Source: a virus. From it: a stretch of DNA of 64,000 bases. Location of the stretch: the IMG/VR virus record IMGVR_UViG_3300009376_000001. The stretch is one strand, 5' to 3'. How positions within the stretch are numbered: the stretch's first letter is position 1; the number at the start of each line of letters is the position of its first letter. Both the position numbers and the translations under genes were made by a program. The notes under the pieces were generated by a model that did no database searches, was not told the origin of the DNA, and saw only the letters and a program-made list of their open reading frames with translations. Of the stretch, positions 1 through 64,000 are shown in pieces.

Positions 1-1299
1 ATCCTTAACTAAATCAGGGGGAACATAGGTATCTTCATTAGTTTCAGCTTCCATTGCTGCTTTAGTTGCTTGAGAAGGGCCAGAACTGACAGCAGCCCAC
101 GTTAATCCACCCGCATTTCCACTTTGTTTAGATAAAAATTCTCCATTATTACCAGCATTTGAGATATGAAGATTATCTTCATCCACCGATTGGCTAGACA
201 TATGTTCAAGGTCAATACTTCCAGCAGCATAATGCTGTGAATCAATCGCATCATTAGCAATACTAATTGTAGCTGCTCCATTAGCTCCTGCATCAGTTAA
301 TGTAATACCTGATCCCGCAGCTAATGTTCGTTCAGACGTTAATGAACCATTAGTACTCAACGTGACATAAGTAGCATCATTAGGGGCATTTGTTTGCACA
401 CCCGTAGATATTATCTCCCCACGATAGTGAAGAAGTACCATCCTAGCATTTTGAGAAGTAACTAACGCTACAGGCTTAGAAACTTGACCAGCCGTGCTAG
501 GTTCAGTCGCCGTTAACAGCCCTGCCGTAGTCTGGGACAAGAACAGAACCGTTCCCGCTGCTACGTTAGCTGCTGAAATGGCACCACCTGTAGCAATCTC
601 TCCATTAAGAGTAATAGTAAAGTCATTACCCGATACTGAAGTTACTACTCCGACAACTTCAGAATTCGCTGCCGAATCAGCTTGTGCTTTAGCATAAGTA
701 TCATTACCAGTAACCTTTACGGCTTCGCCTACAGCTAATCCATGACTACTTTGAGTAACTGCAATCTGGAAATCGCCTGTAATTGCAGCCTGTACAAAGG
801 CAGTAGTGGCGATTCTAGTCGAATCATTGCCAGAAGTTTGAGTTACAGCAGTAGCATTTCCAGTAATAGCCGGAGCAGTAAAAAGATTCGCAACAGTCAT
901 CTCTTTAACGGCCCCAGCCGACGAATCATGAACCAGTACACTATCACCTGTAGCAGGAGCAGCACCTAAATCAGTAGCATTAGTGATAGCTGTAGCAGTA
1001 ATAGCATCCGCCATACTACTTATTCCGCCTACATCACCTAATTCCACTCCCCAGAAACTAGCACCAGCTAAAGGAGCAGATCCGAAAGTGATTGTAGAGC
1101 CAGAAACTGTGAAAGCAGACCCTGGTTCTTGCATTACACCATCAACAGCAATCATTAAGGTAGCATCACGAACAACATAAATATTAGAACTACTTACCTG
1201 AAGGGTAAAAGCAACAGTACTTCCGTTAAAGCCGGAAGAAATGTCATCTAATATTCGAAATGCACCTGATTTACTAGGTGCTCGTCCTATATAAGGCAT
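1..1299 (-). CDS. Tail fibre/virion structural protein, runs off the window edge
   Basis: ATG at 1299, frame open to base 1 (not in the ORF track). N-terminus MPYIGRAP..LDDISSGFNGST matches 12348-12695; contains the QSHG..GQVSKPV module and AMEAET..YVPPDLVK shared with 7650-8231. Confidence 0.8.
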   Translation of the reverse strand, partial: MPYIGRAPSKSGAFRILDDISSGFNGSTVAFTLQVSSSNIYVVRDATLMIAVDGVMQEPGSAFTVSGSTITFGSAPLAGASFWGVELGDVGGISSMADAITATAITNATDLGAAPATGDSVLVHDSSAGAVKEMTVANLFTAPAITGNATAVTQTSGNDSTRIATTAFVQAAITGDFQIAVTQSSHGLAVGEAVKVTGNDTYAKAQADSAANSEVVGVVTSVSGNDFTITLNGEIATGGAISAANVAAGTVLFLSQTTAGLLTATEPSTAGQVSKPVALVTSQNARMVLLHYRGEIISTGVQTNAPNDATYVTLSTNGSLTSERTLAAGSGITLTDAGANGAATISIANDAIDSQHYAAGSIDLEHMSSQSVDEDNLHISNAGNNGEFLSKQSGNAGGLTWAAVSSGPSQATKAAMEAETNEDTYVPPDLVKD

Positions 1300-1310
1300 T
1301 ACTTATCCTC

Positions 1311-1445
1311 TTATCTCATCCTCATAAGCTCTTTCATCTCTTCAAACGTAATACTGTCATCTGCTAATTTAGCTTCTAAAATCTCTAGTCTTGCTATACG
1401 TTCATTTCGTACAATAGCAGCTTGAGCCTCTTCTTCTTCAGTCAT
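1311..1445 (-). CDS. Small protein (44 aa), paralogue of 6179-6385
   Basis: MTEEEEAQ...LEAKLADDSITFEEMKELMRMR; C-terminus near-identical to the 6179 ORF; follows a fibre gene. Confidence 0.7.
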   Translation of the reverse strand: MTEEEEAQAAIVRNERIARLEILEAKLADDSITFEEMKELMRMR

Positions 1446-1455
1446 TAATCATCCT

Positions 1456-2832
1456 TTATGCTACTAACATACCTTCCCACCTTGAGTGGATATTGGTTGA
1501 ACCATTAATATCAACAGTCTTACTACCATTGCTAATTTTCAAGTCAACAACAACACCTTGTCCAGCATTCAAATCCATCATACAAGTGATTGATATTGGC
1601 GTGAAACTATTTGTTCCTGTAACCCCCGCATTGTAGGGGTCAAAATAATTTATATATTCTAACCACGGGGATGATGTTGTTTTAATTCTAATGTAACCTT
1701 CATCGTGACTAGATGAAATGCCTGTTAATGTTAATGCTGCTTCAAACCAGTATATTCCATCTACGGGAGCAGTAAAGGTAGAACCGCTTAAATTTGCACC
1801 GTAGTCCCAAAGCTCAGTATCCCAAACAACTACATAACCATCGTGATTTCCAGTTATATTAGAGATAGTAGAAGTAACTCTTGTTCCAAAACAAGGACTT
1901 TTAGGCTTATTAATAGAACCGTCCTCATTAAGAGTTAGTGCTAGTACTTCACCTGTTGCTCCATCTGGAACGGTATAAAAACGCATTTTTGAACCACGAT
2001 TGCTTGCACTCCATGCGTTATCAACACTATCGACTCTAATTCTAGCCCCTAACTCAAATGAATCTCCATCAGATGCTAGAAAATCTATTGCTCCTAAAAT
2101 CTCATTGGCCTCTAAAGTGGTATGACTACCTTTTGTAGCGTTATTAGATTTTTGTAAAACTAATCGAGCAGGATAATTGCTAGTAGTATATGCTTCGACT
2201 CTTAATCCAGTAGTAGCTGTTCCTGCTGTTCTAATGGCAAGAGCAGAAGCGTCCCAAGTAAAATCTGCACTTCCCCCGAAAGCACTACTGTTATTAAATT
2301 GAACATGTGTATTTGACCCACCTGGGCTTCCACCACCAGTAGCAGCAATAGTTAAATTATCTCCAGATGGAGTCAAAGTAATATTGGACCCAGCTACTAT
2401 AGTTAGATCATCAGCACTACCAGTACTAGGGGTTAATCGTAAAATAGCATCATTAGTAGAATCTACCCAACTAGTGCTGTAAGTAGTATTAGTATCAGCA
2501 GAAACAGAGGCCCATTCTAATACGCCTGCTCCACCACTATAGGAAGTAACCTTCAGATAATCATTAGCTGAAGGGACCGCTGCCGGAAGAGCCATTGTAT
2601 AAGACGTACTAACAGTGGCTGGAGACTCTAAAGCTATATAGTGGGACGAATCAGCATCTGAAAATCTAATCTCGCCCCGTGTAAGGAGAGTTAGATTACT
2701 ACCATCACTAGTAATACCAGTTATATTTCCAAAACTACCCGCACTGGTATCACCCCAGCGTACTAAACCATTATTAGTCGTACTACCTGGGAGTGTTAAG
2801 GCAGATGCATGATCAAATGCCGTATTAGCCAT
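1456..2832 (-). CDS. Tail fibre/receptor-binding protein with C-terminal C1q-like domain
   Basis: Ser/Thr/Gly-rich; GGSNTHVQFN fibre motif; C-terminal VVWDTELWDYG..FTAPVDGIYWF is a C1q-like signature. Confidence 0.75.
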   Translation of the reverse strand: MANTAFDHASALTLPGSTTNNGLVRWGDTSAGSFGNITGITSDGSNLTLLTRGEIRFSDADSSHYIALESPATVSTSYTMALPAAVPSANDYLKVTSYSGGAGVLEWASVSADTNTTYSTSWVDSTNDAILRLTPSTGSADDLTIVAGSNITLTPSGDNLTIAATGGGSPGGSNTHVQFNNSSAFGGSADFTWDASALAIRTAGTATTGLRVEAYTTSNYPARLVLQKSNNATKGSHTTLEANEILGAIDFLASDGDSFELGARIRVDSVDNAWSASNRGSKMRFYTVPDGATGEVLALTLNEDGSINKPKSPCFGTRVTSTISNITGNHDGYVVVWDTELWDYGANLSGSTFTAPVDGIYWFEAALTLTGISSSHDEGYIRIKTTSSPWLEYINYFDPYNAGVTGTNSFTPISITCMMDLNAGQGVVVDLKISNGSKTVDINGSTNIHSRWEGMLVA

Positions 2833-2846
2833 TTATTACTCCCTTA

Positions 2847-4532
2847 TTACCTACTAAACATTACGGATAAATTTACTGCTTCCCATCCAGTACTACCAGC
2901 AGTCCAATCTAATGAACACCCATCACTAGTAATAGTGCAAGTAGCTGATAATGACCATGTCCCATTAGAAATATGGACAATCTTTCCATTTCTAGCCCCA
3001 TAATAGCCATTAGACTGTAAACTAGTACAGAACTCAGAATCATCTTCGTCAGAATGACCTATAGATGAGCCACCAGTAGTAGTGCCTGTAGAAGCAATAA
3101 TCTCCACTTTTGTTGGCGTAAACCCTGCTCCTGTAATAGATTGGGGGTCACTAGTAGTTCCTTGAGTATAAGAGGTATAAACTCTCTTTGTACTTAAAGC
3201 ACTACTAGCAGCAGCCCAAGTTAATCCACCAGTATTTCCCGATTGTGCTGATAAAAACTGTCCATTGGTAGGTGCGTTACTAACTTTTAAATTCGCTTCA
3301 TCTATTATATTATCGGTGATTGAAACAACCCCAGCATTAGTCATAGTGGCCTCACCACTCAAAGCTGCTGCGGTAAATCCAGTACCATCACCAATAAGTA
3401 TCTGTGTGTCAGCTACCGCTTTATCACTTGCATCACCAGAAGAGTTAGCATCTCTAACTTTAACCGTATTAGCTGCCATATTTGCTAATTTAGCATTAGT
3501 AACAGCATCATCAGCTATCGCAGCCGTACTAGCACCAATAACTTCACCACGATATGGAAGTAAAAGCATCTTAGCGTTCTGCGTAGTGACTATTCCGACA
3601 GGTTTAGAGATCTGTCCAGTGGTTGATGGCTCTGTAGCTGTTAAATCACCTGCCGCTGAAGCACTTAAGAAGACAACTGTACCTGCTGCTACATCTGGAA
3701 CGGCTGCAGCGACATCAATCTCACCAGCTATGGTTAATGTGAAGTTATTAATATCCGCAACAACGGTCACAATACCAATAACTTCGGCATTTGCGGCTGA
3801 ATCAGCCTGTGCAGTAGCATATGCACCAGCAGAACCACTGGATTTAAGTACTTTTCCTACCGCAAAACCATGACTAGACTGTGTCACAGCATAAGAAGTG
3901 CTATTAAATCCTGTTATAGTGCCACTATTCGCTAAAGTAGCCCCGGAATCAATGGATAAAGTGGACCCATTAAGCACATTTAGTGTATTTGCAGTGAATC
4001 TGAAGTCATCAGCACCCGAAATCTGTACATCGATCTGATCATCGGTGTTTGCATGTATAGATGTATCCCCATCTACATCTAAAATCAGTTCTGAACCATT
4101 CACATCCCATGATTCTGTTGCAGATGAGATAACTTCACCACGATAGTTAACCATCAACATCTCAGAATTAGCAGTAGTGACTACAGCAACGGGTTTGGAG
4201 ATCTGAGCAGCCGTAGTAGGCTCAGTTGAGGTTAAATCCCCCGCACTAGAGGCAGATAAAAACAAAACAGACCCAGCAGTGACATTAGGAACAGCCCCAT
4301 CAACGGTAATTCGGCCTGAAAGGGCCATAGTGAAGGTATTTGCATCAATAACCTGGACAACAATGCCTACAACTTCAGCATTTGCAGCAGTATTAGCTAA
4401 AGCAGTAGCATAAGTACCATCAGAGCCACTGGATTTCAGTACTTTTCCAACTGTAAACCCGTGGCTTGACTGTGTAATCGTGACTAAATCGGCCCCACCC
4501 GAAAGTGAGGCTCCAATCTTAGTTAGGGTCAT
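2847..4532 (-). CDS. Tail fibre/virion structural protein with duplicated internal module
   Basis: Two copies of TQSSHGF.VGKVLKSSG..AEV.GIV..TEP...QISKPV; C-terminal GAGFTP domain shared with the 9289-10699 genes. Confidence 0.75.
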   Translation of the reverse strand: MTLTKIGASLSGGADLVTITQSSHGFTVGKVLKSSGSDGTYATALANTAANAEVVGIVVQVIDANTFTMALSGRITVDGAVPNVTAGSVLFLSASSAGDLTSTEPTTAAQISKPVAVVTTANSEMLMVNYRGEVISSATESWDVNGSELILDVDGDTSIHANTDDQIDVQISGADDFRFTANTLNVLNGSTLSIDSGATLANSGTITGFNSTSYAVTQSSHGFAVGKVLKSSGSAGAYATAQADSAANAEVIGIVTVVADINNFTLTIAGEIDVAAAVPDVAAGTVVFLSASAAGDLTATEPSTTGQISKPVGIVTTQNAKMLLLPYRGEVIGASTAAIADDAVTNAKLANMAANTVKVRDANSSGDASDKAVADTQILIGDGTGFTAAALSGEATMTNAGVVSITDNIIDEANLKVSNAPTNGQFLSAQSGNTGGLTWAAASSALSTKRVYTSYTQGTTSDPQSITGAGFTPTKVEIIASTGTTTGGSSIGHSDEDDSEFCTSLQSNGYYGARNGKIVHISNGTWSLSATCTITSDGCSLDWTAGSTGWEAVNLSVMFSR

Positions 4533-4600
4533 GCAGAATGCTCCAAGTTATCACTTTAGCCTATCTATTTTACCATAAATAGAGTTTAATTACTCACGAA

Positions 4601-4816
4601 TTAATGCCATCCCAAAGCAACACCAGTAATAGTCAAAGTGCCATTACCAAATGTAATTAGATCCGTATCAGCAGCCAATCCCATAGTAGTGGCACCGACA
4701 AGAATAGTAGAATCTTGAATCTGATTCCCACCGGTCCCATTCCAACGAACTAGAGCAGTACTAGTGCTACTCCCTGGAACTGTAAAAGGTGGTGCATGTG
4801 CTATTGCTGTAGGCAT
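4601..4816 (-). CDS. Short fibre-related protein (N-terminal attachment module only)
   Basis: MPTAIAH...PGSSTSTALVRWNGT is homologous to the N-termini of 1456-2832 and 4817-6175. Confidence 0.6.
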   Translation of the reverse strand: MPTAIAHAPPFTVPGSSTSTALVRWNGTGGNQIQDSTILVGATTMGLAADTDLITFGNGTLTITGVALGWH

Positions 4817-6175
4817 CTATCCTCCTAATGCAGTAACTTTAGCGTCCAATTCTTGGACTGCTTTCACTAGTGCCGTAGTAATTTGTGTCATAGTCACTGA
4901 TTTAAGGTCAGGTATACCATTTGGGTCACGTTTACTGCCTGCTTGTTCTTCATCAATATCTATATCAGCAGTCTCAACCGCTTCAGGAATAATTGCCTCT
5001 ACTTCTTGAGCTAGGAACCCATAGAATTTTTGACCAGGCTCTCCCCAACCTTTGCCAGCCATGAAATTATATTTCACAGGACGTAATTGAAGAACTTCAG
5101 CTAATCCTACTGTAGTATCTTCTATATTTTCCTTAATTCGTTGGTCTGAAATATCATTGGTCGCAGAACCGGAGAGAGTTCCATTTGCTGCAATTGTTAA
5201 ACGGGTATATCCAGAAGTTCCAAAGGTCATCTCAGCAGCACTTTCATTTAGAACTTGGAAAGTTCCATTAGACGAACCTTTACCCATATATCCTACTTGA
5301 GTATTATTCTGGTCTTGTATCCGTACCGTACCGTTAGCACCTGTACCCGATTGACTAGTATGTTTAATGTCTATTAAAGCTCCAGCAGCACCTGTATGCT
5401 CTATGAGAAGTGTATTGCCTGCTGCCAAAGTAACGACAGAAGAAGAAATAGTAGTGCGAGTTGTGCCACTAGCACGTAATTGCAAGGTATTATTATTATG
5501 GTCATATAAAACCCCACCTTGCCTATTATCCTGGGGAGAACCAAAGGCTAACTGAGTAGTATTAGCATTTGGAGACATTATGGCAATTCCAGCATTACCA
5601 CTATTTTCAACTACTAATTGCATATCTGTAGATGACGTTAATGAGCCAGCACTTCCTTCCCAAATATGTACTGATGTATGGTCAGGGGTAGGGGGAGAAG
5701 AAGCTAATCCTATCATCATAGCTGTTCCCGTATAGGTAAAAGTAGATTCAGCTTCTAAAGTGCTTGCGGTTCCAGAACCTGTTATAACAAAGTTATTAGC
5801 ATTATTATTAATAGTTGTTCCGGCTGCAGCTGCCCAAGTCAGCACACCTGAGCCATTAGTCTGCAAAAATTCATCCGCTGCCCCATCGTTCAGAGGTAAT
5901 GTAAACGTATAATCAGCACCCAAACCAGAAGGTGCAGCTATAGCAATATAATTTGCGCCTTCATAAAACCGTAATTCCTTCTCATCACCAGTTAAATGAA
6001 GATATCCAGTAGCCGTGACGTTATTTAGACCAGTAACGTTATTAGAACCATCAATAATGACTCCACTATCTAATAATGCGTTTCCACTGGTCCCAGACCA
6101 CTTAACTACAGCAGTATTTGTACTACTGCCAGGAAAAGTAGCTACAGGATCATGATTTATTGCCGTATTAGCCAT
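4817..6175 (-). CDS. Tail fibre with C-terminal intramolecular chaperone (peptidase S74)
   Basis: SDQRIKENIEDT..LQLRPVKYNF..GFLAQEVE..LVKAVQEL S74 signature. Confidence 0.9.
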   Translation of the reverse strand: MANTAINHDPVATFPGSSTNTAVVKWSGTSGNALLDSGVIIDGSNNVTGLNNVTATGYLHLTGDEKELRFYEGANYIAIAAPSGLGADYTFTLPLNDGAADEFLQTNGSGVLTWAAAAGTTINNNANNFVITGSGTASTLEAESTFTYTGTAMMIGLASSPPTPDHTSVHIWEGSAGSLTSSTDMQLVVENSGNAGIAIMSPNANTTQLAFGSPQDNRQGGVLYDHNNNTLQLRASGTTRTTISSSVVTLAAGNTLLIEHTGAAGALIDIKHTSQSGTGANGTVRIQDQNNTQVGYMGKGSSNGTFQVLNESAAEMTFGTSGYTRLTIAANGTLSGSATNDISDQRIKENIEDTTVGLAEVLQLRPVKYNFMAGKGWGEPGQKFYGFLAQEVEAIIPEAVETADIDIDEEQAGSKRDPNGIPDLKSVTMTQITTALVKAVQELDAKVTALGG

Positions 6176-6178
6176 TGA

Positions 6179-6385
6179 TTATCTCCGTAATCTCATAAGT
6201 TCTTTCATTTCGTCAAAAGAAATACTATCGTCAGCCAACTTAGCTTCTAAAACATCTTGTCTTGTTTGAAGTTCATCTCTAGCAGCCATATCGATAGCAA
6301 CTTGAACTTCTTCAGCATCCCTTGTGGTTTCTTCTTCAGGGGTAAATTGAATCATTTCACCATCTATATTATGAAATCTAGGCAT
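6179..6385 (-). CDS. Small fibre-associated protein
   Basis: MPRFHNIDGEMIQFTPEEE..; start coupled (TAATG) to the upstream gene. Confidence 0.7.
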   Translation of the reverse strand: MPRFHNIDGEMIQFTPEEETTRDAEEVQVAIDMAARDELQTRQDVLEAKLADDSISFDEMKELMRLRR

Positions 6386-7095
6386 TATGTATGTTTCAAC
6401 CCCCAAACAGTTAACCGTCCAGTAGCGACATTTCCTGAATTTGCCCTAATTTGAATACGGTCTATATCAATAGTTGTATTTCTAGCCCCGATAAATGTAC
6501 CCCCAATCATATTAGCCCCGTAATAAGAAACTCCTTGACCTGTAAACGTAGCCATTGTTGAACCACCGCTTCCTCCATTTCTATATAACCAACAATGAAA
6601 TCCTCCTCCATGCCAAGACTGAGACTGAGAACTCATATAATTAAGGACTAAAATAAATGTAGCCCCTTCACTAGAATACGCAGTATGGGCAGTACTCCCA
6701 GCTTGTAAATATTCTACTGAATACGAATAATCACTTGAACCACTATCTACACCGCTAGAATCTCCACACCTAAGTTGTAATTGTGCTGAATGAGTAGCTA
6801 ATGTAATTTCAGAACCTACTATCAAAAAAGCATCATAGGTATTGGTTAAACCTGTAATAGTGACATCAGAAGCACTAGAGATAGTCGTGGTATTAACAAG
6901 TGTTAAAGCTCCACCGCCAGCAGCAGCCCAAGCGTTATCTCCTCTTAAAAAGGTAGAGTTAGACGCTGTCCCAGAAGCAGATAATTCCGCAACACCAATA
7001 GCATCATCAGCTACTTTTGCATTAGTAACAGCATTATCTGGCAGATCTGTAGCTTGTAATAATTGTCCAGCAGAATTGTATACTTGCCAGGGCAT
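6385..7095 (-). CDS. Tail fibre-like virion protein
   Basis: MPWxVYNSxGxLLQ N-terminus shared with 7650 and 11374; STFLRGDNAW fibre motif; beta-rich C-domain. Confidence 0.7.
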   Translation of the reverse strand: MPWQVYNSAGQLLQATDLPDNAVTNAKVADDAIGVAELSASGTASNSTFLRGDNAWAAAGGGALTLVNTTTISSASDVTITGLTNTYDAFLIVGSEITLATHSAQLQLRCGDSSGVDSGSSDYSYSVEYLQAGSTAHTAYSSEGATFILVLNYMSSQSQSWHGGGFHCWLYRNGGSGGSTMATFTGQGVSYYGANMIGGTFIGARNTTIDIDRIQIRANSGNVATGRLTVWGLKHT

Positions 7096-7098
7096 AAA

Positions 7099-7650
7099 TT
7101 ACTCCCTTGCCGGTAATTCGGCAGGCCACTTGGCCTTGAGTTTCTCCGGTGTATCCACGTCGGTAGTGATATCGAAGGTTGCAGGGATGTCTCTCAGAGT
7201 CTGCTTCTTGGTATTTACAGCCTCTTGTGCTGAACTATCTCCAGCTTCTAAAGCCTTGAGCATATTGAGGTCTTCCTTCACCAGTTCCGCGTTTCTGACT
7301 ACCCGAATCTTGTCCATGTGGACGGCCCTGGCTTTCTCCATGTTGACCTTGGGAGTGCCGTCGGTGTCCATCTCCCAGGCTCCTCGTTCAGCACTCTGGT
7401 TGCCATTACTGTCTGGCATACCAGCATATCTGAAATCCTGGCCCGAACACTCAGCGTTGATTTTTGCTGTTTGGTCAGCACTTTCAACGTAATGGTGAGG
7501 ATGGTCGATTGCGATACCATAGCCACCTACCGCAACTAGCCTGGCCCACACACGTTCCAAACATGCTTCTTCGGTTTCTCCCTCTTTATAGGCAGGGGAT
7601 GTAACTCGATAACGTCCTTGCAAATCCACCCATGTAATTACTTTAGGCAT
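7099..7650 (-). CDS. Putative tail fibre assembly/chaperone protein
   Basis: C-terminal IRVVRNAEL..KKQTLRDIPA..WPAEL resembles phage fibre-assembly chaperones; lies between fibre genes. Confidence 0.55.
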   Translation of the reverse strand: MPKVITWVDLQGRYRVTSPAYKEGETEEACLERVWARLVAVGGYGIAIDHPHHYVESADQTAKINAECSGQDFRYAGMPDSNGNQSAERGAWEMDTDGTPKVNMEKARAVHMDKIRVVRNAELVKEDLNMLKALEAGDSSAQEAVNTKKQTLRDIPATFDITTDVDTPEKLKAKWPAELPARE

Positions 7651-8231
7651 TATGCTTGTTTTCCAAAACAGGCTACGAAAGCGATGGTGTCGATTCTAGT
7701 TCCATCATGCTCTCGACAAACGGTTGTAAAAGTACCAGCGGCTTGGGCAGGAGTAGTCGTGACATACATATACGCTCCATTAGTCTGCGTTTCTACTGTT
7801 GCTATAATCGAGTAGTATGCTGTGCTGAAATCGGTTGTAAGTATATGGTCAGTCTCACCAGTGTCCCCTCCATCAGTAACTGAATCGAAGTTCCATTCGT
7901 GTGTGCCTTCAGTAGTGCCGCCTTCATAACCGTGGGAGCCAGTCATTTCCCAGATAGCCCACGCCTTCGCCACCCCAGGTGAGTTCTTAACTAGGTCAGG
8001 CGGAACAAATAAAGACCCAGTTGCTTCCGCTTCCATATTGGCTTGTGTTGCTTCAGTTGGAGCAGTAACGGCAGCCCAAGTCAAACCTCCACCTTCTCCA
8101 GACTGCGCTTGAAGAAAATACCCATTTGTTGGAGCATTGCTTACATCGAGCTTACCTTCAACGATCGAATCGTCAGCAATAGCTAAACTCTGTAATAATT
8201 TTCCGTTAGAGTTATATACAGACCAAGGCAT
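7650..8231 (-). CDS. Tail fibre-like virion protein
   Basis: MPWSVYNS N-terminus; VSNAPTNG..LTWAA linker; SPGVAKAW..ACFG C-domain. Confidence 0.7.
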   Translation of the reverse strand: MPWSVYNSNGKLLQSLAIADDSIVEGKLDVSNAPTNGYFLQAQSGEGGGLTWAAVTAPTEATQANMEAEATGSLFVPPDLVKNSPGVAKAWAIWEMTGSHGYEGGTTEGTHEWNFDSVTDGGDTGETDHILTTDFSTAYYSIIATVETQTNGAYMYVTTTPAQAAGTFTTVCREHDGTRIDTIAFVACFGKQA

Positions 8232-8548
8232 TAAGTAATCTCCATCCCATAGATGGTATATGTGATTGAGGTGGCTGCATCTGCTACACCTGACATCGTA
8301 TCTGAGGCTTCCATGACTATTCCACCGCTGAATTCAGCCCATCCGCCAGCCTCAATAGTCATCGTAGGTAAGATAGCTTGAGCATCAGTAGTACCATCAT
8401 GATAAAGCTTTGCGGTATGATTAGCTCCAGTATTATTTACTAGCCTAATATGCCCAATAAGAGCCGAAGTATTAGCAGGAACCGTATATAAAGTCCCAGT
8501 TGAATTGGCTAATTGGCCTTGAGCTAACTTTTTATAAGTTTCTGCCAT
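8231..8548 (-). CDS. Small virion structural protein (MAETYKKL family)
   Basis: Paralogue of 12003-12338; LYTVPANT..AGGWAEF..YGMEIT. Confidence 0.7.
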   Translation of the reverse strand: MAETYKKLAQGQLANSTGTLYTVPANTSALIGHIRLVNNTGANHTAKLYHDGTTDAQAILPTMTIEAGGWAEFSGGIVMEASDTMSGVADAATSITYTIYGMEIT

Positions 8549-8551
8549 TAT

Positions 8552-9277
8552 TTATCCGCTCCACGTAAAGTAACCAAACGCTCTAGTACTTACAACAGTA
8601 GCTGCACCATTCGCACCTGCATCAGTTACTGCAATTCCATTACCACCAGTAAGGACACGTTCTCCTGATAAGGTTCCATTGACCCCTAAAGTTACATAAG
8701 TAGCATCAACTGGGGCAAAACTAGTTGCTCCACCACTGATAATTTCCCCACGAAATGGAACTAACACCATTTTATTGTTAGCTTCAGTAATAATTGCGAC
8801 TGGTTTAGATATTTGGTTAGTAGTACTCGGTTCAGTAGTCTGTGTACCTCCAGCAGAAGATGTAGAAAGATAAACTATATCTCCAGCAGTTGTACTATTA
8901 GGCACGGCAGCAGCAACAGTGATCTCACCTGAAGTGGCATAAGTGAAATTATTAGAATCAGTTACATCTATCACAATTCCAATGACTTCTGCATTGGCAG
9001 CAGTATCAGCTAACGCTTTGGCATAAGTATTATTAGTAGTCGTCATGCGAATAACATCGCCTACTGCAAAACCATGACTACTCTGAGCGACATCAATGTT
9101 GTTATCACCCAGATTAGTGACTATATAATCCTCTAAAACGGAAATATCCATCCGTTTTAGGACCCCAGCATCGGAGATAATAAGTTCGTCAGTGGAAACT
9201 AATCCAGCAGTTAAAGCAGTTTGAGCCGATACAAGATCGGAATCAACAAAACCACCAGCAATCGTTGTCTGTGCCAT
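8552..9277 (-). CDS. Virion structural protein with QSSHGF..QISKPV module
   Basis: Same module as 2847-4532 and 1-1299. Confidence 0.7.
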   Translation of the reverse strand: MAQTTIAGGFVDSDLVSAQTALTAGLVSTDELIISDAGVLKRMDISVLEDYIVTNLGDNNIDVAQSSHGFAVGDVIRMTTTNNTYAKALADTAANAEVIGIVIDVTDSNNFTYATSGEITVAAAVPNSTTAGDIVYLSTSSAGGTQTTEPSTTNQISKPVAIITEANNKMVLVPFRGEIISGGATSFAPVDATYVTLGVNGTLSGERVLTGGNGIAVTDAGANGAATVVSTRAFGYFTWSG

Positions 9278-9288
9278 TTAGTTATCTC

Positions 9289-9717
9289 CTATCGTAACCA
9301 CATAATTGCGAATACTAAACTGGAAGATGGAGTATATTCGGGGTCAAATAATATTGTTGCCCCATCTACCGTAAAAGCCGTTACAGAAGCTTGCCACCCT
9401 TCTGTACTCCCTGCGGTTTGTCTATATATTTTGGTAGAATCACCCCTACCTAAGTCTGATGTACTGTAATAAACAGTAGAAGTGGCTTGAATTATCGTTC
9501 CATCCTCTTGTTCAGCAGCATATCCTCCACCAAACCCAAAATATTGGTTAGAGCCTACAAAAATACAAGCTACAGGAGTAAATCCTGCACCTGTGAGGGT
9601 GGCTGACCCATACCCCTCACCAGTAGTTCTCTCATAATATACTACTTTGGAACGAATGGAATGTTGGCTACCAACAATACCATCATCTGTTCCTGTTAAT
9701 GTTACAAGTCCACTCAT
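9289..9717 (-). CDS. Virion protein, MSGLV family
   Basis: Start re-assigned to MSGLVT after a GAGGTG RBS; LTGAGFTPVACI motif. Confidence 0.65.
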   Translation of the reverse strand: MSGLVTLTGTDDGIVGSQHSIRSKVVYYERTTGEGYGSATLTGAGFTPVACIFVGSNQYFGFGGGYAAEQEDGTIIQATSTVYYSTSDLGRGDSTKIYRQTAGSTEGWQASVTAFTVDGATILFDPEYTPSSSLVFAIMWLR

Positions 9718-9719
9718 AA

Positions 9720-10208
9720 TCACCTCATAAATAATGCAGACCATTCTAGATTAGAGGACTGCGTACCTACAGTTTCACAATGAAAGGTAGCCCCATCACT
9801 ATCCCAGCTTTTTATGGATAAATACCAAGTATGGCTTGTTCCCATCGAACATTTATATACAACTGCTCCATCGGTTCCTGACACATTCGGTACTCCCTCA
9901 GTATTATTAAATCTACCAAACTCTGTGGACGTTCCAAACCCACTTCCACGTACAGCAAAACATGCTGCAAAATCTTCTACAGGGGTATTCATTAGCCCTT
10001 GCTTGGAAGCTATGCCCATACCGAAAGCATGTGGTTGATTTGCGCCAACGATGACACAGGCAGTAGGAGCAAAACCACATCCCGTAAGACTAATATCTGC
10101 ATCACCCTGACCATAAGCATGTTGATACGCTATCAATTTGGTTTGAAGGGTGCGTACATCCCCAATTACTCCATCATATACCCCGTCTATTCCTACTAAT
10201 CCGCTCAT
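9720..10208 (-). CDS. Virion protein, MSGLV family
   Basis: Start re-assigned to MSGLVG after a GAGG RBS; LTGCGFAPTACV motif. Confidence 0.65.
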   Translation of the reverse strand: MSGLVGIDGVYDGVIGDVRTLQTKLIAYQHAYGQGDADISLTGCGFAPTACVIVGANQPHAFGMGIASKQGLMNTPVEDFAACFAVRGSGFGTSTEFGRFNNTEGVPNVSGTDGAVVYKCSMGTSHTWYLSIKSWDSDGATFHCETVGTQSSNLEWSALFMR

Positions 10209-10210
10209 AA

Positions 10211-10699
10211 TTACCTCAACATTAATGTTCGACAAAATCCTGTCGATGAAGTTGCTACTGGTCTGTGCCAATATATATCCACACCAGAAGTATTAAGAGC
10301 AGTTATCTTATATTGCCACATATAGTTAGAACCAGCAGTTTGTCTATACATTTGACCTTCATTGCTAGGGCTACTATCATTATGACTTATCCACGGGCCT
10401 TCCCATCTCCCCCAATCCGAAGTAGCATTTCGTACACTAGAAGTTGAATTTCCTATGCTATTATTACTGCCAGAAGCTAAAGGTGTACTAGAAAAGATGC
10501 CCCAGCCTACACCATAAATGGTAGAAGTGCCATTACAACCCATATTAACTCCTGCTTTGGGTTGAAAATCTAGACTATAGGAAACTGTCCCAGTACTTTC
10601 TGACTGTGTACGAGAAACATCAAGTGCATCTACTCGTACTCTTCCACCATCTCCCACCAATGCTGATTTAGAACCTTTATGTCCTACTAATGCACTCAT
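10211..10699 (-). CDS. Virion protein, MSALV family
   Basis: Third tandem paralogue; YRQTAGS shared with the 9289 ORF. Confidence 0.65.
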   Translation of the reverse strand: MSALVGHKGSKSALVGDGGRVRVDALDVSRTQSESTGTVSYSLDFQPKAGVNMGCNGTSTIYGVGWGIFSSTPLASGSNNSIGNSTSSVRNATSDWGRWEGPWISHNDSSPSNEGQMYRQTAGSNYMWQYKITALNTSGVDIYWHRPVATSSTGFCRTLMLR

Positions 10700-10700
10700 G

Positions 10701-11372
10701 TTATGGCACCTGTCTTAACATACTACAGACGACATCCATTTCTACAGAAGCAGCTTGGTCAAATACCAATTCTTCATTAGCTACTAAAATAATTTTATCT
10801 GAATGCTCAAAGGTTGATGCTGCTGGAATAGATTGGTCTTCATAAATCTTAAATGCCGTACCACCACTATTTCTAACATATGCGTCAAATGTCGTTGCCG
10901 TATTTACATCTTTATTACACACAGTAAACGCTAATACTGTTTTAATGTCAGTTACGTTATCTGGCGTTATCGGTGCTGCACTTCCACTAGTATCGTGAAG
11001 AATAACCCTATCTAAATAATCAGAACCAGAAGAAGTGGCTACGGCAGTTTGCTTTAATGCACTGACAACCATATTGCAAGTAACAGCAGCACTTGTTTGG
11101 AATACTAAAGTATCATTCTGTTTTAAGACAATTTTAGAATTGTGAATGAAAGTACTTTTTGCTGGAAGGGATTGATTCAAATAAATATAGCCATCTGTGC
11201 CCCCCGATACATCTATACGCAAATCAAAGGTAGTATCCGTACTAGCATGAGTATTACAAATAGATATTGAGAGGACAGTTAGCACTTCAGCAGAACCTAA
11301 AGCATCAGTAATTGTCTCATCAGTGTTTGCTGAAGCTTCCGTACTAAATTTATTAACTAACGTATCTGCCAT
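10701..11372 (-). CDS. Virion structural protein, two tandem beta domains
   Basis: Internal repeat (VLSISICN..QSLPAKSTF / VLAFTVCN..QSIPAASTF). Confidence 0.65.
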   Translation of the reverse strand: MADTLVNKFSTEASANTDETITDALGSAEVLTVLSISICNTHASTDTTFDLRIDVSGGTDGYIYLNQSLPAKSTFIHNSKIVLKQNDTLVFQTSAAVTCNMVVSALKQTAVATSSGSDYLDRVILHDTSGSAAPITPDNVTDIKTVLAFTVCNKDVNTATTFDAYVRNSGGTAFKIYEDQSIPAASTFEHSDKIILVANEELVFDQAASVEMDVVCSMLRQVP

Positions 11373-11373
11373 G

Positions 11374-12003
11374 TTAGCCTCCTAACGCTATTACCATGCC
11401 AAGTCCTACACCAGCCGAAGCGTACTTTAGACCAGTGGCTTCACCAGAATCAGCTACAAGGGCCAAACCATTAGCCCCTACAGCTAATACGCTTGGATTT
11501 CCAGTACCATCTCCAACCAACAATCCACCTTTAGTGGACATATCGACGGCTGTAACATCGTTTTGACCATTACCAATCAATGCACCATTCTGAGTTAACG
11601 TACTTACACCAGTACCGCCATCTGATACAGGAACATCAGTTCCTTGTGCTCGATAAACAGCATTTCCTTCAATAGTGATATCACCTGAGCTAGCTCTCGC
11701 AATAGTGGTGTCTGTAGCATGTCCTAATTCAATACCTGTAAATTGAGGACTATTGCCTGTACCAACCCCTATGCTAGTACGGAGCGTAGCACCAGATTCA
11801 GCTACCGGATCGGTCGTACCGTCACCAACAATCAATTCACCATCAGCAAGGACAGCCATAGCTGTTATTGCGCCTGTTCCACTTCCAAGCAGGACACCGC
11901 CATCAGTAAGGCTAGTGGCCCCAGTCCCGCCATCAGTAACAGCCTGCGTACCTCTTGCTTGTGATAGATAATTTCCATTTGAGTCATAAAAATACCAGGG
12001 CAT
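11374..12003 (-). CDS. Tail fibre-like protein
   Basis: V.DGGTG repeats typical of fibres; ends GMVIALGG. Confidence 0.7.
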   Translation of the reverse strand: MPWYFYDSNGNYLSQARGTQAVTDGGTGATSLTDGGVLLGSGTGAITAMAVLADGELIVGDGTTDPVAESGATLRTSIGVGTGNSPQFTGIELGHATDTTIARASSGDITIEGNAVYRAQGTDVPVSDGGTGVSTLTQNGALIGNGQNDVTAVDMSTKGGLLVGDGTGNPSVLAVGANGLALVADSGEATGLKYASAGVGLGMVIALGG

Positions 12004-12338
12004 TACGTTAACTCCATTCCATAAACTACATAATTGATATCACTAGCGTTTTCACATTGAATCTGAAGGAAATCAGCTGCTTCCATGATTATGGTCCCTT
12101 CAAATTCCGCCCAACCGCCAGCTTGTACTGTAGTTTGAGGTAAAATTTGATTCCCCGTGCCTGCCGTTCCTCCCGAATCTAAGTGATATAGCTTCACATG
12201 ACAGCTATTGCCTGTATCAACATTAGTAAGCCTAATGTGCTTTACAATAGCACTCGTATTCGCTGGACAGGTATACATCGTATTAGCATTGGTATCGCCA
12301 ATAAGAGCCTGACCCAATTTTTTATATGTTTCCGCCAT
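12003..12338 (-). CDS. Small virion structural protein (MAETYKKL family)
   Basis: Paralogue of 8231-8548. Confidence 0.7.
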   Translation of the reverse strand: MAETYKKLGQALIGDTNANTMYTCPANTSAIVKHIRLTNVDTGNSCHVKLYHLDSGGTAGTGNQILPQTTVQAGGWAEFEGTIIMEAADFLQIQCENASDINYVVYGMELT

Positions 12339-12347
12339 ATCCTTCTC

Positions 12348-12695
12348 CTATGAAATGAAGAACGAAAAGCTAGTTGTAGCTAGTTTTGCACTCGTCACCG
12401 TCCCATCAGATGGGACACCAATGTCTAGAGTATCTCCCAAAGAAACGGCCCAAAAATCAGTGTTAGCGACAGGAGCCGTAGTAAAGGTTATTGCTCCTGC
12501 ACTTACGGTATATGCAGTAACTGGTTCCTGCACAACACCACCTAACGACACAATCATCGTAGATGGACTCGTAGGATATACAGCTACAGAATCCGCTGTA
12601 AGATTAAAAGTAGTGGTAGATCCATTAAAACTACTACTTATATCATCAAGCCTCTGATAATTTCCATGTTCTGGTTCTTTACCTATATATGGCAT
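12348..12695 (-). CDS. Virion protein (MPYIG..LDDISS module)
   Basis: LGGVVQEP..YTVS..ITFTTAP module shared with 1-1299. Confidence 0.7.
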   Translation of the reverse strand: MPYIGKEPEHGNYQRLDDISSSFNGSTTTFNLTADSVAVYPTSPSTMIVSLGGVVQEPVTAYTVSAGAITFTTAPVANTDFWAVSLGDTLDIGVPSDGTVTSAKLATTSFSFFIS

Positions 12696-12696
12696 T

Positions 12697-13065
12697 CTAT
12701 GTATTCTCCAATATGCTTAGGGTTACATCTAATGCACTAGCTGTATCACATCGTACCTGAACTGTATCTCCCGTGCCTGAGCCTGTATTAGCTACCACTA
12801 CTTTACCCGAAATGATTTCAAGAGATGACCCAGCAGGTACTTGTACTCCCTTAACTAGATAAACATTCTCCCCTTGACCACTTTGAACTTCGATCATCAC
12901 ATCAGCATTAACACTTTGACCTATTTTATTGGTTAAAAGCATTCCGATAATTACAGTATCGCAATTAGCAGGAACAGTATACAAATCACTGTTAGCATTA
13001 CTTGTATTAGGCAAAGCAGTAGTGATTACATCTGCCATTGTTGCTCGTTTAAACTCAGTTGCCAT
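12697..13065 (-). CDS. Small virion structural protein
   Basis: LYTVPA..VIIGMLLTN..VPAGSSLEII..LDVTLSILE. Confidence 0.7.
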   Translation of the reverse strand: MATEFKRATMADVITTALPNTSNANSDLYTVPANCDTVIIGMLLTNKIGQSVNADVMIEVQSGQGENVYLVKGVQVPAGSSLEIISGKVVVANTGSGTGDTVQVRCDTASALDVTLSILENT

Positions 13066-13075
13066 TTATATCTCC

Positions 13076-15112
13076 TTACAATGCAACTGCCATTGCGATG
13101 GCGAATGATTCCGAAGCTCCAGCAGCACTAGAAGCTTCCCATGTCATCCCACCAGTGTTACCTGACCTAGCAGTTAAGACATATCCATTAGTGGGAGCAT
13201 TACTGACCTGCAATTTGGCTTCATTGATGGCCTGGTCTGCGATGTATGTTTGAGCAATCGCTGTACCTTGCCACACGCCAGTACCGATTGTACCAACTGT
13301 TACAAGATTCGCAGCAGCAGTAATAGCAGCTTGAGTACCGCCTGTAACCGTAGCTGCCGTACCTGAAGCGTTACCTGTGACGTTACCAGTCAATGGACCT
13401 GTAAATCCTGTTGCCGTAAGCATCCCAGTACCTGCATTGTAAGTAATTCCGGCATCAGTCTTGGGAGCTAGATCTCCGGTAGCACTCTCAAATAACGCTA
13501 CGAAAGAAGTAGTATCAGTAGTATCAGCAACCGTAATCGTAGCGGGTACAATGTTCGCTGAACCGTCAAAGGATGTACCTCCAATCGTCCTAGCCGTCGC
13601 CAAAGCAGTCGCTGTGGCTGCCAAAGCCACTGATATATTTGCGGAACCATCAAAAGATGTTCCACCAATAGTCCTTGCTGTCTCTAAAGTGGTAGCGGTA
13701 GTAGCATTACCTTCTAATGCAGCTACTATTGTTCCCGCAGAACCAGAAAATACTTCAGAACTGTTCGTAGCATCGGGAATAAAAGTAAATTTGCCAGTAG
13801 AATCATCAAATCCGAAGAAACCTACTTTAGCTGCGCTCCCATTATGCCATCTAAATTCAATACCACGGTCTTTATTATCATCAGAACTAGGGGCAGAATC
13901 ACCACCTATCGTAAAAATAGGGTCATCAACGGTTACTGTTGTAGAATTTACCGTCGTTGTAGTCCCATTAACCGTTAAATTACCCGCAGTAATGGTTCCT
14001 GTAGTAGTAATAGCACTGGAACCTACGTCAATAGACCCAAATCCACTAGTAATACTGCCTGCATCTAAGGCTCCTACAGTAGTTACGTTAGATAATGTAT
14101 CTAAAGCAGACTCAAAATAGGTTTCAAAGTCTGTAAGAGCCACCTGAACCATTGTTCCGGCATCATTGACTACTACTCTATCCGCATCAGCTAATGTAGT
14201 AGAAGTAGCAGAAGTATTTCCATCTATAATATTTAATTCAGCGGTAGTTACTGAAGCTCCATCAAGGATTTCTAACTCCGCCTCAGTAATTACTGCACTT
14301 CCAATAGTAAAACCACCCGCAGTCACAACTCCTGAAGTGGTAATAGTCGAAGATCCAACGTTTATGGAGCCAAAATTAGAGGTAATCGATCCAGCATCTA
14401 AGGCTCCAACCGATGTAATATTGGTCTGAGAAGCAGTTTGCAGTGTTCCAGCTAGTTGAGTAGCAGTTAATCGTCCTGTGGAGGGATTATAGTGAAAATC
14501 CCCATCCATTTCTAAACCATGAGTGCCTGTAGCGGTAGCTGCACCTGCAACAAAGGAGATTAAATTATTTTCATTAGTATTTTCATTATCAGTAACTGTA
14601 ACTGTCGATGAAGAAGAAGACGCTGCAATAGTAACTGTATCTGTACTAGCATTTGTAGTCAGAGTAATGTTAGTTCCTGCTGCCAACGTCAATGTATCAG
14701 TTTCAGCATCTGCTACTACAGTACTTTGCCCTGAAACGGCAACATTGGAGAAAGCGTTCTGGTTGGCTTCACCTCCTTCGGATTGACCTTCAGTTAAGTT
14801 ATATTCCGTCCCACCATCATTTTTAAAGTAGATTTTACTATCGCTAGACTTAATATAAATAGCTCCAAACCCACTAGCAGGAGTACTTGGAGCCGAAATT
14901 TCCGCAACAGTCAGATGATCTGAAAAGGTCTTATTGCTTAATGTTTGGGCAATCGTATTACCAGCAACTATGTTCCACGAATCACTATCCCAGATGTATA
15001 AATCATCGGTATTAGTCTCATGGAACGTAGTACCCGTAATAAGGTTACTTGTAGGCTTAGTATCACTACTAAGCCCTGTCATTCGGTTTCCTGCGTATCT
15101 AGTTATTGCCAT
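13076..15112 (-). CDS. Long tail fibre protein
   Basis: 678 aa, Thr/Ser/Gly-rich; ARTIGGTSFDGSANI repeats; DRGIEFRW domain shared with 15099 ORF. Confidence 0.75.
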   Translation of the reverse strand: MAITRYAGNRMTGLSSDTKPTSNLITGTTFHETNTDDLYIWDSDSWNIVAGNTIAQTLSNKTFSDHLTVAEISAPSTPASGFGAIYIKSSDSKIYFKNDGGTEYNLTEGQSEGGEANQNAFSNVAVSGQSTVVADAETDTLTLAAGTNITLTTNASTDTVTIAASSSSSTVTVTDNENTNENNLISFVAGAATATGTHGLEMDGDFHYNPSTGRLTATQLAGTLQTASQTNITSVGALDAGSITSNFGSINVGSSTITTSGVVTAGGFTIGSAVITEAELEILDGASVTTAELNIIDGNTSATSTTLADADRVVVNDAGTMVQVALTDFETYFESALDTLSNVTTVGALDAGSITSGFGSIDVGSSAITTTGTITAGNLTVNGTTTTVNSTTVTVDDPIFTIGGDSAPSSDDNKDRGIEFRWHNGSAAKVGFFGFDDSTGKFTFIPDATNSSEVFSGSAGTIVAALEGNATTATTLETARTIGGTSFDGSANISVALAATATALATARTIGGTSFDGSANIVPATITVADTTDTTSFVALFESATGDLAPKTDAGITYNAGTGMLTATGFTGPLTGNVTGNASGTAATVTGGTQAAITAAANLVTVGTIGTGVWQGTAIAQTYIADQAINEAKLQVSNAPTNGYVLTARSGNTGGMTWEASSAAGASESFAIAMAVAL

Positions 15113-17300
15113 TTACAGGACTCCATTGCATAGGTACTTCAAAAGAATGTCCACACCAAAGGTCTAAGACCATAACTCCTCGTTCAAAATCATATAATGG
15201 GTCTTTCGCTCCGTCTTTACGCCCACATTGAGCACACACTGCTCTAGGAGAGGTGATTTCGACCTCTTGAATCGATCCACCCTTCTGTAATTTCACAGCC
15301 ATAGCATTATTATTCGCATCAACCTGCTTTAAGTACATACGAGCATATTCAGTACTAGGATCGGCAGCAGCAGCTTTCTGTTGAAACTCTAAATACGCCC
15401 CATTATCCGCAGTACTGCCAATAATTACACCATCAGTTCCCTTACTCTTTAACGTAAGCGCAATATTCGTATCATCCCCAGTGGCTGAAACACTGGGACT
15501 GCCATTAGCTGCTGTATTTGCAACCGTAAGTTCATTAACTGCCGAAGAAACCGAATCAAATATCAGTACTTGAAGTCCCGCTGCATCGGCAATGAAGCCT
15601 CCATCAGCAAATTTAGGAGCAGTTAGAGTTTTAGCAGTCAATGTTTGCGTGGCTGACACTGTAACTATGTCTGCGCCACCTACGGTGCCAGCATCCGCAG
15701 TCAGAGTATCGATATTAGCAGTACCATCGATAAATAAATCTTGCCATTCTAAAGAAGCTGTGCCTAAATCTCTAGCACCATCACTAGATGGGACTAAATC
15801 ACTATCAAATCTACCTGTAGCAGTGATTGTGTCACTAGTAGCGTTACCTAAATCAATGTCACCATTGAGAGTTGTAGCTCCTGATACTGTAATAGCTGAT
15901 AAAGTTCCTACAGATGTGATGTTAGCTTGAGCAGCTGTAGTCAAAGTTCCAGCAATATCACCAAATGTGGCATTTATTACTGTTCCAGAGAACACTTCAG
16001 AGCTATTAGTCGCTCCGGTAAACCCTGTAAATACTCCTGCGGAGTCATCATAACCAAAGAAACCAACCGCTGCAGCCGATCCTGTATGATAACGGAACTC
16101 AATTCCCCTATCTTTATCATCATCTGAGCCAGGTGCAGAGTCTCCGCCAAGGGTAAGTACCGGATCATCAACTGTTGTTACTGTCGAATTTACCGTAGTA
16201 GTGGTTCCATTTACTATTAAATTACCAGTAACAGTTAGAACACCGCCTACTGTGACGTTATTAGGCAATCCAACAGTAACTGTTCCACCCGATTGAGCCA
16301 CAGTAGTTTCATTTGCTGTAGCTGCGAAAGTTAATGTACCACCTGGAGCAATATTTGAAGCAGTAGACCCATCCGTAACTGCTATTGAAGGACCAGAAAG
16401 CTTACCATTAGCTATACTTCCCGCCAACATTGCATTAGTCACGCCCGAAGCTTTTACACGGATAGCATCACTATTGGTTTCAATAGAACTATCATCCACA
16501 TTTATAGCTAAAACTTGGGAAGATAAAGCTAATCCATCACCTGCAACCGCAGATTTTAGCCTCAAACCACTAGAATCTTCTATAGCAGAGGTACTTGCAA
16601 GTTGAACGGCTGATCCTGAAACCTTATTTCCTGTAGTAATAGTAGCTAATTTAGTATCAACTATCGCTGCAGAAGCCTTAATATCTGCATTTACGATATT
16701 AGTAATAGTATTACTATCAGAATCTATAGTCTTATTCGTTAATGTGGCAGCAAACGCATTAAAAGTGAACGTGTCATTTCCCGTAAGCAACGGTAATGTT
16801 ACTGTCCTATCAGCTGCTAGTTCATTAACTCCAAAAACATACTGATGATTAGCCGAAGTGTCATTAATCTGAGGGGTAGTCAGAACAGGACTAGTTAATG
16901 TTTTATTGGTTAATATATCAGTAGTGGCTTTACCGACTAAAGTATCAGTTGCATCAGGTATTGAAATTGTTCGATCACCTGTTGGATCTACAACAGTTAA
17001 TATCGTTTCATTAGTATTGTCTGTAGCACCTTCAAATATGATGGTTGCATCTTCTAACATACTTAAAGATGTACCCACCGTAGGTGTATTTAGAACAGGA
17101 CTAGTTAATGTTTTATTAGAAAGAGTTTGAGCAATTGTATCTCCAGCAATTACATTCCACGAATCCCCATCCCACTGATACATATCATCTGTATCAGTCT
17201 CAAGGAATGTAGTTCCGGTCAACAAATAGGTTGTTGTTAAACTAGCCCGATCACTGGCTAATCCCGCAATATTATTACCAGCTAGATACGTGATAGCCAT
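15099..17300 (-). CDS. Long tail fibre protein with C-terminal Cys motif
   Basis: 733 aa; TLTNKTLTSP repeats; C-terminal CAQC..WCGH. Confidence 0.75.
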   Translation of the reverse strand: MAITYLAGNNIAGLASDRASLTTTYLLTGTTFLETDTDDMYQWDGDSWNVIAGDTIAQTLSNKTLTSPVLNTPTVGTSLSMLEDATIIFEGATDNTNETILTVVDPTGDRTISIPDATDTLVGKATTDILTNKTLTSPVLTTPQINDTSANHQYVFGVNELAADRTVTLPLLTGNDTFTFNAFAATLTNKTIDSDSNTITNIVNADIKASAAIVDTKLATITTGNKVSGSAVQLASTSAIEDSSGLRLKSAVAGDGLALSSQVLAINVDDSSIETNSDAIRVKASGVTNAMLAGSIANGKLSGPSIAVTDGSTASNIAPGGTLTFAATANETTVAQSGGTVTVGLPNNVTVGGVLTVTGNLIVNGTTTTVNSTVTTVDDPVLTLGGDSAPGSDDDKDRGIEFRYHTGSAAAVGFFGYDDSAGVFTGFTGATNSSEVFSGTVINATFGDIAGTLTTAAQANITSVGTLSAITVSGATTLNGDIDLGNATSDTITATGRFDSDLVPSSDGARDLGTASLEWQDLFIDGTANIDTLTADAGTVGGADIVTVSATQTLTAKTLTAPKFADGGFIADAAGLQVLIFDSVSSAVNELTVANTAANGSPSVSATGDDTNIALTLKSKGTDGVIIGSTADNGAYLEFQQKAAAADPSTEYARMYLKQVDANNNAMAVKLQKGGSIQEVEITSPRAVCAQCGRKDGAKDPLYDFERGVMVLDLWCGHSFEVPMQWSPVNGNN

Positions 17301-18631
17301 TAACTAACCCTCCGCCATTCAGGTAAATCAATTTCGTATTCATGACCACACCACAAATTCACCCTCATGACACCTTTTTGGAAGTCATACGTGGGGTCCT
17401 TGGCTCCATCATCACTCCCACATTCAGCGCAAATCGCACCCGGAGAAGTGAGTTCAACTTCAACTATGTTTGAAGCTTTTTGTAATTTAATTGCTAAAGC
17501 ATTATTAGCAGCATTCACCTCTTTCAGATAAAGCCGACCTTGTTCTCCACCTGGATTAGATGGAGCAGATATTTTTGAAAATTCTAAATAAGTCTGATTG
17601 ACCCAAGCACTTCCTGTATACTGTAAAAAGTTATCATCAGCAGCAGAAGAGATGGTCACATCATCCATTTCAGCTAATGTATCCTGAGCAGCAGCGACTG
17701 TATCTACATACGCTTTAATACTTTGTTGTGAAGCTAAGTGTGTAGCTGAATTGGAAGCCATATTATCTTCATCTTTAATCGCCGTACCGCTAATGCCTGT
17801 AGCATTAAGAGTGAAGGCTGCAGTTGAAGATAAAGTCATTGCTCTCTGAAAGGCCATAATTCCATCAGTCCATACTAACTGACTAGTAGCCCCGACAGTA
17901 ATTCCTAATGAATTGTCATTATGTGTATAGGTAATCTGTCCAACGTTATTATCTGCAGCATCTCCAAATAGAATTCCACCTTGTGTAGGAGCTAAGATGG
18001 AGATTAAAGCTGTGCCACTATCTTCTAAAGTTAATAGGGTATTAGTTGCAGCAACAACAGAACCAGCGGTAGCACCCCATAAATGTAAAAGAGTGTCAGG
18101 ACTTGGAGCACCTGTACGACCTAGAATTACATCAGCCGTGCCTGGAACTATCCATTTTATATCAGTTCCATCAGACGATAAATCTGTATCGGCTCCACTA
18201 TTTCCTAACTGGATAGAAACATTGTCAGGTAGAACAATATCTCCACTAGAAAAACTAGTGGTTACATTACCTGCAGAAGAAGAACTAATTTCCCATACGT
18301 CAGTTAGAGTATTACCTGTTTGAACCGCCCAAACTACTTTAGAATCTTTAGTATTAGAAGTAACATCATTCGCCGTCCAAGTCATACGAGCAAATTCAGA
18401 TTGTGAACCGCCTGAATCTTCTAATGTATACGTTATATAACCATTATCCCCATCCGCAGCGGTGCCTCGATTAGCTCCCTTAAAAATAGCTACTTGATTA
18501 GATGCAGCATCATTAGCATTTTGTACCGATAAAGCTGCACCAGTTGAGTTAGCCGTAGCAGTTAATGATGGCTCACTATCAGCAAAGGAAAATACCCGTA
18601 AGGGATATATTTGTCGAAGTTCTGATGGCAT
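17300..18631 (-). CDS. Tail/virion protein with C-terminal Cys motif
   Basis: DEDNMASNSATHLASQQSIKAYVD fibre motif; C-terminal CAEC..WCGH paralogous to the 15099 ORF. Confidence 0.7.
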   Translation of the reverse strand: MPSELRQIYPLRVFSFADSEPSLTATANSTGAALSVQNANDAASNQVAIFKGANRGTAADGDNGYITYTLEDSGGSQSEFARMTWTANDVTSNTKDSKVVWAVQTGNTLTDVWEISSSSAGNVTTSFSSGDIVLPDNVSIQLGNSGADTDLSSDGTDIKWIVPGTADVILGRTGAPSPDTLLHLWGATAGSVVAATNTLLTLEDSGTALISILAPTQGGILFGDAADNNVGQITYTHNDNSLGITVGATSQLVWTDGIMAFQRAMTLSSTAAFTLNATGISGTAIKDEDNMASNSATHLASQQSIKAYVDTVAAAQDTLAEMDDVTISSAADDNFLQYTGSAWVNQTYLEFSKISAPSNPGGEQGRLYLKEVNAANNALAIKLQKASNIVEVELTSPGAICAECGSDDGAKDPTYDFQKGVMRVNLWCGHEYEIDLPEWRRVS

Positions 18632-18645
18632 TTATTAGCCCCTTA

Positions 18646-19341
18646 TTAGAATGAACGGGCATCGTCAAAGCCTCGGTAGAAGACTCTACAGAATCCTAAA
18701 TCTACTGTAGATGCTCCCCCGGCTTCTGATGCGTTATAAATCATGAAATACGGCTGGATATCAGGCAAATTAGTAGTATGCGTAGCTACCTGATTACCAT
18801 TAATCCAAAATTCTACTTGATTCTCAGTAATAGAAATCTTAAATAGATTTCTATCAGTTAATGTAATAGACGAAGGTAAGTTAACTGTTTCAGTTCCAGC
18901 ACTATCAGTAACTGTCTGAATAGCATCACTGGACAATCCAAAACCAATAAGATCATTGGTAGTACGTAGTCCCGAAGTAGAGTCACTAAATCCCATAAAA
19001 AACGTTGAATTATTGATATTAGCAACGTTAGCGAACTTCGCCTCCCATTCCGCAAACACACCACGAATCATAGATGTATTATTCTGATAGGAGAACTTAC
19101 TAGGAGTAACTCTAAATTGAAATAAAGTACGTAAACGAGCAGTATCACTAGCTGGAACCGTCAATGCCACTTTAGGCATATCAGCGTCGCTAGTTACACG
19201 CTCAATAGTAGAATTAGATCCAGTGTCTCTATTCCACGCACCTGTAAACGTATTATCAGAAGAAGCCCATTGTTCCGTTAAATATTGGAAATAATCTGAC
19301 AGATACGAATTAGACGTTGTATAAACGTTGAAAAAACCCAT
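18646..19341 (-). CDS. Virion protein, lectin/beta-sandwich-like
   Basis: VEFWINGNQVATHTTNLP is ConA-like; operon context. Confidence 0.55.
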   Translation of the reverse strand: MGFFNVYTTSNSYLSDYFQYLTEQWASSDNTFTGAWNRDTGSNSTIERVTSDADMPKVALTVPASDTARLRTLFQFRVTPSKFSYQNNTSMIRGVFAEWEAKFANVANINNSTFFMGFSDSTSGLRTTNDLIGFGLSSDAIQTVTDSAGTETVNLPSSITLTDRNLFKISITENQVEFWINGNQVATHTTNLPDIQPYFMIYNASEAGGASTVDLGFCRVFYRGFDDARSF

Positions 19342-19379
19342 ATCTATATTTTATACCCTACCTAAAATTAATTCTAGGA

Positions 19380-20339
19380 CTAGATTCCTCGGACGTAACC
19401 TATTATGTTACAGGTTTCACCATTTGTATTATTTCTAAAACTAATACTATGTTTCACTATATGTCGTAAATTAATAGCGTTAGCTACGCCAGCTTTTAAC
19501 ACAAAACCAACAGCATCGCCTGTATTCGTAGCCGTTCTATTAAAGTCAATTACTGCATCGTTAGTTAACGAATACAAATAAATATCATGAATTTCCGACA
19601 TACCAGGTTCACGAATCGATACTGACGCATCTTCCGTTCCTATCCAACGAGAAAATCGCTCAATAAGAGGATCTACAAACGTAGTAACCTGAGATGTGGG
19701 AGGGTTAGGATCATTTGTTCCTGCCATACCCATTACATACGCCCAGGCAGGTTCAACCTGAGCATCGTCTACCAAGAATGTAATATCTTGTTGAGAATCA
19801 GTAACAACATAAAAATCTAAAGTAGCATTATCTGTTGTAACTTGATGATTGACAGTAACTCTACCATTCCAGTTATTACCCATAGTGACTTGCGGACCAT
19901 TAACAAAAGTAGTGCCACCGTCACTAGTAGCTCGTCCAATCACTGTTCCTCCGCCACTATGACGCACATAAGCGGAACATGAATACCATCCACGTGGTAA
20001 GCCTGTAACACTATAGTATGCGCCCTCGTTAGCAGCAGCGTCAGCAGTCACACATCTCATACTATAGGTACCAGTACGAGGTGTAGTAGTCTGACGGGTC
20101 ATCGTTGAACCACTCGCTGTCCACCCAGTAGGAGGAGTTCCTATTTCCATGCTAGGATTTGTAATTAAATTCATAGCAGGAGGAGTATTATTCTCTAAAC
20201 TAATCAAATCTTCTGCCGTATTAGCAGAAGCTAATGTCTTATTAATAGGAATAAACTTAGAAAGAGTACCTACGGACTCACGAACTGTTCGAAATTCATG
20301 CTCTGAAAACCTGTACTCAAATCCTCGGTCAATTGGCAT
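19380..20339 (-). CDS. Virion protein with CBM4/9-like carbohydrate-binding domain
   Basis: NLITNPSMEIG..TGW..YSCSAYVR..FLVDDAQVE. Confidence 0.65.
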   Translation of the reverse strand: MPIDRGFEYRFSEHEFRTVRESVGTLSKFIPINKTLASANTAEDLISLENNTPPAMNLITNPSMEIGTPPTGWTASGSTMTRQTTTPRTGTYSMRCVTADAAANEGAYYSVTGLPRGWYSCSAYVRHSGGGTVIGRATSDGGTTFVNGPQVTMGNNWNGRVTVNHQVTTDNATLDFYVVTDSQQDITFLVDDAQVEPAWAYVMGMAGTNDPNPPTSQVTTFVDPLIERFSRWIGTEDASVSIREPGMSEIHDIYLYSLTNDAVIDFNRTATNTGDAVGFVLKAGVANAINLRHIVKHSISFRNNTNGETCNIIGYVRGI

Positions 20340-20362
20340 TAGTATTCTCCTAAATTACAGGG

Positions 20363-20698
20363 CTAACGTCCCCAGATTGCCCCAATTATTCGTCCATTAG
20401 CTTGATTGGCCCGAATAACAGAAATAGATCCACTAAAAGAAATACCTGTTTCTGTATAACCAGTTCCAGCAGGCATTAACATAGAACTACCATCAGCAGT
20501 CGCATCGCCACCTAGATTGACATATAAGTCATCACGGTCAACCACAAGAGTAATGCGATTTGCTTCTTCCATATAATCAGACACTGTTAATATAGTAGAG
20601 GCATCAGCACTATTAGTCGTTAATGTAAAAGGTTTAAATTTAGTATACGGTTGAACTAATTCAATTGTTTGTCGTAATTTAGCCACTACCTGCCCCAA
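20363..20698 (-). CDS. Virion protein, tandem paralogue
   Basis: Highly similar to 20686-21018 (MEEANRIT..DGSSML.PAGTGYTE..IWGR). Confidence 0.7.
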   Translation of the reverse strand: MGQVVAKLRQTIELVQPYTKFKPFTLTTNSADASTILTVSDYMEEANRITLVVDRDDLYVNLGGDATADGSSMLMPAGTGYTETGISFSGSISVIRANQANGRIIGAIWGR

Positions 20699-21018
20699 AT
20701 AGACCCACGAATACGACTATTCGTAGTACCCGCTCTCATAACAGAGATAATTCCAGTAATTTTAATATTTTCTTCGGTGTAACCAGTACCTGCAGGAACT
20801 AACATAGAAGAACCATCACTAGTAGCTGTTCCACCAAAATTAATATACATATCCCCAAATTCTACAACAAACGTAATACGATTAGCTTCTTCCATTAAGC
20901 TGGATACTGTTAATACCGTAGCAGCATTAGCATCAGAAGTAGTAAACGTAAATCCTCTAAACTGAGGCAACGGTTGTTCTAATTCAATCTGGGACCTAAG
21001 TGACGCTATTGTTGTCAT
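20686..21018 (-). CDS. Virion protein, tandem paralogue
   Basis: Highly similar to 20363-20698. Confidence 0.7.
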   Translation of the reverse strand: MTTIASLRSQIELEQPLPQFRGFTFTTSDANAATVLTVSSLMEEANRITFVVEFGDMYINFGGTATSDGSSMLVPAGTGYTEENIKITGIISVMRAGTTNSRIRGSIWGR

Positions 21019-21214
21019 TATCTTGTCCTGATAGCCTAGCCAAAGTTAAAGAATCAACATAGAACAATTTAGGCTGCCCAATATGCTGATGTCGATATCC
21101 AACTATCGGCAACTCATGGTCGCCGAATTGAACTACGCCAAAATCATATTGCCCTAATTTCTCTCGTTTGACCCGAATCATGAACCAAGTAGCTAATTTA
21201 CTTAGTAAATTCAC
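20996..21214 (-). CDS. Hypothetical protein
   Basis: ORF fills the operon gap. Confidence 0.5.
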   Translation of the reverse strand: MNLLSKLATWFMIRVKREKLGQYDFGVVQFGDHELPIVGYRHQHIGQPKLFYVDSLTLARLSGQDNDNNSVT

Positions 21215-21216
21215 TC

Positions 21217-21399
21217 TTAGTCCTCCAACTTGTCAAATACGCCCAATTGCTTTCCAATTCTTGCCCATTCGGTAGGTTTAATCTGCCCATCGCCCATCGC
21301 AGCAATAATAGAATTTAATAATTCATCTCGATTTTCCACATTCTTAAGTCTTTTAAGAACAGCCTTACCTAATTTAATTGCTGTAAATATTTCAAACAT
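21217..21399 (-). CDS. Hypothetical protein
   Basis: RBS plus ORF in operon. Confidence 0.55.
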   Translation of the reverse strand: MFEIFTAIKLGKAVLKRLKNVENRDELLNSIIAAMGDGQIKPTEWARIGKQLGVFDKLED

Positions 21400-21402
21400 T
21401 CC

Positions 21403-21654
21403 TTACCTCTCTCCTGAACCACGCTCAGTCTCTAAAATTTTGCCTGCCAAATTGGAGATAGCAACGATACTACCAACACCAGCTGCGCTGATAATACCTT
21501 CCATTTCCATTTGCCAACCAATCCAAGATACCCCTAACCCCAACACCGCAATGATAATCATCCCTAACATTATGTTAGGTCTAATTCGCTTAAGTATGTC
21601 GCCTATACCATTTAAAATCGGACTCATAAGACCCCGCTGTACGTCTTTCTTCAT
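21403..21654 (-). CDS. Small two-TM membrane protein, possible holin
   Basis: Two hydrophobic segments; start re-assigned to MKKDV after GGAG, downstream of a terminator. Confidence 0.5.
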   Translation of the reverse strand: MKKDVQRGLMSPILNGIGDILKRIRPNIMLGMIIIAVLGLGVSWIGWQMEMEGIISAAGVGSIVAISNLAGKILETERGSGER

Positions 21655-21668
21655 AGAATTACTCCATG

Positions 21669-21698
21669 AAAAAAGGGTAGTCAAACTCGACTACCCTT
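21669..21698 (-). terminator. Intrinsic terminator after capsid/decoration genes
   Basis: AAGGGTAGTC/GACTACCCTT stem running into a U-tract on the minus strand. Confidence 0.7.
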
Positions 21699-21772
21699 CT
21701 CAATTACAGAATAAATTCTAAATTTTGAACAACAGTCGAGCTGACTCGTACTACCGTTTAAATTTTAAACTA

Positions 21773-22126
21773 TTAAAAGCCGACTATCAATGCCCTGATA
21801 CGAACACCAGTCAGGTCAACAGCGTTAGCAACCTGAATACTCGGACCGTCAGCCGAAGCGTTAAGGTCAGAATAGGTCATTATCAGTTTATTATTAGTGT
21901 AATCAAACGTAGGACTGTGTCCTAAGTCTGCAGCTGCATCCTCATCAGAAGTATTACTGATTGACTGAGGAGTTAGCAAGACTATGTCAAACCCAATCAA
22001 TCCCATATCCGCAGGAGTCAAAGACTCACCAGCAGTGGGATAACTGGAATCCATATCAATGTCTGCAGTAACAATTCTCTTGTTACCGAAAACTGAACGG
22101 TGAATTTCCGTAATAGTTAGTGCCAT
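21773..22126 (-). CDS. Putative capsid decoration/cement protein
   Basis: Immediately after the capsid gene; FGNKRIV..DSSYPTAGE..IRALIVGF. Confidence 0.55.
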   Translation of the reverse strand: MALTITEIHRSVFGNKRIVTADIDMDSSYPTAGESLTPADMGLIGFDIVLLTPQSISNTSDEDAAADLGHSPTFDYTNNKLIMTYSDLNASADGPSIQVANAVDLTGVRIRALIVGF

Positions 22127-22211
22127 GTTAATACTCCCTTACTGGATACCACCAATCCCGCCCTCAGAGGTTTCCCTCTTACTTCCAGCATCAGAATGTG
22201 TTTATAGATAA

Positions 22212-22244
22212 ATAGGGAAGTCAGTACAAGACTAACTTCCCTAT
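22212..22244 (-). terminator. Stem-loop downstream of the capsid gene
   Basis: ATAGGGAAGT...ACTTCCCTAT inverted repeat; weak U-tract. Confidence 0.45.
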
Positions 22245-22269
22245 ATTATGTACCGACTGAAGGACTAAA

Positions 22270-23574
22270 TTAGGCGTTCAGGTCAGTAATCTTGGCGTGT
22301 GCGTCCAAACGCAAGGATCGTAGTTCACCGATGGTGTAGAACAATCCACGAAGGACGAATGCGTTTGCCTGGAAGAAGTCTCGGTTGTCGATATACTGCG
22401 TAGGAGCAGCAATAGCGAGTTCCAAGTACCGTGTATCCATGACATAGACATTGCTACCAAGGTTAGCATCTGCAGCCGTGAACGAACCCTGAACATCAGG
22501 ATCGACAATGACTGGGATACCCCTATAAGTAGCCACCTGGAAGCCAGCGTGGGAACCTGGAAGAGTGGATTCGTCGCCGACTTTGACAACAAATTCGCCC
22601 CAGTCCAGATAACGTTGCTGAGCTTGCAACAGGGAAGATAGACGGTCAAACTGGTCATAACCCATCAGAATTACGTCAGGGTCAGCACCGTTTACACGAA
22701 CTTCACGAATGGCCTGGTCTAGCAGGGCCAACGTGAGGTTACGCCCAGTACCACTATTACCAAGAACGGTAGCAGCAGCATTGTGCGCTCCAGCAGCACG
22801 AGTAGTTTGGTTATATACGTCTACGCCGTTAGTAACAGTCACGCCAGCTACGACACGAGCATCTTGTTCGACGATGTCGTCAAGAGAAGTGAAGCCAGCA
22901 CGGCTCTTTACATAAACAATCTCACCGTCAGTCAAGTTTCCGCCACCTGTCCAAGTAGCGTCACTCTGAGCGTCAAGACCGCTATAAGTAAGAGCAGTAT
23001 CACCGATGGTGGTTCCACCGAAAGTGTCACCAACACGGAGAGTGTTACCAGCGGAGATTATTTCACCAGTACCAGAGGCACCAGCAGTCGAGGCGATGGT
23101 CATCGAGCGAAGCAGGAGTTCCTGGTTCAACTCTTTTATGTGGTCCCTAGCAGCAGCTTCTTGCTCAACTGCCAGGTTGTCCCCCATACCACCTTCCAGA
23201 CCGCTCATGATCTGGGACTTGAGTGAGACACCGAAGTCAGTAGCTACGATACGAGGAGCAGAGTCCACGTTGACGTAATTGCTGACATCGACAGTGGGAA
23301 GCGCACCAGTTTCAGTTACGGGACGGGAACGGCTATCGCCCCTATCTGACCGCAAACGCCAACCAGTGGTGGGTCCCCATTGTACTTTCCGAAGAATGTT
23401 CCAAAATCGTGTCTGGTTGTTCAATGCGTCCCAGACTTTACGTCCGTAAGTTGCAGTGAACACATCTGATACCTGAAGGTACGTTTGCTTAGCAAAGTAA
23501 CCAGGTGGCATCAGTGAGCTACGCAGATTTCGCTCCGCAGAAGATATATACTGCGCTATGCTTAGATCAGCCAT
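22270..23574 (-). CDS. Major capsid protein (HK97-fold)
   Basis: 434 aa after protease and scaffold; C-rich codon bias suggesting high expression; YGRKVWDALN..GW; VATYRGIPVIVD; YTIGELR..HAKITDL. Confidence 0.85.
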   Translation of the reverse strand: MADLSIAQYISSAERNLRSSLMPPGYFAKQTYLQVSDVFTATYGRKVWDALNNQTRFWNILRKVQWGPTTGWRLRSDRGDSRSRPVTETGALPTVDVSNYVNVDSAPRIVATDFGVSLKSQIMSGLEGGMGDNLAVEQEAAARDHIKELNQELLLRSMTIASTAGASGTGEIISAGNTLRVGDTFGGTTIGDTALTYSGLDAQSDATWTGGGNLTDGEIVYVKSRAGFTSLDDIVEQDARVVAGVTVTNGVDVYNQTTRAAGAHNAAATVLGNSGTGRNLTLALLDQAIREVRVNGADPDVILMGYDQFDRLSSLLQAQQRYLDWGEFVVKVGDESTLPGSHAGFQVATYRGIPVIVDPDVQGSFTAADANLGSNVYVMDTRYLELAIAAPTQYIDNRDFFQANAFVLRGLFYTIGELRSLRLDAHAKITDLNA

Positions 23575-24590
23575 TAGCTAGACCTCCCATTTGAAGGTCG
23601 TGGATAGTAATACAAGGTCTGAGGAGTAAGCTCACCAGACTGATTACGCATCCCGTTTACCAGTTTGAAATGCCCTCGGAGGTCATTAGCATCCGTCTGT
23701 TTGACGATTTGTTCGATGCCGTCAACGAATTGTTCAGCAACTTGCTCTTCATCAGACTTTTGGAAAGACTCACCTTCTACACCGATGCGCTGGTCTGGCA
23801 TCATTTGTGTAGAAACGGCTTCAGCTTGCTGCTCTTCACCATAAATGGGAGTGCGAGTAGCCATATCACCGTGAGAAGGATTAAGATTGAAGCTCTTCAA
23901 GCCTTTGCGTATGCCATCTTTGACATCTTTAGCAACGGACTTTTTGAGTTCAGAAATCTCGCCTTGCATTGAAGCATAATGTTGCTTTTCTTGCTCACGA
24001 GAACTTAGAAGACCTTTGATGTCCTTTAGAAGTTCGTTGATGCCATCGGCACTGCGGGCCATGTAATTCTTTTCCATGTCCTCGTCTTCTTCGTCCATCA
24101 TTTCTTCATCGTCGGCAACATCTTCTTCGATATCTTCGACTTCGTCTTCCATTATGTCTTCGTCATCACCATTCTCATGATGATCTTTTTCTAGACCTTC
24201 TGGAATCCGACTGGAATCGCCAGGATACGAGTATCCTCCGGCTCCATGCATGCCATCAGCCCGTGGGCCACCAGCTTGCACTGCTTGTCCATCAACCATA
24301 TGTTTTGCGAAGTCAGCCAAAATAGCTTCAAGATCGCTCTTATGGAGGTATGGATCAGTTCCCTGAGCACCAGCTTTGGTAGAATTGGTACCAGATGAAC
24401 CCATCTGATTCCGACCTACTGTATCGCCACCACTAAGGGGATTTAACTTGTCCACCCAATCATCCGGCAATGCTTTCTGAGAGGCATCTTCGCCACGAAC
24501 ATGGGGTGGATAATTCACTCCATACTCTTTGACGATATACTCTCGCAAAGCCTTCAAGATGGGCAGAAGTTCTGAAGTATTGGAAGCCAT
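23574..24590 (-). CDS. Capsid scaffolding protein
   Basis: Acidic tract plus coiled coil; lies between protease and capsid genes. Confidence 0.65.
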   Translation of the reverse strand: MASNTSELLPILKALREYIVKEYGVNYPPHVRGEDASQKALPDDWVDKLNPLSGGDTVGRNQMGSSGTNSTKAGAQGTDPYLHKSDLEAILADFAKHMVDGQAVQAGGPRADGMHGAGGYSYPGDSSRIPEGLEKDHHENGDDEDIMEDEVEDIEEDVADDEEMMDEEDEDMEKNYMARSADGINELLKDIKGLLSSREQEKQHYASMQGEISELKKSVAKDVKDGIRKGLKSFNLNPSHGDMATRTPIYGEEQQAEAVSTQMMPDQRIGVEGESFQKSDEEQVAEQFVDGIEQIVKQTDANDLRGHFKLVNGMRNQSGELTPQTLYYYPRPSNGRSS

Positions 24591-24680
24591 ACTTTGCCCC
24601 TCCTAATAGGACTAACTATTATAATAGTATAAAATATTATAGGTGTCTATATTTTTACCAAAAAATTGCAATAATTATTT

Positions 24681-27593
24681 TTATCTAGGTCGTAAACTTG
24701 AATCAAACTCTAATTCTTTAATGTTATAACATTCTGGACAAATCATAGGATCTGGTTTTTGTATGATATCTGTAATATATGATTTAGGATTCATTGGAGT
24801 AACACACAACGTTACTTCATAAATCTCCAAATCAGTTACTTCCGTCCAACATTTACCATGTTCACAAATAGTTTTCTTATCTTTTGCATTACCTGCAATA
24901 GAAAATCCTCGCATTCCGCCTTTTAAGACCTCAGCCATAGCTTTTCTAGAAACTTCTAAATCAGTTCTAAACGCTGCAACCACAAACAGTCCTTCAGGTC
25001 GAACCTCGGTTTTCCATTCTTTCCCCGTGGCATCTACAAATCTACGTAGAATTTGACCAACCTGGATGCCCGAATGGAAAATGTTCATATTGGCAAATTC
25101 TTTTTTACCTAAGAATTTATTCATAGCCCGTCGCATGCCATCCAAACCAATACGATGACCTTCACGGTCTACAATATAATAATTACCCCATCCAGCAACC
25201 ACTAAAGTACGACCTGTATCCATTTTTTGAATGGAATTCTCAGTTAATACTTTAAACGCTTCATGCTCTCCCAAAGATTCTGGCGTATCACCCTTACCTA
25301 ACACATAGCTACCTAAATCTTGAGACAATAACGCCAAATTGGTGTATTGTTCCGCTGCATTATCATTAATACTGCGTAATCGATGGTCTTCATCTATAAA
25401 TTGTCTAGTAGCTCGTTCATGTTCTGGTTTCTGAGATATTGCCGTAGGAGCATATGCTTCTTCATCGTCAGCAATCACATAACTACTAGCTTGATCTAGT
25501 CCAATAGGCTGCTGTTCTTTCGGAATTTGATGTTCCTGATCTGAAGCTCTTTGCTCCGCATCATCATCTTCGGAATCTCCAGGCTTATGTCGCTCTACAG
25601 AACGAGGAGGACGAGTATTATCATCAGATGGATATGGAAGTTGAGATACACCTTCATAAGATCCAGCATCCATTGAGTCTTTCAATTGTAAAGCTGAATT
25701 ATATTTACGTTCTCGTCCAGTACGTCCACCATGTGTAGCGGTATGAGTTGCATCTCCTCCGCTTCCTCCAGTGGACATAGCAGTACCTCCACTAAATCCT
25801 CCACCGCCTCCGTCGCCTCCAGCACCTCCGCCTCCACCTGCGCCACCTCCGCCCCCACCTTCTTTCAAAACAGGAGTACGATTAATAGGCTTTAAATTAG
25901 AATCATAATCAGATTCTAAATCGGTATCTGTAGCATCAGCAGGAGCAATCATGGTAACACTGCCATCACCTCCGCCTTCAACCCCCTCTCCGCCCGTACC
26001 ACCAGAAGCTTTCGTATTTACATCTACTCCATCAGTTTCTTCAGGAGAAATATCTATAACAGCACCAGATGAAAAAGCTTGTGTTCCTGTACCAGTTTCT
26101 GCACTGGAAAGAGCTTCTCGTCCATCCTCATCAGGATCAATAGGCTTTTGAGCATCCCTTTCATTATTAGCATATGCCTTCATAGCTAAGGAGGATTTTT
26201 TATTTTCCTCCTCTTCTTTTATCCGACGATAATGCTGAGAAGAAGCCATTGTTCCGTCATTTAAAGCTTCAGGATCGTCTACGCCTAATCCACCTTCATT
26301 AGATTGCTTTTGTATAGGCTTAGAAGGAACCCGACCTTCATCTATATCTGAATATTCCAGATTTTTAAAGTTATCATGTTGAGCTTTAATACGACTCGGA
26401 ACGGTAGCAGTGCCTAATTGATTAGGTTTACGGTCATTTTTATTTGATTGCTGGATGCCCTGATCATCATCTCCTGTGCTGAAAGAAGAAGTTGCTCCCT
26501 CAACAACATTACCAACTGCACTGCCAATACCTGATGCAACAGCCCCGACTCCACGAGCTACTCCTCCAGCAATTGCACCCAAAGCAGGAAGAATCTTTTC
26601 TATTTCTTGTCCACGGACCTGATGAAGCTTATCTTGCCCCTCTACATCATCGCCTTCTTTAAGCTTTACTTTATTAGGAGTAAATACATCCCCAACAGAA
26701 CTAAAAGGATCTCCTAAATCAGAAACATCTCGCTGTTTACTAAAAGCGAACCATTCTCCATCTTGTTGAGTTAATCTAATCTCAACTCCGCCAGCATCAG
26801 CATTCTTAACTAAGAAAGCAAAACCTTCTTCCGCATCATTAGGAATATATTCCCGCATGATAACGTTAGGTTTCTTTTCATCAGTTTTATAATTAGCAGG
26901 ACTCTCTAAATCTTCGTCACTGGTATAGATAAGGTCACGTACATCTTTTTGTACGCCCTCTATTTCTTCTTCTTTATGTTCTCCGGCTTCCCACGGCTGT
27001 TCAGAAACTTCTGCCCATTTTTCGTTCCTCTCAGCCATAGGTACAGGCTTAAAAAGATCACAATACATCTCTTCTTTGACAGGAAGGTCTATCTTTGTAC
27101 AATATCCGCCTGCAGCAAAAAAGATACAGGTATGACATTCTTCAGCTTCTTTCTCAGAAGGACGATAATTAATAAAATCTAAAACGTCTAAATTACTACG
27201 ATTATGTTTAATTAGGTTGAGAAAACTCTCTTCAGAAAATTCTTTAACTAATTCAATACCATCTAAAGACGAAGCTAAATGATCATGTCCTATAGCTGCT
27301 AGCATATCCCTAACATGGTCATTACGTGCCTGAAGAATTTCCCTTAACGCAGCAAAAGAAGGATCAGAACCTTTCTCTTCATCGTCATGAATCTGAGCAA
27401 CTTGATTATAAAATACAGAAGCTGCTTTCTCCCCATCAGGACCAGCATAAAGATTATTTCCGTCTAGACGCACAAAAAACACATCATTATGATGTGCTAA
27501 TTCCACAGCATGGGATTGATCTTGATAAAGACTGAGGATATCAATATCCTCTAATTCTTTTATTAATGCATCTAAAGCGTTTAAGTCAGTCAT
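24681..27593 (-). CDS. Large prohead protease (C-terminal HK97/XkdF-like protease domain)
   Basis: VAGWGNYYIVDREGHRI..NIFHSGIQVG..MRGFSIAG..IYEVTLCVTPMNP; long low-complexity N-terminal region. Confidence 0.8.
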   Translation of the reverse strand: MTDLNALDALIKELEDIDILSLYQDQSHAVELAHHNDVFFVRLDGNNLYAGPDGEKAASVFYNQVAQIHDDEEKGSDPSFAALREILQARNDHVRDMLAAIGHDHLASSLDGIELVKEFSEESFLNLIKHNRSNLDVLDFINYRPSEKEAEECHTCIFFAAGGYCTKIDLPVKEEMYCDLFKPVPMAERNEKWAEVSEQPWEAGEHKEEEIEGVQKDVRDLIYTSDEDLESPANYKTDEKKPNVIMREYIPNDAEEGFAFLVKNADAGGVEIRLTQQDGEWFAFSKQRDVSDLGDPFSSVGDVFTPNKVKLKEGDDVEGQDKLHQVRGQEIEKILPALGAIAGGVARGVGAVASGIGSAVGNVVEGATSSFSTGDDDQGIQQSNKNDRKPNQLGTATVPSRIKAQHDNFKNLEYSDIDEGRVPSKPIQKQSNEGGLGVDDPEALNDGTMASSQHYRRIKEEEENKKSSLAMKAYANNERDAQKPIDPDEDGREALSSAETGTGTQAFSSGAVIDISPEETDGVDVNTKASGGTGGEGVEGGGDGSVTMIAPADATDTDLESDYDSNLKPINRTPVLKEGGGGGGAGGGGGAGGDGGGGGFSGGTAMSTGGSGGDATHTATHGGRTGRERKYNSALQLKDSMDAGSYEGVSQLPYPSDDNTRPPRSVERHKPGDSEDDDAEQRASDQEHQIPKEQQPIGLDQASSYVIADDEEAYAPTAISQKPEHERATRQFIDEDHRLRSINDNAAEQYTNLALLSQDLGSYVLGKGDTPESLGEHEAFKVLTENSIQKMDTGRTLVVAGWGNYYIVDREGHRIGLDGMRRAMNKFLGKKEFANMNIFHSGIQVGQILRRFVDATGKEWKTEVRPEGLFVVAAFRTDLEVSRKAMAEVLKGGMRGFSIAGNAKDKKTICEHGKCWTEVTDLEIYEVTLCVTPMNPKSYITDIIQKPDPMICPECYNIKELEFDSSLRPR

Positions 27594-27602
27594 TAACTAA
27601 AG

Positions 27603-28790
27603 TCATCCTATACTTGGTTGGATGGCACGTTGTGTGGGAGCCGATGGACTAGAACCCCCAAATAGCGGAGCATGACGTGCGCCTGTCTCTCTCATTGCGG
27701 TAGCTTCATTTACATTACCAGGAAGAGCACGTGATCCTCCGCCTGGAGTCATAGCATAGACCTGCTCGCCTCCCGTCTGCTTCTCTATTCCCTCTTGTTC
27801 AGGAGACTCCTGAACATTATGAGAGGGTCATTTATCGCAGTCTTCGTCTTCAGGACCTGTCTCCAGACCATCGGCAGACATGCCCAAACCATCTATGGCG
27901 GAGCCTCCACTACTATTAGGCATCATTTCCAAATCTTGAGAGACAGCGTTAGCTTTTTCCACCGACAAAAAATCAGATAATTCAAAAACATCTGGCTCAT
28001 AGTATAGGAAGGCGGATAAAAAGGCAGGTTCGTTCACTGTATCTATACTTTTCGCTATATTCATACTAGATTCCCACCAATCTTTAGTAGGACGTGTCGA
28101 TCGATTTGTTAGCATCTGATGAACTATTGTTCCTTCGACCAAATCTTCTGCATTAATACTTTCATCTAAATCAAATGATTTTAAAATACTAATATCATCA
28201 ACTAAAGCAGTATCGCCATCCTGTTTAGGCAATACACGATCCACGGAACCCCAAATTTTCAGAATATCAATAGATTTAGCATGAGTACGGACTACAGAAC
28301 TCACAAAATCATTTGATTTTGTAACATCATTCGTCTCATCTTCGTCATCTTCAGTAGTAGCGTATCGATTTAAAAAGGGTTCAGCAATACTGGATTCAGA
28401 ATTTTCCTGCTCATGTCTCTCTAAGTTAGTATTCTGATCATATTCCCCTTTTTCTACATCATCACCTTGAATCTTTGAAGATATTTTATCTCCAATAGCT
28501 TCTCCAATAGCAGGAGCAGCTGCTCTAGCTACTGTACCCATTAAGCCAGATTTCTCTACTTCGTTTTCAGACTGATAAGGATCATCCCCGTTAGTACTAT
28601 CCACATTTACATGCACAGACGGAGCTTTAGCAGGCTGGTGGTCTGACGTATGCCAGTGCATAACATCAGGACACCAATGGTCAGCCTCAGGCAATTCATC
28701 TTCGGTCTTCTGCAAATGCGAAGACTCAATAGAATCAATCATTAAATGTAGGCCATTTACGAAATCTAAATCAGCTTGGGACTGCGTCAT
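27603..28790 (-). CDS. Head-associated protein; ORF 27828-28790 plus an in-frame 74-codon extension past a UGA
   Basis: Acidic, with many (I/V/L)xK motifs; frame stays open from the UGA at 27830-27828 to the UGA at 27605-27603; hairpin directly after the first UGA. Confidence 0.55.
27790..27827 (-). promoter_or_regulatory. SECIS-like or readthrough stem-loop 3' of an in-frame UGA
   Basis: CCCTCT-cataa-TGTTCAGGA-gtc-TCCTGAACA-AGAGGG begins at the first base after UGA. Confidence 0.5.
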
Positions 28791-29097
28791 TTTGCCAAAC
28801 CTCCGGCGGTGCCACCAATATCACAGGTGGATGATATGCATTACAAAGATGATAAATAGTAGAAGACGATGCTTCTCTCATAGCCATTATCTTGAATACT
28901 TCAAATAATTCAATATCCACAAATTGTACTGCTGGGCCATCAACACCTACATCAATCGCTGCCCAACGATTTGGATAATTCTCAATTAAATCAGACCTAT
29001 TGCTCAATAACCATTGCACATTTGCTGACCGATTAATTTCAACTTCTGCTTTCATTTTAGCCTTACCTATCTCCTTCCTTACCTTTGACAAAACCAT
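28771..29097 (-). CDS. DUF5678-like protein
   Basis: WLLSNRSDLIENYPNRWAAID motif. Confidence 0.5.
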   Translation of the reverse strand: MVLSKVRKEIGKAKMKAEVEINRSANVQWLLSNRSDLIENYPNRWAAIDVGVDGPAVQFVDIELFEVFKIMAMREASSSTIYHLCNAYHPPVILVAPPEVWQNDAVPS

Positions 29098-29111
29098 ACC
29101 TTACCTTACCA

Positions 29112-29537
29112 TTACCCAAGATATTCTTGATTATAAGAATTTAAAGACTGTAGTCCAGGATCTGGACACGTATTATTTATCGGTGTCGAATTCTTAGGAA
29201 TATAATATTTATTAGTCGCATCTAAAAATCGTTCATATAAATAATACCAAAGATTCTCAGAAAATTCCTCTACTGTACAACCACGTGTTTGAGCATCTCG
29301 TCCGGCTTCTGCCTTCCAACGTTCTAAAACTCGTAATTTCCAATCATTAAAATCTAAATTATATGAGTTCTTTGGTTCAATAACTTTACCTGGCGTAGGC
29401 ATACGAGTTTCTCCATAGCCTCCTACGTCAGCATAATAAAAATCATCAAACGCATCCCATAATGCGTCTTGAAATTCATTGTAATTATGGAATTGTCTAG
29501 AAACAACTAATCCAGGCTGATGCTTAGTCTGTTTCAT
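29112..29537 (-). CDS. Hypothetical protein
   Basis: ORF in operon. Confidence 0.6.
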   Translation of the reverse strand: MKQTKHQPGLVVSRQFHNYNEFQDALWDAFDDFYYADVGGYGETRMPTPGKVIEPKNSYNLDFNDWKLRVLERWKAEAGRDAQTRGCTVEEFSENLWYYLYERFLDATNKYYIPKNSTPINNTCPDPGLQSLNSYNQEYLG

Positions 29538-29598
29538 TTACGGCTCTATAGGAGCTATTTTCTCTATTTGGTTTGGACACCAACGAGCAGGCTCAAAA

Positions 29599-30051
29599 TT
29601 AGGTTCCGGATCCGGCTGAATCCGTGGATTCGTCTTTGGTACTACTGTCGGTTTCGTCTTCGGTGATGTTGGCATCTATCTCTATCTCCTTAGCAAGGAA
29701 TTTATATAGTTTTAATTTTAAATCGTATCCCGCATCTGATCCTGTTCCCCAACGAAAAGTCGTAGGAACAATAGCTAACAGTGTTCTTGCTAAAAATTCA
29801 TCAATGGGCAAAGACTCAGTAAGTGAAGAAATCTGAGTAGGTTGCCCTTTCTTTTGTCTAGTTAAAGAACTAATTCCTCTCCAAACATCATATCTAAAAG
29901 ATGACCAATTGGTGACTAAATCTTCTAGAGGAGCATTCGGTATTAGTCCTGAGCCAGAACACATAACCCAATCCAAAAGAAGAAGCTCTTCTTCTGTAAC
30001 CGTAATGTTTTCTACAACTGGAAGTTCCCAGCCGTCATCCCCTAGTACCAT
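29599..30051 (-). CDS. Hypothetical protein
   Basis: GAGG RBS plus ORF. Confidence 0.6.
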   Translation of the reverse strand: MVLGDDGWELPVVENITVTEEELLLLDWVMCSGSGLIPNAPLEDLVTNWSSFRYDVWRGISSLTRQKKGQPTQISSLTESLPIDEFLARTLLAIVPTTFRWGTGSDAGYDLKLKLYKFLAKEIEIDANITEDETDSSTKDESTDSAGSGT

Positions 30052-30088
30052 ATACTACCTCGCATGCCTACGGCAGCTAAATACCGCC

Positions 30089-30631
30089 TCAAGCAGCTTC
30101 TAAATGACTTGGATCGCCTTTTTTATGCTTACATTTAGCACGAGATTGTTTATCCAAATATCTATTAATTAACGTAACAGGGTCAGCAGATCGATTAAAA
30201 CCGCCTTCCTGTGGGCCATAGGTCGCAAATGAAGCAGCAGATGGACCCGTACTGCCTCCCCCTGATCCCGGCTGTGAGGTAGCATGGATACCCATTGAGC
30301 CGCCACCAGGAGCACTACCCCAATTAGTAGTAGGAGCCTGATATACAGTACCAGAACGTCCAATAGTGCCTGAAGCTCCTACTGCCCCACACATATTCTG
30401 AGTACACGCTTTGCCTATTTCAGAGCCTTTTTCATGCCCACAAGGAAAAGTATGTTCATGTTTTTCTACATAACCATCGATAGCTTTCTTAATTAATGAA
30501 ACTATCATAGATTTAGACGCAAAATCACTAAGCTTGTCTTCACTCATGCTAGTTTTAGTCTTCTTACCAGCACGAGCACGAGCAAGCTCAGCACCCATAA
30601 ATCGACGTTGTTTCTCTGATTTAGCTGGCAT
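30089..30631 (-). CDS. DUF3008-like N-terminus, probable head-associated protein
   Basis: MPAKSEKQRRFMGAELAR..MSEDKLSDFASK. Confidence 0.65.
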   Translation of the reverse strand: MPAKSEKQRRFMGAELARARAGKKTKTSMSEDKLSDFASKSMIVSLIKKAIDGYVEKHEHTFPCGHEKGSEIGKACTQNMCGAVGASGTIGRSGTVYQAPTTNWGSAPGGGSMGIHATSQPGSGGGSTGPSAASFATYGPQEGGFNRSADPVTLINRYLDKQSRAKCKHKKGDPSHLEAA

Positions 30632-31270
30632 TTATCCTTGATAAGACCAAGAGCGAGAACCTTCTTCTAAATCATCACTCTTAAGTATTTTACGAGAAGC
30701 TACATCACTAGTAGGAGTACGAGGAGGTGTCAAAAAACGTTCACCTGTCTCAGTGTCTACCGCATGTCCCATCTCACTCTGATGGCCTTCACCGATATTA
30801 GTTTTAGCCTCTTCCTCATCGGCAGCACTCATCATGCCATGAGCTTGTGAAATTTTTCTAGATTCCGGCGGGCCTGAGCGATTCCGTTTGAAATCAGGAG
30901 CCATCTTCGGAGATCTAACACCACGTGTCTCGCTACCCATCTGAGCGTCATATGGCTCTTGCAAATGACCATATTCCGCATCGTAGTCAGTTTCTTTCTC
31001 TACATATTGTTCAATGGCTTTGATTAAAGTAGCTTCTTCCGACTCATCATCAGAGAGAACTATTACAGGCTGTTGAGAAAGAATCGGAGAATCATAATTA
31101 TTAGTTGCGCCCTTTACAGGCTCCAATATCTGATCTTTAAGACCAGGTTCTCCTTTAGGAGAATAAATATCAGTAACAGCTAAACGATTCATACCGCTGT
31201 AATCACCGATACGAATCTTGTCATCCGCCACTTCGGGAAAATCCTTCCTTCCTTTAAAATCAGGCATCAT
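30632..31270 (-). CDS. Probable internal head protein
   Basis: GGAGGAG RBS before MMPDF; LIKA/VEKE/ILKS motifs. Confidence 0.55.
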   Translation of the reverse strand: MMPDFKGRKDFPEVADDKIRIGDYSGMNRLAVTDIYSPKGEPGLKDQILEPVKGATNNYDSPILSQQPVIVLSDDESEEATLIKAIEQYVEKETDYDAEYGHLQEPYDAQMGSETRGVRSPKMAPDFKRNRSGPPESRKISQAHGMMSAADEEEAKTNIGEGHQSEMGHAVDTETGERFLTPPRTPTSDVASRKILKSDDLEEGSRSWSYQG

Positions 31271-31469
31271 TCTCCTCCACGCTAAACTCTTCCACAAGTT
31301 CTCTTTTTAAATTATCCGTAATATTATAGATAGATTTACGAATTAGCCGTCGCAATGCATTACGCTGACCCGATTCAACGTAAAAACCTTCTACAATAGT
31401 TAAGGTTTCCCTAACTATAGCAGAAACAGCCTTATCGTACTTAGCGTCCCAGCTATTCGTATCTTCCAT
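31260..31469 (-). CDS. Hypothetical protein
   Basis: ORF overlapping the next gene start. Confidence 0.55.
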   Translation of the reverse strand: MEDTNSWDAKYDKAVSAIVRETLTIVEGFYVESGQRNALRRLIRKSIYNITDNLKRELVEEFSVEENDA

Positions 31470-31656
31470 TAATTTAACTCATGTAAAACAATTTTACCAC
31501 ATTCTGAGAATTAATTCACGTAAAACTCAGATTGGCAGTCTTCAGAGCAAAAGGTTTCTCCAGAATCTCCATCTACCACACATATATCACATACCATAGA
31601 CTCACAGTAATCACATTCTATGGCATCTTCTGTCCAATCGCTACAAATTGTACATC

Positions 31657-32244
31657 TCATCGTATAAGCTTGACCACTGAGGTAACATTACCTCTAACTC
31701 GACTAGAATATTTAGGCAATGCTGATTGGTTATGCTGAATAAAAGAACGTACATGCTCACAACGTTTACGTTGTGTAACGTTTATATCGCAATCTAAATG
31801 ATGTACTACTAACTTATGTTTTACATCCATATATTTAAAAAGCCGATATACATATTCAAAATCTTGAGTTAATACTGTAATCTCTCGTAATTGGTACGTA
31901 TCATAAAATGGACGACTAGACTTAGTCTTAGATACCGTACACGGCATACAATACGTCTTATCTACTTTAATTAATTTCCCACACTCACAATAGTTATCAG
32001 GAACTTTAACCGTAACCCATAATTCTTCTTGAGTAGGATTATGCCTAATTAGACATTTAGCTCCTTTCCAAGTTTGAAATTTATGTTTAATACGAGTATG
32101 TAATCGACATTTAGAAGAAGAATTACCCGATGTGTGCCACTTATCTAAATCATGCCTAATTACATAAGTTTTATTTTCTACAGCCCTATACCATTTTTTC
32201 CATTCAGGATCTGTATCAATATTCACAGTAGTTAATTCAGGCAA
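31657..32244 (-). CDS. Cys/His-rich hypothetical protein
   Basis: CECG, CMPC, C..CEH motifs. Confidence 0.55.
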   Translation of the reverse strand: MPELTTVNIDTDPEWKKWYRAVENKTYVIRHDLDKWHTSGNSSSKCRLHTRIKHKFQTWKGAKCLIRHNPTQEELWVTVKVPDNYCECGKLIKVDKTYCMPCTVSKTKSSRPFYDTYQLREITVLTQDFEYVYRLFKYMDVKHKLVVHHLDCDINVTQRKRCEHVRSFIQHNQSALPKYSSRVRGNVTSVVKLIR

Positions 32245-33384
32245 TTACCATTCCTCAATGTCTGAATCTACAGCTACTTCTTCGAATATTTCCTCATTGT
32301 GGTCAGTAAATATATCACATACTGTCAACTCTAAGGATAATAAATCATCACTATTTGATTTTTGTAGCTGAGTGAACATAGTAGCAATTCTAGAAAGCTT
32401 ACTTTGTTTCACATTCTTAGAAATTTCTTTTAATCGTTCAACCGTATCAGATGGGCGATAAACTGTCAATTCATTCATAATATACATACAATCTGCTGCC
32501 AATTTAACCATAAATTCAGCAACTTCTACCGGATTAGCCCCTAAATCCCATAATTGTCTAATAAGTAAGAACCCTTCAGTTAATGTACCAGTACAGCAAA
32601 TTTGAAACAATTCAAGCGATACTTGCTCAATTTCACCATATAAAAACTTAATTACCTGCTCTGGAGGCTCTGAATCAGATAACGTAAGCACCATATCTAA
32701 AATATTTTCCGCATCTCTTAAAGAACCATCAGATTTTCCGATAATACTAATTAAAATATCACGAGACACAGTTCGTTGCTCTGATACGCAAATTCTAGCC
32801 AACTTATCTAACATTGCTTTAGGTAGAACTTTTTTAAACAAAAGAATCTGGCATCTAGAAGATAATGTAACGAATGCTTTATCAGTATCTGTCTCCGACG
32901 AAGGATTCTCTGTTGTGCAGAAGACAAAATGAACATGCTTAGGAGGCTCTTCAACTATTTTTAATAGAGCATTTAATGCTGCTGCAGTTAATTGATGAGC
33001 TTCATCGATAATAATAAATTTCTTATCAACATGCTGGGGGCGAAGATGTACAGTCTCGATTAACTCACGAACTGCTTCTATTCCTCTATTCGATGCTGCA
33101 TCTATTTCCATAGCGTCGTGTATTGCGAATTTACATCCCACACATGTACCACATGCTGTAAATCCTTTTAATTGCTCGCAGTTTGCAACTTTGCACAATA
33201 TTCTAGCTATTGATGTTTTCCCACTTCCACGTGGCCCACGAAATAAGTACGCACCTGCAAGTCGTTGTTTTAAAACAGCATTGGATAGAACACGAGAAAT
33301 TGCATCTTGTCCAACAATTTCATTTAAATTCTGAGGTCTATATCTATTAAATAAGTTTACCTGGGTGACCATCATCAATCTCAA
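32245..33384 (-). CDS. dnaX: DNA polymerase III gamma/tau-like clamp-loader subunit
   Basis: RYRPQ..VGQ, Walker A GPRGSGKTS, Zn CGTCVGC, EIDAASNRG, DEAH, SRC, SDGSLRDA. Confidence 0.92.
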   Translation of the reverse strand: MRLMMVTQVNLFNRYRPQNLNEIVGQDAISRVLSNAVLKQRLAGAYLFRGPRGSGKTSIARILCKVANCEQLKGFTACGTCVGCKFAIHDAMEIDAASNRGIEAVRELIETVHLRPQHVDKKFIIIDEAHQLTAAALNALLKIVEEPPKHVHFVFCTTENPSSETDTDKAFVTLSSRCQILLFKKVLPKAMLDKLARICVSEQRTVSRDILISIIGKSDGSLRDAENILDMVLTLSDSEPPEQVIKFLYGEIEQVSLELFQICCTGTLTEGFLLIRQLWDLGANPVEVAEFMVKLAADCMYIMNELTVYRPSDTVERLKEISKNVKQSKLSRIATMFTQLQKSNSDDLLSLELTVCDIFTDHNEEIFEEVAVDSDIEEW

Positions 33385-33841
33385 TTATTTGACGTTTAAA
33401 TTCTTCAACCTTATCTAATACTTCAGTATTTTGACCGATGCGAGCAATATGTTCTAAATGATCAATACGTTCATACATTTTATTAAGACGTTTTGTGTAC
33501 CCCCGCTTAGTCTTCATATCAGTGGCTGAAGCTTTAGCATCTTCCAAAGCTTCTAATTTCACGTTAACTTCTCGCATCACATCGGAGATAAATATGTTGT
33601 ACGCTTCCACCAATTCCTCAATATCGTCTTCTTCAACATCGGCTTTAACCACGAATAGATTTTTATCCAATGTTTTAAGGGACTTAAAACTATTCGACGA
33701 ATACGGCATGCAGTACACGCTTTGATTACGTAAGGCTGCGCCAACACGCCGTAAACCACGAAGCAACCGCACCCTACGGGCCGATTCTTTTGACCCCATG
33801 TCGAAAAAGACAAAGCTCCACTCCTTTAATTGTGTGTCCAT
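33347..33841 (-). CDS. ChrB-N/PaaX/Cas2-like ferredoxin-fold protein
   Basis: WSFVFFDM...RVRLLRGLRRVGA..QSVYCMP follows the pattern of these families. Confidence 0.55.
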   Translation of the reverse strand: MDTQLKEWSFVFFDMGSKESARRVRLLRGLRRVGAALRNQSVYCMPYSSNSFKSLKTLDKNLFVVKADVEEDDIEELVEAYNIFISDVMREVNVKLEALEDAKASATDMKTKRGYTKRLNKMYERIDHLEHIARIGQNTEVLDKVEEFKRQIIEIDDGHPGKLI

Positions 33842-33895
33842 ACCTTTACCTTGTACCTTTCTTTGATTAGATGTTATAAGTATACCAAATTTAAA

Positions 33896-34117
33896 TCACG
33901 AAGTCAATACTGAGTTTAATCGTTCTAGAGGGGTAGTCCCCGCAGAAAAGGTACATCCGTCCCATTTCCAATCACAGCGTAAACATCGATGAGGAAGATT
34001 GGGAGTCATAGTAGCATCCTCAAAATGTGTGACTCCAATTGAACCACACTGAGGACAACATTCGTGCTGAGTAGTACCGTCTGTATTCTCATTTACCGAA
34101 AAATAAACCTGAACCAT
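33896..34117 (-). CDS. Zn-ribbon protein
   Basis: CPQCGS..CLRCDWKW; AGGAG RBS. Confidence 0.6.
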   Translation of the reverse strand: MVQVYFSVNENTDGTTQHECCPQCGSIGVTHFEDATMTPNLPHRCLRCDWKWDGCTFSAGTTPLERLNSVLTS

Positions 34118-34211
34118 ACCATTTCTCCTTTTACCATAACCTAAGATTGTATCTATATATATTAACTATATATTACTCATTTAAAGACATATATCTTTAT
34201 ATATCTACATA

Positions 34212-34259
34212 ACGCACTTGATAATTTCTACAAAAAGTTAGATGATATATCAAGTGCGT
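34212..34259. promoter_or_regulatory. 12-bp perfect inverted repeat at the divergence point
   Basis: ACGCACTTGATA-N24-TATCAAGTGCGT in an AT-rich intergenic region. Confidence 0.6.
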
Positions 34260-34285
34260 ATAATTTAACGCATTTGGAGGTATAT

Positions 34286-34858
34286 ATGAGAATAGCATCG
34301 TTTGATATTGAAACGACGGACTTGAAAGCTAACATGGGAATTGTACTGTGTGCAAGTTTTCATGAAATTGTTCCACCTGGTTATTATTCTAATCATCACG
34401 ATACCCCAAATAAACCCTATACCTTAAAACTAAAAATAGAGGACCCCTACGATCCTAATCCTGATAAAGCGTTAGTAATAGCTATTAGAGATGAAGTAGA
34501 GAAATATAACGGTATCGTTACATGGAATGGGAAAATGTTTGATGTTCCTTTCATCAACTCCCGTTTAATGTTCCACGGCGAGCGTCCGGTAAAACCACAA
34601 TTTCACATAGACGCAATGTACTATGCCGGAGGTACTGCAAATAGAATTGGTAGCCGACGATTAATATCAGTTCAACAATTCTTAGGTATTAATCCTGAAG
34701 AAGGTAAAACTCCGCTAACTTGGGATACATGGAAATCCGCCATGCGGGGCAGTCCTAAAGCTATGAAAGATGTTGTTAAACATTGTGAAATGGACGTAGT
34801 CGTTCTTACTAAGGCGTATTGGGCCTTACTGCCTTATATAGCTAACATACACAGATAG
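34286..34858 (+). CDS. DEDD-family 3'-5' exonuclease (RNase H-like)
   Basis: FDIETT, TWNGKMFDVPFI, HID, HCEMDV; GGAGG RBS before ATG 34286. Confidence 0.85.
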   Translation: MRIASFDIETTDLKANMGIVLCASFHEIVPPGYYSNHHDTPNKPYTLKLKIEDPYDPNPDKALVIAIRDEVEKYNGIVTWNGKMFDVPFINSRLMFHGERPVKPQFHIDAMYYAGGTANRIGSRRLISVQQFLGINPEEGKTPLTWDTWKSAMRGSPKAMKDVVKHCEMDVVVLTKAYWALLPYIANIHR

Positions 34859-34861
34859 GGA

Positions 34862-34890
34862 TTGCATTTCAAGTTTACGCTTGGTATAAT
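34862..34890 (+). promoter_or_regulatory. sigma70 promoter
   Basis: TTGCAT-17-TATAAT with extended TG. Confidence 0.65.
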
Positions 34891-34942
34891 TATACAAACT
34901 CACTGTTTTAAGTAAGATACTAAAAGTATCACAAGGTGAAAG

Positions 34943-35833
34943 GTGGCATTTTTGGTAGAGCTAAACACACGCCAAAGTTTAGAAAAATACCTAGTTGATA
35001 ACCCTACAGGAAGAATAAATACCGCAGAACTTAGCAGAGCATTGGGAGTTTCTCGTCAACGTATATGTAATCTATTAGATACAATGGGAGAAGATAGACA
35101 TCATAGACTCCCTGCTCTGATTAATCATTGTAAAACTTGCAAAAAACCTATCAGTAAGCATGCAACGTTCTGTAGAACTCACGCTAAAATTATTGAACGA
35201 CATCCTGGCGCATACTACCAATGTAGAGTATGTCAACAACATAAAGTATTAGAACAATTTGCTAAGAGTAATATTTCATCATCAGGATATGAAACTCGTT
35301 GTTTAGATTGCAGAGCTAAGTGGCAACGTAATTATTACAAAACGGAGAGAGGTAAACAGAGTCACATTAAAACAACTCGTGCTCTATCTCAGAAACATCC
35401 TGAACGACAACGAGCATATTATCAAGTTTACAAAGCATTAAAAAATGGAATTATCTCTAAGCAACCTTGTTTTAGATGTAACGCTTCAAAAACCCAAGCA
35501 GTACATTCAGATTACCGTAATCCTTTAGACATTACTTGGGCATGTTTAACATGCCGTAGTGAATTACCTACTCCTGAAACCTATACTGCAAATCCGCTAG
35601 AAGATGGATTCAGGGAATTTATTCGAACTAGAATAGGTAAAACTAATGGACTAGGAAGATGGTTAGAAATTATTAAACAGCATTACAACATTACATTCTT
35701 AACCACTAATATCTTCTTAACGTCCATTAAAGAATATAAAGAAATCGAAGGATTAGGCCGACAGTACAGAGTCTTAGCATCTCAATATGCTAATGAACTT
35801 CTCATCGAATTATCTCCCGAAAACCATACCTAA
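34943..35833 (+). CDS. HTH plus Zn-finger protein with degenerate HNH-like domain
   Basis: ELSRALGVSRQRI HTH; several CxxC; PCFRC..AVHSDYRNPLDITWACLTC resembles phage HNH (HHxDYxKPLxVxWLCxxCH) with His substitutions. Confidence 0.65.
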   Translation: MAFLVELNTRQSLEKYLVDNPTGRINTAELSRALGVSRQRICNLLDTMGEDRHHRLPALINHCKTCKKPISKHATFCRTHAKIIERHPGAYYQCRVCQQHKVLEQFAKSNISSSGYETRCLDCRAKWQRNYYKTERGKQSHIKTTRALSQKHPERQRAYYQVYKALKNGIISKQPCFRCNASKTQAVHSDYRNPLDITWACLTCRSELPTPETYTANPLEDGFREFIRTRIGKTNGLGRWLEIIKQHYNITFLTTNIFLTSIKEYKEIEGLGRQYRVLASQYANELLIELSPENHT

Positions 35834-35841
35834 ATGACGTA

Positions 35842-35870
35842 TTGACTTCATCGATTATATTTGGTATACT
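35842..35870 (+). promoter_or_regulatory. sigma70 promoter of the Tas-like gene
   Basis: TTGACT-17-TATACT with extended TG. Confidence 0.75.
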
Positions 35871-35940
35871 ACTGCCATGTCCTCAGAAATGGGGTCAAAT
35901 TCAAAAGTCAATGTAAGACTATAACTGCATGGAGAAAGGT

Positions 35941-37029
35941 ATGGTAAAAGCACAGGAGATGGTTACCGATATCATGGGAGACGATGAAGAGTTTTCTCTG
36001 GATATGAATAGTATTCGATCCTTTCAGATAGAACTTGTAAATCGAATCACTAAGGATGCTCTCGATAAAATTGGTTCGAATCCTCAAGGTATGTCAAAGG
36101 ATGAAATTCGTTTTCTAGTTAGTTCTTATTATGGCGTTCAAGAACTACGTAAGCTACTAAAGAATCGAGTTTCGGCTCTCTCAAAGCAAGATGATCCTGC
36201 TTCTATGTTCTCTTTTGTTTCTGATGGTATTGAAACTACCGAGAAAAATATTCAAAAATTCCTAGCAGTTGCTAGCGGTCAGGAAGTAATCGGACAGTGG
36301 GCAGAGTCTATACGAGGCATTGGGCCAGTTATTTCCGCAGGTTTACTTGCTCATATTGATATGAATAAAGCTCCTACGGTTGGACATATATGGCGGTTTG
36401 CGGGATTAGACCCAACATTGGAATGGCTAGGACGAGATAAGTCCTCCAAGTTGGTATCTGAACTCATAGAAGGCCGTGGAGCCGAAGTTACTGAAGAACA
36501 GTTTGCTCAGATTGCTACTGCAGCTAATCGCAAAGCAGATACTTTCATGGAACAAGTTCAGAATTTTGCTACTTCAACAGGAAAGGGTTCTTACTTAACC
36601 AAAGATAATATAGTTAAAACCCTTTCAAAGCGTCCTTGGAATGCTGATTTGAAATTAATATGTTGGAAGTTGGGTGAATCCTTTGTAAAGGTTTCAAACC
36701 ATCCAGAAGATATATACGGTAAAGTCTACCAAGCACGAAAAATGCTAGAGACTCAGAATAACGAATCGGGTAAGTATGCAGAACAAGCTGCTAAGAAACT
36801 GGAACGTGTAGGACGTTCTACCGATGCATATAAGTCGTATGTATTAGGTAAACTACCTCCTGCTCACTTACATGCACGAGCTAAACGGTATGCTGTAAAA
36901 CTATTCTTGGCACATTGGCATCATGTAAACCATGAAGCAACATTCGGCACACCTCCGCCAAAGCCATATATCTTGAACCAAGAAGGCCATACGCATTATA
37001 TTGCTCCCCCTAATTGGCCTATGGCGTAA
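35941..37029 (+). CDS. tasA: TasA-like Nop-domain protein (IS110-related, no RuvC/DEDD domain)
   Basis: Coiled coil EIRFLVSSYYGVQELRKLLKNRV; IS110/Nop motifs SIRGIGPVISAGLLAHID, IWRFAGLDP, WNADLK..W, YGKVYQARK, HARAKRYAVKLFL; no N-terminal GIDV motif; TIGR-like array in the same region. Confidence 0.75.
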   Translation: MVKAQEMVTDIMGDDEEFSLDMNSIRSFQIELVNRITKDALDKIGSNPQGMSKDEIRFLVSSYYGVQELRKLLKNRVSALSKQDDPASMFSFVSDGIETTEKNIQKFLAVASGQEVIGQWAESIRGIGPVISAGLLAHIDMNKAPTVGHIWRFAGLDPTLEWLGRDKSSKLVSELIEGRGAEVTEEQFAQIATAANRKADTFMEQVQNFATSTGKGSYLTKDNIVKTLSKRPWNADLKLICWKLGESFVKVSNHPEDIYGKVYQARKMLETQNNESGKYAEQAAKKLERVGRSTDAYKSYVLGKLPPAHLHARAKRYAVKLFLAHWHHVNHEATFGTPPPKPYILNQEGHTHYIAPPNWPMA

Positions 37030-37079
37030 ATCAATAGGCCACCTCATTGAAAGGTGGGGTGGCCTAGCTAGGATTAACT

Positions 37080-37259
37080 ATGGCTGAGAAAAAAGAATAT
37101 CAATGTCCAAGAGGACATACTTTTGCAACGGAATCTCCAATTATCATCGCAGTAGAAGATGACCCTGAATACAATTCAGGAGTAGTGTGTCCATACTGTT
37201 ATGTGAATTGGTTTAGATTAAATATAAGTGCAGAGGAATCCTCTAGCCACTCCGCCTGA
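37080..37259 (+). CDS. Small Zn-ribbon protein (59 aa)
   Basis: MAEKKEYQCPRGH..VCPYC; not in the ORF track. Confidence 0.55.
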   Translation: MAEKKEYQCPRGHTFATESPIIIAVEDDPEYNSGVVCPYCYVNWFRLNISAEESSSHSA

Positions 37260-37275
37260 TTGGTCAGAAAGAATG

Positions 37276-37320
37276 AGTGACCCTAGAGAAACTAGAGTAC
37301 CATTTGAATCGAGTCAGTAT
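37276..37320 (+). repeat. Orphan TIGR-like unit
   Basis: AGTGACCCT-agagaaact-AGAGTACCA-tttgaatcg-AGTCAGTAT. Confidence 0.55.
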
Positions 37321-37385
37321 TGACTTAGTCTAGAAAATATGGTATAGTACTAAATACAAACTAAAGTAAAGGAGTTTTCGCATAA

Positions 37386-37838
37386 ATGCTATCACGTAGA
37401 CAAACTTTTCCTAGAAGACGGCCTCTCTTTTCTAATCTAATTGAAGAATTTCTATCTCCGACGGTCAACAAGGACTCATATACGTCTCAACCTTCTGTCT
37501 TTGATGTAGTTCAAAAATTAGATGAAGAACGAGATATAGCACTTACATATATGTTCCTACCAGGTGTTACATCCGATCAAGTTGATGTCTCAGTAAATTC
37601 AACTGCTCACGTTATTAATATAGTAGTTAATGTGAATGAGACAGATACTAATGACGTACTAACGCATGTATATGCTAATCGAGTACAAAAGTCATTTCGT
37701 ATGACCTCAGATTATGATATCGAACAGACGACGGTAGATTTGTCTAATGGAATATTAACCCTTACGACACCTCGTCTATCGAAATCCCCCGAATCTATAA
37801 AACTACCTATCAATACAAAAACAGAAAAGAAAAAGTAA
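37386..37838 (+). CDS. Hsp20/alpha-crystallin small heat-shock protein
   Basis: LPGV...VDVSV; DLSNGILTLTTPR; own promoter TTGACT-17-TATAGT at 37320. Confidence 0.8.
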   Translation: MLSRRQTFPRRRPLFSNLIEEFLSPTVNKDSYTSQPSVFDVVQKLDEERDIALTYMFLPGVTSDQVDVSVNSTAHVINIVVNVNETDTNDVLTHVYANRVQKSFRMTSDYDIEQTTVDLSNGILTLTTPRLSKSPESIKLPINTKTEKKK

Positions 37839-37930
37839 GGTTAAGAAACATCCCCCCGAAGGCGGAAGCCGTGCTCCTGTGCGGATTGATTGAATATATG
37901 ACGAAGCCTAGGGGGGTCTAAAATATTATT

Positions 37931-38242
37931 ATGTCACTACTAATACTAGCTCTAACAATAATTTTAATAGTCATTCTTTGGTCAACTTTTTGGAAAATTC
38001 TAGGATTTATGATATCCTTATTTAGAGGACTTATAGGACTTCCATATCGTTGGTTAATGAATAAAACAGAATGGGGACGCTTTGATAGAGAGCCTTCGCC
38101 ATTTACTCCAGAAGATCCATCCTCTATATGGGTATCGGGCAATAACGGAACCTATTTTAGATATAACATATTAGCTGAAGGAGATGATTGGGATAATCAG
38201 GTAGATAATCTCAATTCATTTTATAGGGAAAACGGTAAATAA
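37931..38242 (+). CDS. Membrane-anchored hypothetical protein
   Basis: N-terminal hydrophobic helix. Confidence 0.6.
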   Translation: MSLLILALTIILIVILWSTFWKILGFMISLFRGLIGLPYRWLMNKTEWGRFDREPSPFTPEDPSSIWVSGNNGTYFRYNILAEGDDWDNQVDNLNSFYRENGK

Positions 38243-38259
38243 AGGTTAGGAGAACGACG

Positions 38260-38490
38260 ATGTTCGGACTATTTGGCGGAAAAAAGGCTACTACTACTAC
38301 GGAATCCCCTCTCAAAGATAATGCATACGCATTACGCAACGAAATTCACCGCATACAAGAAGAACTGTCCACAGTCTTAGAATCTAAGGGACGTGCAACG
38401 AAAGATGAACGTACTGTTATCGTTACGTCTTCTTTAGATGCGTTTAAGAAAGTAGACAACTTCCTTCTTAAATACATGACAGTAAAGTAG
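38260..38490 (+). CDS. Hypothetical protein
   Basis: AGGAG RBS plus ORF. Confidence 0.6.
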   Translation: MFGLFGGKKATTTTESPLKDNAYALRNEIHRIQEELSTVLESKGRATKDERTVIVTSSLDAFKKVDNFLLKYMTVK

Positions 38491-38497
38491 CTCACTA

Positions 38498-38866
38498 ATG
38501 TTTGAATATTTTTGTAAAGTTACTCGTGTTGTAGATGGCGACACTATCGATGTGAATATCGATTTAGGATTTCAAATCTGGCATAAAGCTCGTGTGCGAA
38601 TGCTAGGGATAGACACTCCTGAAAGCAGAACACGTAACAAAGCAGAAAAAGCACTAGGCTTGGCGAGCAAGCAGCGTCTAAAAGACATGCTTAAAGGCCA
38701 AAAAGTTAAGATTGCATGTAGCAAAGAAAAAGGTAAATTTGGTCGAGTTTTAGCTACCGTTATTACTGTAGCTGAAGATGGTACGGAAACTGATTGTAAT
38801 AATCAATTATGTATCGAAGGACATGCTCGACCTTATTTTGGTGGTAAAAAAATCCCGTGGGTATAA
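38498..38866 (+). CDS. Thermonuclease (SNase-like)
   Basis: VTRVVDGDTID, RMLGIDTPESRT, KFGRVLA. Confidence 0.9.
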   Translation: MFEYFCKVTRVVDGDTIDVNIDLGFQIWHKARVRMLGIDTPESRTRNKAEKALGLASKQRLKDMLKGQKVKIACSKEKGKFGRVLATVITVAEDGTETDCNNQLCIEGHARPYFGGKKIPWV

Positions 38867-38878
38867 GGTAAAAGATTA

Positions 38879-39373
38879 ATGACTAGAATAACTCCACAAT
38901 ATTATCAAGAGAATAGCGCATCTAGAAGTAGATTAGAATGGCTTAAAAAGTTAGTAGAAAATCAGGGACGTACTATTCCTGATGATTTTGATGTTGATGA
39001 AATTAGTTGGGTAACAGATCGCCTAGGAATAACGGATTTTGAAGGTAGTGAAGAATCTGTACTACAAAACTATTTCACTATTTGTGTTGCTGGAGAATTA
39101 GATTCTTCTGCCCAAATAAAAGCTGACTTAGATCCGTATTCAGGACGAGTTACCGACGATTTAACAGAATTAGCAGCATTGATACATAAAGTACTTACAG
39201 AATCTGATGATTCAAAAGTAGTTGTACACTGCGCTATGGGAATGGAACGCAGTCCTCTCACAGTAGTGTGGTATTTACACACTTATCATGACATGTCTAT
39301 TGATGACGCATACGACCTAGCCATTCAAGCTAGACCAGTAGTGTGTGATCGTCGTGAGTGGATTGATTCTTAG
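38879..39373 (+). CDS. Dual-specificity protein phosphatase
   Basis: VVVHCAMGMERS = HCxxGxxRS. Confidence 0.85.
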   Translation: MTRITPQYYQENSASRSRLEWLKKLVENQGRTIPDDFDVDEISWVTDRLGITDFEGSEESVLQNYFTICVAGELDSSAQIKADLDPYSGRVTDDLTELAALIHKVLTESDDSKVVVHCAMGMERSPLTVVWYLHTYHDMSIDDAYDLAIQARPVVCDRREWIDS

Positions 39374-39385
39374 AGCAGGAGAAGA

Positions 39386-39547
39386 ATGGGTAAATTAATT
39401 GAAGCAACATGTCCATATTGTAAAGAGATACGTACTATTCAAAAAAGAAATCAATATGACAATGCAGAACGACCCTGTAGACCCTGTTCTATACAAAGAG
39501 CAAAGCATTTTCTAAATAAAAATATGTTTAGGAAAAATGACCGCTGA
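39386..39547 (+). CDS. Small Zn-finger protein
   Basis: AGGAG RBS; CPYC..CRPC. Confidence 0.5.
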   Translation: MGKLIEATCPYCKEIRTIQKRNQYDNAERPCRPCSIQRAKHFLNKNMFRKNDR

Positions 39548-39884
39548 TATTATAAATATCAAACGTATTGAATTTAAAGATGGTACTTTTATAACGTTTG
39601 AGCAAGCAGCTAGACGCATACAAAAAGAAAATAGACTCGCTAAAGGCTATTGGATTAAAAATGATTTACGTCCTGCAACAGGTGTACTAGAAGAATGGAC
39701 TCGATGTGGAGATGAAGACTGCATCGAGCCTTATCTTTGTTACACCCCTGTGAAAAAACGTAGACTTGCTAATAGCTGGTTTGCAGTGTCTATATCAGCT
39801 AACAATGATAAAGGCATCGAGGAAACAGCTGAAGAGCATTGTGTTCGAATGTCTCAATGGTTAAGAAGCTTTAAACGAGGATAA
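39537..39884 (+). CDS. Hypothetical protein
   Basis: ORF in operon. Confidence 0.55.
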   Translation: MTADIINIKRIEFKDGTFITFEQAARRIQKENRLAKGYWIKNDLRPATGVLEEWTRCGDEDCIEPYLCYTPVKKRRLANSWFAVSISANNDKGIEETAEEHCVRMSQWLRSFKRG

Positions 39885-39886
39885 TA

Positions 39887-40285
39887 ATGTTTGCATTAGT
39901 AAAATTCGTTGTAGCAATTCTTATAATGTTTAAGTTGATTCCTAAAAGTCAGTTAATGACTCAACATGATATCACTATTCTAGAAGATGAATTACAACAA
40001 TTAAGTAAAGTAAACCTTCGGCATTCTGAAAACTTAACGAATGCTAAAAAAGAATTAAAAGATATGGAAAAACGATATCAAGATTCTTTTCTCGCAGAAA
40101 ATGAAGCGAAAGAAAACTTGAAAGCTGCAGAAAGTCGAATTAAAACTCTTTACCAAGAAAAAACAGAAGCTGTAACAGCAGAAGAAGTAGCTACCCAACA
40201 ATATTCAGCATTACAAACAGAAATGTTAACTGCGACAGAGTTATCCACTAAACTAAAAGAGGCATTATCGAAATGGATGAGTTAA
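39887..40285 (+). CDS. Membrane-anchored coiled-coil protein
   Basis: Hydrophobic N-terminus, heptad-rich body. Confidence 0.6.
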   Translation: MFALVKFVVAILIMFKLIPKSQLMTQHDITILEDELQQLSKVNLRHSENLTNAKKELKDMEKRYQDSFLAENEAKENLKAAESRIKTLYQEKTEAVTAEEVATQQYSALQTEMLTATELSTKLKEALSKWMS

Positions 40286-49487: not shown

Positions 49488-49592
49488 CCTCTTTACCCTC
49501 GAAAAGGAGTCTCTTTCTGGGACTCCTAAACAAAAAAAAATAAAAAGATCATTTATATTCCACCCCTTTACCCGTGAAAAAGGAGTCTCTTT
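49488..49592. repeat. Imperfect 29-30 bp direct repeat
   Basis: CCTCTTTACCCTCGAAAAGGAGTCTCTTT and CCCCTTTACCCGTGAAAAAGGAGTCTCTTT. Confidence 0.7.
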
Positions 49593-49700
49593 AGGAGTCC
49601 CCTATAAAATAGAGCATCAGGCATAGGGCAGGGCATATACCGATATCTGGAATCCTGATTTATATGTCAGATTCTTATTCTGAAAGTTTGATAGAATATA

Positions 49701-49937
49701 GTGATGAAAAGTATTAAAGGTTACATAACCACACTATTCAGTGGTGCGATGATAGGGTTTGTGGGGATACACACCCTGGAAGACATAGTACTACTTAGTA
49801 TAGGTAGGTTTGCTCCCGTTCACTGGTTAGCGATGTATGCTATAGGGTTACTCGCCTCATGGCTAGTGATGGGTGCATTGTTACACAAAGTACTAGGTCG
49901 TCGATCACATAATAGCCATCATCCCCTTGACCATTAA
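49701..49937 (+). CDS. Small membrane protein
   Basis: Two hydrophobic segments, His-rich tail. Confidence 0.55.
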   Translation: MMKSIKGYITTLFSGAMIGFVGIHTLEDIVLLSIGRFAPVHWLAMYAIGLLASWLVMGALLHKVLGRRSHNSHHPLDH

Positions 49938-50078
49938 TGTACCTGTACGCCTAGTCCATAGGTGTACATGTGTATGTGTATACATGTAACGATATCAGAA
50001 TCATGTACTGGTACAGTAGTATAGTGTGTATAACTATTGACACTGTACATAGCATGTGATACAATAGTAGTATTAACT

Positions 50079-50414
50079 ATGTATGTATCACAGCACATGG
50101 CAGAACAACACGAACATATAGACTCACTGCCACTCAGTACTATACAACAGTACCTAGTGAAGCATAACGCACGGTACGTAGATAGCTACTTAGATAACAC
50201 TGTAGATACATTACTAGAAGCCTTTGACTACTTAACTATAACGTTTAGCCGTAAGATACGTGGCAAGTACAACTGTGAGGCTGTCACCTACTGGGGCGAA
50301 GTATTCACCTCCAAGGGAGTAACTCACATTGAAGCTGGGTGTCGTGCTATATTTAAAGCATTAAATCATATTGGCGGGAGAGTGAGGGTTGATTACTACC
50401 AACAGTATTTGTAA
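50079..50414 (+). CDS. Hypothetical protein
   Basis: The track's TTG start at 50037 is the -35 of a TTGACA-17-TACAAT promoter; start moved to ATG 50079. Confidence 0.5.
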   Translation: MYVSQHMAEQHEHIDSLPLSTIQQYLVKHNARYVDSYLDNTVDTLLEAFDYLTITFSRKIRGKYNCEAVTYWGEVFTSKGVTHIEAGCRAIFKALNHIGGRVRVDYYQQYL

Positions 50415-50877
50415 CGCAGTAGCCTCAGTGATAGACGAACTACAGATACCCTGTATGCATTGTATGGGGTTGAATAGTTATAAGCTGAAGCCCTGTCAAC
50501 ATTGCGAGGGTAGAGGCTGGAATCACACCAAATCACTTCACAACATTATCACAAATATTAAATATCCTTTGACATTAGTATTGAAGAATGATATGATAGG
50601 TTGGAGTGCTGAGATTGCCATAGACGGTACTAGTTTAAAGGTGGATAGCGATAGACACGCATATAACGACCCTGTCGATGCAGTCTACGAGGCACTATTC
50701 GAAGCGTTAACTGATAAGTTAGGCGCAAGCAAGGTTGGGGAATTTGAGTCAAAGGCACAACACCCTAGACAACATAATAAGCCCAAAAGGACTACTAGAG
50801 GCCGAGGCAGACCAATTAAGTCAGTAATGACTGTTCAGGAGTCTGTTAAATGGCTACAACCAGGGAGCGAATCGTAA
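50389..50877 (+). CDS. Protein with DnaJ-type CxxCxG Zn motifs
   Basis: CMHCMG..CQHCEGRG. Confidence 0.55.
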   Translation: MITTNSICNAVASVIDELQIPCMHCMGLNSYKLKPCQHCEGRGWNHTKSLHNIITNIKYPLTLVLKNDMIGWSAEIAIDGTSLKVDSDRHAYNDPVDAVYEALFEALTDKLGASKVGEFESKAQHPRQHNKPKRTTRGRGRPIKSVMTVQESVKWLQPGSES

Positions 50878-51254
50878 CACTACGATCCAATCATCCAGAC
50901 CTACCCGCTGTACGGATAGCCGAATTACTATCGGTAAGTCGAGAACGAGTACGACAGATACTAAAGACTGAAGGACTACCCACTAGAGTACGACCAGACT
51001 ATGGGAATTGTACGGTATGTGGCGAGGCTTTGAAGTCAGGCAGAAAAGCCTACTGTTCTACTACCTGCAGGTCAGTAGATTGCAGAGTATCATTCCGGTG
51101 TGATTATTGTGGACAGAGTAAAGAAATTCTTCAGTCTATCTACAATGCTCAGAAGACACGAGGATATAAGTTCATGTACTGTAGTATTCAGTGCCGGAAT
51201 TTTGGAAAATGGAATGTGGCTAAAATCAGCCAACCCGCAGTTAGCGTTTCATAA
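50850..51254 (+). CDS. HTH plus Zn-finger DNA-binding protein
   Basis: IAELLSVSRERVRQIL HTH; CTVCG..YCSTTC, CDYCG..YCSIQC. Confidence 0.7.
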   Translation: MATTRERIVTLRSNHPDLPAVRIAELLSVSRERVRQILKTEGLPTRVRPDYGNCTVCGEALKSGRKAYCSTTCRSVDCRVSFRCDYCGQSKEILQSIYNAQKTRGYKFMYCSIQCRNFGKWNVAKISQPAVSVS

Positions 51255-51646
51255 ATTTATTTATGGGACAGGTAAGATTACATCATGGAATCCACTCTTG
51301 CATCGGTACTACTAGTGGCAGGTTTTGGAAGTTACATCTCAGGGATAGTTTACTTAGTAACTCATCCCACTTGTGGTTACACATACGATAAAGCATATCA
51401 AAAGCATCTCTCAGTGAATGATAAGTATCGAACACATTTACCATTATTTTAAATAAATACCTCCTCACTAAGCCCTCAGTAGTCTACCCACCACTACTGG
51501 GGGCTTTTATTTACTCTAGCCCGCAAATACCTCAAATCTAGCTTTTCCTTACAGCCTCCATGCCTCCAGGCACGAGAAATAGGGGATTGACAAATGGCTG
51601 TGGATAGGGTAGACTATGTTCATCAAGTTAAACAGGAGTATACGAA

Positions 51647-51853
51647 ATGACCTCACAACTCTGGACTAAGAAAGCAACCCAGGGAACCCTCAAGGAACTC
51701 CGACACGCAGGATTCATCGTAAACAAGGTCAATAGCGGGTACGAAGCATTCGACACGGACTTCGACGGCAACCAAGAAGAATTGGTACTCAAGGCAATGA
51801 TGGGTCTGGGTGGATACCTGGTACGCTACGAGCCACGACTATTCGCTGAGTAG
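51647..51853 (+). CDS. Early hypothetical protein
   Basis: Promoter, CAGGAG RBS, terminator. Confidence 0.7.
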   Translation: MTSQLWTKKATQGTLKELRHAGFIVNKVNSGYEAFDTDFDGNQEELVLKAMMGLGGYLVRYEPRLFAE

Positions 51854-52080
51854 TAGCACACCAACAACCGAGCAGCGTCAAGTCCCTAGAACAATCGTTC
51901 TAGGGATTTTTTTTGGCATGACGACGCAGCGCACTCCTCCATCCCGCAGCGCGATCCCCCTACAGCTTTTCCTTATGGACCCTGGTCCTGTGTGGACCCG
52001 CAGATGGACCTGCAGTAATACTTGACAACTAGGTAACACTGTGCTATACTATGTTCATCAAGTTTAACAGAGGTGACCCA

Positions 52081-52314
52081 ATGCTAGCCGAAACCAACAT
52101 CAACCCTTCCAATATCTGCTCCGAGTGCGAGGCCGACACCTTTCCAGTTCGCTGGCACGGTGGCGACTCCCGCCGTGCGGATGGCTCCGAAATCATGGAG
52201 GTCTGCTTCTGCGACTGCCATGAGGAGGACGACGACCTCCCGCAGTATCCCGCTCACGGCGTGGACGGGTTCCACTTCCTTGAGGACTTCGGGGACGGCC
52301 CTCAAGGCTGGTAA
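52081..52314 (+). CDS. Early Cys-rich acidic protein
   Basis: Promoter, GAGGTG RBS; CSEC..CFCDCH. Confidence 0.65.
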   Translation: MLAETNINPSNICSECEADTFPVRWHGGDSRRADGSEIMEVCFCDCHEEDDDLPQYPAHGVDGFHFLEDFGDGPQGW

Positions 52315-52681
52315 GCCTCGCTCCTCCCGATGCCCCCTATCCTCTCACAATGTGGGAGGATTTTTTTTGTGCAACAAATTATCCTTTATAGTAGCTTTTC
52401 CTTATTGCCAACACTGTTCCGCCTCCTCTATACTCCTGCCAGCAGAAGGATGTAACTACAAACGGGGAAGGGGAGCGGGGTTCACATCCTTCTGCTACTT
52501 TTTTGTGATATAGTTAACACTCTTCGGGACTTCTACATCACCTTTCAGACTTGAGTGGCCTTAAAACGACTTACAGAACGATTTCTAGTATTTTGAACGT
52601 GGAATAAACGTGATATAGTTAGTTGACACGGCTCCTAGGCTAAGGTATACTAAGAATATCAAACTATATAGGAGCATCACT

Positions 52682-52936
52682 ATGACTGACTCACAACTAA
52701 TCGCTAGCATCTCCACCACGGAATCCCACAACGACCCAGCTACCGTAGACTCTGTCTACAACCACTGCGCCACAGTGATGGCAAAATACGACTCCGAAGT
52801 CGTAGCACAGGAAATCCACGGATGGGAATGGGAAGCGGTACTACTGCTACTCACGGACACTCATCCTGAGTACCAAATCCTCGCAGAGGAAGCACAGCAT
52901 CGAGTAGCTGAGGACATTCGTGGATTCTACGCCTAA
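52682..52936 (+). CDS. Early hypothetical protein
   Basis: Promoter, AGGAG RBS, terminator. Confidence 0.7.
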   Translation: MTDSQLIASISTTESHNDPATVDSVYNHCATVMAKYDSEVVAQEIHGWEWEAVLLLLTDTHPEYQILAEEAQHRVAEDIRGFYA

Positions 52937-53127
52937 TCCACGGTAACTCTCCCGAACCTCCACGTTTCACCTCCGTGGAGGTTTTTTTGTGCCTCACACC
53001 GCCTGCGGGTCCTGCAGCAGCTTTTCCTTAAGGGTCCTTACTATATCACACCACCAGTAGAGCGCAGGCAACGCCTTGACAGACGCAGAATACTCTGGTA
53101 TACTAAGAGCATCAAATCAAACAGGAA

Positions 53128-53463
53128 GTGACTGGAATGAATCCCAACATCGACGGCATCTCTGAACTGGCAATCATCCTCAACGGTGAGTGCGTAGAGG
53201 ATGCCTCTCACACGGGAATCTCCGCAGACCTACAGTACGATGCCGAGAATAGGCTAGAACATCTGACTTACACTTGTGCGGAATGTCTGGAAATTCTCAA
53301 CGCTCCTTGGCAAGCAGAGCAGTGGGAAGGAGTGGTGATTCCCACAGAGCGACACTACACATGGCTATACGATATAAATGTCCCACGGGACATTAGTTCC
53401 ACAGAGCGTGAGGCTCTGGACTATCTCAATCCTAAATGGTGGACACGGGAGGTGACCTGGTAA
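53128..53463 (+). CDS. Early hypothetical protein
   Basis: Promoter and terminator; start may be ATG 53137. Confidence 0.65.
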   Translation: MTGMNPNIDGISELAIILNGECVEDASHTGISADLQYDAENRLEHLTYTCAECLEILNAPWQAEQWEGVVIPTERHYTWLYDINVPRDISSTEREALDYLNPKWWTREVTW

Positions 53464-53676
53464 AACTTACAATAGGCCGTGCCTGAGGCACTCTCAAATA
53501 ATGGTCGGGCATTATGCGTACCCTGTCACTTCGACAGGGTATTTTTTTGCCTCCCGCGCTCTGCTAGTGGTGTGTTAGCTTTTCCTTACTATACTAGAGA
53601 TTATATTGGTACTTGACAGATGTCTAGAAGTATGCTATAATGATTACATCAAATAAAGACAGGGCGGTGGTCACAG

Positions 53677-53883
53677 ATGGCAAGGAACATTCACACAGCA
53701 GTAGAATTCAGAGGCACACCAGACGCTATTCGTAAAGCGAAAAAAGACCTGAAGCAAATTCGCAATCGTTGGCTACACGAAGCTACTAACATCCTAGTCA
53801 TCCGACGAGACAAGCACGACCTATGGCGTAAGATAGCACGAGACTTTAAATTGAAAGTACGGATTGTGCCTTGGGACATATAA
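53677..53883 (+). CDS. Early basic protein
   Basis: Promoter at 53613. Confidence 0.6.
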   Translation: MARNIHTAVEFRGTPDAIRKAKKDLKQIRNRWLHEATNILVIRRDKHDLWRKIARDFKLKVRIVPWDI

Positions 53884-54063
53884 GCTAGGCACAGACCTAC
53901 AAATGCCGCGATGACACGTATAATAGATATATAAGAAATTAAGTTTGAAAGTGTGGAGGTACTTTCAGACTGGCACATTAACAATAGAATAGGCAATCTG
54001 TTGGCAATCATAAAACGTACTCTGACCAAACTTTAATTTAAATTAATATCGGAGATTACGAAT

Positions 54064-54327
54064 ATGACCAACAAAAAAACCATCCGTGGTATCGAACTAG
54101 GAACAGCCTTACAGGCTCACCTAGAGGCCATACGCCTACTCGGAACAGATGGCGTGGAAGACCGCCTGAAAGACATCCGTGAGGCCACATTCAAGCGCAT
54201 GGCAGAGCACAAGAACAATTCCCTAACATGGGAACAAATCTGTGCTCACGTGCCAGAGCGTTACGAGTGTCACGGACACTGTGACGGTGTCACATGCACC
54301 AATAGGTGCAAAATGACTCCAGCGTAA
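54064..54327 (+). CDS. Early hypothetical protein
   Basis: GGAG RBS; Cys-rich tail; terminator overlaps the stop. Confidence 0.65.
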   Translation: MTNKKTIRGIELGTALQAHLEAIRLLGTDGVEDRLKDIREATFKRMAEHKNNSLTWEQICAHVPERYECHGHCDGVTCTNRCKMTPA

Positions 54328-54441
54328 GCTGGAGTTTTTTTTAACCTGCTGTATAGCTTTTCCTTACGCCTATAGACCTTGACAGATGTTTAGAAGTATG
54401 GTAAAATAAGTTATCAAATCAAAAGAGGCAGGAGAAACAAC

Positions 54442-54636
54442 ATGAACGGAACGACTAACTGGGAAGGCTTGGTAGAGTTAGCAGTCGAAGCATACATCGA
54501 CAAGTACTACTCTGACCTGAAGGAGGAGGAGGCACTCTCCACGACACACCTCTACGAGGCCAAGCAGGACATCATCAAGCACCTGCTCTCCGTTGGTGTA
54601 CGCTGGGGGCAGGTGGCATCTCTGAAAGGGATGTAA
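54442..54636 (+). CDS. Early protein, paralogue of 57392-57577
   Basis: L.ELA..AYI..YY.DL..E.AL...H..EAK.DIIK.LL shared. Confidence 0.75.
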   Translation: MNGTTNWEGLVELAVEAYIDKYYSDLKEEEALSTTHLYEAKQDIIKHLLSVGVRWGQVASLKGM

Positions 54637-54810
54637 CCTCACCTGGCATAAACCTCCATCCGGCACTACAAAACCACTGTATTTTTCACAGTGGTTTTTT
54701 TGTTACCTTTTTTACTCAATTCTAGCTTTTCCTTACCCCTTCCTGGTTGACTTATATCATAACATATGCTATACTACTAGTAGATTAAATACACAGGAGA
54801 TATCACAGAA

Positions 54811-55137
54811 ATGTCCAACATTAAAGTAAATACCATTCACATCGAAGGCAAGACTTGGCTAGGTTGTACATCCGCTGAAGAATACATGAAGGATATGCTA
54901 CGTTACGATAACGGAATCATAGCTGAACTTCAGCAGGAAGAAGGCAACTCTGAATTTACAGCCACGATAGTTGCCACACGATATACGCCAGAACGTTGGC
55001 TGTCATTCGGCCTCTGTCCTACACTAGTAGAAGGAACTCCTAAAGCGTGGCGAACTCAAATGGGACTAACGCAACGTATTCCTCTAAAGGATGTGCAAAC
55101 GTGGGTGGATAATTCAGATAACGTTTCTGTGATATAG
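54811..55137 (+). CDS. Early hypothetical protein
   Basis: Promoter, CAGGAG RBS; DMLRYD motif. Confidence 0.7.
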   Translation: MSNIKVNTIHIEGKTWLGCTSAEEYMKDMLRYDNGIIAELQQEEGNSEFTATIVATRYTPERWLSFGLCPTLVEGTPKAWRTQMGLTQRIPLKDVQTWVDNSDNVSVI

Positions 55138-55357
55138 TTTCCACATTTGAAGCTAAAGGATTGACTTGCCACCGATATTCGTGGTAAAGTTATCACACTG
55201 TTCTCCACAAAATCCCCGCTTGACGGGGATTTTTTTTATACACGCTGCAGCGATCCCCGGCAGCTTTTCCTTAACAGTCCTGGGGTCCCGCACTTCCTCC
55301 AGGTAGTTCTTCAGGGATACTTGACATCACTACTACTGTGTGGTATACTATTAGTAC

Positions 55358-55445
55358 GTTGAGAGACACCCAGATGCCTGAGGGCTTCACTCTACACTCA
55401 AGCTAGCGGGTGACGAGTCCCACGGTGTGAAGGCAGTCTCTCAGC
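55358..55445 (+). ncRNA. Candidate structured RNA or leader
   Basis: Begins near the predicted start of the 55321 promoter; closing stem GTTGAGAGAC/GTCTCTCAGC. Confidence 0.4.
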
Positions 55446-55467
55446 AACCCAAGGCCGGAGATAAGAA

Positions 55468-55617
55468 ATGACTAAAGCAGACAAGCGAGCGAATAAACGC
55501 TTCAAAGACCGTTACGGTCATTTCGGAGCCGGAGCATCTCACACTCGTGAGGCTAGCGAGGCCGAGGTGCTAAAGCACATCGAGAAAGCCAAGAAGAATC
55601 ATCGTCCACGACGGTGA
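55468..55617 (+). CDS. Small basic protein (49 aa)
   Basis: GGAG RBS; MTKADKRANKRFKDRYG..; not in the ORF track. Confidence 0.6.
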   Translation: MTKADKRANKRFKDRYGHFGAGASHTREASEAEVLKHIEKAKKNHRPRR

Positions 55618-55773
55618 TTTTTTTTATCCCACTCACGACGGGAGATTTTGTCTCCCGTTTTTTTTTGCCTGCAGCAGTAGCTTTTCCTTAATGTAGGGGA
55701 TCTCGTACAACCTTGACATCAACATAGATATCTGCTATACTGTAAGTATCAAATAAAAAGCAGGAGAACTAGA

Positions 55774-55980
55774 ATGTTTCCAATAACTTTTATTAAAGAC
55801 GAAGAAGGATATGTATCCGAGTGCTGTTTCGCATATCCGGCATTTGAACTGGATATGTCATCAGTCCCTTACGGAGGCCCATCAGGGTTCTGTAGTCGCT
55901 GTCAGGACAACGCCATATTCTTAGTAGAAGACACTGGAGAACCATTCGACACCAAGGGGGAAAAATATGGTGAAAGGTGA
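55774..55980 (+). CDS. Early Zn-binding protein, paralogue of the 63797 ORF
   Basis: SECC.A.P..G.CSRCQD. Confidence 0.7.
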   Translation: MFPITFIKDEEGYVSECCFAYPAFELDMSSVPYGGPSGFCSRCQDNAIFLVEDTGEPFDTKGEKYGER

Positions 55981-56226
55981 ACTGATTACAATATCAATAT
56001 TTCTCATCCTACTCGTAGGATGGGTGGCTCCATAGGAGTGGAAATTAATCCACTCCTATTTTTTTGTCCCTCCTCCTCCACCACCTCCACTCGCATCACC
56101 TCCCTCTCCTCTCCCTCCACTCAGCTTTTCCTTACAGTCATCTCTGCTACAAGTGTAAAACTCAACCTTGACAATAGCCCCTAGACATGCTAAAATACAT
56201 ATATCAAATAAATCAGGGGATACGAA

Positions 56227-56394
56227 ATGCAGACGCAAGACGGAGTCCGAATCACTGTTAAAAAGAACCTTTTAGGCCCAGGAATACGAGTAATCCGTGA
56301 ATGGCTAGGTGGGATAGAAGTTCTGTCAGATGTACCTACCTGGGAGTGGGCCTGGGAGAAAGCCTGGGAACTGAGCGTATACAACAAGGATTAA
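56227..56394 (+). CDS. Early small protein (55 aa)
   Basis: Promoter and RBS; MQTQDGVRI..; not in the ORF track. Confidence 0.6.
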   Translation: MQTQDGVRITVKKNLLGPGIRVIREWLGGIEVLSDVPTWEWAWEKAWELSVYNKD

Positions 56395-56408
56395 GGAGCA
56401 ACATAAAA

Positions 56409-56651
56409 ATGACGGACGTAACTTACAACGGCTGGAAGAATTACGAGACTTGGAATGTGGCATTGTGGTTATTCAACGAATACCCTCTGTACTGCGTCGC
56501 TAAAGGCCATAAAGGCTACGCTACGCCTTACAAGTCCCTTAGAGACTCTCTGCATCACACCTTTGGATATATCAAGACGACAGACGGTATAAGCCTGTGG
56601 TCACAGAACTTAGACATCGAGGCATTAGACGAAGCTATCAACGAATCTTAA
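56409..56651 (+). CDS. Conserved phage protein of the YNGWxNYETWNV type
   Basis: AAGGAG RBS; YNGWKNYETWNVALWL..TTDGI. Confidence 0.7.
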   Translation: MTDVTYNGWKNYETWNVALWLFNEYPLYCVAKGHKGYATPYKSLRDSLHHTFGYIKTTDGISLWSQNLDIEALDEAINES

Positions 56652-56859
56652 TCTAATCTCTCAACTAATTTTTCCAAGTACTCTAACGAAAGTTAGAGTA
56701 TTTTTGTTACCACTCCCACATTCGTACTTCACCGCCTCCTCCACCTCCTCCACTATCTTTTCCTTAAGATCCATCTCTGTTCCAGGTATAAAACTCAATC
56801 TTGACAATAGACCTTAGGCATGCTATAATACATCTATCAAATAAATCAGGAGATACAAA

Positions 56860-57066
56860 ATGATTAGCAACCTTATCGACCCACAGGAACTTCTAGATGC
56901 AGCTGAGGAATCCATGTTCGGAATGGAGTCCATAGGCTTCTGCCTAGGATGCGGTGCAGAGAACTACGCCGTAGAGCCGGACGCTCGCAAGTACGAGTGT
57001 GAAGAGTGCGGTGAGTACGCCGTATACGGCGCACCAGAGTTGATACTCATGGGATACGGTGGGTAA
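56860..57066 (+). CDS. Early Zn-ribbon protein
   Basis: GFCLGCG..EPDARKYECEECG..VYGA. Confidence 0.75.
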   Translation: MISNLIDPQELLDAAEESMFGMESIGFCLGCGAENYAVEPDARKYECEECGEYAVYGAPELILMGYGG

Positions 57067-57391
57067 CCACCGAAGGAGGTTAACATGGTACGATTCAACG
57101 ACCTGTGGATGCGTTGCAAGAACTGTCAGAAGGGCTTCCGATTCCTGTCCTTCCTCGACCACCCCGGACACCCCGTCCACTGTCCACATTGCGATTTCAA
57201 CAATCGCTAAGCCAGCGTCCCCCGTGAGAGCGGGGGATTTTTTTTTACCTGGAGTATTATCTTTTCCTTAGGCTTCTTTAGAACAAAGTATCTAAAAAAC
57301 TCGTACAGATTCGTGCCTAGACGAACTTGACAGTTTTTTACTAGATATGATAAGATAGACCTATCAAATCAAGAGAGACAGGAGAAACAAC

Positions 57392-57577
57392 ATGGTTTAC
57401 CTAAACGGCAACTACGACTACGAGGCACTGGCAGAACTAGCCATAGACGCATACATCCACCAGTACTACTACGATTTGGAGGCCGAAGGCGCACTCACCC
57501 ACGCACATGTTCACGAAGCCAAAGAGGACATCATTAAGACTCTCCTCGCACTTCGTCCGTCCTTTCTAGTTAAATAG
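57392..57577 (+). CDS. Early protein, paralogue of 54442-54636
   Basis: Sequence similarity and identical RBS context CAGGAGAAACAACATG. Confidence 0.75.
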   Translation: MVYLNGNYDYEALAELAIDAYIHQYYYDLEAEGALTHAHVHEAKEDIIKTLLALRPSFLVK

Positions 57578-57773
57578 AACCCCTACTCGTAGCCACACCT
57601 CTTCAATACCTTGTTCATCGACAAGGTATTTTTTTGTCCTCCTTTTTACTCAATCTCAGCTTTTCCTTACTGATCCCCAAAAAATTGATTACAAATTGGT
57701 ACTAAAATAGTATTGACTTCGTATACGATACCTGCTATACTATTGGTACAACATAAAAACAGGAGAAACCAAT

Positions 57774-58082
57774 ATGACTACACTAGATGGCACAAAAATC
57801 GAGGAATTCGCAATCAACGTAGCAGAGTATCTGCAACGTCAGGCAATCGCCAAGGAAGCGGAAAAACGTCTCAATGAGACAAAGGACGCTCTCAAGGCGT
57901 ACATGGCAACTGAAGGACTCACCGAGGCCGAAGTAGGCGAGCATATCGTCAAGCTGATAGAAGTCTCTCGTGAGACTGTGGACACTAAGGTTGCTAAGGT
58001 TGTCATTCCTAAGAAGTACTTAGCGGAAATCCTCAAGACCACGGAATACCAGCAACTGCGGATTGACCGTAAAAAGGACTAA
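57774..58082 (+). CDS. Early coiled-coil protein
   Basis: Promoter, CAGGAG RBS, terminator. Confidence 0.7.
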   Translation: MTTLDGTKIEEFAINVAEYLQRQAIAKEAEKRLNETKDALKAYMATEGLTEAEVGEHIVKLIEVSRETVDTKVAKVVIPKKYLAEILKTTEYQQLRIDRKKD

Positions 58083-58402
58083 GCCTAGTCCGGCTCTCCG
58101 CAAGAAGATTCTCTAACTCGCATTGAGTTAGGGAATTTTTTTTCCACCCCGCATATTATCTTTTCCTTACGGATCATCGGACCTCTGTCAGACCTATTTT
58201 AAAATCCATTGAAATTAGGTAGATTTTGGTAGGTTTTGGACTTGACAAATAGCGAAAAGTATGGTATAATATAAGTAGAACGAATAAATAAAAATAGTGA
58301 GATTAAAAAAAACATCTAAAAAATTGGTACGGTTTAGGGGTTGACTTACTGCCATAGATGTGTTATAATATTATTAAGAAATAAAAAGTGAGATTAAAAA
58401 AT

Positions 58403-58852
58403 ATGAACAACCAACTACATACCAAAAACAATAACCACAACGAAATACAAATAGGACTTGACCAACAATTCGGATTCACTTCACTGATAGCACGGGTGAT
58501 TCTAGAATCAATCAACGACTTGGGCGTAGATGCACTTGAGGATGAAGGGACACGTTACTGGATAGATGAAGCCACTGACGTTAACGTTGAGGCACTCCGA
58601 GTCGCAATTGGGAATATGCCAACCAAAAACGGAAAAGTAGACGCTAAACCTGCCATACGCCATATCATGGAACAATTGGATGCACGTGAACAAGTGGAAC
58701 GGGATATGGTAGATGTAGAAATACAATTTGACCAAGTACCATTATCTGAAGTTGAGGAACCAACTATTGCGGAATTAGCTAAAATTGAACCAGTCGCAGA
58801 ATTACTAGAATGGGACGACGACTGGCAACCAGACTGGATAAAAGCGGAGTAA
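58403..58852 (+). CDS. Early acidic protein
   Basis: Tandem promoters at 58242 and 58341; acidic C-terminus. Confidence 0.65.
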   Translation: MNNQLHTKNNNHNEIQIGLDQQFGFTSLIARVILESINDLGVDALEDEGTRYWIDEATDVNVEALRVAIGNMPTKNGKVDAKPAIRHIMEQLDAREQVERDMVDVEIQFDQVPLSEVEEPTIAELAKIEPVAELLEWDDDWQPDWIKAE

Positions 58853-58907
58853 TAGCTATACAACTGAATAGGCAACCTAATATCAAATAAAACGGAGAAT
58901 ACTTATA

Positions 58908-59162
58908 ATGACTTTAGCAACTTTACTAAACACCTGCCCCAACGACTGCCTAGCAGAATTCGTTACTTCTGAGGCACAATACTACGGCGATGTTTTGGAC
59001 TACTTCGACTTTTACTGCGATGAGTGCGGATATACCGCTAAAATATTCGCTGATGGCGAAGTCGAAGTAATAATCAACCCTATTCGGGAAGATTATTTCG
59101 GTCTTAACGCTGAGTTCGATAATGAACCAGAGTTAGACGACTTATATTTCGGAACTCGCTAA
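58908..59162 (+). CDS. Early acidic Zn-ribbon protein
   Basis: CPNDC..CDECG. Confidence 0.65.
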   Translation: MTLATLLNTCPNDCLAEFVTSEAQYYGDVLDYFDFYCDECGYTAKIFADGEVEVIINPIREDYFGLNAEFDNEPELDDLYFGTR

Positions 59163-59319
59163 AAGCGAGTTTTAATATAAAAACAAGCACCCGCTCCGGC
59201 GGGTGTTTTTTTTGCACTGTATATGATCTTTTCCTTACCTGCTGCCAGGGAGATAAACCTTGACATCCACGTTTAAATATGGTATACTAATAGAGTAATA
59301 AATAAATAGGAGAAAAAAC

Positions 59320-59607
59320 ATGGAGCACGGATTTAATCCATTTATACCAGAAGAACTTATCGACCATTTAAAAGACGAAGCTTATTCCGAACTATGTGAA
59401 GTTGGCGAAATACAGATGGCACTTAATCAACTGGAAGGTAAATTCCACCGTAGAATCCGACGTATACAACATCATATGCGCCAATGCGGAACTTGTTTAT
59501 CTCAACAAATAAAAACTGGTATACTAGTGGAGTTACCAGAATATTGGGAAATGCAACAACAATCAGGAGGTGGACGGTATCCAAAATTACATTATCAGGT
59601 GAACTGA
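59320..59607 (+). CDS. Early hypothetical protein
   Basis: Promoter and AGGAG RBS; H...C..C. Confidence 0.65.
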   Translation: MEHGFNPFIPEELIDHLKDEAYSELCEVGEIQMALNQLEGKFHRRIRRIQHHMRQCGTCLSQQIKTGILVELPEYWEMQQQSGGGRYPKLHYQVN

Positions 59608-59909
59608 TGGCAAAAAAATGTAAGAATAAATACCGTTTCAGAATCTGGAACGACGCACAACGCTTTGCGGAACAATACAGAGACGACGTATCCTTACTAT
59701 TTAGTCCAATACGTCCATACTGGTGCCACAAACATGAACTGTGGCACATAGGTCACGATACTAGAGATAAGGTGGAATACTTAGGTAATGGCATCAGAAT
59801 TCTTCCAAACACAAATGGGACAAAGGTTTTATCAGAAAACAATGCCAGATATAGCAACAGAACTACAGAAGATAAATCAGAATTTGACAATCCTAGCCGA
59901 CTTACTTAA
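59607..59909 (+). CDS. Hypothetical protein
   Basis: Coupled start MAKKC; PYWC..H..WHIGH. Confidence 0.6.
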   Translation: MAKKCKNKYRFRIWNDAQRFAEQYRDDVSLLFSPIRPYWCHKHELWHIGHDTRDKVEYLGNGIRILPNTNGTKVLSENNARYSNRTTEDKSEFDNPSRLT

Positions 59910-60128
59910 ACAAAGCTTAGAGATAGATAAAGAGATTAGAGATAAGAATAAAACTCAAGTCTGGTAACATAGTCCACTTCCTTAGAAAGAGTCAGATGGC
60001 CTCCAACATCTGGCTCTTTCTTTTTACCACTGTATAGATCTTTTCCTTAAAGCATCTCCAGGTTCATAGACTTGACATCAGAGTATATCTATGCTATACT
60101 ACAAGTATCAAATAAAGAAGGAACCAAC

Positions 60129-60479
60129 ATGTTTAAAAATACTCCTTACGGCTTTCACATGGACTTCACCAATGGCTGGTTAATTTCAGTACAGTGGGGG
60201 CCACACAATTACTGCTCCACTCGTACTGACGAGCAATACGCAGACGACAATCCTTTCGACGGAAACTTCCACGAGTATGCATCTAATACTGCTGAGATTG
60301 CAGTATGGCATAAGGATGCTGACCGTTACTATCCTCTGTCAGATACGGACGATGTTAAAGGTTGGGTATCTACACAAGAAGTAACCGAGTATATCGAGTG
60401 GGTGTCTCAGTTGGATAGCAACTACGTTACAGTCTTGGAAAATGCTCCATACAAAGGCTTACACGGAGTCTCTGACTAA
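60129..60479 (+). CDS. Early hypothetical protein
   Basis: The track's start is the -35; ATG 60129; GFHMDFTNGWLISVQWG..AEIAVW. Confidence 0.7.
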   Translation: MFKNTPYGFHMDFTNGWLISVQWGPHNYCSTRTDEQYADDNPFDGNFHEYASNTAEIAVWHKDADRYYPLSDTDDVKGWVSTQEVTEYIEWVSQLDSNYVTVLENAPYKGLHGVSD

Positions 60480-60728
60480 TCCTCCATATAAAGGAAACGA
60501 AAAGATATATAGGAGCTAGAAATAGCTCCTATTTTTTTTGTGGACCATATTATCTTTTCCTTAGATCCGCAGGACCGCCAGGAGATGGAGGAGGAGGTGA
60601 AGTTAGAATATGTGATTGGTAACCAAGTCGAACAGAACTTCGTTATATATAATAAGAAATAAGAATGTATTGACTTCAATCTAGTAGTATGGTATAATCG
60701 AATTATCAAGAAAACAGGAGACACCACT

Positions 60729-61274
60729 ATGAACACCCTAGTCGCAGGCGCACTCAATTCCGAAGCAAAATTCACGGACTCACAAGTCACGCCTGACCTG
60801 CGTGAAGCTAGCCTCGCCTATCTGGCTACCTACGAGGGTAATTTCACCTACCTCGTTGACCTTAAACGGCGTAATCCTGACAACTTGTCCGTAGGACAGG
60901 TTCGTGGCATCCTCAATTGCATACGAGCGCAGGTACTGCGTGAGCGTGACGCAGGTGAGCAAGTCAACGTCGTTGATGGTCGTTATGCCGTATGGATGGA
61001 AGGTAAGCTTCGGTTCTTCCGTGTGAACACTCCTACTGAGGGTCGCTGGTCAGGATTCACTTTCGTCACTGAACAATTCGGTGGAGGCGGTGTCCGTGCC
61101 ATAAAAGGCAATGCTCGCAACCTCATCCTCTCAGCCATAGCTGATGATTCTGATGCTCTCGCACGGTTTGGTCAGGAACTTGGCAAATGTGGCAAATGTG
61201 GTCGTGACCTCACGGATGAGGAATCCCGTCGCATAGGTATCGGGCCTATCTGTCGGGAGCAATTAGGAATGTAA
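60729..61274 (+). CDS. DUF6011-like Zn-finger protein
   Basis: CGKCGRDLTDEESRRIGIGPIC. Confidence 0.8.
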   Translation: MNTLVAGALNSEAKFTDSQVTPDLREASLAYLATYEGNFTYLVDLKRRNPDNLSVGQVRGILNCIRAQVLRERDAGEQVNVVDGRYAVWMEGKLRFFRVNTPTEGRWSGFTFVTEQFGGGGVRAIKGNARNLILSAIADDSDALARFGQELGKCGKCGRDLTDEESRRIGIGPICREQLGM

Positions 61275-61590
61275 TTCCTAATTCTTCTATACCGAAAAGA
61301 TGAATCCTGGGATAAAACCCAGGATTTTTTTATTCCGGCTGCAATCATCTTTTCCTTATCTATATAACATAGTAGCTGCTGACCAGGTGCAAGAGGAATG
61401 TAACCGAACTAAATGCATATTCGTCTATGTAAGTACAACGCAAAAATGGAAATCAAAATAGTGTAACTAAGTACCTACCATCTGCGTTATATAAAGTGAG
61501 GAACAAAAATAAAGGAGAAAAAACAAGATGTAACCGATTAGATACTTTCAACGTCTTATAAAATACGAAACAAAAATAAAAGGAGAAAAA

Positions 61591-62013
61591 ATGGAAATCA
61601 AGATTACCCCACCACAGGAATTCATCAAACTGGTAAATCAAATTCTAAAGGAGAACAAAATGGAAAAGACTTGGCCTCTGGCTCCCAACTTCACGGATTC
61701 CAACATTGTCATCAACCAACGGATGATTCATCATCTGTTGGAACGTAAGGGAACTCCACAGAATCGGGATATGCAAGCCTTGGGAATCGAAGTATCAGAA
61801 CTTCGTGATGAAGCAGGATTATCTCGTAAGGAACTTACTGCGCTCTCTGGAATCGATTGTGCTTTCTTAGCACTATTAGAAGAGGGATATGCCTTACCCT
61901 CTGAGGTAGATAAAGGAATCCTAGCCCGCCTCGCTTGTACCTTCATGTATGCGGAACTTCCTGCATATCATGTACAGGAGGCATTTTGGAAATATAAGAA
62001 ACTATTGACTTAG
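61591..62013 (+). CDS. XRE-type HTH protein
   Basis: LRDEAGLSRKELTALSGID..FLALLEEG. Confidence 0.7.
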   Translation: MEIKITPPQEFIKLVNQILKENKMEKTWPLAPNFTDSNIVINQRMIHHLLERKGTPQNRDMQALGIEVSELRDEAGLSRKELTALSGIDCAFLALLEEGYALPSEVDKGILARLACTFMYAELPAYHVQEAFWKYKKLLT

Positions 62014-62063
62014 ACTCTTACAAGTGCTATAATACATTTATCAACTAAAGACACAGGAGACAA

Positions 62064-62519
62064 ATGCGAACTTACACACGAACCCCATCAAAGTACACAG
62101 TCCACCTAATGGAATTCACCCATCTTAATGATTCCGCTTTGGAACACTACAATAAAAACCGTGAAGAAAAGGCAACGGCTTGTAAGACCATGTATCGTCA
62201 CGGCTTCATCATCACTGATGATGGAATGTTTGTCCTCTGTGATGAGGGTGTCGGCAACAAAAAACCAATATCTGAGGAGCATCCTTATCAGTTAGAGTTC
62301 TTCAACGAGCGTAAAGAAGAGGGAACAAATGTGACTCACATGGGAATTGGCCCATGCCTCTTTATGCGAATGGAAGAAAAGGACTTGCGAGAATGTGCTA
62401 CTGGCGACACTGAGCCTCTCCATGAATTCATCCGCACTTTCGGAGATAGACTAGATACCAACTACATGAACTTTGAACGATGGCTGGATAACTACGCCAC
62501 TCGTTGGGAAGGTGAGTAA
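62064..62519 (+). CDS. Hypothetical protein
   Basis: Promoter 62005, CAGGAG RBS. Confidence 0.7.
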   Translation: MRTYTRTPSKYTVHLMEFTHLNDSALEHYNKNREEKATACKTMYRHGFIITDDGMFVLCDEGVGNKKPISEEHPYQLEFFNERKEEGTNVTHMGIGPCLFMRMEEKDLRECATGDTEPLHEFIRTFGDRLDTNYMNFERWLDNYATRWEGE

Positions 62520-62686
62520 TGACACCAGCCGAACTATTATCTATAGAAGAGGGAATTTGTATCATCTGTAGTGGTGATGATGTGGAGTGTCTTGAGGATT
62601 GCACAGTTCATAAATGCGTAGACTGTGGATATACGTTAACCGCAACTGAAATGAAAGAAATCAAAGGTGAGGAAGAACATGACTAA
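62519..62686 (+). CDS. Small Zn-ribbon protein
   Basis: TAATG coupling; CIIC..CVDCG. Confidence 0.55.
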   Translation: MTPAELLSIEEGICIICSGDDVECLEDCTVHKCVDCGYTLTATEMKEIKGEEEHD

Positions 62687-62921
62687 AGAAGACTATGAAG
62701 ATAAATATGGAGAAAAAGTTATCTATTGTAGAGTACATCATGTTACTGGTATAGATGGATGTATTGCTTGTGAACAAGAGGAACAGGATGATGCGGATAT
62801 GATTTTAAAGAATGATGGAGATGATGTGATGTCTATATACAATGATGTTTTTAATAAAATGAATATTGAACGTGAGAAATGGGAAACCATAAGAACTAGT
62901 AAGTATCGGAAAAAAACCTAA
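62679..62921 (+). CDS. Hypothetical protein
   Basis: GAGG RBS; CRVH..CIAC. Confidence 0.55.
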   Translation: MTKEDYEDKYGEKVIYCRVHHVTGIDGCIACEQEEQDDADMILKNDGDDVMSIYNDVFNKMNIEREKWETIRTSKYRKKT

Positions 62922-62941
62922 CTCACGGTTAGAAATATCAT

Positions 62942-63027
62942 GCAGGGGTGGCGAAACGGTAAACGCATTGGACTTAAAATCCAACACCTGTAAAGGTTTG
63001 AGGGTTCGATTCCCTCCCCCTGTACCA
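62942..63027 (+). tRNA. trnL: tRNA-Leu(UAA)
   Basis: Acceptor GCAGGGG/CCCCTGT plus ACCA; D-loop GG; anticodon arm TTGGA-CTTAAAA-TCCAA; long variable arm; GGTTCGATTCC. Confidence 0.93.
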
Positions 63028-63243
63028 AAATAGATAAATCTCTAACTCGTAGTCTCCGACGAGTCTCAGTAATCCCCTCGATGTTGGTTGGTGCATCGAG
63101 GGGATTTTTTTATCCCACATCTCATCTTTTCCTTAGGCACCAGGAGGACCCGCAGGCGGAGAAGTGCGAATATGGGATTGGTAAGATACTTGACTTGAGG
63201 TTAGTGATAGTGTATAATAGGGATAGATTAAAGGAGAAAAGAA

Positions 63244-63486
63244 ATGAACGTAAGAGATTTCCAGGCTAGTAGTAGAGGACGTTTCATCCAAGCTCAAGCA
63301 CTTTACTATACGATACAACGACTATCGGAGGTAGAGGGGGCAATAAGAGAAGTATCCAACATAGCAGATATGCAATTCTTACTCGATGAATTGTATCCTG
63401 GGTATGAAGATATTTTTCGTCGCCTAGACCAGCAACGCTGTACGTTACAGCATGGTGAAGAAGTACATAACCACATAGGGGGATAG
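63244..63486 (+). CDS. Hypothetical protein
   Basis: Promoter and AAGGAG RBS. Confidence 0.65.
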   Translation: MNVRDFQASSRGRFIQAQALYYTIQRLSEVEGAIREVSNIADMQFLLDELYPGYEDIFRRLDQQRCTLQHGEEVHNHIGG

Positions 63487-63494
63487 CTACTAAA

Positions 63495-63734
63495 ATGAAA
63501 AAAACATTTCTCATTTTTTATTACGTTCTCAACGGACAGGAATATGTGGAAGCATATCCTATCCATAGTTTGAAATATCCTTATGATTCTTTATTGCCTA
63601 ATGATTGTCCTCATGCCTTTATGGTTTGTAGTTCTCGTAATCAGGCTCGTAAAGAAGCATACAAGTTATGGATTGATTCCTCAGGTCGTGGATTTAATAA
63701 AATGCCTCACCCTAGGTCACACGCCTTACACTAG
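63495..63734 (+). CDS. Hypothetical protein
   Basis: ORF in cassette. Confidence 0.55.
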   Translation: MKKTFLIFYYVLNGQEYVEAYPIHSLKYPYDSLLPNDCPHAFMVCSSRNQARKEAYKLWIDSSGRGFNKMPHPRSHALH

Positions 63735-63796
63735 GGTATTGACTTAGGGATAAATAAGTGGTATAATACTAGTATCAAATAAATCAGGAGACACAA

Positions 63797-64000
63797 ATGG
63801 TAACACTATCCAAATGTTGCGACGCAACACCACTAGGCAAGGACTTAGACTCTACTTCATCCTTCGGAAAATGCTCTGACTGCGGTGACTACGAGTTCTT
63901 CTATCAGTCTGAAACTCCATCCTCTGCGATGAAAGCATTGATGACTGAGACTTCACGAGACACTTTGCTACTCATCGGGCCAAAGTGCAATCTACCAGAA
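63797..64000 (+). CDS. Zn-binding protein, truncated by window end; paralogue of 55774
   Basis: Promoter 63739, CAGGAG RBS; SKCCDATP..GKCSDCGD. Confidence 0.65.
   Translation, partial: MVTLSKCCDATPLGKDLDSTSSFGKCSDCGDYEFFYQSETPSSAMKALMTETSRDTLLLIGPKCNLPE

What the first reader, a model, noticed from the sequence alone, without database searches (positions are those of the whole stretch)
27603..27845. In-frame UGA in a C-D-K-UGA context followed by a SECIS-like hairpin: candidate phage selenoprotein or programmed readthrough
Seen (minus strand): GAC TGC GAT AAA TGA CCC TCT CAT AAT GTT CAG GAG TCT CCT GAA CAA GAG GGA ATA GAG AAG. The frame stays open for 74 more codons, ending 9 nt before the protease ATG and filling an otherwise empty 225-bp gap in a tightly packed operon. 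The extension contains an IEK motif like the rest of the protein. A hairpin (6 bp, 5-nt bulge, 9 bp, loop GUC) starts at the first base after UGA, with the loop G about 21 nt downstream and no U-tract. Established: bacterial SECIS elements are hairpins just 3' of UGA with G or GU in a small apical loop, and CxxU is a common selenoprotein motif. Inference: UGA is recoded as Sec or read through, giving two isoforms of a head protein.
Basis: partly seen in the sequence, partly recalled or inferred. Interest (0 to 1): 0.75.

Follow-up and report, generated by a model that had tools for sequence, protein, structure and literature searches.

The report
Conserved UGA recoding in phage head gene
A head-module gene of an uncultured 141-kb marine phage has a UGA "stop" that all 31 related sequences keep, followed by a co-varying hairpin of the bacterial selenocysteine-insertion type; ribosomes almost certainly read through it, most likely inserting selenocysteine, which no paper I could search reports for a phage.

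Summary
The 320-codon gene (28790..27831, minus) ends ...E-D-C-D-K-UGA, and the frame stays open for 74 more codons, ending 9 nt before the next gene.

- **UGA conservation:** all 24 distinct close relatives and all 7 distant relatives with DNA in hand have TGA at this codon (31/31). The next in-frame stop varies freely (TAA 17, TAG 10, TGA 3).
- **Extension:** in the 24 close relatives the downstream frame is always frame 0 and 62-82 codons long (one contig ends after 39). It carries conserved amino-acid motifs, and 22 of 24 have no start codon before the first motif.
- **Hairpin:** an 8-bp hairpin with compensatory changes follows, with G-[U/G] in a small loop 16-23 nt after UGA. It meets the published bacterial SECIS model.
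- **Second site:** gene 30631..30092 has the same signature.
- **Host lead:** the only bacterial genome holding a related phage contig has selA, selB, selD and tRNA-Sec. Two of its own SECIS elements have the same shape.

Recoding of UGA is about 0.9 likely. Selenocysteine is about 0.6 and near-cognate readthrough about 0.27. No relative has Cys at the UGA codon, and the host link rests on one 2-kb contig.

Earlier notes of this scan report other candidate phage selenoproteins on other DNA, but not this family.

The parts
27831..28790 (-). Gene X, first 320 codons: disordered acidic N-half with several [VIL][ED]K motifs, a small helical domain (residues ~175-280), and a disordered tail ending ...GPEDEDCDK
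   Evidence: 90 protein clusters of relatives all end C-x or C-x-x. AlphaFold2 gives the domain pLDDT ~88 and the tail below 50. No Pfam, PHROG or PDB fold match.
27828..27830 (-). The in-frame UGA codon (candidate Sec codon)
   Evidence: TGA in 31 of 31 distinct homologous DNA sequences. The base after it is C 16, A 8, G 7, U 0.
27606..27827 (-). 74-codon in-frame extension; its stop TGA is at 27603-27605, 9 nt before the next gene's ATG
   Evidence: Same frame and conserved in 24 of 24 close relatives; 62-82 codons in the 23 whose contig reaches the stop. Indels are multiples of three. No homologue in distant relatives.
27796..27816 (-). Upper hairpin (SECIS-like): 9-bp stem, loop G-U-C at 27807-27805, closed by A-U; loop G at +24 from the U of UGA
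   Evidence: Family-wide pair count: 87% of cells paired, 5 of 9 pairs with changes on both sides, 0 of 500 shuffles reach the covariation score, slid controls 31-49% paired. The loop G, a synonymous third codon position, is invariant.
27790..27827 (-). Extended structure: a 6-bp lower stem (27827-27822 with 27795-27790) flanking the upper hairpin
   Evidence: The lower stem is seen in only some relatives (WIN, L005, L022, L032), so it is not a conserved part.
27780..27788 (-). I-E-K, a conserved [VIL][ED]K motif 14-21 residues after the UGA (probable prohead-protease cleavage site; inference)
   Evidence: Invariant K and near-invariant E with synonymous codon variation in 24 of 24. The same motif recurs upstream in the protein.
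27657..27722 (-). Conserved module of the extension: P-x-[HG]-x-N-E-x-[TS]-x-x-R ... [FY]-G
   Evidence: P184 (invariant in A1, >=90% in A4), N188, E189 and R194 invariant in alignments A1 and A4. A short helix is predicted here.
24681..27593 (-). Downstream 970-aa gene (C-terminal part weakly protease-like). Its start lies just after the extension's stop, so its translation may be coupled to recoding (inference).
   Evidence: In relatives the extension always ends at or just before this gene's start. Distant relatives have NUDIX or Peptidase_S78 (weak) fusions here.
30065..30631 (-). Second site: gene Y (30631..30092, 180 aa, DUF3008-like N-terminus) ends ...KCKHKKGDPSHLEAA-UGA(30091..30089)-G-G-I-UAG, then a hairpin UGCC[GUA]GGCA (30075..30065) with the loop G at +21
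   Evidence: Orthologues keep TGA. The two Gly codons after it vary only at third positions (GGC/GGA/GGG). The hairpin is 9-10 bp in L003 and L006. In L050, L052 and L005 the frame runs on for 63, 23 and 28 codons. 19 protein clusters all end ...EAA.

Best explanation
Gene X is a phage-encoded selenoprotein gene. When a ribosome reaches the UGA after ...D-C-D-K, the host factor SelB, carrying Sec-tRNA(Sec), is held on the mRNA by the hairpin just beyond the ribosome's leading edge. The hairpin has an 8-9 bp stem and a loop A[G-U-C]U, with the G 21 nt past the UGA. SelB delivers selenocysteine, and translation continues for 74 codons to a stop 9 nt before the next gene.

Ribosomes that lose the race to release factor 2 make the 320-residue form, so two isoforms result: ...CDK, and ...CDK-U-PSH...+74.

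The Sec lies 2-3 residues after the one invariant C-terminal Cys, in a disordered acidic tail, so a Cys-Sec selenenylsulfide or a metal site is plausible. The extension carries a probable prohead-protease site ([VIL][ED]K) and a conserved distal module, so most of it is probably removed or used during head assembly. Gene Y, two genes upstream, uses the same device.

Shown: conservation of UGA, of the frame, of the extension's residues and of the hairpin, and the hairpin's fit to the bacterial SECIS model. Inferred: that the residue is Sec, that SelB binds the hairpin, and all functional statements.
For: 1. TGA in 31 of 31 homologues down to profile-only similarity, while the next in-frame stop is TAA 17, TAG 10, TGA 3.
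2. 24 of 24 close relatives keep a frame-0 extension (62-82 codons in the 23 whose contig reaches its stop) with invariant residues and indels in multiples of three. 22 of 24 have no in-frame start before the conserved [VIL][ED]K.
3. The hairpin co-varies: 5 of 9 pairs change on both sides, 0 of 500 shuffles reach the score, and G-U pairs occur on the sense strand only.
4. All 31 hairpins have G-[U/G] within the first positions of a 3-5 nt loop, a 5-11 bp stem, and a UGA-to-loop spacing of 16-23 nt. In the distant relatives the spacer is mostly non-coding (the frame closes after 1-11 codons), and the spacing still holds. This matches the bSECIS model quoted in PMC13188914: loop 3-9 nt, stem 4-16 bp, pattern N1-G-[G|U]-N-N2, spacing 16-37 nt.
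5. The loop G is a synonymous third codon position yet is invariant.
6. The hairpin starts 10-16 nt after the UGA, outside the ribosome. That is the SECIS geometry, not that of a mechanical stimulator (inference from established ribosome footprints).
7. A second gene in the same module has the same UGA plus hairpin. Its Gly-Gly codons after the UGA are conserved at the amino-acid level, so they are translated even though only 3 codons follow.
8. The only hit to this phage's capsid protein among 185,579 species genomes is a 2-kb phage-like contig in an Acidobacteriota MAG. That MAG has selB (387 bits), selA (542 bits), tRNA-Sec (74.8 bits) and a selD with an in-frame TGA.
9. That MAG's selD SECIS has an 8-bp stem and a triloop GGU closed by A-U, with the G at +24. 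A peroxiredoxin SECIS has a triloop GGC closed by A-U, with the G at +27. This is the same architecture as the phage hairpin.
10. Cys is invariant 2-3 residues before the UGA in 90 of 90 clusters.
Against: - No homologue with Cys at the UGA codon was found among 90 + 19 protein clusters or in the profile search, although nearly all known selenoproteins have such relatives (PMC13188914). The only hint is 'E-C-D-C-P' in two distant relatives (P0092, P0093). By the position of their own terminal TGA and hairpin, it may not be the same codon.
- The UGA lies in a predicted disordered tail, not in a known redox fold.
- The C-terminal Cys is also conserved in distant relatives that have almost no tail after the TGA, so it is not by itself evidence for a Cys-Sec pair. 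One relative has no Cys nearby (L061).
- The host is unknown. The MAG link rests on one 2-kb binned contig, and genes X and the protease were not found in that MAG.
- Relatives come from both ocean and groundwater, so all of their hosts would need Sec machinery.
- The minimal-hairpin energy passes -7.5 kcal/mol in only 21 of 31.
- There is no Rfam SECIS match, and the phage has no sel genes or tRNA-Sec.
Confidence: 0.6

Rival explanations
1. Programmed leaky termination of the Q-beta A1 type. UGA is occasionally read by a near-cognate tRNA (Trp), giving a few percent of the extended isoform and perhaps coupling translation of the downstream protease gene to that rare event. The hairpin either raises readthrough or serves another purpose, such as mRNA stability or processing.
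For: - UGA is the leakiest stop and is kept in 31 of 31. The base after it is never U, the strongest terminator context, and is C in 16 of 31 (context effects per PMC7026636 and PMC5289835).
- The extension is disordered, as is typical of readthrough tails (PMC7026636).
- No Cys variant exists at the codon.
- It needs no special host machinery, which fits a phage group spread over ocean and groundwater.
- Distant relatives have a back-up stop 1-11 codons after the TGA, as expected behind a leaky stop.
- The extension always ends at the protease gene's start.
Against: - No hairpin-dependent readthrough is known in bacteria (my knowledge; none appeared).
- The hairpin sits outside the ribosome when UGA is in the A site.
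- Its loop keeps G-[U/G] and its distance to UGA while the stems change completely, which points to a sequence-specific binding factor.
- In gene Y and in the distant relatives the tail is only 1-4 residues, yet UGA, the hairpin and (in Y) the Gly-Gly codons are conserved. This is hard to explain if only a long extension mattered.
Confidence: 0.27
2. UGA-specific recoding driven by the hairpin through a factor other than SelB, for example a phage RNA-binding protein that blocks release factor 2, or an unrecognised suppressor tRNA.
For: The conserved loop sequence and fixed distance imply a binding partner. Most of the phage's proteins have no known function.
Against: There is no precedent and no suppressor tRNA: only tRNA-Leu(UAA) was found. 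The element already fits the known SECIS model, and it matches the native SECIS elements of the candidate host.
Confidence: 0.06
3. UGA is an ordinary stop. The downstream 74 codons are a separate small gene or untranslated, and the hairpin is a gene-end RNA element such as a stabiliser or attenuator.
For: - Gene callers call small ORFs inside the extension.
- One variant (P0110) has an ATG at the 5' arm of the hairpin.
- Distant relatives have the TGA and hairpin but no extension.
Against: - The extension is in frame 0 in 24 of 24 relatives.
- Its conservation starts right after the UGA, and 22 of 24 have no in-frame start before the invariant [VIL][ED]K.
- Spacer indels are multiples of three.
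- An ordinary stop would not stay TGA in 31 of 31 when the next stop varies.
- There is no U-tract after the hairpin.
Confidence: 0.05

Closest known systems
Bacterial selenoprotein genes with an in-ORF SECIS read by SelB (prototype E. coli fdhF; bSECIS consensus model of Zhang and Gladyshev as summarised in PMC13188914)
   Same: An in-frame UGA followed by a small hairpin. The loop fits N1-G-[G|U]-N-N2: here A-G-U-C-U, against fdhF A-G-G-U-C-U from my memory of the fdhF sequence. The loop lies 16-23 nt after the UGA, and the hairpin lies inside the continuing ORF. There is a Cys two or three residues from the UGA. The SECIS elements of selD and a peroxiredoxin in the candidate host MAG have the same shape.
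   Different: - It is encoded by a phage, in the head module.
- The protein has no known fold or redox domain, and the UGA lies in a disordered tail.
- No Cys-containing homologue was found.
- The part after Sec ranges from 1 to 82 residues among relatives.
Q-beta coat / A1 readthrough protein (UGA read by tRNA-Trp; Weiner and Weber 1973, cited in PMC8310308)
   Same: A phage structural gene whose UGA is passed at low frequency, giving a C-terminally extended minor isoform.
   Different: Q-beta is an RNA phage and, to my knowledge, needs no downstream hairpin. Here a co-varying hairpin with a conserved loop accompanies the UGA, and the same signal occurs where only 1-4 codons follow.
Programmed frameshifts that give two isoforms of dsDNA-phage structural proteins (T7 gene 10A/10B, lambda G/GT, Listeria phage PSA; PMC8310308, PMC5009743)
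   Same: A fixed ratio of a short and a C-terminally extended virion-module protein made from one mRNA.
   Different: Those involve a change of frame at a slippery site. Here the frame is unchanged and a stop codon is decoded.
Stop-codon reassignment in phages (code 15 or code 4 phages; PMC9523058)
   Same: A stop codon read as sense in late genes.
   Different: Reassignment affects many codons and comes with suppressor tRNAs. This genome is dense under code 11, about 40 called ORFs end in TGA, it has no suppressor tRNA, and only two sites show the signal.

Membership tests
Bacterial SECIS-dependent selenoprotein gene | In-frame UGA with the ORF continuing under coding constraint | tested here: met
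   24 of 24 close relatives have a frame-0 extension with invariant residues, indels in multiples of three, and no start codon before the first motif in 22 of 24. In gene Y the Gly-Gly codons after the UGA vary only at third positions.
Bacterial SECIS-dependent selenoprotein gene | bSECIS (i): apical loop 3-9 nt and upper stem 4-16 bp | tested here: met
   Loops are 3-5 nt and stems 5-11 bp in 31 of 31. The window has 9 bp and a 3-nt loop. Criteria are quoted from PMC13188914.
Bacterial SECIS-dependent selenoprotein gene | bSECIS (ii): G in the first two loop positions, mostly N1-G-[G|U]-N-N2 | tested here: met
   31 of 31: GUC 18, GGA 5, GGU 1, and CGUGA, AGUUG, AGUU(A), CGUG and CGGGA in the rest. 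The closing pair is A-U in all 24 close relatives. The loop G is invariant although it is a synonymous site.
Bacterial SECIS-dependent selenoprotein gene | bSECIS (iii): 16-37 nt between the UGA and the apical loop | tested here: met
   16-23 nt in 31 of 31.
Bacterial SECIS-dependent selenoprotein gene | bSECIS (iv): folding energy at or below -7.5 kcal/mol | tested here: inconclusive
   The window gives -11.1 (upper hairpin) and -20.9 (whole structure), which passes. Across the family the minimal hairpin alone passes in 21 of 31.
Bacterial SECIS-dependent selenoprotein gene | Homologues with Cys at the position of the UGA | tested here: not met
   None among 90 clusters of X and 19 of Y, nor in the profile search of 1.84 billion representatives. 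'ECD-C-P' in P0092 and P0093 is ambiguous.
Bacterial SECIS-dependent selenoprotein gene | Host has selA, selB, selC and selD | tested here: inconclusive
   The host is unknown. The one MAG holding a related phage contig (92% identity to the capsid protein's C-terminal part, 2-kb contig) has all four and native selenoprotein genes. The phage itself has none.
Bacterial SECIS-dependent selenoprotein gene | Selenium demonstrably in the protein | not testable with these tools
   Needs 75Se labelling or mass spectrometry.
Rfam SECIS families | Match to a curated SECIS covariance model | tested here: not met
   No SECIS family matched even at E up to 10. Rfam's bacterial SECIS models are few and lineage-specific, so this is weak evidence.
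Near-cognate programmed readthrough (Q-beta A1 type) | Leaky stop (UGA, not followed by U) with a conserved in-frame extension | tested here: met
   UGA in 31 of 31. The fourth base is C 16, A 8, G 7, U 0. The extension is conserved.
Near-cognate programmed readthrough (Q-beta A1 type) | Residue inserted by an ordinary tRNA (Trp), independent of SelB and selenium | not testable with these tools
   Needs a reporter assay or proteomics.
Genome-wide stop-codon reassignment (code 4, 25 or 15 phages) | Many in-frame recoded stops and a suppressor tRNA | tested here: not met
   Code 11 ORFs cover the genome. About 40 called ORFs end in TGA. Only tRNA-Leu(UAA) is present, and only gene X stands out in a genome-wide scan for split frames.

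The most novel reading that the evidence does not exclude
The head module of a widespread group of marine phages (about 100 sequence clusters, with relatives in groundwater) encodes at least two selenoproteins. Each has Sec near the C-terminus and its own SECIS matched to the host's SelB. Virion assembly, and possibly translation of the prohead protease gene, would then depend on the host's selenium status. These would be the first natural selenoproteins of a virus of bacteria, and the first structural-module ones in any virus.
Probability: 0.5. Interest if true: 0.88.

Novelty: new variant of a known kind. Interest (0 to 1): 0.8.

Why it matters
If the residue is Sec, selenoprotein synthesis extends to bacteriophages. 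A phage would borrow SelB and tRNA-Sec for proteins of the head module, tying phage production to selenium supply in the ocean. It would add a gene family without Cys homologues, which standard Cys/Sec-pair searches cannot find.

If the residue is Trp, this would be, as far as I know, the first conserved programmed readthrough in a large dsDNA phage that comes with a dedicated RNA element.

Either way, gene callers truncate this gene in every database entry I saw. The same applies to gene Y. The two-site signature (UGA, then 16-23 nt, then a G-[U/G] small-loop hairpin) gives a concrete search pattern.

A 2026 review of prokaryotic selenoproteomes does not mention phages or viruses at all. Four literature searches found no natural phage selenoprotein.

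Tried and rejected
- **Alternative genetic code:** rejected. ORF statistics under codes with each stop read as sense show nothing special, and there is no suppressor tRNA.
- **Cultured phage relatives:** none for gene X by DNA or protein. The capsid protein's nearest cultured relatives are haloarchaeal tailed viruses at about 30% identity. PolA, DnaB-type helicase and a bacterial-type CCA enzyme point to a bacterial host, so I dropped an archaeal-host reading.
- **Rfam:** no SECIS hit.
- **Fold search of the AlphaFold2 model against PDB:** nothing.
- **Bacterial genomes:** none held gene X.
- **Scans of IMG/VR with the distant small homologues:** found nothing.
- **Covariance model built from 12 close X-site elements (R1):** it recovered held-out X sites at the right place (L001, L050, L003, L009, L062). 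It did not recover the MAG's SECIS elements or the Y sites, because it is dominated by primary sequence and so is uninformative as a SECIS test.
- **Hairpin enrichment after TGA stops in this genome:** not significant (3 of 40 against 8 of 184 after TAA/TAG). The hairpin is therefore not a general gene-end feature.
- **Formal pair count for the Y hairpin:** abandoned because MAFFT shifted one row. Stems were read directly instead.
- **Extension derived from a separate gene in distant relatives:** rejected, no homologue found.
Full report
**What is in the window.**
The window is the reverse strand of bases 59576-123575 of a complete, terminally repeated 141,341-bp phage genome with 39.8% G+C. 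On the minus strand, ORF 28790..27831 (320 aa, 'gene X') ends ...G-P-E-D-E-D-C-D-K-TGA. The same frame continues for 74 codons to TGA at 27605..27603, 9 nt before the ATG of a 970-aa gene. The C-terminus of that gene weakly resembles a head maturation protease. A 338-aa gene and the major capsid protein (SU10_MCP) follow.

The genome is densely coding under the standard code. It has a single tRNA (Leu-UAA) and no sel genes. About 40 called ORFs end in TGA, and gene X is the only ORF of at least 80 aa ending in TGA that is followed by 30 or more open codons. In a looser scan (at least 40 open codons before and 25 after a TGA, no long ORF over the downstream stretch) it is the only site that also has a long hairpin with G in the loop. 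A hairpin of this size alone would be unremarkable: one search found about 60 per strand, against 35-51 in shuffles.

**Comparative evidence for recoding.**
Scans of IMG/VR and JGI/Tara metagenome contigs, plus look-ups of database proteins, gave 24 distinct DNA sequences of close relatives. Their identity to the window over the conserved domain ranges from about 84% down to 45%. All are from marine samples.

- Every one has TGA at the equivalent codon, after C-[DEP] or C-[DE]-[DKT].
- Every one continues in the same frame to a stop at or just before the start of the protease-like gene: 62-82 codons in 23, while the L036 contig ends after 39 open codons.
- The extension is conserved as protein. 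It has an invariant K and near-invariant E of a [VIL][ED]K motif 14-21 residues after the UGA, then P-x-[HG]-x-N-E-x-[TS]-x-x-R and a [FY]-containing end.
- Indels are multiples of three. Codon positions differ in the order 3 > 1 > 2.
- 22 of 24 have no in-frame ATG, GTG or TTG between the UGA and the motif.
- All 90 protein clusters in the 5.8-billion-protein collection stop at this codon, so no sense-codon variant exists there.
- The first stop is TGA in 31 of 31, while the following stop is TAA 17, TAG 10, TGA 3. The base after the UGA is never U.

I conclude that ribosomes pass this UGA by design. I put that at about 0.9.

**The hairpin.**
In an in-register alignment of 20 sequences, the 8-bp core of the hairpin is paired in essentially all of them.

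- Five pairs show changes on both sides, for example CUCAGGA/UCCUGAG, GCUGCGA/UCGCAGC, UCUUCGA/UCGAAGA and UCUCUGG/UCAGAGA.
- 0 of 500 shuffles reach the covariation score, and slid controls drop to 31-49% paired.
- G-U pairs occur only on the sense strand, so the structure is RNA.
- The amino acids encoded by the arms change together (E/K with P/S) to keep the pairing.
- The loop is G-U-C in 18, G-G-A in 4, G-G-U in 1 and A-G-U-U-G in 1 of the 24 close relatives. The closing pair is always A-U.
- The loop G is the third base of a Glu or Lys codon and never changes.
- Its position is +21, +24 or +27 from the U of UGA.

**Distant relatives.**
A profile search of 1.84 billion representatives found small (120-240 aa) and differently built relatives. 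DNA was retrievable for seven of them, one from groundwater. All seven also end in TGA, but their frame closes after 1-11 codons at TAA or TAG.

All seven nevertheless have a hairpin with G-[U/G] at loop positions 1-2 or 2-3, with the G at +21 to +26. Some stems (CUUCGA...) are recognisably related to those of the close clade. So the pairing of UGA and hairpin is older than the long extension, and it keeps its spacing where the spacer is mostly not coding. The extension itself has no homologue in those loci. Most of these relatives also end in C-x(1,2)-TGA. Two have 'E-C-D-C-P...' eleven codons before their TGA, and one has no Cys nearby.

**A second site.**
I followed a lead in an earlier first-reader note of this scan (e1-5763163) and examined gene Y (30631..30092). 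It ends ...K-C-K-H-K-K-G-D-P-S-H-L-E-A-A-TGA-G-G-I-TAG, followed by a small hairpin UGCC[GUA]GGCA with the loop G at +21.

- Orthologues in L006, L003 and L001 keep the TGA.
- They also keep Gly-Gly-[Ile/Thr], with only third-position changes in the Gly codons, so these three codons are translated.
- The hairpin is 9-10 bp in L003 and L006.
- In L050, L052 and L005 the frame runs on for 63, 23 and 28 codons, with hairpin loops GUU, GGU and CGGGUU.
- All 19 protein clusters of Y end at ...EAA.

Two genes of one module with the same signal argue for one shared trans-acting mechanism. A conserved 3-residue tail is hard to explain unless the residue placed at the UGA is what matters.

**Fit to the SECIS model and a host lead.**
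A 2026 review (PMC13188914) gives the bacterial SECIS model: apical loop 3-9 nt, stem 4-16 bp, G in the first two loop positions (mostly N1-G-[G|U]-N-N2 with N1 and N2 paired), 16-37 nt from the UGA, and energy at or below -7.5 kcal/mol. The first three criteria are met in 31 of 31. The energy criterion is met by the window and by 21 of 31 minimal hairpins. The hairpin begins 10-16 nt after the UGA, just outside a ribosome that has UGA in its A site. That is where a SECIS sits, not where frameshift-type stimulators sit; this is an inference from established footprint data.

The host is unknown. PolA, DnaB and a bacterial CCA-adding enzyme indicate a bacterium. A scan of 185,579 species genomes with the capsid protein gave one hit: a 2,030-bp contig in an Acidobacteriota MAG, 92% identical over the capsid protein's C-terminal part, which also carries a homologue of another gene of this phage.

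- That MAG has selB (387 bits), selA (542 bits), tRNA-Sec (74.8 bits), a selD with an in-frame TGA, and two peroxiredoxin-family genes with in-frame TGA.
- Its selD SECIS is AAUCCAAA[GGU]UUUGGAUU, with the loop G at +24.
- One peroxiredoxin SECIS has a triloop GGC closed by A-U, with the G at +27.
- Both have the same architecture as the phage element. A third SECIS differs.

The link between phage and MAG is weak. It rests on one short binned contig, and genes X and the protease were not found there.

**Weighing the mechanisms.**
For selenocysteine:
- the SECIS-conforming, co-varying hairpin with a conserved loop and spacing;
- the second site;
- the translated 3-codon tail of gene Y;
- the neighbouring invariant Cys;
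- the Sec-competent candidate host with look-alike SECIS elements.

Against:
- no Cys homologue at the codon;
- a disordered context without a known redox fold;
- the Cys is conserved regardless of the tail;
- an uncertain host;
- a phage group spread over habitats.

Near-cognate readthrough explains the UGA, the missing +4 U, the back-up stops and the disordered extension. It could also couple protease translation to a rare event. It does not explain the hairpin's conserved loop and spacing, or the very short conserved tails. I put Sec at 0.6, readthrough at 0.27, another factor-dependent recoding at 0.06, and an ordinary stop at 0.05.

**Function (inferred).**
It also has a small helical domain of unknown fold and a disordered acidic tail. 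The recoded isoform would carry Cys-x-x-Sec, a cleavage motif 14 residues on, and a conserved distal module that may dock in the prohead before being cut off. None of this was tested.

**Novelty.**
I found no report of a natural phage-encoded selenoprotein, or of hairpin-associated UGA readthrough in a dsDNA phage, in four searches. The 2026 review does not mention phages or viruses. Earlier AI notes of this scan describe other candidate phage selenoprotein families on other DNA. None resembles this protein by sequence, and I did not test them. The mechanism is a known kind; its use by a phage for head-module proteins is a new variant.

Noticed in passing
window 29541-30051 (minus): The 150-aa ORF 30051..29599 is overlapped at its end by a 45-codon ORF in another frame (29675..29541: MPTSPKTKP...NFEPARWCPNQIEKIAPIEP). 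That ORF ends exactly at the next gene's start and contains an IEK motif. A very similar peptide (...NFEPSRWCPSQIERIAPHTPD) is open in L004. It may be a programmed frameshift or an uncalled small gene.
   Followed up: partly
L050:1135-1430 and L009:1228-1520: In some relatives gene Y is split or shortened. Further small ORFs end ...SSGG-TGA-TAA or ...SLGG-TGA-G-TAA, each followed by a 7-8 bp hairpin with a GUU loop at +20 or +21. The TGA-plus-hairpin signal may occur at more than two places in this phage group.
   Followed up: partly
L058:3440-3520 and L060:1590-1670: Two distant relatives of gene X (P0093, P0092) have E-C-D-C-P-N-H... where the close clade has D-C-D-UGA-P-(K)-S-H.... They nevertheless end eleven codons later in their own TGA plus hairpin. 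This is either a Cys counterpart of the UGA codon or a coincidence; I could not resolve it.
   Followed up: partly
window 27831-28790 (minus) and relatives: Gene X carries repeated [VIL][ED]K motifs (EVEK, DVEK, SVEK, GIEK) and highly variable inserts between conserved blocks. It looks like a protease-processed internal head or scaffold-like protein. Its helical C-terminal domain has no Pfam, PHROG or PDB match.
   Followed up: partly
window 22270-23574 (minus): The nearest cultured relatives of the major capsid protein are haloarchaeal tailed viruses (HVTV-1, HCTV-5; ~30% identity over 38% of the protein). The replication genes (PolA, DnaB-like helicase) are bacterial-phage-like.
   Followed up: no
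window ~55774-55980 (plus): A 68-codon ORF ends ...KGEKYGER-TGA and the same frame stays open for 67 more codons in a stretch with no other long ORF. Conservation was not examined.
   Followed up: no
G001 (Acidobacteriota MAG), loci L080, L089, L093: The MAG has at least three selenoprotein genes: selD (KAAG-U-AGK) and two AhpC/TSA-family genes (NTPG-U-TRE, VTGG-U-TRE). Two of the three SECIS elements are long stems with a G-G-N triloop closed by A-U.
   Followed up: partly
L054-L062, genes downstream of X: In distant relatives the large gene after X is a fusion carrying a NUDIX domain and, weakly, Peptidase_S78. The 970-aa gene of the window gave no Pfam hit.
   Followed up: no

Follow-up and report, generated by a model that had tools for sequence, protein, structure and literature searches.

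A gene carried by a marine phage raises two questions: whether its product, described from the DNA letters alone as a nuclease-less relative of Nop and IS110 proteins, is an RNA-guided DNA-binding protein or what is left of a transposase, and what a long segment in the middle of the protein contributes. We addressed both in a 64,000-nt stretch of DNA (the window) from a complete marine phage record, 141,341 bp long and bounded by direct terminal repeats (IMG/VR IMGVR_UViG_3300009376_000001), with family models, structure prediction, comparison of relatives and repeat analysis.

The phage gene and its family

The coding sequence (35941-37029, + strand), hereafter tasA, specifies 362 aa and a stop codon. 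A longer alternative start exists at 35929, and 35941 is the most likely start because close homologues begin with MVKAQ or MAQAT and because a GGAG lies 6 nt upstream; a 366-aa reading is the numbering used for Pfam coordinates, and the 362-aa numbering is used for all motifs. The open reading frame and every element quoted from it in the original prediction were present, namely the motifs GIGPVISAGLLA (126-137), FAGLDP (153-158), WN..LK (233-238), Y..RK (263-267) and ARAKRYAVKLFL (312-323), and a ~70-aa segment, TLEWLGRDK...KTLSK, that occupies aa 159-230 (~72 aa). The protein had also been said to begin at its coiled coil, which needs correction: ~50 residues precede the coiled coil, modeled with low to moderate confidence (aa 1-50, 35941-36090, +; pLDDT 42-67, one helix at 22-44, no Pfam match). 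This N-terminal extension holds no nuclease domain, and at the equivalent place relatives carry 20-110 aa. The coiled coil itself is a helical hairpin (aa 53-113, 36097-36279, +), a predicted dimerization element according to the AlphaFold2 model and the TaTasR alignment; its helices (53-82 and 88-113) have pLDDT >90 and align with the coiled coil of TaTasR, starting at its residue 113. A helix-hairpin-helix region follows (Pfam Transposase_20, aa 122-168, 36304-36444, +; E 1.5e-5), with GIGP..LLA and FAGLDP in columns that are almost invariant among aligned homologues.

The gene upstream ends at 35833 and leaves an intergenic gap of 95 bp, too short to have housed a lost N-terminal domain. 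Of the strong promoter claimed for tasA, what was found in this gap is a promoter-like site, sigma-70-like and predicted by consensus match only (35842-35870, +; TTGACT-17-TATACT with an extended -10 TG, 10/12 matches). This site is the first in a run of 35 near-consensus sigma-70 promoters (TTGAC[TA]-N16-18-TG.TATA.T) on the + strand, compared to three on the - strand, that spans 35842-64000 and continues to ~84 kb (window-oriented genome coordinates). Many of these are followed by a conserved 'TATCAAA'-like element, and the run looks like a dense battery of early promoters. Directly 3' of the tasA stop codon, a GC-rich hairpin was read from the sequence (37037-37066, +) that is a possible terminator or RNA end; a scan called it on the - strand only, and on the + strand it has no T-run. 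Searches of a phage sequence collection by tblastn and megablast returned no match, although such results may omit the window's own genome and records close to it.

Family models assigned the protein to the Tas family. It scored 169.1 bits with the NCBIfam TIGR-Tas model (NF052498.1; cutoff 100, E 1.3e-49, matched over positions 1-213 of the 215 in the profile), whereas the IS110 model (NF033542) reached 26.6 bits against a cutoff of 140 and matched aa 86-204 only. PHROG 4285 also matched (E 1.7e-45), under the PHROGs label "transposase", and the IS110-type helix-hairpin-helix Transposase_20 was the sole domain reported by Pfam. Neither Pfam nor NCBIfam detected a DEDD/RuvC or HNH nuclease domain in the protein, which bears out the claim that an N-terminal RuvC-like DEDD domain is missing; the usual serine motif is missing as well, with no Ser-Gly present after AGLDP. 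No bridge-RNA or other Rfam family was found. The name given to NF052498.1 is 'RNA-guided endonuclease', yet the model covers the Nop core only, and this name would mislabel nuclease-free TasA proteins such as the one studied here.

The fold agrees with this assignment. An AlphaFold2 model built from 121 sequences (pLDDT 87.3, pTM 0.82) was compared to the PDB with Foldseek, where TasH or TasR complexes took all of the first ten places and IS621 and ISCro4 came next. The structural comparison proposed as a check in the original prediction was run with VIA-align and ranked TasH first (9w04_B, Z 19.2, 227 aa, 3.5 Å), then TasR (9mty_B, Z 17.7, 194 aa, 2.7 Å), IS621 (Z ~13.4) and Nop5 (1nt2_B, Z 7.7, 146 aa, 4.0 Å), the last a distant match only; the scores for TasH and TasR stand well above unrelated rows, which lie at Z ≤9. 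Residues before 50-54 of the model fall outside the alignments to TasH and TasR, showing that the protein consists of the Nop core alone, the TasA architecture of Faure et al. (2025). The fibrillarin-binding N-terminal domain of Nop5/Nop56/58 is absent, and kinship with these proteins is at the superfamily level only. Altogether, family scores and fold comparison identify the product, as predicted, as a TasA without a nuclease, belonging to the published family of TIGR-Tas RNA-guided proteins, and not as an IS110 transposase.

This architecture is widespread. Out of 8000 candidates scored at the 90%-identity level, 6321 were homologues; at the 50%-identity level, 2608 clusters matched, 1255 of them with E 1e-30 or better. 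Relatives occur on at least 575 viral contigs in IMG/VR, and a set of 185,579 prokaryote species genomes yielded no more than 59 loci. Four metagenomic TasA relatives of 689-953 aa (P0176, P0181, P0251 and P0259) contain an intein in which Hint, a LAGLIDADG homing endonuclease and an Intein_splicing domain are recognized. The intein of P0176 and P0251 begins just past the residues aligned to ~aa 244, in the conserved CWK helix after the wedge (see below), and the N-terminus of P0176 is a DksA/TraR zinc finger.

Guide arrays and processing residues

Repeat analysis located two TIGR arrays on the same strand as tasA, ~10 kb downstream of it. The first comprises ~22 dual-repeat units (46981-47785, +) and the second ~33 (48035-49225, +), for a total of ~55 units at a strict 36-nt period. 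Each unit reads AATGAATCA, a 9-nt spacer A, ANAGTAYCA and a 9-nt spacer B, with repeats of 9 nt, spacers of roughly 9 nt and a semi-conserved purine before each repeat; this is the dual-repeat TIGR layout. Across the whole genome, unit-like matches number 60 on the + strand and three on the - strand. Ahead of the first array lies another promoter-like site (46407-46435, +; TTGACT-17-TATAGT), predicted by consensus match only.

The original prediction had staked its reading on a link between homologues and 36-nt arrays, and such a link exists: in most relatives, a 36-nt array directly adjoins tas. In the phage, tasA and the arrays are paired not by adjacency but because the complete 141-kb genome holds a single Tas gene copy and a single repeat family. 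The two closest relatives, L001 (82% identity) and L002, have their array 7-9 kb from tas as in the window, so the remote layout is a trait of this phage lineage. Surveys limited to the immediate neighborhood of the gene can miss such arrays.

Several repeat-like elements lie elsewhere. A degenerate TIGR-like unit at 37273-37320, ~250 bp 3' of tasA, has an exact loop repeat (AGAGTACCA) and an edge-like element (GAATGAGTGA) with 13 nt between them rather than 9; judged from the sequence, it is possibly what is left of an array that once adjoined the gene. Isolated unit-like matches, with edge and loop repeats at the correct spacing, occur outside the main arrays at 44802 and 44874 and, beyond the window, at 85194 and 85230 (window-oriented coordinates). 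The ~250 bp between the two arrays (47786-48034) contain no repeat units, only weak promoter-like sites, and the motif ACTATGT recurs at ~47808, at ~48022 and just after the promoter at 46407.

The C-terminal loop of the protein (aa 336-357, 36946-37011, +), delimited by alignment to SpTasH, carries Y343 (36967-36969) and H350 (36988-36990). By phmmer these align with Y289/H296 of SpTasH, the published metal-independent catalytic pair for pre-tigRNA processing. The position is kept as Y/H in 291 of 344 aligned relatives, as F/H in 40 and as W/H in 9 (340/344 in total). Its retention places the phage TasA in the self-processing dual-repeat clade, with Y343/H350 as the putative processing pair by analogy to SpTasH.

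The enlarged wedge

We then located the long central segment on the solved Tas proteins. Residues 59-157 of the query match TaTasR 113-212 and residues 232-276 match TaTasR 228-269 (phmmer), with G155 on TaTasR G210 and W233 on TaTasR W229. In TaTasR the wedge is defined as G210-K230 within the Nop domain partition (Xu et al., 2026), and in TasR it keeps the displaced DNA strand apart from its complement. The mapping of these two residues identifies the insertion as an enlarged wedge loop, of ~80 aa compared to 21 aa in TaTasR. The enlarged wedge (aa 159-231, 36415-36633, +) ends at KRPWN, and its extra part (aa 164-229, roughly 65 aa) comes after the invariant W162. The wedge lies between the helix-hairpin-helix motif and the next helix, the place of the catalytic serine loop in IS621.

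The prediction for the extra part is a four-helix fold (164-175, 185-194, 199-213 and 221-228), with a pLDDT of ~90 in the full model and 79 when folded alone on 44 sequences. Compared to the relative at 82% identity, pN was 0.137 in this module and 0.126 in the rest of the protein (synonymous sites being saturated, pS ~0.78), and these near-equal values indicate that the module is selected as strongly as the core. Its fold has no informative structural relative: Foldseek gave no PDB match with E <1, and the best VIA-align score against 48,161 chains (Z 7.0; mostly EF-hand pairs and acyl carrier proteins) is at the background level for small helical bundles. We do not claim an EF-hand, the query loop TSTGKGSYLTKD lacking the acidic Ca-ligand positions. 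The wedge of BlTasA has been published as an exapted intragenic guide array, an origin that we rejected for the helical module since the insertion DNA of 53 long-wedge genes shows no lag-36 autocorrelation and no repeat relics. In the searchable Tas literature, which tracks wedge length, no description of a helical wedge module was found, and no characterized Tas protein carries one; dual-repeat Tas proteins are described there as keeping a compact, nearly invariant Nop core with minimal variation, which does not fit the four-helix module.

How widely is the enlargement shared? The insertion is real, both against the solved Tas proteins, where it appears as a phmmer gap against TaTasR, and against short-form homologues (10 vs 73 aa), but the idea that it is special to this protein did not hold, as an enlarged wedge loop is common to a large share of relatives. 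The P158-P232 distance, 73 aa in the query, is bimodal, with 10 aa in 60 and 50-170 aa in 284 of 344 relatives, a sample ranked by similarity to the long-wedge query and hence biased to the long form. By contrast, the genome collection, which retained every matching locus, is dominated by the short form (24 short vs 4 long, with no call for 16). FpTasA, a characterized dual-repeat TasA, has ~37 aa at the wedge position.

A core phylogeny (FastTree), which had also been proposed as a check, was run and intersperses long and short forms (43 parsimony changes vs ~54 with shuffled labels). It does not support a single origin of the insertion; the interspersion reflects either repeated gain and loss or a poorly resolved tree, and we draw no conclusion on origin from it. 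Guide geometry does not distinguish the forms. The modal array period is 36 nt for both (30/44 long-wedge and 22/25 short-wedge loci with arrays), which rules out a long wedge that goes with a different guide length. Since relatives without the module carry the same kind of arrays, core activity probably does not need it. Many dual-repeat TasA proteins thus have a conserved, folded wedge module that others with the same array type lack, which poses a structure-function question. A functional add-on specific to nuclease-free dual-repeat TasA, seemingly acquired or lost on many occasions and serving either as a surface on which a host or phage factor docks or as a clamp that prolongs DNA residence, is a possible answer, to which we give a low probability.

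A narrower form of this idea, also raised in the original prediction, makes TasA an RNA-guided recruiter: its four-helix module would be the docking site for a phage or host partner, for instance a trans-acting nuclease, in the place where the HNH domain docks in TasH. In SpTasH the wedge loop and a beta-hairpin do form the docking interface for the HNH domain, and the phage module is folded, conserved and under purifying selection. Two nucleases are encoded nearby, a staphylococcal-nuclease homologue downstream (38498-38866) and an RNase_H_2/PolB-exo-type exonuclease upstream (34274-34858, +). However, when ORFs within 4 kb of tas were clustered for 81 loci, no gene family tracked the long wedge, and shared neighbors were limited to ~5 closely related phage contigs. 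The module offers no clue either, as it lacks an informative structural relative (best Z 7.0, Foldseek E >1), and a published survey found no consistent TasA partner, only occasional ParB-like genes (Faure et al., 2025, PMC12045711). On this evidence we regard recruitment of a partner as unlikely.

The remaining neighbors are as follows. Upstream, besides the exonuclease, are a 164-aa protein (33347-33841, -) with a weak, sub-threshold match to PaaX_M 'Cas2-like' (E 8.7e-4, 19.8 bits vs a cutoff of 24) and a 296-aa Cys-rich HTH/Zn-finger protein (34943-35833, +) whose synteny with tas is confined to ~5 related phage contigs; for these three upstream genes we found no evidence of joint action with TasA. 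Downstream of tasA are a 59-aa Cys4 zinc-ribbon-like ORF with no Pfam match (37080-37259), an Hsp20 homologue (37386-37838) and, beyond the staphylococcal-nuclease homologue, a dual-specificity phosphatase homologue (38879-39373).

Targets, mechanism and comparison with known systems

Natural targets have usually not been identified for TIGR systems. We searched for spacer-pair targets, in both spacer arrangements and with zero gap only, and found none with ≤1 mismatch, whether in the 141-kb genome of the phage itself or in related viral and genomic loci totaling 1.9 Mb; at 2-3 mismatches, matches equaled those of mismatched-pair controls. Targeting of self or of related phages thus finds no support in these sequences. 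In large collections an 18-mer would turn up many times by chance alone, which rules out a meaningful search for host targets.

Taken as a whole, a six-step mechanism in which the protein acts as a nuclease-free dual-repeat TIGR-TasA effector of a marine phage is, in our judgment, probable; dimerization, RNA processing, DNA binding and silencing are assigned to it by analogy with published homologous proteins. Host RNA polymerase would transcribe tasA early, from the predicted strong sigma-70-type promoter in a promoter-rich phage region, and the two arrays ~10 kb downstream would be transcribed from the same strand. TasA would dimerize via its coiled coil and bind the array transcript at its edge and loop repeats, and Tyr343/His350 would cut within the edge repeats to release 36-nt tigRNAs. 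The complex would then bind ~18 bp of DNA through the tandem spacers, the wedge with the invariant Trp162 keeping the DNA strands apart, and, lacking a nuclease domain, it would stay on the DNA and block transcription or replication of the target. That target would most likely be host DNA or a competing mobile element rather than the phage itself. The four-helix module would be an addition to the wedge loop at its tip, maintained by selection.

The role of repressor or DNA binder that we infer for the phage protein would agree with published experiments on other TasA proteins: FpTasA from Flavonifractor plautii binds 36-nt tigRNAs (Faure et al., 2025, PMC12045711), and MbTasA binds target DNA in EMSA and represses reporters (Xu et al., 2026, bioRxiv 10.64898/2026.09.09.750476). 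TasA might instead be an RNA-guided architectural factor that bends DNA or marks sites for replication, partition, recombination or packaging. TasR imposes a bend of ~180 degrees on its target DNA and such roles were suggested for TasA by the same authors (Faure et al., 2025, PMC12045711), and tasA lies among replication genes, with a clamp loader and an exonuclease. Yet activity on phage DNA would call for spacer pairs that match the phage's own genome, where none matched with ≤1 mismatch, and the sole experimental TasA data show repression, which makes an architectural function quite improbable. Finally, that the gene is the truncated, decaying remnant of an IS110-family transposase, stripped of its DEDD domain and catalytic serine, is hardly credible: Pfam sees only the IS110-type Transposase_20 and relatives are called 'transposase' by PHROGs and several source databases, but this reading is already contradicted by the family scores (the Tas model passes, the IS110 model stays at 26.6 bits of 140), a fold nearer TasH/TasR (Z 17-19) than IS621 (Z 13), strong purifying selection, a cognate 36-nt array, the same architecture in thousands of full-length homologues, too little upstream space for a lost domain and the lack of any bridge-RNA or other Rfam family.

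Read as a nuclease-free TasA effector, the phage system is an example of known biology, published in 2025-2026, and not a new system. It is closest in organization to the FpTasA/FpTIGR dual-repeat systems, with which it shares a solo, phage-borne Nop protein with a coiled coil, no nuclease and a C-terminal Y/H loop, as well as 36-nt units made of an edge repeat, a 9-nt spacer A, a loop repeat and a 9-nt spacer B. It differs in its wedge (~80 aa and four helices vs ~37 aa in FpTasA) and, compared to dual-repeat TIGR-TasA systems, in its arrays, which have ~55 units where 5-15 are usual and lie ~10 kb from the gene instead of adjoining it.

TaTasR (PDB 9MTY) and SpTasH (PDB 9W03, 9W04, 21KL) also have the Nop core, the coiled coil and dual-repeat 36-nt guides, and SpTasH shares the processing residues (Y289/H296 vs Y343/H350 in the phage protein). 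Unlike the phage TasA, both are DNA-cutting proteins with an N-terminal RuvC or HNH nuclease, and their wedge loops are short (21 aa in TaTasR, G210-K230) where that of the phage protein is enlarged. MbTasA, PlTasA (10.64898/2026.08.11.744272) and BlTasA are nuclease-free like the phage TasA, and the RNA-guided repression by MbTasA is the activity proposed here; these three, however, belong to stem-loop TIGR-TasA systems, whereas the phage protein is of the dual-repeat type. IS110 elements such as IS621 (PDB 8WT6) have a homologous RNA-binding Nop/Tnp domain (Z 13.4) but use a single bridge RNA, while the phage TasA is accompanied by tandem guide arrays, has neither DEDD domain nor catalytic serine and fails the IS110 model. 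The phage offers a complete and well-formed example of TIGR-TasA, with a single tasA and ~55 guides in two arrays, and what remains of interest is its undescribed helical wedge module and its remote, unusually long arrays.
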